This document shows, piece after piece, positions 1-25,040 of a DNA stretch of 25,040 nucleotides (position 1 is the first letter of the stretch; each line of letters starts with the position of its first letter). The notes beneath the pieces were generated by a model. That model ran no database searches, had not been told where the DNA came from, and saw only the letters and a list, made by a program, of their open reading frames with translations. The position numbers were made by a program, and so were the translations under genes. Source of the stretch: Chloroflexota bacterium (lineage in GTDB: Bacteria > Chloroflexota > Limnocylindria > Limnocylindrales > CSP1-4); contig DAIDTV010000001.1 of assembly GCA_027457005.1 (NCBI GenBank), forward strand, positions 272 through 25,311, in the 5' to 3' direction.

Positions 1-788
1 ATGAACGGGCGCAGCCGGTTCGACAGCTCGACCTGCGTCCGCTGTAACGCCGCGAGGCGCTCGTCGTCCGAGCCCTGGACCTCGGCCGGATCGTCGAGCC
101 CCCAGTGCAGGGAGTTGTGCTCGCCCGGGAAGACCGGGCAGGCCTGTCGCGCACGATCGCAGACGGTGATCACGTAGTCGAACGGCTGATCGAGGAACTC
201 CGCGACCGACTTGGACCTGGCGGCCGACCAGTCGATCCCCGCCGCGGCCAGCACGCGCACCGCGAGAGGGTGGACGCCGCGCGGCTCGGTGCCCGCCGAG
301 AAGACCTCGAAGTCCGGGCCCCCGTACGCGCCGAGCATCGCCTCGGCCATCTGGCTGCGCGCGGAGTTCCCGGTGCACACGAACAGCACGCGGACGGGGC
401 GGTCGGACATGGCACGTTCCTCCATGCTGTCCCGGGCACGGCCGGCCGCGGAGACGATCGATTCCAGGTCGGTCAGCTCGGCATCCAGCCGGTCGAGATC
501 GGCGCGGCTGCGCGCCACGGCCGCGCGCTGCTCGGCGATGAGCGGGACCAGGGTCGCGTCCGGCGCCGCCCGCTCGACGCACAGCGCGGCGACGCGTCCG
601 GCTCGCTCCGGCGACAGCCCGAGCCATCGCAGCGCGACCACGAGCCTCAGCCTGGCGAGGTCCGCCTCGCCGTACCGGCGATACCCGTTGGCGGCCCGCG
701 GGGCCGGCGGGAGCACGCCGGCCGACTCGTAGTAGCGCACGGCAGACGGCTCCACGCCTGCCTTCCTCGCGAGCTCCGAGACTCTCAC
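1..788 (-). CDS. MerR-family HTH regulator fused to an ArsC-type (LMW-PTP fold) arsenate reductase domain; 3' end runs off the window
   Basis: Manual translation from GTG at 788: [39 protein letters not shown] (MerR wHTH), a coiled coil, then with no stop [24 protein letters not shown]...[17 protein letters not shown]...HWGLDDP (ArsC P-loop CX5R plus the two resolving Cys). It is absent from the ORF track because its stop lies outside the window. Confidence 0.92.
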
Positions 789-794
789 CAGCCG

Positions 795-825
795 ACCGTA
801 CACCTTCGAGCCACTTGAAGGTCAA
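795..825 (-). promoter_or_regulatory. MerR-type sigma70 promoter (TTGACC-19 bp-TACGGT) with a 21-bp dyad operator
   Basis: Minus strand: -35 TTGACC at 825-820, 19-nt spacer, -10 TACGGT at 800-795, then 6 nt to the GTG start. The dyad ACCTTC-N9-GAAGGT (802-822) fills the spacer, the geometry of CueR-like boxes. Confidence 0.85.
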
Positions 826-832
826 GCAGCGA

Positions 833-904
833 GCCCCACGTTGCGGCTGGGCCCCACCCTGCGGCTGGGCCCCACGTTGCGGCTGAGTGCCACCCTGCAG
901 GCCC
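833..904. repeat. 18-bp tandem repeat (GCCCCAC[G/C][T/C]TGCGGCTG[G/A]), 3 copies plus 1 degenerate
   Basis: Units at 833-850, 851-868 and 869-886; degenerate unit at 887-904. Confidence 0.85.
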
Positions 905-987
905 GGGATCACCCTGCCGGTCGCACTGCGCCTGTGGCGCCGGGCACAGCCGGGCAGATCGGTCGCGTGACGTCGTAGTCTGTGCCG

Positions 988-1593
988 ATGCACGACCACC
1001 AGCACGGACACGAGCCCGCCGGCGGGCATCCGCACGAGGTTTCCGCGGTCTATGCCGAGGCTCTCGGCGGCTACCGGCGCTCGAAGGACCAGACGTTCGC
1101 GCACGACGCCGACAGTCCGCTCCTGCCCGAGGACCGGGCCCACTTCGGCGGCCTGCGGTACTTCGCGCCGGATCTCGGGTACCGGCTCGAGGGGGTGCGC
1201 GCGGAGCCGTATGCCGGCGAGGGCACCCCCGACTTCACGATGCAGACCTCCGATGGGCAGACGCGCCGTGCACGCCGCATCGCCACGCTGCGCTTCGAAC
1301 TCGGTGGCCGGCCGCTCGCGCTCCACGCCTACGGATTCGCGGATTCCGAGGAGGGGTCGCTGTTCATCCCCTTCGCCGACGCGACGAGCGGGCAGGAGAC
1401 GTATGGGGCAGGCAGGTACCTGGACCTGGAACCCGAGGACGATGGAAGCTACACGCTGGACTTCAACCTGGCCTATCACCCGCTGTGTGTCTATTCGCCG
1501 TACTTCTCCTGCCCGCTCCCACCGGCCGAGAACCGGCTCCCGGTCCGCATCGAGGCCGGCGAGATGCTGCCGGAGGGGATCGGCGGGCACTGA
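988..1593 (+). CDS. DUF1684-family protein with His-rich N-terminus
   Basis: Motifs FIPFADATSGQETYGAGRYLD and LDFNLAYHPLCVYSPYFSCPLPPAENRL are typical of DUF1684. ATG 988 is preferred over GTG 982 because it lies 6 nt after TAGTCT (976-981). Confidence 0.88.
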   Translation: MHDHQHGHEPAGGHPHEVSAVYAEALGGYRRSKDQTFAHDADSPLLPEDRAHFGGLRYFAPDLGYRLEGVRAEPYAGEGTPDFTMQTSDGQTRRARRIATLRFELGGRPLALHAYGFADSEEGSLFIPFADATSGQETYGAGRYLDLEPEDDGSYTLDFNLAYHPLCVYSPYFSCPLPPAENRLPVRIEAGEMLPEGIGGH

Positions 1594-1640
1594 CTCGCCC
1601 CGTGCGGCGCCCGGCGACCATCCCCGGGGGCATCGGCCGA

Positions 1641-1697
1641 CCGGCGGGGCCGTTGCCGGCCGGCGGGGCTGTTACCGGCCGGCGGGGCCTTGCGCCG
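1641..1697. repeat. 19-bp tandem repeat x3 (CCGGCGGGGC...)
   Basis: Units at 1641-1659, 1660-1678 and 1679-1697. Confidence 0.8.
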
Positions 1698-1718
1698 ACG
1701 GCGCCGGTGTGGCAACGT
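1690..1718 (+). promoter_or_regulatory. Candidate promoter for the Cys leader/sulfurtransferase transcript
   Basis: TTGCGC (1690-1695), 17-nt spacer containing TGn (1710-1712), CAACGT (1713-1718). The -10 deviates from consensus at its first base. Confidence 0.45.
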
Positions 1719-1728
1719 TCGCGCCCTG

Positions 1729-1791
1729 ATGCACAACGCCTGCATGTGTCCGTGCCGGTATGCGGCCCTCCGTCCACTGGACGGGGCCTGA
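1729..1791 (+). CDS. Cys-rich leader peptide MHNACMCPCRYAALRPLDGA (20 aa)
   Basis: ATG 1729 to TGA 1791 with Cys codons at 1741, 1747 and 1753. It sits upstream of a terminator hairpin and a sulfur-metabolism gene. Confidence 0.7.
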   Translation: MHNACMCPCRYAALRPLDGA

Positions 1792-1831
1792 GGCGGCGCG
1801 TCCACCAGCCGGCGCCGCATCGCGGGCCAGG

Positions 1832-1866
1832 GCCGCAGTCGGAGACGACTGCGGCTTTCGCATTTT
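1832..1866 (+). terminator. Intrinsic terminator (attenuator) hairpin upstream of the sulfurtransferase
   Basis: Perfect 10-bp stem GCCGCAGTCG (1832-1841) / CGACTGCGGC (1846-1855), GAGA (GNRA) loop, followed by TTTCGCATTTT. Confidence 0.8.
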
Positions 1867-1942
1867 CCGGGGCATCGGCGACCCGCAGGGATCGCGGCCC
1901 ATGCCAGCCCGAGGCAGAGCAGCCGGGCACAGGAGGATCAAG

Positions 1943-2788
1943 GTGAGCGTCCCCACCACGTCGGCCGTCCAGGCGCTCGTGTCGCCGGAGTGGGCCAGGG
2001 AACATCTCGACGACCGGACCGTCCGCTTCGTGGAAGTGGACGTGGACACGACCGCGTATCAGCAGGCGCATCTCCCGGGTGCCGTCGCCTGGGACTGGAC
2101 CACCCAGCTCGCCGACGACGTGCGCCGCGACCTCGCGTCGCGGGAGGACTTCTCGGCGTTGCTGAGCCGTTCAGGGATCGGGCCGGACACGCACGTCGTG
2201 CTGTACGGCGACAACAACGACTGGTTCGCCGCGTGGGCGTACTGGCAGCTCAAGCTGTTCGACTGGCGGAAGGTCAGCCTGCTCGACGGCGGGCGGCGGT
2301 ACTGGCTCGACAACGGCTACCCGATCACCACCGACGTCCCCGGTTACCCTGAGACCGGCATCCGGCTTCCCGAGCCCTCGTACGCACTGCGAGCGTTCCG
2401 CGACGACATCCTGCCGAACGTCGGCGGCGGTGCCATCGCGCTGGTCGACGTGCGCTCGCCGGCCGAATTCGAGGGCGAGGTGATCGCGCCTCCCGGCATG
2501 ACCGAGACCGCGCAGCGGGGCGGCCACATCCCGGGCGCCGCGTCGATCCCCTGGTCGCAGGCGGTGGCAGACGACGGCCGCTTCAGGGCCCCGGATGAGC
2601 TGCGCCGGCTCTACGGCTCGAAGGGCATCACGCCCGACCGGGACGTCATCGCCTACTGCCGGATCGGCGAACGCTCGAGCCACACCTGGTTCGTGCTCCA
2701 CGAGCTGCTGGGCTACCCGAAGGTCCGCAACTACGACGGCTCCTGGACCGAGTGGGGTTCGATGGTGGGCGTGCCCATCGAGAAGTAG
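1943..2788 (+). CDS. Two-domain thiosulfate/3-mercaptopyruvate sulfurtransferase (CysA2/SseA-like rhodanese)
   Basis: Motifs FVEVDVDTTAYQQAHLPGAV, VVLYGDNNDWFAA, active-site loop YCRIGERSS and NYDGSWTEWG. SD AGGAGG (1931-1936) lies 6 nt before GTG 1943; the track start at 1760 is too long. Confidence 0.95.
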   Translation: MSVPTTSAVQALVSPEWAREHLDDRTVRFVEVDVDTTAYQQAHLPGAVAWDWTTQLADDVRRDLASREDFSALLSRSGIGPDTHVVLYGDNNDWFAAWAYWQLKLFDWRKVSLLDGGRRYWLDNGYPITTDVPGYPETGIRLPEPSYALRAFRDDILPNVGGGAIALVDVRSPAEFEGEVIAPPGMTETAQRGGHIPGAASIPWSQAVADDGRFRAPDELRRLYGSKGITPDRDVIAYCRIGERSSHTWFVLHELLGYPKVRNYDGSWTEWGSMVGVPIEK

Positions 2789-2796
2789 GGCTGGCG

Positions 2797-2848
2797 GGCT
2801 GCCACCCCCGAACCCACGGGCGTCCCTGGCTGCCACTCCCGAACCCAC
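2797..2848. repeat. Two 21-bp direct repeats GGCTGCCAC[C/T]CCCGAACCCAC, REP-like, between convergent genes
   Basis: Copies at 2797-2817 and 2828-2848, one mismatch, 10-nt spacer. Confidence 0.7.
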
Positions 2849-2893
2849 CGGGGGTGCGGCGGTGGCCGCTGGAACCGACCTCCGATGGCGCGC

Positions 2894-3373
2894 CTACTCC
2901 CAGCGGTGATAGGCGAGATGGCCCGGCCGGACGGCCACGAAGATGCCACGGAAGGTTGCGCACCGCTCCTCGTGTGCCTCGAGCACGGACTCGACCGTGG
3001 CCCGGTCGCCGCTCAGTTCCACCACGCGCGCCCGCAGCGTGACCGGGCCGTCCGTCGGGGTCGGCCGCAGGAGGCGCACCTCGAATGAGGCGGTGACCGT
3101 GGCCGGGACCTGGTCGCTGCCCGCCGCCCGCATCAGGGCCACCGCCGCCGCCCAGTTGCTGTGACAGTCGAGCAACGTGCCGATGACACCGCCGTTGAGC
3201 GCGCCGGGGAACGCCTCGTAGCGGGTCTCGGGCCGCCACTCCGCGACGACCTCGTCACCGCGTTCGAAGCTGCGGAGGTGGAGTCCGGCAGGGTTGGCGG
3301 GCCCACAGCCGTAGCAGACGCTCCGGGGGGCCAGCAGCTCCTGCAGGCTCTGCCTGGCATGCGTCTCGGTCAT
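2894..3373 (-). CDS. PaaI-family (hot-dog fold) thioesterase
   Basis: Motifs CYGCGPANPAGLHL, FPGALNGGVIGTLLDCHS and VTASFEVRLLRPTP. ATG 3373 lies 7 nt after TACACT (3386-3381). Confidence 0.9.
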   Translation of the reverse strand: MTETHARQSLQELLAPRSVCYGCGPANPAGLHLRSFERGDEVVAEWRPETRYEAFPGALNGGVIGTLLDCHSNWAAAVALMRAAGSDQVPATVTASFEVRLLRPTPTDGPVTLRARVVELSGDRATVESVLEAHEERCATFRGIFVAVRPGHLAYHRWE

Positions 3374-3480
3374 GCGCGGCAGTGTACGCGGGGGTCCGCT
3401 CGCGGGACGTGGGCCGGGGCCTCGCGGCCGGAAACGGCGGGGCGGTGGCTGGATCGGCCCGCGTGCAGTACCGTGCACGG

Positions 3481-3960
3481 ATGCAGCGCGCGCTCCCCGA
3501 CCTGGGCCCTCGCGGCGAGGGCTGGGTCGTCCTGCAGGGCATCATCTTCGTAGTGATCTTCGGCGCGGGCTGGATGGGCCCCGCCTGGACCGGGACGCCG
3601 CGGCTGGCGGGCACCGCGCTCGGGATCGCGGCCATCGCGGCGGGCGGATCGCTGGCGCTCCGCGGCGTCATCGACCTCGGGGAGAATCTGACCGCAGTTC
3701 CGCGGCCCAAGGCCCGCGCGCGGCTGGTCGAACGCGGGGCGTACCGGATGGTTCGCCACCCCATCTACGGCGGGCTCGTGCTGGGCGCGATCGGCTGGGG
3801 CCTGGCCATGGCAGCGCCGCTCGCGATCGCGGCCGGGGCGTTGCTCGGCGTGTTCTTCGACCTCAAGTCGCGCCGGGAGGAGGCGTGGCTCACCGACCGC
3901 TACGCGGAGTACCCGGCGTACCGCGCCAGGACGCGCAAGCTGCTGCCCTGGATCTACTGA
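3481..3960 (+). CDS. Isoprenylcysteine carboxylmethyltransferase/PEMT-family membrane methyltransferase
   Basis: Hydrophobic helices plus LVERGAYRMVRHPIYGG and EEAWL...Y..Y...T motifs. ATG 3481 lies 6 nt after TACCGT (3469-3474). Confidence 0.88.
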   Translation: MQRALPDLGPRGEGWVVLQGIIFVVIFGAGWMGPAWTGTPRLAGTALGIAAIAAGGSLALRGVIDLGENLTAVPRPKARARLVERGAYRMVRHPIYGGLVLGAIGWGLAMAAPLAIAAGALLGVFFDLKSRREEAWLTDRYAEYPAYRARTRKLLPWIY

Positions 3961-4898
3961 CCCGTCCCGTAGCTCGCGATCGCCCCCACCATCAGGTCCC
4001 AGAACCGCGGCGCGTCGAGCCTGGTGCCCACCAGGACGTTCTTCGGCAGGTGCAGGACGTCATGCAGGTCCACCACCGTGCGGCCGTACGAGAACTCGGC
4101 GTGGGTCTCGATATCGACGTGAGCGGGCTGCGTCTCGACCAGCGTCGGATCGATCACCCACGCCACCGCGGTGGGATCGTGGAGTGGCGGACCGTCGATG
4201 CCGTGGAGTTCCCGGTAGGTGCCCGCGAAGAAGCGCAGCATCTCCACCGTGAAGTCACCCAGCGGCGTGTGGAGATCGGCGAAGCGCCCGATGATGTCCG
4301 GGGTGGCCCTCGCCTGGTGGGTCAACTCGAGCCCGCACATGGTGATGGGGACGCCACTCTCGAAGACGATGCGGGCGGCCTCGGGGTCGACCAGGATGTT
4401 GAACTCGGCCGAGGGCGTCTGGTTGCCGAACCCCCACGCGCCGCCCATCAGCGAGACGTGCCGGATCTTCGGCAGGATGCGCGGCTCGCGCCGCATCGCG
4501 AGGGCAATGTTGGTGAGCGGCCCGGTGGGAACCAGCATGATGTCGCCGTCGGAGGCCAGCAGCAGCTCGATGATCAGGTCCACGGCGTGACGCGGGTCGA
4601 GCGGCACGTCCGGCTCGCCGGCGAAGGTGGGCCCCTCGAGCCCGGATTCGCCGTGGATGTTCGCGGCGACCCGCTGTGCCCGCACCAGCGGCCGATCGCA
4701 CCCGGCCGCGACAGGCACGCCGCGGATCCCCGCCCGGCTGCAGACGCGCCGAGCGTTCAGGGTGGTCTTGGGCAGGGTCTGGTTGCCGGCCACCGTGGTG
4801 ATCGCGAGCAGGTCGATCGCGGGCGACGCGTTCGCGAGCAGGATGGCCATCGCGTCGTCGTGGCCTGGGTCGCAATCGAGGATGATCTTCTGGGGCAC
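3954..4898 (-). CDS. Inosine-uridine-preferring nucleoside hydrolase (RihA/RihB-like)
   Basis: N-terminal IILDCDPGHDDA Ca-binding motif, NIHGESGL, PTGPLTNIA, AEFNILVDPEAA and PLHDP. SD AAAGGAG lies upstream of the GTG start. Confidence 0.95.
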   Translation of the reverse strand: MPQKIILDCDPGHDDAMAILLANASPAIDLLAITTVAGNQTLPKTTLNARRVCSRAGIRGVPVAAGCDRPLVRAQRVAANIHGESGLEGPTFAGEPDVPLDPRHAVDLIIELLLASDGDIMLVPTGPLTNIALAMRREPRILPKIRHVSLMGGAWGFGNQTPSAEFNILVDPEAARIVFESGVPITMCGLELTHQARATPDIIGRFADLHTPLGDFTVEMLRFFAGTYRELHGIDGPPLHDPTAVAWVIDPTLVETQPAHVDIETHAEFSYGRTVVDLHDVLHLPKNVLVGTRLDAPRFWDLMVGAIASYGTGQ

Positions 4899-5002
4899 GG
4901 GGCCGGCTCCTTTCGCGCGGAGGTGATCGGTCCATCCCGACTCGATCGGCCCATTCTGGGCCCTTGCCGGTCCGACGGCTGCCGGCGTTACGAGGAGCGA
5001 AC

Positions 5003-5995
5003 ATGACGAGGGAGACGGTGGAAGGTCGCGGCCGGACGGAATCCCGACGCCCCGTGCCGGCCGGTGTCGCGTCGGTCCTCCGGGTGGCCCCGGAAGTCGC
5101 CGACGCCCTCCGCCGGGGGCGCCCGGTGGTGGCCCTCGAGTCGACCCTGATCACCCACGGCTTCCCCTACCCGGAGAACCTCTCCATCGCCCGCGGGAGC
5201 GAGAGCGAGGTGCGCGCCGGGGGGGCCGTGCCCGCCACGATCGCGGTCCGCGACGGCAGGCTGCTGATCGGGCTGGAGGACGTCGAGCTCGAGACGCTCG
5301 CGACTGCCGGCGGCGTCGCGAAGGTCGCCCGGCCAACGCTGGCCGCCAGCCTCGCACGAGGAGGCTGGGGGGCCACCACGGTGTCCGCGACGATGATCGC
5401 CGCGCACGCCGCGGGCATCCGGGTCTTTGCCACGGGCGGGATCGGTGGCGTGCACCGGGGAGCGCTGGTGAACGCCGGGGGCGGATCCGGCAGCCTGGAC
5501 ATCTCGGCCGACCTGGACGAGCTGGCCCGCACGCCGGTCGCCGTGGTGAGCGCGGGGCCCAAGCTCATCCTGGACGTTGCGCTGACCGTCGAGGCGCTGG
5601 AGACGCGAGGCGTGCCGCTGCTGACGATCGGCGGTGACGAGGTGCCCGCGTTCTGGGCCCGGCGGAGCGGCGTCCCTTCGCCGCTCGTCGTCGCATCGCC
5701 CGAGGAGGCCGCGCAGATCGCCGGGACGCACCTCGGCCTGGCCCTGGGATCGGGCCTGCTGGTGTGCGTTCCGGTGCCCGCAGGAGACGAGGTGCCGCGC
5801 GAGCAGATCGAGCCGGTGATCGAGCGGGCGGTCGCGGAAGCGGCGGCGGCCGGGATCCACGGCGCAGCGCTGACCCCGTGGCTGCTGGCACGGATCGCCG
5901 ACCTGACGGCCGACGCGTCGGTGCGGGCAAATCTCGCGCTGATCCGCAACAACGCGCGCGTCGCGGCCGGGCTGGCGGCCGCGCTCGCCTCCTGA
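5003..5995 (+). CDS. psuG: Pseudouridine-5'-phosphate glycosidase
   Basis: Motifs PVVALESTLITHGFPYPEN, ATTVSATM, FATGGIGGVHRG, DISADLDEL and AGPKLILD (Schiff-base Lys). SD GAGGAG precedes ATG 5003. Confidence 0.93.
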   Translation: MTRETVEGRGRTESRRPVPAGVASVLRVAPEVADALRRGRPVVALESTLITHGFPYPENLSIARGSESEVRAGGAVPATIAVRDGRLLIGLEDVELETLATAGGVAKVARPTLAASLARGGWGATTVSATMIAAHAAGIRVFATGGIGGVHRGALVNAGGGSGSLDISADLDELARTPVAVVSAGPKLILDVALTVEALETRGVPLLTIGGDEVPAFWARRSGVPSPLVVASPEEAAQIAGTHLGLALGSGLLVCVPVPAGDEVPREQIEPVIERAVAEAAAAGIHGAALTPWLLARIADLTADASVRANLALIRNNARVAAGLAAALAS

Positions 5996-6083
5996 TCCGG
6001 GAACGGGGTCCCGGCGTCCGGCCCGAACACCCGCGGCCGGGATCCGGACGTCGTGGTGGACGCGCCGGCGCTCATGGGGCAGA

Positions 6084-6833
6084 GTGGCACCCGTGATCCG
6101 CGAGGAGACGCCGACCGGCGAGCCGGGACCGCCGACGCCTGAGCCGACGACCCGCACCGGCGATCCGACAGCGCCCACCCGCGATCCGGCAGCGCCCATC
6201 GACGATCCCCCGGGGCGTGAGCCGTCACGTTCTGACCGGGCCGTCGTTCATACGGCCGATGGAGATGCGATCGAGGGTCTCGTGCAGCGCGCCCGCGGTG
6301 GCGACGCGGACGCCTTCGCGAGCCTCTACGACCTGTTCGCCCCGCGGCTGCACCGGTACGTGCGGTTCCGCGTACGCGAGCCGAGCGACGCGGAGGACCT
6401 CGTGCAGCGCGTGTTCGTGAGCGTCCTCGAGGCCCTGCCCCGGTACGAGCAGCGCGGCGTGCCGTTCGCGGCCTGGCTCTTCCGGCTCGCCCACAACGCC
6501 GTGATCGACTTCGCGCGGACCGCCCGGGACCACCGGCCGCTGGACAGCGTCGCGGACAGCCCGACCGACGAGCCCGGCCCCGCCGAGGCCGCGGTCCGCT
6601 CCTCCGAAATGGCCACCCTCGATGCGGCGATCCGCACCCTCACGCCCGACCAGCAGCAGGTCATCGCCTGCCGCTTCTTCGCCGGCCTGAGCTCGGCCGA
6701 GACGGCAAGGGTCCTGGGCAGGCGCGAGATCGCCGTGCGCGCGCTGCAGTTCCGCGCGCTGGGCGCACTCCGGCGCCGGCTCGCCGGTTCGCTCGATCTC
6801 GACCGTCTCCCGCTCGGCGAGGCGTCGGAATGA
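6084..6833 (+). CDS. ECF (sigma-70 group 4) RNA polymerase sigma factor; start uncertain (GTG 6084 or 6093)
   Basis: Region 2 (AFASLY...DAEDLVQRVF...FAAWLFRLAHNAVIDF) and region 4 (LTPDQQQVIACRFFAGLSSAETARVLGR...VRALQFRAL), preceded by a Pro/Thr-rich N-terminal extension. Confidence 0.93.
   Translation: MAPVIREETPTGEPGPPTPEPTTRTGDPTAPTRDPAAPIDDPPGREPSRSDRAVVHTADGDAIEGLVQRARGGDADAFASLYDLFAPRLHRYVRFRVREPSDAEDLVQRVFVSVLEALPRYEQRGVPFAAWLFRLAHNAVIDFARTARDHRPLDSVADSPTDEPGPAEAAVRSSEMATLDAAIRTLTPDQQQVIACRFFAGLSSAETARVLGRREIAVRALQFRALGALRRRLAGSLDLDRLPLGEASE
6161..6208 (+). repeat. 21-bp coding tandem repeat in the sigma-factor N-terminal extension (DPTAPTR/DPAAPID)
   Basis: CGATCCGACAGCGCCCACCCG (6161-6181), CGATCCGGCAGCGCCCATCGA (6182-6202) and a partial third copy. 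Confidence 0.7.
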
Positions 6834-7816
6834 GCGGCGACCCCGTGGAACGCGCCCTGGAGCGGTACGCCCGCACCGAGCTCGAGGCTGACCAGGCCTC
6901 GCTCGCCCGGGGGCGCGCAACGATCCTCGCTCGCTTCGACCTCGCCGCCGGCACCTGGAGTCCCGTCACTGACGCCCGAGGCGCCGGCATGCCGGTGGGT
7001 GCCGACGGCGGACCACGCGGGGTCGCCGGTCGTTACTGGCCCTGGTCCGGCGCACGGCCCAGGGTCCGCATGGCCGCGGCACTCGCGGGTGCGGCGCTGC
7101 TGGTCGCGGTCTCGGGCGCGGCCTTCGCGGCGAGCGGGCCAGGCGGGCCGCTCTACACCGCGCGCCTGGACATCGAGGCGATCACCCTGCCCCCCACCGG
7201 CTCGACGGCGTGGTTCAGTGCCGAGACTGGTCGGCTGAGCGCCCGGCTGAGCGAGGCCGAAGGCGCCGCCGCGTCCGACAACGCGAGCGCGGTGGAGGCG
7301 GCGGTCGGCGCGTACCGCACGATCCTCTCGCAGACGATCACGGCGGCGGACACCTCGACCCATGGGGCCGTGCCTCCGGGCCTGACGCGCGCTCTCGACC
7401 GGCACGCGGAACTGTTGTCGTCACTGCTGGCCCGCGCACCCAAGCAGGCCCAGGCCGCGCTGCGCGCGGCGCTCGGCGAACTGCAGGGCGCGGTGGACGC
7501 GTCGGGCTCGCCGTCACTCTCGTCGAAGCCCGGGACGGGGATCACACCGGGCATGACGACGCCCCCGGGCACGGGCAATCCCGGGGCGGCACCCGGACCG
7601 CTACGCACACCGGCGCCCGCTCTCCACGCCCAGCCGCCGAAGAGTCACGGCGGGAAGGGAGCGCAGCCCACTCCCACGCCGACACCCGAGGCGGTGAGCT
7701 GGAAGGCACCGCGGGCGGTTGGCGCGCGAGAGGCGATGGCGCACCGCGGGCGCGGGCTCGGACGGGACCTGGTGCTCGCCGGATTCGAGATCCGCGCCGA
7801 TCAGGGGCCCAGGTAG
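6830..7816 (+). CDS. Putative membrane-anchored anti-sigma factor (DUF5667-like extracytoplasmic domain, Pro-rich tail)
   Basis: ATGA overlap with the sigma stop; one TM segment (AAALAGAALLVAVSGAAFAA); SGPGGPLY resembles the PG(D/S)xLY start of DUF5667; helical Ala-rich region; PTPTPTP tail. The domain assignment is by eye. Confidence 0.7.
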   Translation: MSGDPVERALERYARTELEADQASLARGRATILARFDLAAGTWSPVTDARGAGMPVGADGGPRGVAGRYWPWSGARPRVRMAAALAGAALLVAVSGAAFAASGPGGPLYTARLDIEAITLPPTGSTAWFSAETGRLSARLSEAEGAAASDNASAVEAAVGAYRTILSQTITAADTSTHGAVPPGLTRALDRHAELLSSLLARAPKQAQAALRAALGELQGAVDASGSPSLSSKPGTGITPGMTTPPGTGNPGAAPGPLRTPAPALHAQPPKSHGGKGAQPTPTPTPEAVSWKAPRAVGAREAMAHRGRGLGRDLVLAGFEIRADQGPR

Positions 7817-8940
7817 CGCAGGTACACGACCTTCACCGACCACAGCACGCCGCGGGTCCAGCTCTGGCCGGACAACGCCTCGAAGGTCGCCACGTCCAGG
7901 TCGATCACCCGGTTCGGGAACAGCCGTCGATCGGGCCCGTAGTCGTTGGTCCGGCGGATCACGTACCGCCCGTGCCAGATGATCTCCACCAGCCAGTGGC
8001 CCCGGCGGGGCACGGCGATCAGGCCGGGATAGGCAGGTCCGTAGGTGGAGGCCTGGCCCAGCTCCGGGGCCGGCATCCCCGGGATCGCCCTGACGGGTCC
8101 GTCGAGTCTCCTGACGGCCAGGGAAGGCGCGGTCGCGGCATGCGACGCGGGTTTCGGCGCGGGTTTTGGCGCGGGTTTCGGCGCGGGTTTCGGCGCGGGT
8201 TTCGGAGTCGGGCGTGGCGTCCTGTCGGGCACGTGGCGTGCGGCGGTCGCAGGGGCCGCCGACGGCCCGGGGGACGTGGACGGCCCGCGGGTCGTCGCGG
8301 ACCCCGGCGCGGCGGCAGCAGCGATCCGTGCCTGCGCTGCCAGGCTAAACGGGCTCCGGGCCGCCGACGCGATGGCGCTTGCCGCCGGAGTCCCGGCCCC
8401 GGGGCCGGCCGAGACGGCCGCGAGCACCGCCCCCGTGGGCTGATCCGGGTACGCGAGCGCCTCGTCGACCGCGCGCCCGGGGTACGCCAGCGTGGACGTG
8501 AACGGCGGGAACGGGGCCTGGCGCGGCGCCATTGCCACCGGGGCGTGGGACGAGTCGGCCGGCCGGGCCAGCCCGGGAGCCGTGATGCCGGCCGCCGCCG
8601 GGTGTACCACGAGGATGGTGCTGAGCGCCGCGAACGCGAGGATCAGCCGCGGCGATCCTGCGCGCTGCTTCCCGGGGGCTGCCGGGCGAGCACATGCATG
8701 GCCCAGGCGAGCGGAGGCCCGGCCAAGGCGAGCGGAGGCCCGGCCAAGGCGGTCGGAGGCGATGCGAAGCCGGAGCGATGTGACTCCGGGATGTCGTGAC
8801 TTGGTGCCAAGGCGATGCGAGGCAGCCCCGACGCGCGCAAGGACGCGCTCGAGGTGCGACGCCGCGTTGCCCAGGCGGGTTGGTCTCGTCGCGTCCCCTG
8901 TGCCGGACCCCTCGGGATCGCGGAGAGCAGGAAACCGCAA
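7801..8940 (-). CDS. Membrane-anchored/secreted protein with C-terminal RlpA-like double-psi beta-barrel (DPBB) domain
   Basis: C-terminus GQASTYG...RTNDYGP...RVIDLDVATFEAL...GVLWSVKV follows the RlpA/DPBB pattern (GxASxYG, NDxGP, RxIDL). It also has a hydrophobic segment LILAFAALSTILVV and an Ala/Pro linker. The only canonical in-frame start upstream of that segment is TTG 8940. Confidence 0.72.
   Translation of the reverse strand: MRFPALRDPEGSGTGDATRPTRLGNAASHLERVLARVGAASHRLGTKSRHPGVTSLRLRIASDRLGRASARLGRASARLGHACARPAAPGKQRAGSPRLILAFAALSTILVVHPAAAGITAPGLARPADSSHAPVAMAPRQAPFPPFTSTLAYPGRAVDEALAYPDQPTGAVLAAVSAGPGAGTPAASAIASAARSPFSLAAQARIAAAAAPGSATTRGPSTSPGPSAAPATAARHVPDRTPRPTPKPAPKPAPKPAPKPAPKPASHAATAPSLAVRRLDGPVRAIPGMPAPELGQASTYGPAYPGLIAVPRRGHWLVEIIWHGRYVIRRTNDYGPDRRLFPNRVIDLDVATFEALSGQSWTRGVLWSVKVVYLRYLGP
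8147..8206 (-). repeat. 12-bp coding repeat x5 (PKPA)n
   Basis: GCGGGTTTCGGC-type units at 8147, 8159, 8171, 8183 and 8195. Confidence 0.9.
8705..8767. repeat. 21-bp tandem repeat AGGCGAGCGGAGGCCCGGCCA x2 plus 1 degenerate (LGRASAR on the minus strand)
   Basis: Identical units at 8705-8725 and 8726-8746; degenerate unit at 8747-8767. Confidence 0.85.
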
Positions 8941-9290
8941 CGGACGGATCCGCTGTGGTCGCGTGGTCTTCTCCCATAGCGGGCACCTGCCGCGCGCGGG
9001 TGAGCGCGGCTCCGGTGCCGGGCCGGGGATCGCGGGAGCGAAGACTTGATCCCACGAGTCGACCGGCGGGGGAGACGTGCCCCGAGCGCCGCTCTGCGAC
9101 GCTGTCTCCCGCTGCCGAGCCCGGCCAGCGATGCACGAAACCTGCAGGCGCGTACGTGGCCACAGGTTTGCGGCCCGCGCATCCTACACGGCATCCGCAA
9201 TACGCGCATCCGGACCGGGGTGGCGCAGGACGCATACAGGCCCCGAGACGACAATGCCGGGGTGCATCCGGGCCTCATGACCGTCGGGGC

Positions 9291-10562
9291 GTGATCCGCG
9301 TCCACCGTCCCCGCAACCGCAACCGCAACCTCACCATCGTGATCGCCGCGCGCGTGCTCATGAGCGCGTCCCGCGCGCTCGCCGGCGTGGTGGTGCCCGT
9401 GTACGTGGCCGTGATCGGCTTCAGCGCGCTGCAGCTGGGCGAGCTCGCCGTCGCGGTGGCCCTCGCCACCGCCGTCCTGTCGACCGTCATCGGCCTCGCC
9501 TCGGACCGCATCGGCCGCAAGCCGTTCCTGGTCGTCGTGCCTCTGCTGGCGGCCGTGGCCGGGATGGCGTTCGCGTTCTCGCGCTCCCCGGCCGTGCTGT
9601 TTTTCGCGGCCTCCGTGGGGAGCTTCGGGCGGGGTGCCGGCGCGGGCGCCGGCATGGTGGGGCCGTACCAGCCGGCCGAACAGGCACTGGTGACCGAGAT
9701 CACGCCGCCGGTGCGCCGGAACATCGCGTTCGGGCGGCTCGCGTTCGCATCGAGCGTGGGGGCGCTGATCGGCGGCCCCCTCGCGCTGCTGGCCGGTCAG
9801 GCAGGACCGGGCGGCGAGGCGGCGACCGCGGCATTCCGTGTCCCGTTCCTCGCCACGGCCGTGCTCGCCGCGGCGGCCGGTCTGCTGGCGCTCGGACTCC
9901 GGGAACCCCGGCGGGCACCGTCAACCGACGGGCGTGGCCGGGGGCTGCAGTTGCCGCGGCGCTCGATGCCCCTGCTGATGCGCCTCTGGGCGACCAACAG
10001 CGTCAACGGCCTGGCGGTCGGGATGTTCGGCCCGTTCGTGACCTACTGGTTCTTCCGCCGCTACGGCGTGGGGCCCGGGCAGATCGGCGTGCTCTTCGCC
10101 GTGATCAACGCGGCAACGGCGGCGTCGACCCTGACGGCGGCCGGGTTCGCGCGCCGCTGGGGGCTGGTTCGCACCGTGACCATGGTGCGGGTGATCCAGG
10201 CGGTGCTGCTGGTTCCGATGGTGCTGGCACCCTCGTTCGTGGCGGCCGGCGCCGTGTACCTGGTTCGCATGGTCGTGCAGCGCATCGGCATGCCACTGCG
10301 CCAGTCCTACGTCCTGGCGATGGCCGATCCGGGGGAGCGCGCCGCGGTAGGCGCCCTGTCGAACCTGCCGAGCCAGGCGACCATGGCGGTGGCGCCGCTG
10401 GCGGCGGGCTACCTGTTCGACGAGGTGAGCCTGTCGCTGCCGTTCGTGATCGCCGGGGCCCTGCAGCTGGCGAATGCCGCACTCTACTGGGGGTTCTTTC
10501 GCGGGCTGCCGCCCGAGGAGGAGGTTGCGGCCAGGGCAGCGGCGGCCGCGCGGTCGCCCTGA
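9291..10562 (+). CDS. MFS transporter (12-TMS)
   Basis: Motif A GLASDRIGRKPFL, about 12 hydrophobic segments and the C-terminal-half repeat motif ARRWGLVRT. Start placed at GTG 9291 just before TM1; the upstream part of track ORF 8796 is not protein-like. Confidence 0.9.
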   Translation: MIRVHRPRNRNRNLTIVIAARVLMSASRALAGVVVPVYVAVIGFSALQLGELAVAVALATAVLSTVIGLASDRIGRKPFLVVVPLLAAVAGMAFAFSRSPAVLFFAASVGSFGRGAGAGAGMVGPYQPAEQALVTEITPPVRRNIAFGRLAFASSVGALIGGPLALLAGQAGPGGEAATAAFRVPFLATAVLAAAAGLLALGLREPRRAPSTDGRGRGLQLPRRSMPLLMRLWATNSVNGLAVGMFGPFVTYWFFRRYGVGPGQIGVLFAVINAATAASTLTAAGFARRWGLVRTVTMVRVIQAVLLVPMVLAPSFVAAGAVYLVRMVVQRIGMPLRQSYVLAMADPGERAAVGALSNLPSQATMAVAPLAAGYLFDEVSLSLPFVIAGALQLANAALYWGFFRGLPPEEEVAARAAAAARSP

Positions 10563-10597
10563 CCGCGTTCTCGCTGGACGCGCTGCCTCCTGGTCGC

Positions 10598-10867
10598 CTA
10601 ACCGCGCTCCCGCTGGAGGCGGTGCCTCGTGGTCACCTCGACGCGGCCCCGCTCGTCGGCCGCAGGATGCTCGACCAGCGCGATCAGCCGGCTGGTCATG
10701 AAGCGGCCTGTGCGTACCGGCTGGCCGGTGCGTGTCACCTCGCGCACCTCGACAACCCCGCGGGAGGTCACCACCTCGATCCGACGACCGGCCCGGGTGG
10801 CGACGATCTCGAAGGTCTGGACGCCCTGGCCGGTGTCGACCACGGCCTCGACTCGATCGCCCTTCAC
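10598..10867 (-). CDS. Small hypothetical beta-rich protein (89 aa)
   Basis: Alternating-hydrophobic strand pattern (VEAVVDT, FEIVAT, IEVVTS, VEVREV). GTG 10867 lies 6 nt after TATCGT (10879-10874). Confidence 0.65.
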   Translation of the reverse strand: MKGDRVEAVVDTGQGVQTFEIVATRAGRRIEVVTSRGVVEVREVTRTGQPVRTGRFMTSRLIALVEHPAADERGRVEVTTRHRLQRERG

Positions 10868-10966
10868 GGACCAACGATACTCCGGCGGTGCACGCCGACC
10901 GGCGCGCCGGCCGCCATGGTGGCGTCGATCCGCCCGCCAGCTGCGGTATCATCCGCACGCCTGCGC

Positions 10967-11041
10967 TGGCGAGTGGCCTAACGGTAAGGCACCTGACTCT
11001 GGATCAGGGGATTGAAGGTTCGAATCCTTCCTCGCCAGCCA
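10967..11041 (+). tRNA. tRNA-Gln (anticodon CUG), CCA encoded
   Basis: Acceptor stem TGGCGAG/CTCGCCA, discriminator G and CCA; anticodon arm CCTGA-CTCTGGA-TCAGG (CTG at 10999-11001); T-loop GGTTCGAATCC; candidate -10 TATCAT at 10947-10952. Confidence 0.97.
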
Positions 11042-11180
11042 ACTCCACAAGATGAAGCGCTCGCGAGCCGCTGAACCACCGCATCTTGCGACCTGACGGG
11101 CCCGAACCTCGGTCGGCGAGGAACCGACGAGATGGTTTTGGGCACCTGACTCCCCTGATCCCTGGGCGCCTGGTGGAGCG

Positions 11181-11207
11181 GTACTGTTGATCGAGCAATG
11201 GTACAGT
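11181..11207 (+). promoter_or_regulatory. vapBC promoter -10 with overlapping imperfect inverted repeat (likely autorepression operator)
   Basis: GTACtgTTG-atcgag-CAAtgGTAC (11181-11204) overlaps -10 TACAGT (11202-11207), which lies 7 nt before ATG 11215. Confidence 0.6.
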
Positions 11208-11214
11208 CCGTGCC

Positions 11215-11457
11215 ATGCGAACTACCATTGACAAGGCAGGACGATTGGTCATCCCGCGCGCGCTGAGGAACCGCATCGGACTCGCCGGAGGGGGCGAGGT
11301 CGAGCTGGAGCTCGATGGAGCCGCGGTGCGGATCGAGCCGGTGTCCGGCACCGCGCTCAAGGAGGTCGACGGCCTGCTGGTCATTCCCTCAACCGGCACT
11401 CCGATCACGGGCGAGACGGTACGCGGGCTGATCGATGCCGACCGATTCGGCCGCTGA
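11215..11457 (+). CDS. vapB: AbrB/MazE-type antitoxin (similar to M. tuberculosis VapB27/VapB40 type)
   Basis: MRTTIDKAGRLVIPRALRNRIGL is an AbrB swapped-hairpin N-terminus; 80 aa; overlaps the downstream PIN gene. Confidence 0.92.
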   Translation: MRTTIDKAGRLVIPRALRNRIGLAGGGEVELELDGAAVRIEPVSGTALKEVDGLLVIPSTGTPITGETVRGLIDADRFGR

Positions 11458-11866
11458 GCGCGATGTCGCGCTCCTCGACACGAGCACCGCGATCGCCCTG
11501 ATCGTCGAGGATCACGAGGCCCATGCCGTCACGCTGAAGGCCCTCGGTGGCCGGCCACTCGGGCTCGCCGGTCACGCCTGGTTCGAGACGTACTCGGTCC
11601 TGACCAGGCTCCCCGGCCGACAGCGCAGGTTGCCCGCTGATGCGCACCGACTGCTGGAGCACAACTTCCCCGCGAGCGCCTTTCTCGATGAACAGGAGTC
11701 CGTCGATCTTGGGGGCGAGATCGCACGCCTCGGCGTCTCGGGCGGCTCGGTCTACGACGCGCTCGTCGTGGCGGCCGCGCGACAGCGTGCTCGACGACTG
11801 GTGTCGGCCGACGTGAGTGCACGACCCGTCTACGAGGCGCTCGGTGTCGATCTCGAGGTCATCTAG
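11435..11866 (+). CDS. vapC: PIN-domain ribonuclease toxin (VapC27/VapC40-like)
   Basis: PIN acidic motifs LLDTS, ETYSVLTRLP, GGSVYDALV and SAD; coupled to the antitoxin gene. Confidence 0.92.
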   Translation: MPTDSAAERDVALLDTSTAIALIVEDHEAHAVTLKALGGRPLGLAGHAWFETYSVLTRLPGRQRRLPADAHRLLEHNFPASAFLDEQESVDLGGEIARLGVSGGSVYDALVVAAARQRARRLVSADVSARPVYEALGVDLEVI

Positions 11867-11882
11867 GGAGAGGGAAACGTCG

Positions 11883-12032
11883 ATGCAGCTGGTGCGGCTT
11901 CCGGTCTGGCTGTACGCCGTGATCGGCATCGTCATCCTGGCCGTGGGCCTCGTGGCCGGACGGCTGCCGCTGGCCGCCGCCGGCGTCGTCGTGCTCGCCG
12001 CGGGGATCCTCCGGTACGTCGCGTCGCGCTGA
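11883..12032 (+). CDS. Small two-helix membrane protein (49 aa)
   Basis: MQLVRLPVWLYAVIGIVILAVGLVAGRLPLAAAGVVVLAAGILRYVASR; purine-rich SD-like GGGAGAGGG upstream of ATG 11883. Confidence 0.6.
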   Translation: MQLVRLPVWLYAVIGIVILAVGLVAGRLPLAAAGVVVLAAGILRYVASR

Positions 12033-12050
12033 TGGCATAACCCGGCCCTG

Positions 12051-12059
12051 TGTTAGCCT
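12051..12059 (+). promoter_or_regulatory. Extended -10 (TGT-TAGCCT) upstream of glnS
   Basis: TGn plus TANNNT about 50 nt before the glnS start. Confidence 0.5.
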
Positions 12060-12110
12060 CGGTCGTGTGGCCACGACGGTGAGGACGCCGGTCGCGCCCC
12101 GCCGCGATCG

Positions 12111-13820
<1,710 letters not shown>

Positions 13821-13857
13821 CGTCCGCTCGGCCCATTCCATCCATCCCCGTCGCGCA

Positions 13858-13889
13858 CGGTCGGCTCCGCAGGCAGGCAACGCCGACCG
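13858..13889. terminator. GC hairpin between convergent glnS and PRC-like genes (possible terminator)
   Basis: CGGTCGGC (13858-13865) / GCCGACCG (13882-13889); no U-tract. Confidence 0.35.
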
Positions 13890-14002
13890 CCTCGCGCCCG
13901 AAAGGAGCGTCCCGTGGCAACCACCGCTGGCGACGAGCGTCGCGACGTTCCTCGACGAGGCGTAGGGCCCGCGCGACCGTGGCCGCACGGCGCTCGCCCG
14001 GG

Positions 14003-14353
14003 TCAGCCGGGTTCCTCGTCGCTCCTGGAATCCTTCTCCCACCCGAGGTGCTTGCGAAGCCAGCCGACCGAGGCGAGGTGGTACGTGGCTTCCTCGTCGT
14101 ACGTTTGAAGGGCCTCGATGTCCGAGCGCGTGAGGGCGACCTGCACCGCATCCGGGCCCATGCTCGCGACCTCGTCCACGGAGACCATCACGTCCCGATG
14201 GCGGCCGGCGAGCGCGACCCGGAGGCCGTGGAAGATGTCGTCGGCGTCGTCCCCGAGCACCTCGTGGACCCGGCCCACCGGCTCGTTGTCGCGCGAGATG
14301 ACCGGCGTCCCGTAGACAATCGAACGCCACGAAATCGGCTGGTTCTCCGACAC
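14003..14353 (-). CDS. PRC-barrel/DUF2171-like small protein (116 aa)
   Basis: SD GAGGAG 6 nt before GTG 14353; GTPVISRDNEPVGRVHEVLGD fits the PRC-barrel G..V...DG..VG.V pattern. It is the last 116 aa of track ORF 14003..15451. Confidence 0.75.
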   Translation of the reverse strand: MSENQPISWRSIVYGTPVISRDNEPVGRVHEVLGDDADDIFHGLRVALAGRHRDVMVSVDEVASMGPDAVQVALTRSDIEALQTYDEEATYHLASVGWLRKHLGWEKDSRSDEEPG

Positions 14354-14427
14354 GGCGGTCTCCTCGAGTCGTCCTCTGCGCCCAACGCCGGCCATCGTAG
14401 TCCGGCCGGGCGAACGGCTGCGCGGAC

Positions 14428-14646
14428 TCAGCCTCGAGCCGTTCCGCCCCCCGCGACGAGAGCGTCCAGGAGCCGGCGGGAGGACGTCGTGATCTCGGCC
14501 ACGCAGGCGTCGAAGGCGTCGCGGTTGGCGCGCGAGGGCACGCGGTACCCGCTCACCTTGCGCACGAACTGGAGCGCGGCCGCACGGACCTCGTCGTCGG
14601 TGGCACGCGCGTCCGGGCGGCGCAACGTCCTGATGCTGCGGCACAT
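14428..14646 (-). CDS. DUF2277-family protein
   Basis: MCRSIRTLR...ATDDEVRAAALQFVRKVSGY...ANRDAFD is the family signature. ATG lies 6 nt after TAGGGT. Confidence 0.9.
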   Translation of the reverse strand: MCRSIRTLRRPDARATDDEVRAAALQFVRKVSGYRVPSRANRDAFDACVAEITTSSRRLLDALVAGGGTARG

Positions 14647-14655
14647 GGTGGCACC

Positions 14656-15444
14656 CTACTCCGCGGCCGCGGGCTCGGACATCGAGATGAGCCCGAAGGC
14701 CGCGCCCTGCGGGTCGCGCAGGATCGCCAGGCGCCCGCCCGGGTAGTCGCGCGGACCGAGCATCTCGTGTGCGCCCGCATCGATCGCCGCGTGGAACGAG
14801 CGCTCCACGTCGGCCACGGCGAAGTAGGCCAGCCAGTGGCTGGGCACCTCGCCGGGGACCATCGGGTTCATCTCCATGCCGCCGGCGATGCTCCGGCCGC
14901 CGAGCTGGAACTCCGTGTAGGACGGCATCCCGGGCCCCGTGTCGCGAGTCTGGGGAGTCCATCCGAAGACGTCGCGGTAGAACGGGACGGCCCGCTCGAG
15001 GCCGCGCGCGTTGAGCTCGGCCCAGCCGAACGTGTTCGGCACGCCCGCGTGGAAGCCGCCCATCGCCTTCGGCTGCCAGGCCGAGATGAAGGCCCCGGCC
15101 GGGTCCTGGAACACCGTCATGCGCCCCGCGTCGCCGACATCGAACGGCGGCGCGACGACCCTGCCGCCGGCCGCCTGCACCTGCCGGACCAGCGCCTCCG
15201 CGTCGGGAGTGCCGAGGTAGACCATCCAGGCCGTGGGAGCGTCGGGCGCCATCGTGGGCCCGATCCCGGCGACGTCCTGCTCGCCGATCCTCGCCATCGC
15301 GTAGCCACCGTACCGGGGATCCGGCGAGACCACCACGTCCCAGCCGAAGACCCGCGAGTAGAACGCGTGCGAGGCAGCCGGATCGGCGCTCGAGAGGTCG
15401 ACCCAGACCGGCCTGTTCACCTCCGCCGCCGTCAAGTCCGCCAT
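14656..15444 (-). CDS. Two-domain VOC (glyoxalase/bleomycin-resistance) family protein
   Basis: Two VOC repeats (PVWVDL...FYSRVFGW; FGWAEL...FYRDVFGW) each ending in a DPxGA motif. Own SD-like AAGGGGG before ATG 15444 and extended -10 TGT-TACGAT at 15522-15514. Confidence 0.93.
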   Translation of the reverse strand: MADLTAAEVNRPVWVDLSSADPAASHAFYSRVFGWDVVVSPDPRYGGYAMARIGEQDVAGIGPTMAPDAPTAWMVYLGTPDAEALVRQVQAAGGRVVAPPFDVGDAGRMTVFQDPAGAFISAWQPKAMGGFHAGVPNTFGWAELNARGLERAVPFYRDVFGWTPQTRDTGPGMPSYTEFQLGGRSIAGGMEMNPMVPGEVPSHWLAYFAVADVERSFHAAIDAGAHEMLGPRDYPGGRLAILRDPQGAAFGLISMSEPAAAE

Positions 15445-15573
15445 GTCGCACCCCCTTTGCGCTTGTTCGTCGGACGTCCCGCCCGGCCGCGACGGGCCGA
15501 TCGGTAGCCGGTCATCGTAACAGCGTGGGGTGGGGGTACCTGGCCGGCAGGGCACCCCTTCCGGACCAGGAGG

Positions 15574-16743
15574 CCAGCGCGGAGCGGCGCCCACGGGCAG
15601 CTCGAAGGTGATCTGCGTTCCGCCGGCTGCCGGGTTGGCCGCGGCGATGCGGCCGCCGTGCGCCTCGACGAGCTGACGCGCGATCGCCAGGCCAAGCCCC
15701 GAGCCGCGTGATTCGGCCGACTTCGCGAAGCGCTCGAAGACGTGTGGCAGGAGCCCCGCCGGGATGCCGGGGCCGGCGTCCTCGACGCTGAACCCAAGGG
15801 CGCGTCCGTCGTCGCTCGCCCGGAGCGCGAGCGTCACGCTGGTGTCCGGCGGCGCGTATCGCAGGGCGTTCGCCACCAGGTTCGAGAGCACCTCGCGGAC
15901 ACGCACCGGGTCGACGTCGATGAGGGGCGGATCATCTGCGACATTCACCACGATCGACACTCCGGCTGCCTCGGCCGCCGCCTGGAACGAGCGGGCGACC
16001 TCCTCGACCAGGACCGCCGGGTCCGTGGTCTCGCGGTGCAGCACCAGGGTACGTGCCTCGGCCAGCGCCAGCGTGCGCAGGTCCTCGACGAGGCGGGCCA
16101 GGACCTGCGTCTCCTCCAGCGCCGCCGCGAGGTGGGTCTCGTCGGCGGCGTGGATCCCGTCGAGCATCGCCTCGAGCTCACCCTGGACCACGGTGAGCGG
16201 GGTCCGCAGTTCGTGGCTGATGTCGGCCAGCAGGGTGCGCCGCTGGTGCTCGTCGGTCGCGAGGCGCGCGGCCATCCCGTTGAACGCGTGGACGAGCGCC
16301 CGCACCGGCGGCGGCCCCCACGGACGCTCCGGCACGCGCACGTCATAGTCGCCCGACTCGACCCGCCCGGCGGCCTCGATGAGATCGCCGAACGGGACCG
16401 CGAAACGCCGCACCGACCGGCCGGCGAATGCGGACCCGACGAGGACGGCCAGGGCCAGCACGACCAGGAGGGCCACCCCGCCGGCGCCACGGGCCGAGAG
16501 GCCGAGGGCGGTCGCCAGGTGCCAGGCGAGGACGAGGAGACCGGCGATCCCGACCAGCAGCACGACCGAGGCGAGGCAGCCCGTCCGCCACAGGAATCCC
16601 CGGCGCATGCCCGGCCAGACGCTGCCGTCGGCCGGAGGCCAGGGTTCCTGCTCGGGCCACCATGGCGGACGCCCGCGCGGCGGGGACCCCGCGTGCCGCG
16701 CCCGCCTCCCGCCCGGCTGTCCCGGCGAGCCCGGCCCGGTCAC
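15574..16743 (-). CDS. HAMP-domain sensor histidine kinase (BaeS-like); no stop codon, continues in frame into the VOC gene (ORF ends at 14656)
   Basis: GTG 16743 overlaps the response-regulator TGA (GTGA). Two TM helices, HAMP, H-box LADISHELRTPL, N-box LSNLVANALRY, G1 VEDAGPGI, F-box VFERF and G2 GSGLGLAIA. The end coordinate given is the TGG codon where a stop would be expected. Confidence 0.92.
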
Positions 16744-17426
16744 GCGGCGTCGTCGGCGAGGCGGTAGCCCACGCCGTAGACCGTCAGGACGTAGCGTGGC
16801 CGGCGCGGCTCCGGCTCGAGTTTGCGGCGCAGGTTCTTGATGTGCGTGTCGATCGCCCGCTCGTACGACTCGAAGGCGACCCCATGCAGCGCGTCGAGGA
16901 GTTGGGCCCGGGTGAAGATGCGTCCGGGCTGTCGTGCCAGCGTCGCGAGCAGCTCGAACTCGGTCGCGGTGAGGTCCACCGCCCGACCCCCGACCTCCGC
17001 CCGCATGCGCGGGACGTCGAGGGTCACGTCGCCGGCGCGGATGACCTCGGCGGGCTGATCGGATCGCTCGGAGCGTCGCAGGACGGCCCGCACCCGGGCG
17101 ACCAGCTCGCGCGGGCTGAACGGCTTGGTCACGTAGTCGTCCGCGCCGAGCTCGAGGCCGAGCACGCGGTCGAACTCGTCGTCGCGCGCGGTGAGTATCA
17201 CGATCGGCACGTTCGACTCGCGCCGCAGCGCCCGGGCCACGTCGAGCCCGTCGAGCTCCGGCAACCCCAGGTCGAGGACGATCAGGTCGGGCCGCCTCGT
17301 GCGTGCCACGGCGAGCGCGGACCGTCCGTCGGACGCGATGAGCACGGCGAAGCCGGCATGCTCGAGGTAGTCCCGGGCGAGCTGAACGATCTTCGGCTCG
17401 TCCTCGACCAGGAGGATGGACTTCAT
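16740..17426 (-). CDS. OmpR/PhoB-family response regulator
   Basis: MKSILLVEDE, PDLIVLDLGLPELDG, LTARDDE, ADDYVTKPFSPRELVAR, and wHTH ERAIDTHIKNLRRKLE...TVYGVGY. ATG 17426 lies 8 nt after TAGGAT. Confidence 0.96.
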   Translation of the reverse strand: MKSILLVEDEPKIVQLARDYLEHAGFAVLIASDGRSALAVARTRRPDLIVLDLGLPELDGLDVARALRRESNVPIVILTARDDEFDRVLGLELGADDYVTKPFSPRELVARVRAVLRRSERSDQPAEVIRAGDVTLDVPRMRAEVGGRAVDLTATEFELLATLARQPGRIFTRAQLLDALHGVAFESYERAIDTHIKNLRRKLEPEPRRPRYVLTVYGVGYRLADDAA

Positions 17427-17460
17427 GGGGATCCATCCTACCCGCGGGCCCTTCTGCTGC

Positions 17461-17868
17461 TCAGCGACCCTCACCGCTCTGCCGGTCGCCGGGCCCCGCC
17501 GGGGAACCGGGGTCCTCGTGGGCACGCCGGTGCCACTCCGCCAGGCGCGTACCCGGTCCATCCATCCAGCGCTCGTCGGACCAGGCGTCGTGATGCCACG
17601 GACCGCGGCCCCAGAAGGCTGCGCGCAGGAGCAGCGCGATGAAGAGGATGAACAGGACCGGGAAGATGGGCCAGATGAAGAACCAGGGAACGCCCCAACC
17701 GCCCGCGAACCCGTAGCCCCAGGCGTGGGGCACGATCGCGGACGTGCCCGCGCCGGCCGTGGCGATGCCGGCCGAGACGCCGACGTGGTAGGCGCCGACG
17801 ACGAGCGCGATGGCAGCGATGAGCACGAGGAGGAGCACGAGGATGCGCCCCCCGGACGACCTGATCAC
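17461..17868 (-). CDS. Small two-TM membrane protein (135 aa) upstream of the two-component genes
   Basis: SD AGGAG before GTG 17868; two hydrophobic segments; Trp/His-rich tail (GPWHHDAW...RLAEWHRRAHE). It is the last 135 aa of track ORF 17461..21585. Confidence 0.8.
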   Translation of the reverse strand: MIRSSGGRILVLLLVLIAAIALVVGAYHVGVSAGIATAGAGTSAIVPHAWGYGFAGGWGVPWFFIWPIFPVLFILFIALLLRAAFWGRGPWHHDAWSDERWMDGPGTRLAEWHRRAHEDPGSPAGPGDRQSGEGR

Positions 17869-18023
17869 GGTAGTCTCCTGTGGGTGTGGCTGTCGCAAAG
17901 GTGCGATGCCATCACGATGGCGACCGCGTGTGTCGCAACTGTGAACTGCGTGCGGCAGGATCGTGGCCGTGATCGGCGGCCGTTCCCGGCCGGCGGCGCT
18001 CGTGCCGGCGGGACGACGGACCC

Positions 18024-19751
18024 TCACCCGCCCGGGGAAGTCGGCGCCCCGGCCGGGACGACGGCGCCCCCCTGCTCGTCCGTGGCAGGTCGGCCACCCC
18101 GCAGCCACGACGCGGCCCCGGCGACGAGCGCCATGCCGGCCGCCGCGCCGAAGACGACGGTGAGACCGTGCTGGAAGGGGCCCGAGATCAGCGCGGGGAA
18201 GAACGTCTTCCCGGTCAGGATCGCCGCCTGCGCCGCCGGCAGTCCGTGCAGGACCTGGGCCGGCAGCAGGGTCGCCACGGGGTTGTAGCCCAGCAGGGCG
18301 CCGAACAGGCTCGCGGTGGGCGGCAGCGCGGCGATCTGGCGGGCGACGCTCGCCGGGACGTCGTGCGCGACCAGCCCGCCGAAGAGCGTGACGGGTAGCG
18401 TGGCAGACAGGCCGGCGATCATCAGCGAGAAGAAGACCCCGATCGACAGCACGGTGGCCGAGTTCTGGAACGTGGCGCGCATCCCCGCCGCGACGCCGCG
18501 CTGGTGCGCCGGCACGCTGTTCATGATCGCCGCGTTGTTGGGCGAGTTGAACATGCCGTTGCCGATCCCGATCCCGATCAGCGCAAGGGCGAACAGCGGG
18601 TAGGGGAAGTCCACGGGCAGGCGCGTCAGGGCCAGGAACGCGGCGGCCGCCACGACCATGCCGCCGGTGGCGAACGGCCGGGCGCCGAACCGGTCCGAGA
18701 GGAATCCCGAGAGCGGGCCGGAGATGAGGAACCCGCATGTCAGCGGGAGCATGTAGATGCCCGCCCAGAGCGGGGTGTCCGCGAACGAGTAGCCGTGCAG
18801 CGGCAGCCAGATGCCCTGCAGCCAGATCACCAGCATGAAGTTCAGCCCGCCTCGCCCGATGGCCGCCAGCAGCGTGGCGAGGTTCCCCGCCGCGAAGGCG
18901 CGGATCCTGAAGAGGTCGAGGCGCAGGAGCGGCGCGGCGACCCGGCGCTCGAACAGCAGGAACGCCACGAGCAGCAGGCACCCGCCTCCGATGAGCGCGA
19001 TGACGAACGGGTTGGTCCAGCCCATCGACTGCGTGCCGTACGGCTGGATGCCGTAGGTGACCCCGACGAGGAGCGCCGTGAGGCCGATCGCGAACGTCAG
19101 GTTGCCCCGCCAGTCGATCGGCGCCCGACTCGTGGAGCTCAGCTCCTCCAGCCGCAGGTACGCCCAGATCGTCCCGACGACCCCCACGGGGACGCTGACG
19201 AAGAAGACCAGCCGCCAGTTGATCGCGGCCAGGATCCCCCCGACGACGAGCCCGATGAACTGGCCGGCGATCGCGGCGACGCCGTTGATGCCCAGGGCCA
19301 GGCCTCGCTGCCCGGGCGGGAACGCGTCGGTCAGGATGGCCTGCGAGTTGGCGAACAGGAAGGCACCGCCGACCCCCTGGACGAGGCGCATGCCGATGAG
19401 CCAGAGCGCACCCGCGGGACCGCGGAAGGGTGTCGCCGCCAGCATCACGGAGCCGACCGTGAAGATCACGAACCCCGCGTTGTACATGCGGACCCGCCCG
19501 AACATGTCCCCGAGGCGTCCGAAGGCCACCACCAGCACCGCGGTCACGAGCAGGTAGCCCATCAGGATCCACAGCAGGTAGCTGACGTTGCCCGGATCGA
19601 GCGGGTCCAGGTGGATGCCGTCGAAGATCGCGGGAAGCGAGATGATCACGATCGAGCCGTCGATCGCCGACATCAGGACGCCCAGGGTCGTGTTGGAGAG
19701 CGCGACCCACTTGTAGTTCGGATCGTGGCGGCGCACGGGACGGTCCGTCAT
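18024..19751 (-). CDS. 14-TMS MFS transporter (DHA2/EmrB-like), paralog 2
   Basis: [15 protein letters not shown], motif [46 protein letters not shown] and [14 protein letters not shown]. Confidence 0.95.
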
Positions 19752-19763
19752 CGAGCCTTCCCG

Positions 19764-21548
19764 TCAGTCGTCGTCGCGCACCGGCTCGAGCGCCAGGCTG
19801 GCGTGTGCCGGGAGGACCCCGGGCGCGCCGCTCGCCAGCAGGTCCGCCTCGAGCTGCTCGGCCTCCAGCTCGTCGTGCACGTAGCGTCCGCCCCGCAGCC
19901 AGGAGGCGGCGGCCGCCACCAGGAAGATGACGATCGAGAAGATCGAAACCACGACCACCCCATCGTGGAAGGGACCGGCGATGAGCGAGGGGAAGAAGCT
20001 CGTGCTCACGAGGCGCCCGGAGTCCGCGGCGGGAAGCGCGGAGAGCACCTTCGGGCCGAGCAGGGTCTGGAGCGGGTTGTAGCCCAGGAACGCGGCGAAC
20101 AGGTAGCCCACGGCCGGAAGATGGGACAGCGTGGTGGCCAGGCCGGAGGCGACGTGGTTGGCGGTGAGGCCGCGGTACATGGCCCCCGGCACGTTCGCCG
20201 AGAGCCCCCCGATCATCAGCGTGAAGAAGACACCGATCGAGAGCGGCATGCCGGTGTTCTGGAACGTGGCGCGCATCCCCGATGCGGCCCCGCGATACCC
20301 CGGCGGCACGCTGTTCATGATGGCCGCGGTGTTGGGCGAGGCGAACATCCCGAACGCGACGCCGTTCAGCAGGATCACGGCGGCAAAGGCCGGGTAGGTG
20401 AAGTTCGCCGGCAGGATCATCAGGAGCGCGAACGAGAGCGCGGCCAGGAGCATGCCTCCGGTCGCGAACGGCCGCGCGCCGTGGCGATCCGAGAGCCAGC
20501 CGGAGACCGGTCCCGCGATCACGAAGCCCACCGTGAGCGGCAGCATGTAGATGCCCGCCCAGAGCGGCGTCTGCTCGAACGTGTAGCCGTGCAGCGGGAG
20601 CCAGATCCCCTGCAGCCACATGATCAGCAGGAACTGCAGGCCGCCCAGCCCGATGGCACTCAGGAGGCCGGCGAGGTTGCCGGCGCTGAAGGCCCGGATG
20701 CGGAAGAGCTCGAGGTTGAACAGGGGTGCCGTGACCCGCCGCTCGATGGCGACGAACGCGACGAGGAGCACCACACCGCCCGCGATCGACCAGGCCACGA
20801 ACGGGTTGCCCCAGCCCATCGCGGCGTTCCCGTAGGGCGCGATGCCATAGGTGATGCCGATCAGCAGGAGACCCAGCCCGGCCGCGAAGGTGGCGTTGCC
20901 GGCCCAGTCGATGTGCGCCGGATGGCGCTCGCCGAGCTCGCGCAGGGCCACGTACGCCCAGATCGTCCCGACGATGCCCACCGGCACGTTGAGCAGGAAC
21001 ACCCAACGCCAGTCGACCGAGGCGAGCACGCCGCCGAGGATGAGCCCGACGAAGGATCCGGCCTGGAAGGCGATCTGGTTGACGCCGAGCGCCATGCCGC
21101 GCTCGTTGGAGGGGAACGCGTCGGTCAGGATGGCCGCCGAGTTGGCCATCAGGAGGGCGCCGCCGACCGCCTGGACCATGCGCATCACGATGATCTCGAC
21201 GGCACCGGTCGCACCCGTGCTCCACGTCGCCGCGAGCCCGATCGAGCCCAGGGTGAAGATCACGAAGCCGAGGTTGTACATGCGCACCCGGCCGAACATG
21301 TCGCCCACCCGGCCGAGGGTGACCACCACCACCGCGGTGACCAGCATGTAGCCCATCAGGACCCACAGCAGGTAGCTGAAGTTGGCGGGATCGAGTGGGT
21401 CGAGCCCGATGCCCCGGAAGATCGCGGGGAGCGCGATGATGAGGCTCGTCGCGTTGATGGCGGCCATCAAGCCGCCCAGCGTGGTGTTCGACAGGGCGAC
21501 CCATTTGTACGGGAGGTGGGACAGGCCCCCGCGGTGCGGCGTGGTCAT
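19764..21548 (-). CDS. 14-TMS MFS transporter (DHA2/EmrB-like), paralog 1
   Basis: Same motifs as the neighbour ([43 protein letters not shown]); ATGA overlap with the MarR stop. Confidence 0.95.
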   Translation of the reverse strand: MTTPHRGGLSHLPYKWVALSNTTLGGLMAAINATSLIIALPAIFRGIGLDPLDPANFSYLLWVLMGYMLVTAVVVVTLGRVGDMFGRVRMYNLGFVIFTLGSIGLAATWSTGATGAVEIIVMRMVQAVGGALLMANSAAILTDAFPSNERGMALGVNQIAFQAGSFVGLILGGVLASVDWRWVFLLNVPVGIVGTIWAYVALRELGERHPAHIDWAGNATFAAGLGLLLIGITYGIAPYGNAAMGWGNPFVAWSIAGGVVLLVAFVAIERRVTAPLFNLELFRIRAFSAGNLAGLLSAIGLGGLQFLLIMWLQGIWLPLHGYTFEQTPLWAGIYMLPLTVGFVIAGPVSGWLSDRHGARPFATGGMLLAALSFALLMILPANFTYPAFAAVILLNGVAFGMFASPNTAAIMNSVPPGYRGAASGMRATFQNTGMPLSIGVFFTLMIGGLSANVPGAMYRGLTANHVASGLATTLSHLPAVGYLFAAFLGYNPLQTLLGPKVLSALPAADSGRLVSTSFFPSLIAGPFHDGVVVVSIFSIVIFLVAAAASWLRGGRYVHDELEAEQLEADLLASGAPGVLPAHASLALEPVRDDD

Positions 21549-22084
21549 CGCGCCACCGCCGCGGCCGAGCCCGCCGGTCGGCCACCGCCGACGGCCGCGT
21601 GGGGCTGCGGGTCGGAGCGCTGTTCCTGCGTCTCGTCGGGCGCCGCGCCCTGCGCGGGCTCCGGCTCCAGCAGCCGCTCCAGGAGCGTCGCCAGCTGGAG
21701 ACGCTCGCCCGGCGTCAGGCGTTCGACGCGTCGCACGAGGCCGCTCGACTCGAAGAGCGCCCGGTCACCGAGCGCCTCGTGCGCCCGATCCGTGAGATGC
21801 AGCGTGGTGACGCGCCGGTCGGCCGGATCGGCACCGCGGTCGACGAGCCCCGCCGTCTCGAGGCGGTCGACCAGGTTGGTGGCGCTGGAGGGCTTGAGGG
21901 CGAGCGCCGCGCCCAGGCGGCTGATGGGGACGTCGCCGAGGTCGCGCAGGCGGCGCAGCGCGTGGAGATCTCCCAGCGCCACGCCGTACGTGCGGGCCAG
22001 TTCGCGTTGCAGGGGCTCCGCCGCCGCCACCGCCCGGAGGTACGCTCGCAGGACCCGCCGCGTGTCAGGATACCATTCGGACAC
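21545..22084 (-). CDS. MarR-family transcriptional regulator; start GTG 22084 (alternatives ATG 22096 or 22102)
   Basis: wHTH ISRLGAALALKPSSATNLVDRLETAGLVDRGADPADRRVTTLHLT (DxR wing motif). GGAG lies 6 nt before GTG 22084. Confidence 0.9.
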   Translation of the reverse strand: MSEWYPDTRRVLRAYLRAVAAAEPLQRELARTYGVALGDLHALRRLRDLGDVPISRLGAALALKPSSATNLVDRLETAGLVDRGADPADRRVTTLHLTDRAHEALGDRALFESSGLVRRVERLTPGERLQLATLLERLLEPEPAQGAAPDETQEQRSDPQPHAAVGGGRPAGSAAAVAR

Positions 22085-22103
22085 CGAACACTCCATGTTC
22101 ATG

Positions 22104-22127
22104 TATAGTCTCAGAGACGGGAGTATA
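22104..22127. promoter_or_regulatory. Overlapping face-to-face -10 elements within an imperfect inverted repeat (candidate MarR operator)
   Basis: Plus strand TATAGT 22104-22109; minus strand TATACT 22127-22122; internal palindrome GTCTC-A-GAGAC 22108-22118. Confidence 0.65.
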
Positions 22128-22131
22128 GCGC

Positions 22132-22806
22132 ATGCCAGTGATCACCATCGCGCGGCAGTACGGGGCGGGCGGCTCGACCGTGGCCCGGATCGTGGCCGGG
22201 CGGCTCGGTGCGGATCTCGTGGACAAGGATCTGATCGCCGAGGTCGCCCGCCGCGCCGAGCTTGCTCCGTCGGTGGTGGAGGCCGAGGACGAGCAGCCAT
22301 CCAGGCTCCTCGCGCGGCTCGTCGCGGCCTTCGGCCCGGTCGCCGCCGAGGCCGGCATGGTCTGGCAGGCTCCGTATCCGGATCCGGCGTACGACCCGCG
22401 CCCCGCCATCCTCGAGCTCACCAGGAAGGTGATCACCGAGGTCGCCCGCGGGGGGAACGCGGTGATCGTCGGGCGCGGCGCGTCGGCCGTGCTGCGGGAC
22501 CGCCGGGACGCGCTGCATGTCTTTCTCTACGCGGCCGACTCGATCCGGCTGGCCACCGTCATGGCGCGGGAGACGCTTTCGGAGTCGGGCGCGCGTCGGC
22601 GGATGCACGAGATGGACGCCAAGCGGGCGGCCTACCTGCGCCAGGTCTGCGGGCTGGACTGGCGCGATCCGCTCGCCTACACGCTGCAGTGCAACACCGG
22701 GGTGCTGGGCTACGCACGCACGGCCGAGCTGATCCTTGACGCGGCGGGCAGGCTGGCCGGGGCGCCCCTGATTGGTGCCGCGCCCTCGCTGGACGCTTCG
22801 CCCTGA
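22132..22806 (+). CDS. Cytidylate kinase-like family protein (Cytidylate_kin2 type)
   Basis: VITIARQYGAGGSTVAR P-loop-like start, NAVIVGRGA, LHVFLYA and Y..Q...LDWRDPLAYTL..NT. Confidence 0.85.
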   Translation: MPVITIARQYGAGGSTVARIVAGRLGADLVDKDLIAEVARRAELAPSVVEAEDEQPSRLLARLVAAFGPVAAEAGMVWQAPYPDPAYDPRPAILELTRKVITEVARGGNAVIVGRGASAVLRDRRDALHVFLYAADSIRLATVMARETLSESGARRRMHEMDAKRAAYLRQVCGLDWRDPLAYTLQCNTGVLGYARTAELILDAAGRLAGAPLIGAAPSLDASP

Positions 22807-22835
22807 GCTGGGCTGACCTGTACAGGAGACCGCGC

Positions 22836-23864
22836 ATGAAGGTCCTGTTCGTCGGTGGCACCGGCCTGATCAGCAGCGCCTGCGCCCGCCTGGCCGTGGA
22901 GCGTGGCCTGGATCTATTCCTCCTCAACCGCGGCGGCGATCCGGACCGCGCGCGCGGCGCGACGCCGCTCGTCGTCGACGTGCGCGACGAGGCGGCCACC
23001 GGGCGAGTGCTGGGAGACCACCGGTTCGACGCGGTGGTGGACTGGATCGCGTTCAACCCGGGGGACATCGAGCGCGACCTGCGGCTCTTCCGAGACCGCG
23101 CCGACCAGTTCGTCTTCATCAGCTCCGCGAGCGCCTACCAGAAGCCACTCGGCGACTGGCTCCTGCGCGAAGACTCGCCGCTCGCGAACCCGTTCTGGGA
23201 CTACTCGCGCAACAAGATCGCGTGCGAGGAGCGGCTGCTGCGTGCGTACCGCGAGGACGGGTTCCCGGTCACCATCGTCCGTCCCTCGCTGACCTACGGC
23301 GACACGCAGGTACCCCTGGCGGTGAACAGCTGGGACAAGCCGTTCACGGCGATCGCGCGGATGCGCCAGGGAAGGCCGCTCATCGTGCCCGGCGACGGCA
23401 CGTCCCTGTGGACGATCACCCACAACAGCGACTTCGCCCGGGCCTTCGTGGGCCTGCTGGGTCGTCGGCAGGCGATCGGTCATGCGTTCAACATCATGTC
23501 GGACGAGGTCCTGACCTGGGACGAGATCTACCGGCAGGTCGCGGCGGCCGCGGGCGTGGAGGCGCGCATCGTCCACGTCGCGTCCGACTTCATCGCGGCC
23601 TGCCTGCCGGAGATGCGCGGCACGCTGCTGGGCGACAAGTCCGTCAGCGCCGTCTTCGACACCACGAAGATCAGGCGCTTCGTGCCCGACTTCCGCGCCA
23701 CGACGCCGTTCGCGGAGGGGATCCGGCGGACCGTGGCCTGGTTCGACGCGGACCCCGCCCGGCAACAGGTGGACGAGGCGATGAACACCCGATGGGACCG
23801 CCTGGTCGCCGCCTACGAGCAGGGCCTGGCGAACGCCGTCAGGGTGGTCGGGGAACGGACCTGA
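22836..23864 (+). CDS. NAD-dependent epimerase/dehydratase (extended SDR) family protein
   Basis: MKVLFVGGTGLISS Rossmann motif, FISSASAY, YxxxK (YSRNK) and IVRPSLTYG. SD AGGAG upstream of ATG 22836. Confidence 0.92.
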   Translation: MKVLFVGGTGLISSACARLAVERGLDLFLLNRGGDPDRARGATPLVVDVRDEAATGRVLGDHRFDAVVDWIAFNPGDIERDLRLFRDRADQFVFISSASAYQKPLGDWLLREDSPLANPFWDYSRNKIACEERLLRAYREDGFPVTIVRPSLTYGDTQVPLAVNSWDKPFTAIARMRQGRPLIVPGDGTSLWTITHNSDFARAFVGLLGRRQAIGHAFNIMSDEVLTWDEIYRQVAAAAGVEARIVHVASDFIAACLPEMRGTLLGDKSVSAVFDTTKIRRFVPDFRATTPFAEGIRRTVAWFDADPARQQVDEAMNTRWDRLVAAYEQGLANAVRVVGERT

Positions 23865-23877
23865 ACCGCCGGACGCC

Positions 23878-24990
23878 TCAGTCCAGCACGCCTCGCCGGG
23901 CCCCCGGTGCGGCGCCCGGCGATACCGGCACCGGGACGAGGGACTCCGTTCCGGCCGGGGGTTGCCCGGCCGCGACGGCCACGTCGCGCGTGCCGGCCGG
24001 TGCGGGCCCGCGGCGCAGCTGGATTGCGGCGATGGCCAGGATGGTGAGCGCCCCGAACACGAGCAGGCCCACCTGGATACCCCATCCGCCGGCGATCGAT
24101 CCCAGCAGGAACGCCCCGATCGGCGTCGTCCCTCCCATCAGCAGCACGTAGATGCTCATGATCCGGCCGCGCAGCGCGTCCGGGGTGCGGATCTGCAGGA
24201 GCGTGTTGGCGGTGACCGATGCCACGACACCCGCGAACCCGGCGGCGACCATGATCACGAGGCTGGCGCCGTACCAGGACGAGACGCCGAGGAGCACGAG
24301 CAGGAACCCCATCGCGAGACCGCCCATCGCCAGGCGGCGCTCGCTGGGCCGCCGGTTTCGGGCCAGGACCACACCGGCGACCAGGGACCCGGCACCCAGC
24401 GCCGACATGAGCGTTCCGAAGCCGGTGACCCCGCCGTGCAGCGTCACGGCCAGCAGTGGCAGCGCCACCTGCCAGTTGAAGCCGAGCAGCCCGACGACCC
24501 CGAAGAGCGCCACCACCGGCCGCACGGACGGCGCGCTCACCGCGTAGCGCAGGCCCTCGGTCAGCTCCCTCACCAGCCGGACGTCCGGCCGGCGCTGCCG
24601 GACCGTCACGTGCCGGGGCCGGATCAGGGCCAGGACCACGATCGCGGGCAGGTAGCTGGCCGCGTTCAGGAAGAGCGCCCCCGCGATCCCCCACCAGGCG
24701 ACCGCGATTCCTCCCACGGCGCCCCCGACCATCCGCGCGAGGTTGAACTGGATGCTGTTGGTGGCCACCGCGTCGGCGACCAGTTCCGGGCCCACGAGTT
24801 CCGGCACGAACGCCTGGGCGGCCGGGTTGTTGAACGCGTTGGTGAGGCCCAGCAGGAGCGCCAGCACGGCCACTTCCCAGAGCTGCACCGTGCCGGTCGC
24901 CACGAGCGCGCCGAGAAGCAGGGCCTGGATCATGGCCGCGCTCTGGGTCGCGATCAGCATCCGGCGGCGCGGCAGGCGGTCGCCCAGAGC
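23878..24990 (-). pseudogene. MFS transporter (MFS_3/DHA3-like) whose 5' part is inverted; intact from DRLPRRR to the stop
   Basis: DRLPRRRMLIATQS, NNPAAQAFVPELV, NSIQFNLARMVG and RGRIMSIY. Upstream of 24990 the minus frame is not MFS-like, while the plus strand encodes the missing TM1-TM2 loop QAVAQSWLVLELTHSAVMLGTVT. Confidence 0.75.
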
Positions 24991-25040
24991 TGGCTCGTGC
25001 TCGAGCTCACCCACTCGGCGGTGATGCTCGGCACCGTGAC
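24972..25040 (+). other. Inverted N-terminal fragment of the adjacent MFS gene
   Basis: Plus-frame codons from 24973 read QAVAQSWLVLELTHSAVMLGTVT. The junction GCAGGCGGTCG (24972-24982) reads QAV on plus and DRL on minus. Confidence 0.75.

Follow-up and report, generated by a model that had tools for sequence, protein, structure and literature searches.

To our knowledge, accounts of arsenic regulation in bacteria deal almost exclusively with ArsR-type repressors sensing As(III), and arsenate is usually noticed only after its reduction. Regulator and reductase are joined in the ArsR-ArsC (ArsRC) fusions, for example in Paracoccus sp., where an arsenic regulator linked to an arsenate reductase of the LMWP type links As(V) to a transcriptional response (excerpts of PMC11672702). 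A single gene encoding both sensor and resistance protein is represented by tipA of Streptomyces lividans, which is self-activating, uses two start codons to make TipAL and TipAS, and carries a C-terminal domain that is the sensor in the long form and the resistance effector in the short form (excerpts of PMC7762955). In the Deinococcus indicus reductase ArsC2 (DiArsC2), Cys15, Cys87 and Cys94 act in As(V) reduction (excerpts of PMC10483234). Here we describe a Chloroflexota gene in which a MerR-type DNA-binding half is fused to a thioredoxin-type ArsC domain. This architecture seems to be undescribed: no account of a MerR-ArsC fusion was found in the literature on MerR, arsenate reductase, arsenic resistance and Limnocylindria, as covered by main texts outside subscription journals, and none is mentioned in excerpts of PMC4531530 and PMC8060452.

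The window, that is, the whole stretch of 25,040 nucleotides analysed (contig positions 272-25311), comes from a soil Chloroflexota draft genome of 475 contigs that is 60.6% complete. The fusion gene lies at its left edge on the minus strand (1..788; codons from GTG 788-786 down to base 3). A single open frame spans window positions 3..803 (minus strand) with GTG 788-786 as the MerR-like start, and both Pfam domains match within it, in agreement with the initial annotation, which had read one stop-free frame from GTG 788 encoding a MerR winged helix-turn-helix, a helix and ArsC. This copy is incomplete because a scaffold gap of 10 N directly to the left of window base 1 cuts off its 3′ end, an estimated 11-20 codons; in relatives, the protein continues for 11-38 residues, most often 18, past the last residue of the window. 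The gene had been described as missed by the ORF track. It is indeed absent from the plain ORF list, and the cause is that the ORF runs off the window end.

The Pfam scan that had been proposed for MerR_1 and LMWPc placed both well above their cut-offs in the window copy with its missing 3′ end. The N-terminal part is a MerR winged helix-turn-helix (residues 1-71; 576..788, minus strand), a hallmark of the MerR family, matched by MerR_1 at residues 7-71 (E 1.2e-16, 61 bits against a cut-off of 21.6) and by MerR at residues 7-44 (49.4 bits against 28.2). It is followed by a probable dimerisation (coiled-coil) helix at about residues 77-117 (438..560, minus strand). The Pfam MerR-DNA-bind model stays under its cut-off in this region (19.9 bits against 25.4), but the alignment to the CueR (1q05) and MerR (4ua1) structures, which begins at residue 1, still extends to residues 103-110, and no gaps interrupt the match of the first 105-110 residues to these structures. 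The closest NCBIfam matches of the MerR half are the metal-sensing CueR, MerR, ZntR and CadR group, whose equivalog models all remain far under their cut-offs (CueR, for example, 51.6 bits against 147.4). Other MerR relatives, such as NmlR and SoxR, also score against this half.

No trace was seen of the ligand set of metal-sensing MerR proteins, a Cys loop after the dimerisation helix together with a ligand at the helix N-terminus, and residues 71-137 contain zero Cys. The sole Cys of the MerR half is the nearly invariant C70 (counted from GTG 788; 581-579), which is positioned in the hinge before the dimerisation helix and is kept in at least 90% of 78 sequences; it is Tyr in one protein, P0118, in which all ArsC cysteines are retained. 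The earlier description of a MerR half with one Cys and without the C-terminal Cys loop of CueR and MerR was thus borne out. We ruled out that C70 is the counterpart of MerR Cys79 or CueR Ser77, since the invariant D77 (560-558), which opens the dimerisation helix, aligns to that position and C70 stands seven residues earlier.

Between the two halves lies a linker of constrained length (residues 118-130; 399..437, minus strand), the gap from L108 to V134 being 25 residues in 52 of 78 sequences and ranging from 19 to 26. The rest of the protein, residues 131-262 (3..398, minus strand), is a thioredoxin-type ArsC domain of the LMWP fold according to Pfam, NCBIfam and PDB matches. LMWPc matches residues 139-244 (E 8.2e-19, 68.7 bits against a cut-off of 23.2), and the best NCBIfam match is arsC_pI258_fam, covering model positions 1-127 of 129; the equivalog TIGR02691 reached 118.8 bits, below its cut-off of 174.3, with a window copy that is devoid of its C-terminal end. 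The best PDB match is D. indicus ArsC2 with arsenate (8p5n_A, E 1.7e-35), and B. subtilis ArsC (1jl3_A) matches with E 2e-28. We rejected protein-tyrosine phosphatase as the identity of the LMWPc domain, as the Wzb-type match reaches 21 bits against 118.8 for ArsC and the neighbours at homologous loci are arsenic genes. The P-loop CTGNSARS (377-354) and the resolving cysteines Cys210 (161-159) and Cys217 (140-138) are all in place, as had been noted, and the domain occupies exactly the position after the dimerisation helix where CueR and MerR carry the effector region that it had been proposed to replace.

These catalytic features are widely kept. By regular expression, the P-loop CTGN[SA]ARS occurs in 112 and the motif of two resolving cysteines in 119 of the 120 top homologues (the best 120 of several thousand), and the P-loop Cys, both resolving Cys and C70 are all kept in 228 of 241 fused proteins. 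Three proteins (P0124, P0271 and P0272) retain the fused domain with the P-loop SNFNAARG, in which the nucleophile Cys has become Ser; as far as a clade of only three sequences can be read, such nucleophile-less domains argue for a non-catalytic, sensor-like role of the ArsC domain. The fused domain bears no sequence mark of sensing specialisation, because it shares 72-77% identity with unfused ArsC genes of relatives.

The fusion is not an assembly artefact. Both Pfam domains are present in all of the 120 best listed homologues (264-289 aa; the best 120 of several thousand), and a search for the same architecture in other genomes, as the initial annotation had suggested, recovered 13 full-length places, spread over 12 of 41 related genomes, that of the window included. 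All 13 are free of internal stops, so that the fusion survived the refutation that had been named for it, namely two separate genes with a stop near 411-430. Among 80 loci kept from species genomes, of which those from close relatives are non-independent, 22 are full-length (21 labelled Chloroflexota and one Actinomycetes), and these include megabase contigs and one complete chromosome. Every member of three ESM Atlas clusters (158, 108 and 55 members) has both domains. The fusion is retained down to about 50% identity and across several Chloroflexota classes. In a quick LG+G4 tree of 132 columns, in which the 'Next' label of the loci rows comes from stop-to-stop frames and is unreliable, a starred set of 67 rows holds all 44 fused and 23 unfused rows, with free and fused ArsC interleaved.

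At the start of the ArsC domain, a Shine-Dalgarno (SD)-like GGAGGA (423-418) is followed after 7 nt by an in-frame ATG (410-408, Met127; the whole feature 408..423, minus strand), with an SD duplex energy of -9.3 kcal/mol in the window. An in-frame ATG (16 loci) or GTG (8 loci) was found within 14 codons of ArsC strand 1 in 24 of 28 loci, in whose GC-rich DNA GTG codons are common; these are 28 of 30 loci, L027 and L037 being left out, both with a Met in the linker by eye. With a generic anti-SD motif and windows chosen after the feature had been seen, the duplex energy was at or below -6 kcal/mol in 22 of the 24 loci compared to 13% of 5842 background positions, and at or below -8 kcal/mol in 17 of the 24 compared to 4%. 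The purine run at the boundary is kept in differing reading frames, as E-E/E-D or R-R codons, and stand-alone ArsC genes of relatives start at the same Met and retain a remnant of the coiled-coil end. Because the internal SD and in-frame start are conserved at the domain boundary, free reductase is probably also made from the same gene.

Upstream of the GTG we predict a MerR-type promoter (795..825, minus strand) with a -35 element TTGACC (825-820), a 19-bp spacer (819-801) and a -10 element TACGGT (800-795). The operator dyad ACCTTCAAG-tgg-CTCGAAGGT (802..822, minus strand), likewise predicted from its sequence pattern, lies inside the spacer; it is of the type ACCTTC...GAAGGT, which we take to resemble a CueR box. 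The start codon GTG 788 is located 6 nt after the -10 element, and the mRNA is predicted to be leaderless, with transcription starting at or next to the GTG. The arrangement TTGACN-19 bp-TANNNT was found in 27 of 32 loci, with a spacer of 19 bp in 27 of 27 and a -10 element ending 6-7 nt before the start codon (6 in L017), and it is missing in the remaining five, three of which are behind a same-strand gene. A further hallmark of the MerR family, a dyad within an over-long spacer of 19-20 bp, is thus present in these 27 loci. In two Dehalococcoidia-type loci, L045 and L046, both dyad half-sites carry matching changes. A standard sigma-70 promoter was dropped as an explanation, since a scan with a 16-18-bp spacer finds none here. 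Judged by these patterns, the gene has an autoregulated, leaderless MerR promoter.

A genome scan with the -35 element and dyad combined gave one site in the genome of the window and one each in five of five relatives, always at the fusion gene, while the control pattern gave zero; a wider regulon was dropped on the ground that this pattern finds the own site only in six of six genomes. Since the sole MerR-type operator found per genome is the gene's own promoter, the fusion protein would control itself and whatever lies downstream, with no separate ars operon. The dyad alone, with at most one mismatch, yielded 2-3 further sites per relative genome against 0-1 control matches, so further weak operator sites beyond the own promoter may exist.

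The link to arsenic is drawn from the neighbourhood of the homologues. Arsenic genes lie within about 6-7 kb of the fusion gene in 21 of 33 loci and are lacking in 12, with neighbour families assigned through one or two members of each cluster and gene calls made by a crude GC3-based picker, which in the window missed at least one real gene, a thioesterase (2894-3478), and in L030, L031 and L049 the fused gene itself. The families counted were ArsR, ArsM/GNAT, MIP, ArsP, Acr3, small thioredoxin, glyoxalase and a second LMWPc gene. ArsR is encoded beside the fusion gene in eight loci. A same-strand gene begins at most 50 bp downstream in 7 of 29 loci, encoding MIP in three, glyoxalase in two, Acr3 in one and an 83-aa ORF in one. 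The inspection of neighbours that had been recommended (for arsB, acr3 or trx) thus brought up arsenic genes at 21 of the 33 loci and none at the window's own locus, where the neighbours are DUF1684, rhodanese, thioesterase, PEMT/ICMT-type methyltransferase and nucleoside hydrolase genes. The rhodanese is of the two-domain kind. Neither it nor the divergent DUF1684 gene is conserved beside homologues, and both were dropped as parts of the system. No acr3 was found in the 60.6% of the window's genome that the draft represents, and its sole ArsB/CitMHS-type transporter adjoins DJ-1 and Usp genes, not ars genes.

With CueR, MerR, ZntR and CadR the fusion protein shares the gap-free N-terminal alignment and the dyad inside a 19-bp spacer; it differs in having no C-terminal Cys loop, in an Asp at the ligand position and in a promoter placed before the regulator's own gene, whose mRNA is predicted to be leaderless. 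Its ArsC domain shares the CX5R(S) P-loop, the pair of resolving cysteines and the D-P acid motif with the enzymes of S. aureus pI258, B. subtilis and D. indicus (ArsC2), but, in contrast to these thioredoxin-coupled reductases, it is joined to a regulator, has a basic tail of 11-38 residues and scores below the TIGR02691 cut-off. The resemblance to ArsRC lies in the fusion of a regulator to a reductase. HTH_5 combined with LMWPc was found in the representatives P0159, P0164, P0193 and P0212; the window protein has no Pfam match to HTH_5. Whereas ArsRC binds DNA through an ArsR/SmtB repressor half that has an As(III) site of its own, the present protein has a MerR-type winged helix and coiled coil, and its 19-bp-spacer promoter leads us to expect activation by distortion of the DNA, not de-repression.

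TipA provides a functional parallel. Its N-terminal domain matches the MerR half in sequence (2vz4_A, E 1.6e-7), and TipAL/TipAS, the two in-frame products of a single self-activated MerR-family gene, would have counterparts in the products of the fusion gene, which carries the sequence signals for such a design in its own promoter and its internal SD and start. AlbA/AlbAS, of the TipA class, are reportedly alike in deriving two products from a self-activated MerR gene. However, the C-terminal domain of the fusion is an ArsC enzyme of the LMWP fold and not the TipAS drug-binding domain (PF07739 is absent from the Pfam matches of the window protein), and the predicted ligand is an oxyanion, where that of TipA is a thiopeptide. 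Thus the fusion gene would work like a TipA module, yet is no member of the TipA class.

We propose, with about even confidence for and against, that an arsenate reductase here forms the core of a minimal, TipA-like resistance module that activates its own gene. In full length, the protein would be a MerR-family dimer bound to the dyad in the 19-bp spacer of its own promoter, with a complete thioredoxin-type ArsC as effector module, held by a short linker of fixed length from the end of the dimerisation helix and placed where CueR and MerR carry the metal loop. Promoters with a 19-bp spacer are normally weak in the MerR family without activator-induced distortion. That the ArsC domain senses arsenic is plausible, the most likely signal being arsenate, either bound in the P-loop or read along the disulfide cascade that leads from Cys138 via Cys210 to Cys217, the oxidised state of which reshapes the ArsC fold. 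This change would pass to the DNA-binding domains and turn the bound dimer from weak repressor into activator, and thioredoxin would reset the switch. The leaderless mRNA would give little full-length regulator and, via the internal SD and ATG, more free ArsC enzyme, and in some relatives would also carry a downstream arsenite channel or pump. The ArsC domain would accordingly combine the roles of sensor and effector, in the manner of TipAL/TipAS. Of this scheme, the sequences themselves document the fused architecture and how widely it is kept, the promoter with its operator, one site per genome, the signal for an internal start and the association with arsenic genes; we infer that the protein activates and does not solely repress, which signal it reads, and that two products arise and in what proportion.

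Other readings account for parts of the same evidence. The boundary SD and ATG have the look expected of a former gene start, and free ArsC interleaves with fused ArsC in the tree (23 unfused rows among 67), both of which fit an enzyme attached by stop loss between a merR-like gene and arsC, with the internal SD and start as leftovers and no allosteric link; the MerR half would then autoregulate only, by constant binding or simple repression, or sense alone. We regard this as unlikely, considering that the fusion persists to about 50% identity in several Chloroflexota classes, that the linker length is constrained, that the MerR half ends at the coiled coil without an effector site of its own, that Cys-less variants still keep the ArsC domain, and that a 19-bp-spacer promoter is weak unaided and the 16-18-bp scan was empty. 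An assembly or frameshift error joining two genes is almost certainly wrong as an explanation: the same frame recurs in independent assemblies (120 of 120 best homologues out of several thousand, 13 places, 22 loci), against which stand only the draft state of the genome (475 contigs, 60.6% complete) and the scaffold gap abutting the gene.

For a coupled protein, the signal itself can be read differently. Spx uses an ArsC-like fold, and the ArsC-fold domain could be a general thiol/disulfide stress sensor that responds to oxidants or electrophiles and not to arsenic, as the inherently redox-active three-Cys relay, the scores of NmlR and SoxR against the MerR half, and a neighbourhood in the window with a two-domain rhodanese and zero ars genes would permit. 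This is very doubtful in view of the arsenic genes in 21 of 33 loci, the arsenite channels or pumps (four loci) and glyoxalases (two loci) directly downstream, and the close match to arsenate-bound ArsC2 (8p5n; excerpts of PMC10483234). Alternatively, arsenite, made by the domain or entering the cell, could be bound by the ArsC cysteines, possibly with C70 across the dimer, in a soft-metal-type MerR switch. The near invariance of C70 (at least 90% of 78 sequences) in the hinge, the resemblance of the MerR half to the CueR, MerR, ZntR and CadR group, and the sensing of As(III) by the regulator half of known ArsR-ArsC fusions (excerpts of PMC11672702) point in this direction. We nevertheless consider arsenite quite improbable as the signal, as the ligand position of MerR Cys79 and CueR Ser77 is an invariant Asp, P0118 has Tyr for C70 yet all ArsC cysteines, and an ArsR beside the gene in eight loci would make a second As(III) sensor redundant.

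Within the preferred reading of a self-activated reductase module, we suggest tentatively, and as less probable than the module itself, that the protein is the first MerR-family arsenic regulator and, in addition, senses cytoplasmic arsenate directly by enzyme turnover, with the ArsC disulfide cascade as MerR allosteric switch and thioredoxin as reset, all in one leaderless two-protein gene. If true, a MerR-type activator with a reductase as its effector would work on another principle, with transcription tied directly to the turnover or binding of the substrate. Such a protein would also be a natural As(V)-responsive biosensor part; As(V) biosensors so far rely on engineered or natural ArsR-ArsC fusions (excerpts of PMC11672702). 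The gene would be a clean second example of the TipA design, in which a single gene has a promoter to itself and gives two products, this time from a different phylum and built with an enzyme domain. The fusion is frequent among soil Chloroflexota of the Limnocylindrales type, for which we know of no cultured model organisms, and it bears on arsenic handling by these abundant soil bacteria, to which it would offer a candidate compact, self-inducing arsenic defence unit.

An open reading frame on the minus strand runs without a stop from window position 803 to 3 and continues off the window; its MerR-like N-terminus (M-R-V-S-E-L-A...) begins at GTG 788-786, from which residues are counted here. 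The HMM scan proposed in the initial annotation, carried out with Pfam, placed MerR_1 at residues 7-71 (E 1.2e-16) and LMWPc at residues 139-244 (E 8.2e-19) in this one frame, both far above the gathering score. The top NCBIfam model was the thioredoxin-type arsC_pI258_fam, matched over model positions 1-127 of 129 with 118.8 bits, short of its equivalog cut-off (174.3); the top models for the MerR half (CueR, MerR, ZntR and CadR) all scored far under their cut-offs. The gene carries the catalytic motifs of thioredoxin-type ArsC at less than the curated score. The window covers 272-25311 of G000:C1; ten Ns lie immediately left of window base 1, and the 3′ end of the gene is therefore missing. 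Relatives extend 11-38 residues past the last residue of the window copy, most commonly 18, in a basic tail. The gene had been described as missed by the ORF track, and it is indeed absent from the ORF list; that list admits no open ends, and the absence is explained by the frame running off the window edge. Left of the gap, the plus strand carries the final part of a small, convergent ORF (own locus L001, 1-261 of G000:C1). In the window's own genome, 60.6% complete, the fused gene is the sole LMWPc match.

The MerR-ArsC fusion is real. Among 8000 scored candidates from a large protein collection, 7599 had E <= 1e-3, and the best 120 of these 7599 (264-289 aa, 67-94% identity) all carried MerR, MerR_1 and LMWPc; where database names were given, they read 'MerR family transcriptional regulator [Candidatus Limnocylindrales bacterium]' or 'arsenate reductase'. 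Stop-free matches from residue 1 or 2 through 262 were found at 13 places in 12 of the 41 genomes of the same order, its own included, which upholds the original reading of MerR and ArsC as one gene. All 12 genomes belong to the window's own family, and the sister family (16 small genomes) matched the ArsC part only. Of the 80 loci kept from a scan of one genome per species with ArsC-part peptide patterns only, 22 carried the full-length fusion, a lower bound on its occurrence; 21 were labelled Chloroflexota (Limnocylindrales, 'Chloroflexia' soil MAGs, Anaerolineaceae, Tepidiformaceae and Dehalococcoidia) and one Actinomycetes. Clustering at 50% leaves few fused representatives, with P0122 and P0124 carrying both Pfam domains; two-domain relatives of other make-up are either LMWPc-LMWPc tandems or ArsR(HTH_5)-LMWPc proteins. 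In the ESM Atlas, queried with homologue P0015, three clusters of 158, 108 and 55 members had both domains in 100% of members, and their commonest phylum was Chloroflexota. At L031 (6001-7350, CAVRZS010000004.1) the MerR-ArsC frame runs without a stop for 449 aa, and residues 394-447 match part of a MIP channel; the explanation is a triple fusion or else an error, by frameshift or in the assembly.

Counted by regular expression, 228 of 241 fused proteins retain the P-loop Cys, the two resolving Cys and C70, the lone Cys of the MerR half. We considered whether C70 corresponds to the ligand that heads the dimerisation helix in CueR (Ser77) and MerR (Cys79), and rejected it: in ungapped alignments to CueR and an alignment to Bacillus MerR, D77 falls at this position and C70 seven residues earlier. 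D77 is invariant in 16 sequences and at least 90% conserved in 78. The closest solved structure to the ArsC half is 8p5n (E 1.7e-35), which is Deinococcus indicus ArsC2 with arsenate (PMC10483234); B. subtilis ArsC (1jl3) matches with E 2e-28. In three proteins, P0124, P0271 and P0272 (61-65% identity to P0124), the P-loop reads SNFNAARG, with Ser replacing the nucleophile Cys, and the first resolving Cys is lost; the whole fused domain is retained, and two of the three have Tyr at position 70. This clade is probably a pseudo-enzyme version with MerR still fused.

Upstream of GTG 788, the minus strand carries a -35 element, TTGACC (825-820), and a -10 element, TACGGT (800-795), separated by 19 bp. 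The GTG lies six nt downstream of the -10, and an operator dyad, ACCTTCAAG-tgg-CTCGAAGGT (822-802), is set in the spacer. Both a wHTH and a dyad in a 19-bp-spacer promoter, as expected of the MerR family, are present. The same layout was found at 27 of 32 loci, with a spacer of exactly 19 bp in all 27 and 6-7 nt between the -10 end and the ATG or GTG; in two Dehalococcoidia-type loci both half-sites are altered together. Of the five loci lacking the layout, three stand behind a same-strand gene, one has a decayed -35 and a visible dyad, and one shows nothing recognisable. A scan of window 1-1100 found no standard promoter with a 16-18-bp spacer. The -35 plus dyad, at two mismatches or fewer, has a single match per genome in the own genome and five relatives (88-97% complete), always at the fused gene, and a control pattern gave 0. 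The protein therefore appears to regulate its own leaderless transcript and anything downstream. An 18-bp tandem repeat (2.9 copies, 88% matches) occupies 833-885, between this promoter and the divergent DUF1684 gene.

A second start is suggested at the domain boundary, where an SD-like GGAGGA (423-418, minus strand) precedes by 7 nt an in-frame ATG (410-408) encoding Met127, with which the ArsC part begins. At 24 of 28 loci analysed, ATG (16) or GTG (8) occurs in frame no more than 14 codons from ArsC strand 1. The 17 nt upstream pair with a generic anti-SD at an energy of at most -6 kcal/mol in 22 of the 24 and of at most -8 kcal/mol in 17; for the 5842 other in-frame positions of these genes the shares are 13% and 4%. 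The purine run is retained despite a variable linker peptide and shifting codon phase, which suggests that the RNA signal, and not the peptide, is under selection. Met occurs within 12 residues before strand 1 in 107 of 116 close homologues, and free ArsC genes of relatives begin at a Met equivalent to Met127. Two of these, L117 and L119 (G017:C5 and G014:C419), encode stand-alone ArsC 73% identical to the fused domain and preserve, behind an upstream stop, the coiled-coil end followed by an SD and Met; they look like fused genes after loss of the MerR half. A quick tree covering 249 ArsC domains placed every one of the 44 fused rows in a single supported set of 67 (SH-aLRT 95) along with 23 unfused rows, a mixture indicating that fused and free forms have interconverted several times.

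In the window, the neighbours (a divergent DUF1684 gene, a two-domain rhodanese, a thioesterase, a PEMT/ICMT-type methyltransferase and a nucleoside hydrolase) include no arsenic genes. One or more arsenic-type neighbours occur at 21 of 33 loci: ArsM-like methyltransferase and/or GNAT at 9, ArsR at 8, MIP channel and ArsP-type permease at 5 each, Acr3, small thioredoxin and a second LMWPc gene at 3 each, and glyoxalase at 2. The adjoining ArsR genes hint, faintly, that ArsR and the fused regulator respond to different signals. A convergent downstream gene makes the fused gene monocistronic at 14 of 29 loci, and at seven a same-strand gene follows within 50 bp (MIP 3, glyoxalase 2, Acr3 1, small ORF 1). 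No acr3 was found in the own genome at its 60.6% completeness; it carries one ArsB/CitMHS-type transporter without ars neighbours, as well as two MIP genes. Other adjacencies recur: a second regulator-like LMWPc gene, of 237 aa with Phosphatase-like_N plus LMWPc at L025 (4822-5535), and of 235 and 226 aa, clustered by BLAST only, as divergent neighbour at L034 and L036; a Metallophos_2 calcineurin-like phosphoesterase gene at L042, L034, L036, L031 and L041, overlapping the start of the fused gene by 4 nt at L042; and a same-strand polyphosphate kinase 2 gene after the fused gene at L024 (8007-9101) and L047 (8051-9028), which may reflect a phosphate link or chance.

Regulator-ArsC fusions (ArsRC) and self-activated two-product MerR genes (TipA) are each already known; no description of the MerR-ArsC combination was found in the literature searched, although automatic database annotation of it exists. 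The gene is not an ArsRC fusion. It also lacks the metal loop of the CueR/MerR subgroup, in agreement with what had been noted at the outset. The TipA class is a 'minimal autoregulated' type of MerR system: from its two start codons, a single gene yields both the full-length activator and a short form, the C-terminal domain, which neutralises the drug (PMC7762955). The fused gene appears to share this anatomy but is not a member by domain content, its C-terminal domain being an arsenate reductase.

The ArsC domain sits where CueR and MerR have their effector site, joined by a linker of nearly fixed length to the predicted dimerisation helix. That no allostery operates at all seems unlikely to us. 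If the domain does signal, the cue might be arsenite bound to thiols, which we consider distinctly improbable, or general disulfide stress, for which we see only a slim chance. Arsenate itself would be sensed through P-loop occupancy or through an oxidised Cys relay, the oxidised state in pI258 ArsC reportedly involving a large rearrangement. In the reading that we favour, we give about even credence to arsenate as the signal and ArsC as the sensor in a TipA-like self-activated module, in which the long form would be the sensor-activator and the short form the bulk arsenate reductase.

Follow-up and report, generated by a model that had tools for sequence, protein, structure and literature searches.

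The question raised by this locus is whether leader-peptide attenuation, a textbook mechanism for tryptophan, histidine, leucine, threonine, isoleucine/valine and phenylalanine, also serves cysteine. The window, meaning the whole 25,040-nt stretch of DNA analyzed here, comes from a 60%-complete metagenome-assembled genome (MAG; GenBank assembly GCA_027457005.1, contig DAIDTV010000001.1, positions 272 to 25,311, forward strand); the gene and the sequence around it have their closest named relatives among Chloroflexota/Candidatus Limnocylindrales MAGs, and the locus is present in mine-drainage metagenomes. It combines a short open reading frame (ORF) containing several Cys codons, a hairpin with a T-rich tail, and a rhodanese gene (Table 1), in which an earlier note, made from the letters of the DNA, had seen a cysteine-sensing terminator/antiterminator attenuator of a sulfurtransferase gene. 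Comparison of related leaders and predicted RNA folds support that proposal; the locus probably controls the rhodanese gene by ribosome-mediated transcription attenuation in response to charged tRNA-Cys.

Table 1. Predicted elements of the leader and the gene that follows it, in window coordinates.
Feature	Position	Strand	Description
Promoter	1690–1718	+	-35 TTGCGC (1690–1695); 17-nt spacer ending in TGG (extended -10); -10 CAACGT (1713–1718)
Leader ORF	1729–1791	+	20 codons and TGA, read from the sequence and translated; ATG at 1729, TGA at 1789–1791
Sensor Cys codons 5, 7 and 9 of the leader ORF	1741–1743, 1747–1749, 1753–1755	+	C-M-C-P-C
Region 1 (codons 7–10)	1747–1758	+	5' strand of the long-range helix H0; RNAalifold consensus; competes with the junction when ribosome-free
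P1 5' strand (antiterminator)	1761–1769	+	Perfect 9-nt complement of 1829–1837 (terminator 5' arm)
P2 hairpin	1770–1784	+	6 bp, loop ACU, in the 3' part of the leader ORF; top of the hairpin described in the earlier note; possible pause hairpin
P3 and hairpin 2	1785–1828	+	P3, 1785–1790 with 1823–1828, around hairpin 2, 1793–1799 with 1812–1818; stop codon in P3 5' strand
Intrinsic terminator (predicted)	1829–1866	+	13-bp stem 1829–1841/1846–1858; loop GAGA; tail UUUCGCAUUUU
Regulated gene	1931–2788	+	Two-domain CysA/SseA-type thiosulfate sulfurtransferase, 281 aa; Shine-Dalgarno AGGAGGA (1931–1937), GTG at 1943

The identity of the regulated gene is well defined: the Pfam Rhodanese family matched two stretches of the product, which also matched the solved structures 1UAR from Thermus and 3HWI/3AAX from M. 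tuberculosis with E-values of about 1e-91, and its single Cys among 281 residues lies within the CRIGERS active-site loop. The gene is monocistronic, since the next gene (2894–3478, a thioesterase on the minus strand) is convergent. A longer rhodanese N-terminus starting from ATG 1760 was considered and rejected, because homologs and solved structures align from residue 7–10 onward, both GTG 1943 and its Shine-Dalgarno site are conserved, and indels occur in the spacer. Upstream of the leader, the gene for a DUF1684 protein ends at 1593; the hairpin is not the terminator of this gene, as different genomes have different genes upstream of the leader, which itself remains coupled to the rhodanese gene, and for the same reason the leader module can be assigned to the rhodanese gene. 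Four tandem copies of a 19-nt unit (approximately CCGGCCGGCGGGGCYGTTR) occupy positions 1618–1710, from the end of the DUF1684 spacer into the -35 element of the leader; these units are absent from the orthologous spacers. Searches of sequencing runs recovered the locus in DNA runs (mine-drainage metagenomes) only and in no RNA run, and four metatranscriptomes contained nothing across the leader, only short, 90–95% identical rhodanese-coding pieces from other organisms.

The 20-residue upstream ORF (uORF) with its C-M-C-P-C cluster was as the earlier note had read it. Its start codon lies 10 nt past the -10 element and is not preceded by a Shine-Dalgarno site; since the distance is so short, the leader mRNA is predicted to be leaderless or to carry an untranslated leader of at most about 4 nt. 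A consensus sigma-70 scan called no promoter in this region of the window; little or no variation is seen in the -35 and -10 hexamers or in the interval between them across an alignment of 12 leaders, and the distance from the -10 element to the start codon is 6–10 nt in paralogous leaders. In the same alignment the start, stop and length of the leader ORF are maintained with no indels, while the loop of hairpin 2 does have indels. Ten of the known leaders are functional copies (from seven genomes and three metagenome contigs); each carries two to five Cys codons, at positions 2, 5, 7, 8, 9 and 14, with TGT at codon 7 in every one and at most three Cys codons adjacent to each other. Cysteine makes up 17.5% of these leader peptides vs. 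1% of the proteome, and TGY triplets are concentrated in the uORF frame (35, vs. 8 and 2 in the other two frames). Cys codons come and go between leaders yet remain enriched, and solely in this frame. Non-genic short ORFs with at least three Cys in six codons are rare in this genome (32 of 4221, or 0.8%), and among 108 terminator-like sites only the one at this locus is preceded by an ORF of this kind; a terminator-anchored scan, a scan for Cys-rich short ORFs and a covariance model revealed no further Cys leader in this 60%-complete genome.

The leader is conserved together with the rhodanese gene. Orthologous rhodanese genes, 77–85% identical, occur in 7 of 14 genomes of the genus, and every copy is preceded by a -35 element (TTGCGC or TTGCAC), a 17-nt spacer, an extended -10 element, a 20-codon ORF, the hairpins and the terminator; no leader was found in the seven genomes of the genus that lack the orthologous rhodanese. 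The more divergent copy L008 has a 22-codon ORF with C-R-C and a spacing between -10 element and GTG that is compatible with a leaderless start, and a C-x-C(-P) uORF is retained before the rhodanese gene in more distant genera of the family. A paralogous rhodanese copy found in two genomes (L002, 1233–1425, G012:C181; L112, 1219–1411, G009:C10) keeps the 20-codon ORF and the hairpins; it has Arg or Pro at every Cys position, and its terminator stem contains one or two mismatched pairs. In G009 an insertion of about 2.6 kb, with genes for an IS110-family transposase and an rve/HTH_38 integrase, interrupts the rhodanese gene. With their mismatched terminators and one split gene, these Cys-less copies look like decaying units under relaxed selection.

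The peptide ends in R-P-P-D-G-A in nine of the ten leaders, and in R-P-L-D-G-A in the window (1771–1788). P-P-D is an EF-P-dependent slow motif in E. coli; here it could keep the ribosome over P1–P3 during synthesis of the terminator, or it could merely reflect the hairpin sequence.

The hairpin between the leader ORF and the rhodanese gene is predicted to be an intrinsic terminator. The perfect 10-bp inverted repeat with a T-rich tail that was described from the sequence was recovered in a repeat search (1832–1841/1846–1855), and RNAfold extended this core to 13 pairs with a free energy of -23.4 kcal/mol. The tail (UUUCGCAUUUU) is T-rich but imperfect, and a simple consensus terminator scan called no terminator at this site; the GNRA loop is not kept in orthologs. 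The stem is 93.6% paired across 12 leaders, with a double change from G-C to C-G in the top pair, and an A-U pair has become G-C in L008. In this divergent copy the gap between terminator and Shine-Dalgarno site is only about 7 nt; the tail thus adjoins the ribosome-binding site and leaves no space for a second promoter before the gene. The stretch between terminator and gene is not conserved.

A repeat search also confirmed the 9-nt complementarity between 1761–1769 and the 5' arm of the terminator. On its own this complement does not exceed chance expectation, because the 400-nt spacer, with 70% G+C, contains four such perfect 9-nt pairs. The region 1725–1870 folds 3.3 standard deviations better than dinucleotide shuffles. 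In a transcript that ends at the terminator loop, P1 forms together with P2 and P3/hairpin 2 as a three-way junction, with a free energy of -55.6 kcal/mol in the window leader vs. -37.2 kcal/mol when the terminator 5' arm is held single-stranded; this junction is the minimum free energy (MFE) structure of the truncated transcript in 10 of 10 rhodanese leaders, and it is predicted to form before the 3' arm of the terminator is made. The P1 duplex is present in 15 of 15 leaders (6–10 bp, -9.7 to -22.4 kcal/mol), and both of its strands are altered between paralogs, where a C:G pair has been inserted and a U:A pair replaced by G:C. P2 is 95.8–96.7% paired across the alignment and shows no covariation.

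The competing structure differs from the one first envisaged. The earlier note had assigned this role to a hairpin at 1764–1788 that would sequester the antiterminator; the hairpin folds as described (-15.4 kcal/mol), but its top (1770–1784) coexists with P1 in the three-way junction and only the 4-bp GGCC base is exchanged, so that a function as anti-antiterminator was rejected. In most orthologs the competitor is formed instead by the codons for Cys7 to Arg10, whose partner in the RNAalifold consensus of the full leaders is the stretch immediately 5' of the terminator. This helix, H0, is 96% paired and includes two pairs with double changes, and its observed covariation score was reached by 10 of 500 shuffles; in the window leader H0 is weaker, and the MFE structure pairs 1751–1757 with 1794–1800 instead. 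Upstream of orthologs, the Cys uORF was found in all ten functional copies and paired changes were found in H0 and the terminator; P1 covariation within the genus alone was indistinguishable from shuffles.

As a kinetic proxy for the coupling between translation and RNA folding, a 28-nt ribosome footprint was stepped along the uORF, and the probability of P1 was computed in transcripts truncated at the terminator loop. For eight of the ten leaders this probability was about 0 when the leader was free and rose to 0.65–0.98 with codons 5–8 in the A site. With the A site at codon 9 it fell to 0 in these eight leaders and to 0–0.4 overall; it was 0 at codons 10–18 in 10 of 10 leaders, and at the stop codon eight of the ten again gave 0. 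Cys5, Cys7 and Cys8 fall into the permissive part of this profile, which is the behavior expected of an attenuator, and a ribosome placed at Cys5 or Cys7 indeed allowed the antiterminator to form in silico, as had been proposed. The reservation raised at the same time about Cys9 also held: this residue is present in 8 of 10 leaders, and a ribosome stalled there would cover P1. The window leader and L004 depart from the general pattern, with a weaker H0, P1 probabilities of 0.98 and 0.85 when ribosome-free and P1 formally also present at the stop codon. In the window leader P1 is abolished only by a ribosome within codons 10–18; since P1 forms without a ribosome, the model suggests that this copy may lack a default-off state and may be on when untranslated.

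At equilibrium the picture is different. Folding with and without ribosome masks reproduced a switch in truncated transcripts of 8 of 10 leaders, but the terminator remained the MFE structure of the complete leader throughout. Its advantage was 4–15 kcal/mol in the free leader and 0.7–13 kcal/mol when the A site held codon 5 or 7; in the 3' segment without a ribosome (1758–1866) it was 2.7 kcal/mol for the window and 1–13 kcal/mol for the other leaders. Since the terminator is the MFE structure under all ribosome masks, the switch must be kinetic, as in classical systems, and equilibrium folding alone cannot demonstrate it.

From these elements we infer leader translation, ribosome stalling, termination and a response to cysteine, in the following sequence. 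Transcription would start at ATG 1729 or a few bases before it, and the leader would be translated even though it lacks a Shine-Dalgarno site. Under cysteine shortage, the ribosome would stall with Cys5 or Cys7 in the A site (Cys8 would also be usable in relatives), masking the segment of Cys codons while 1761–1769 stays free; as the polymerase advances, the transcript would then fold into the three-way junction of P1, P2, and P3 with hairpin 2. The junction would hold the lower half of the terminator 5' arm, so that the terminator could not close and the polymerase would read into the rhodanese gene, whose product would supply sulfur from thiosulfate. With ample cysteine, the ribosome would cross codons 10–20 and melt P1, P2 and P3; after its release the Cys-codon segment would, in most relatives, base-pair with the stretch immediately ahead of the terminator. 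The 13-bp terminator would then form, and transcription would end near 1858–1866.

Other explanations of the same elements have to be weighed against this mechanism. The uORF could be translated and regulate the gene in cis by a route other than the P1/terminator switch, with the hairpin acting as a constitutive partial terminator or stabilizer, or with Cys stalling acting through Rho and polarity, mRNA decay or general translation stress, comparable to whiB7-type uORFs. The thermodynamic preference for the terminator in all modeled states is in accord with such a route, as are the P1 covariation that could not be separated from shuffles within the genus, the weak U tract, the position of Cys9, which misfits the switch, and the Rho-dependent control that has been proposed for Cys leaders (Seliverstov et al., 2005; PMC1262725). 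We nevertheless consider it improbable, since the P1 duplex recurs in 15 leaders with both strands changed between paralogs, its modeled formation depends sharply on the position of the ribosome, as classical attenuation predicts, and both the stem of the terminator and its T-rich tail have been kept, with compensatory changes.

Two further possibilities, which detach the Cys codons from regulation of the rhodanese gene by a stalled ribosome, appear more remote. If the leader were an independent small gene for a Cys-rich peptide (for example, metal- or sulfur-binding) with its own terminator, the rhodanese promoter would lie downstream; the ORF does end ahead of a strong terminator, and within the genus the C-terminal half of its product (A-A-[LF]-R-P-P-D-G-A) shows high conservation. 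Yet the codons of this conserved half are invariant at third positions and build the hairpin stems, the same RNA motif occurs in another codon phase in the related leader L130, the N-terminal residues vary freely except for Cys, and the sensor residues change with the target gene. The peptide matched no family in NCBIfam 20 at E-values up to 0.01; moreover, the unconserved stretch between terminator and gene, with about 7 nt before the Shine-Dalgarno site in L008, argues against a downstream promoter, and a small gene of this kind is very unlikely. There is similarly little to recommend a ligand- or protein-binding riboregulator, akin to a riboswitch, in which the Cys codons would be incidental: a three-way junction followed by a terminator does resemble riboswitch expression platforms, and the paralog without Cys codons keeps the structure, but the enrichment of TGY is limited to the ORF frame and arises at new in-frame positions in different lineages, Met replaces Cys before genes of the Met pathway, and the Cys-less copies have mismatched terminators, with one of the two genes split by IS elements, and look decaying. 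No Rfam 15 family reached its gathering score with the leader RNA, and a search at E-values up to 5 identified none, the best match having E = 1.

The ribosome-mediated attenuator thus remains the preferred reading, and related leaders extend it to other genes. A covariance model built from the ten rhodanese leaders and used to search relatives gave matches that are weaker yet plainly related and that stand in front of other sulfur genes. These leaders share a uORF end of the form R-R-P-R-R-x-E/K-D-G-V/A, the P2 hairpin, the terminator, and a P1 5' strand GCGGCCCCG with its partner CGGGGCCGC. In a member of the same genus (L130, 1502–1658, G011:C52), a leader with the uORF core C-V-C-M-C and a -10 element seven nt before the ATG precedes a NIR_SIR sulfite/nitrite reductase gene, followed by siroheme synthase; the GCGGCC motif occupies a different codon phase in this leader, which points to constraint on the RNA rather than on the peptide. 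In other genera, leaders with M-C-M and M-C-R-C are found before an OsmC-like gene (L133) and the gene of a family-3 solute-binding (SBP_bac_3) lipoprotein (L134), respectively, and leaders with M-C-M and M-Q-M before Cys_Met_Meta_PP genes for PLP enzymes (L139 and L135). The M-Q-M leader, which has no Cys at all, suggests a methionine-sensing derivative; the sensor codons follow the target pathway, with Met replacing Cys before Met-pathway genes.

Cys-rich short ORFs also occur ahead of more distant orthologs of the rhodanese gene: an upstream short ORF with at least three Cys in six codons was found at 9 of 78 loci, and at none on the reverse strand. Several orthologous rhodanese genes are preceded by short ORFs with CCC or CCCC runs or with a conserved end (...W-P-A-Q-R-L-T-H-I-P-A-C-F-C-S); these loci include Acidobacteriota MAGs (L053, L067, L073, L074, L078, L079, L085), Dormibacterota and Chloroflexi-named MAGs (L075, L086, L099, L109), as well as L039 and L054. 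Small-genome relatives of the same order (L016–L024) have a strongly conserved 16-codon ORF about 150 nt before the rhodanese start, M-T-S-[MT]-Q-L-R-A-L-E-G-E-P-S-I-C-stop, in which the single Cys is the last sense codon; this ORF starts 6 nt past an extended -10 element (TGGTATCGT). In other genera of the family (L009–L014, L031–L034), the rhodanese gene follows a conserved gene ending in ...IEDSSRVDPWIVRQA..., and a short C-x-C-P-[ER]-R-A-R-S uORF lies between the two, sometimes overlapping the upstream stop or the rhodanese start; no U-tract terminator is evident in these sequences, and the wiring may differ.

The nearest functional counterparts are the polycysteine, leaderless short ORFs of mycobacteria (Ms5788A/Rv0815A, the "Cys ribulon"), which mask the Shine-Dalgarno site of the next gene and involve no terminator; uORF attenuation for cysteine was stated to be previously undescribed when these were reported (Canestrari et al., 2020, doi 10.1101/834739). 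Both systems use a short ORF with Cys codons, predicted in the present case to be leaderless or nearly so, would sense cysteine through ribosome stalling, control a CysA2-type thiosulfate sulfurtransferase (part of an operon in mycobacteria), and equip several sulfur loci with such leaders. The mycobacterial parallel drawn in the earlier note therefore holds for the enzyme family under control, but not for the mode of regulation. The mycobacterial Cys codons form a consecutive run at the 3' end of the ORF and pair with the Shine-Dalgarno region of the next gene; here they are spaced as C-x-C-x-C in the 5' half and pair within the leader, and in a fold of 1690–1945 the last 12 nt, holding most of the Shine-Dalgarno site, are unpaired. 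In contrast to mycobacteria, an intrinsic terminator and an overlapping antiterminator lie between uORF and gene, and the peptides are unrelated in sequence. An independent instance outside mycobacteria, as the earlier note had suspected, is thus supported, with the correction that the host is a Chloroflexota MAG and the instance lies outside the phylum altogether.

In its predicted logic the leader resembles E. coli trpL, Salmonella hisL and the M. tuberculosis ilvB1 uORF (PMC13236596): the position of the ribosome would select between mutually exclusive antiterminator and terminator structures, and the terminator is the more stable of the two, so that the antiterminator would win by forming first. 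It differs from these examples in sensing cysteine, in targeting one sulfurtransferase gene instead of a biosynthetic operon, in using one arm of a three-way junction instead of a simple 2:3 hairpin as antiterminator, in a probably leaderless mRNA, and in that the window copy is modeled without a default-off state when untranslated. Candidate Cys leader peptides of Mycobacterium, Propionibacterium acnes and Bifidobacterium longum had previously come from comparative genomics; they were described as "without obvious terminators," and control by Rho was proposed for them (Seliverstov et al., 2005; PMC1262725). The present leaders share with these candidates short ORFs with Cys codons before genes of cysteine metabolism, but add a conserved intrinsic terminator and antiterminator. 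No cysteine leader peptide combined with an intrinsic terminator was found in the literature searched, nor any from Chloroflexota.

The one case that has been tested for cysteine in this literature acts on translation and is limited to mycobacteria; a classical terminator/antiterminator in a conserved cysteine leader of Chloroflexota would add a new amino acid, a new wiring and a barely studied phylum to the range of leader-peptide attenuation. The indications are evenly balanced on a broader scenario, in which one ancestral module, consisting of a leaderless uORF, a three-way-junction antiterminator and an intrinsic terminator, was copied within this Limnocylindrales family before genes for rhodanese, sulfite reductase and siroheme synthase, solute-binding protein, sulfhydrylase and OsmC-like proteins, and was retuned by swaps of Cys and Met sensor codons; it would constitute a terminator-based "ribulon" for sulfur amino acids, independent of the mycobacterial one. 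If this is true, the Cys-rich uORFs in Acidobacteriota, Dormibacterota and other phyla would indicate that CysA-type rhodanese is a core cysteine-starvation gene whose wiring arose convergently across bacteria. The change from Cys to Met sensor codons among paralogous leaders would represent a natural experiment on the retargeting of an attenuator, and leaders of this type would provide a sequence-only marker for cysteine-starvation-induced genes in uncultured bacteria, one that singles out the CysA-type rhodanese.
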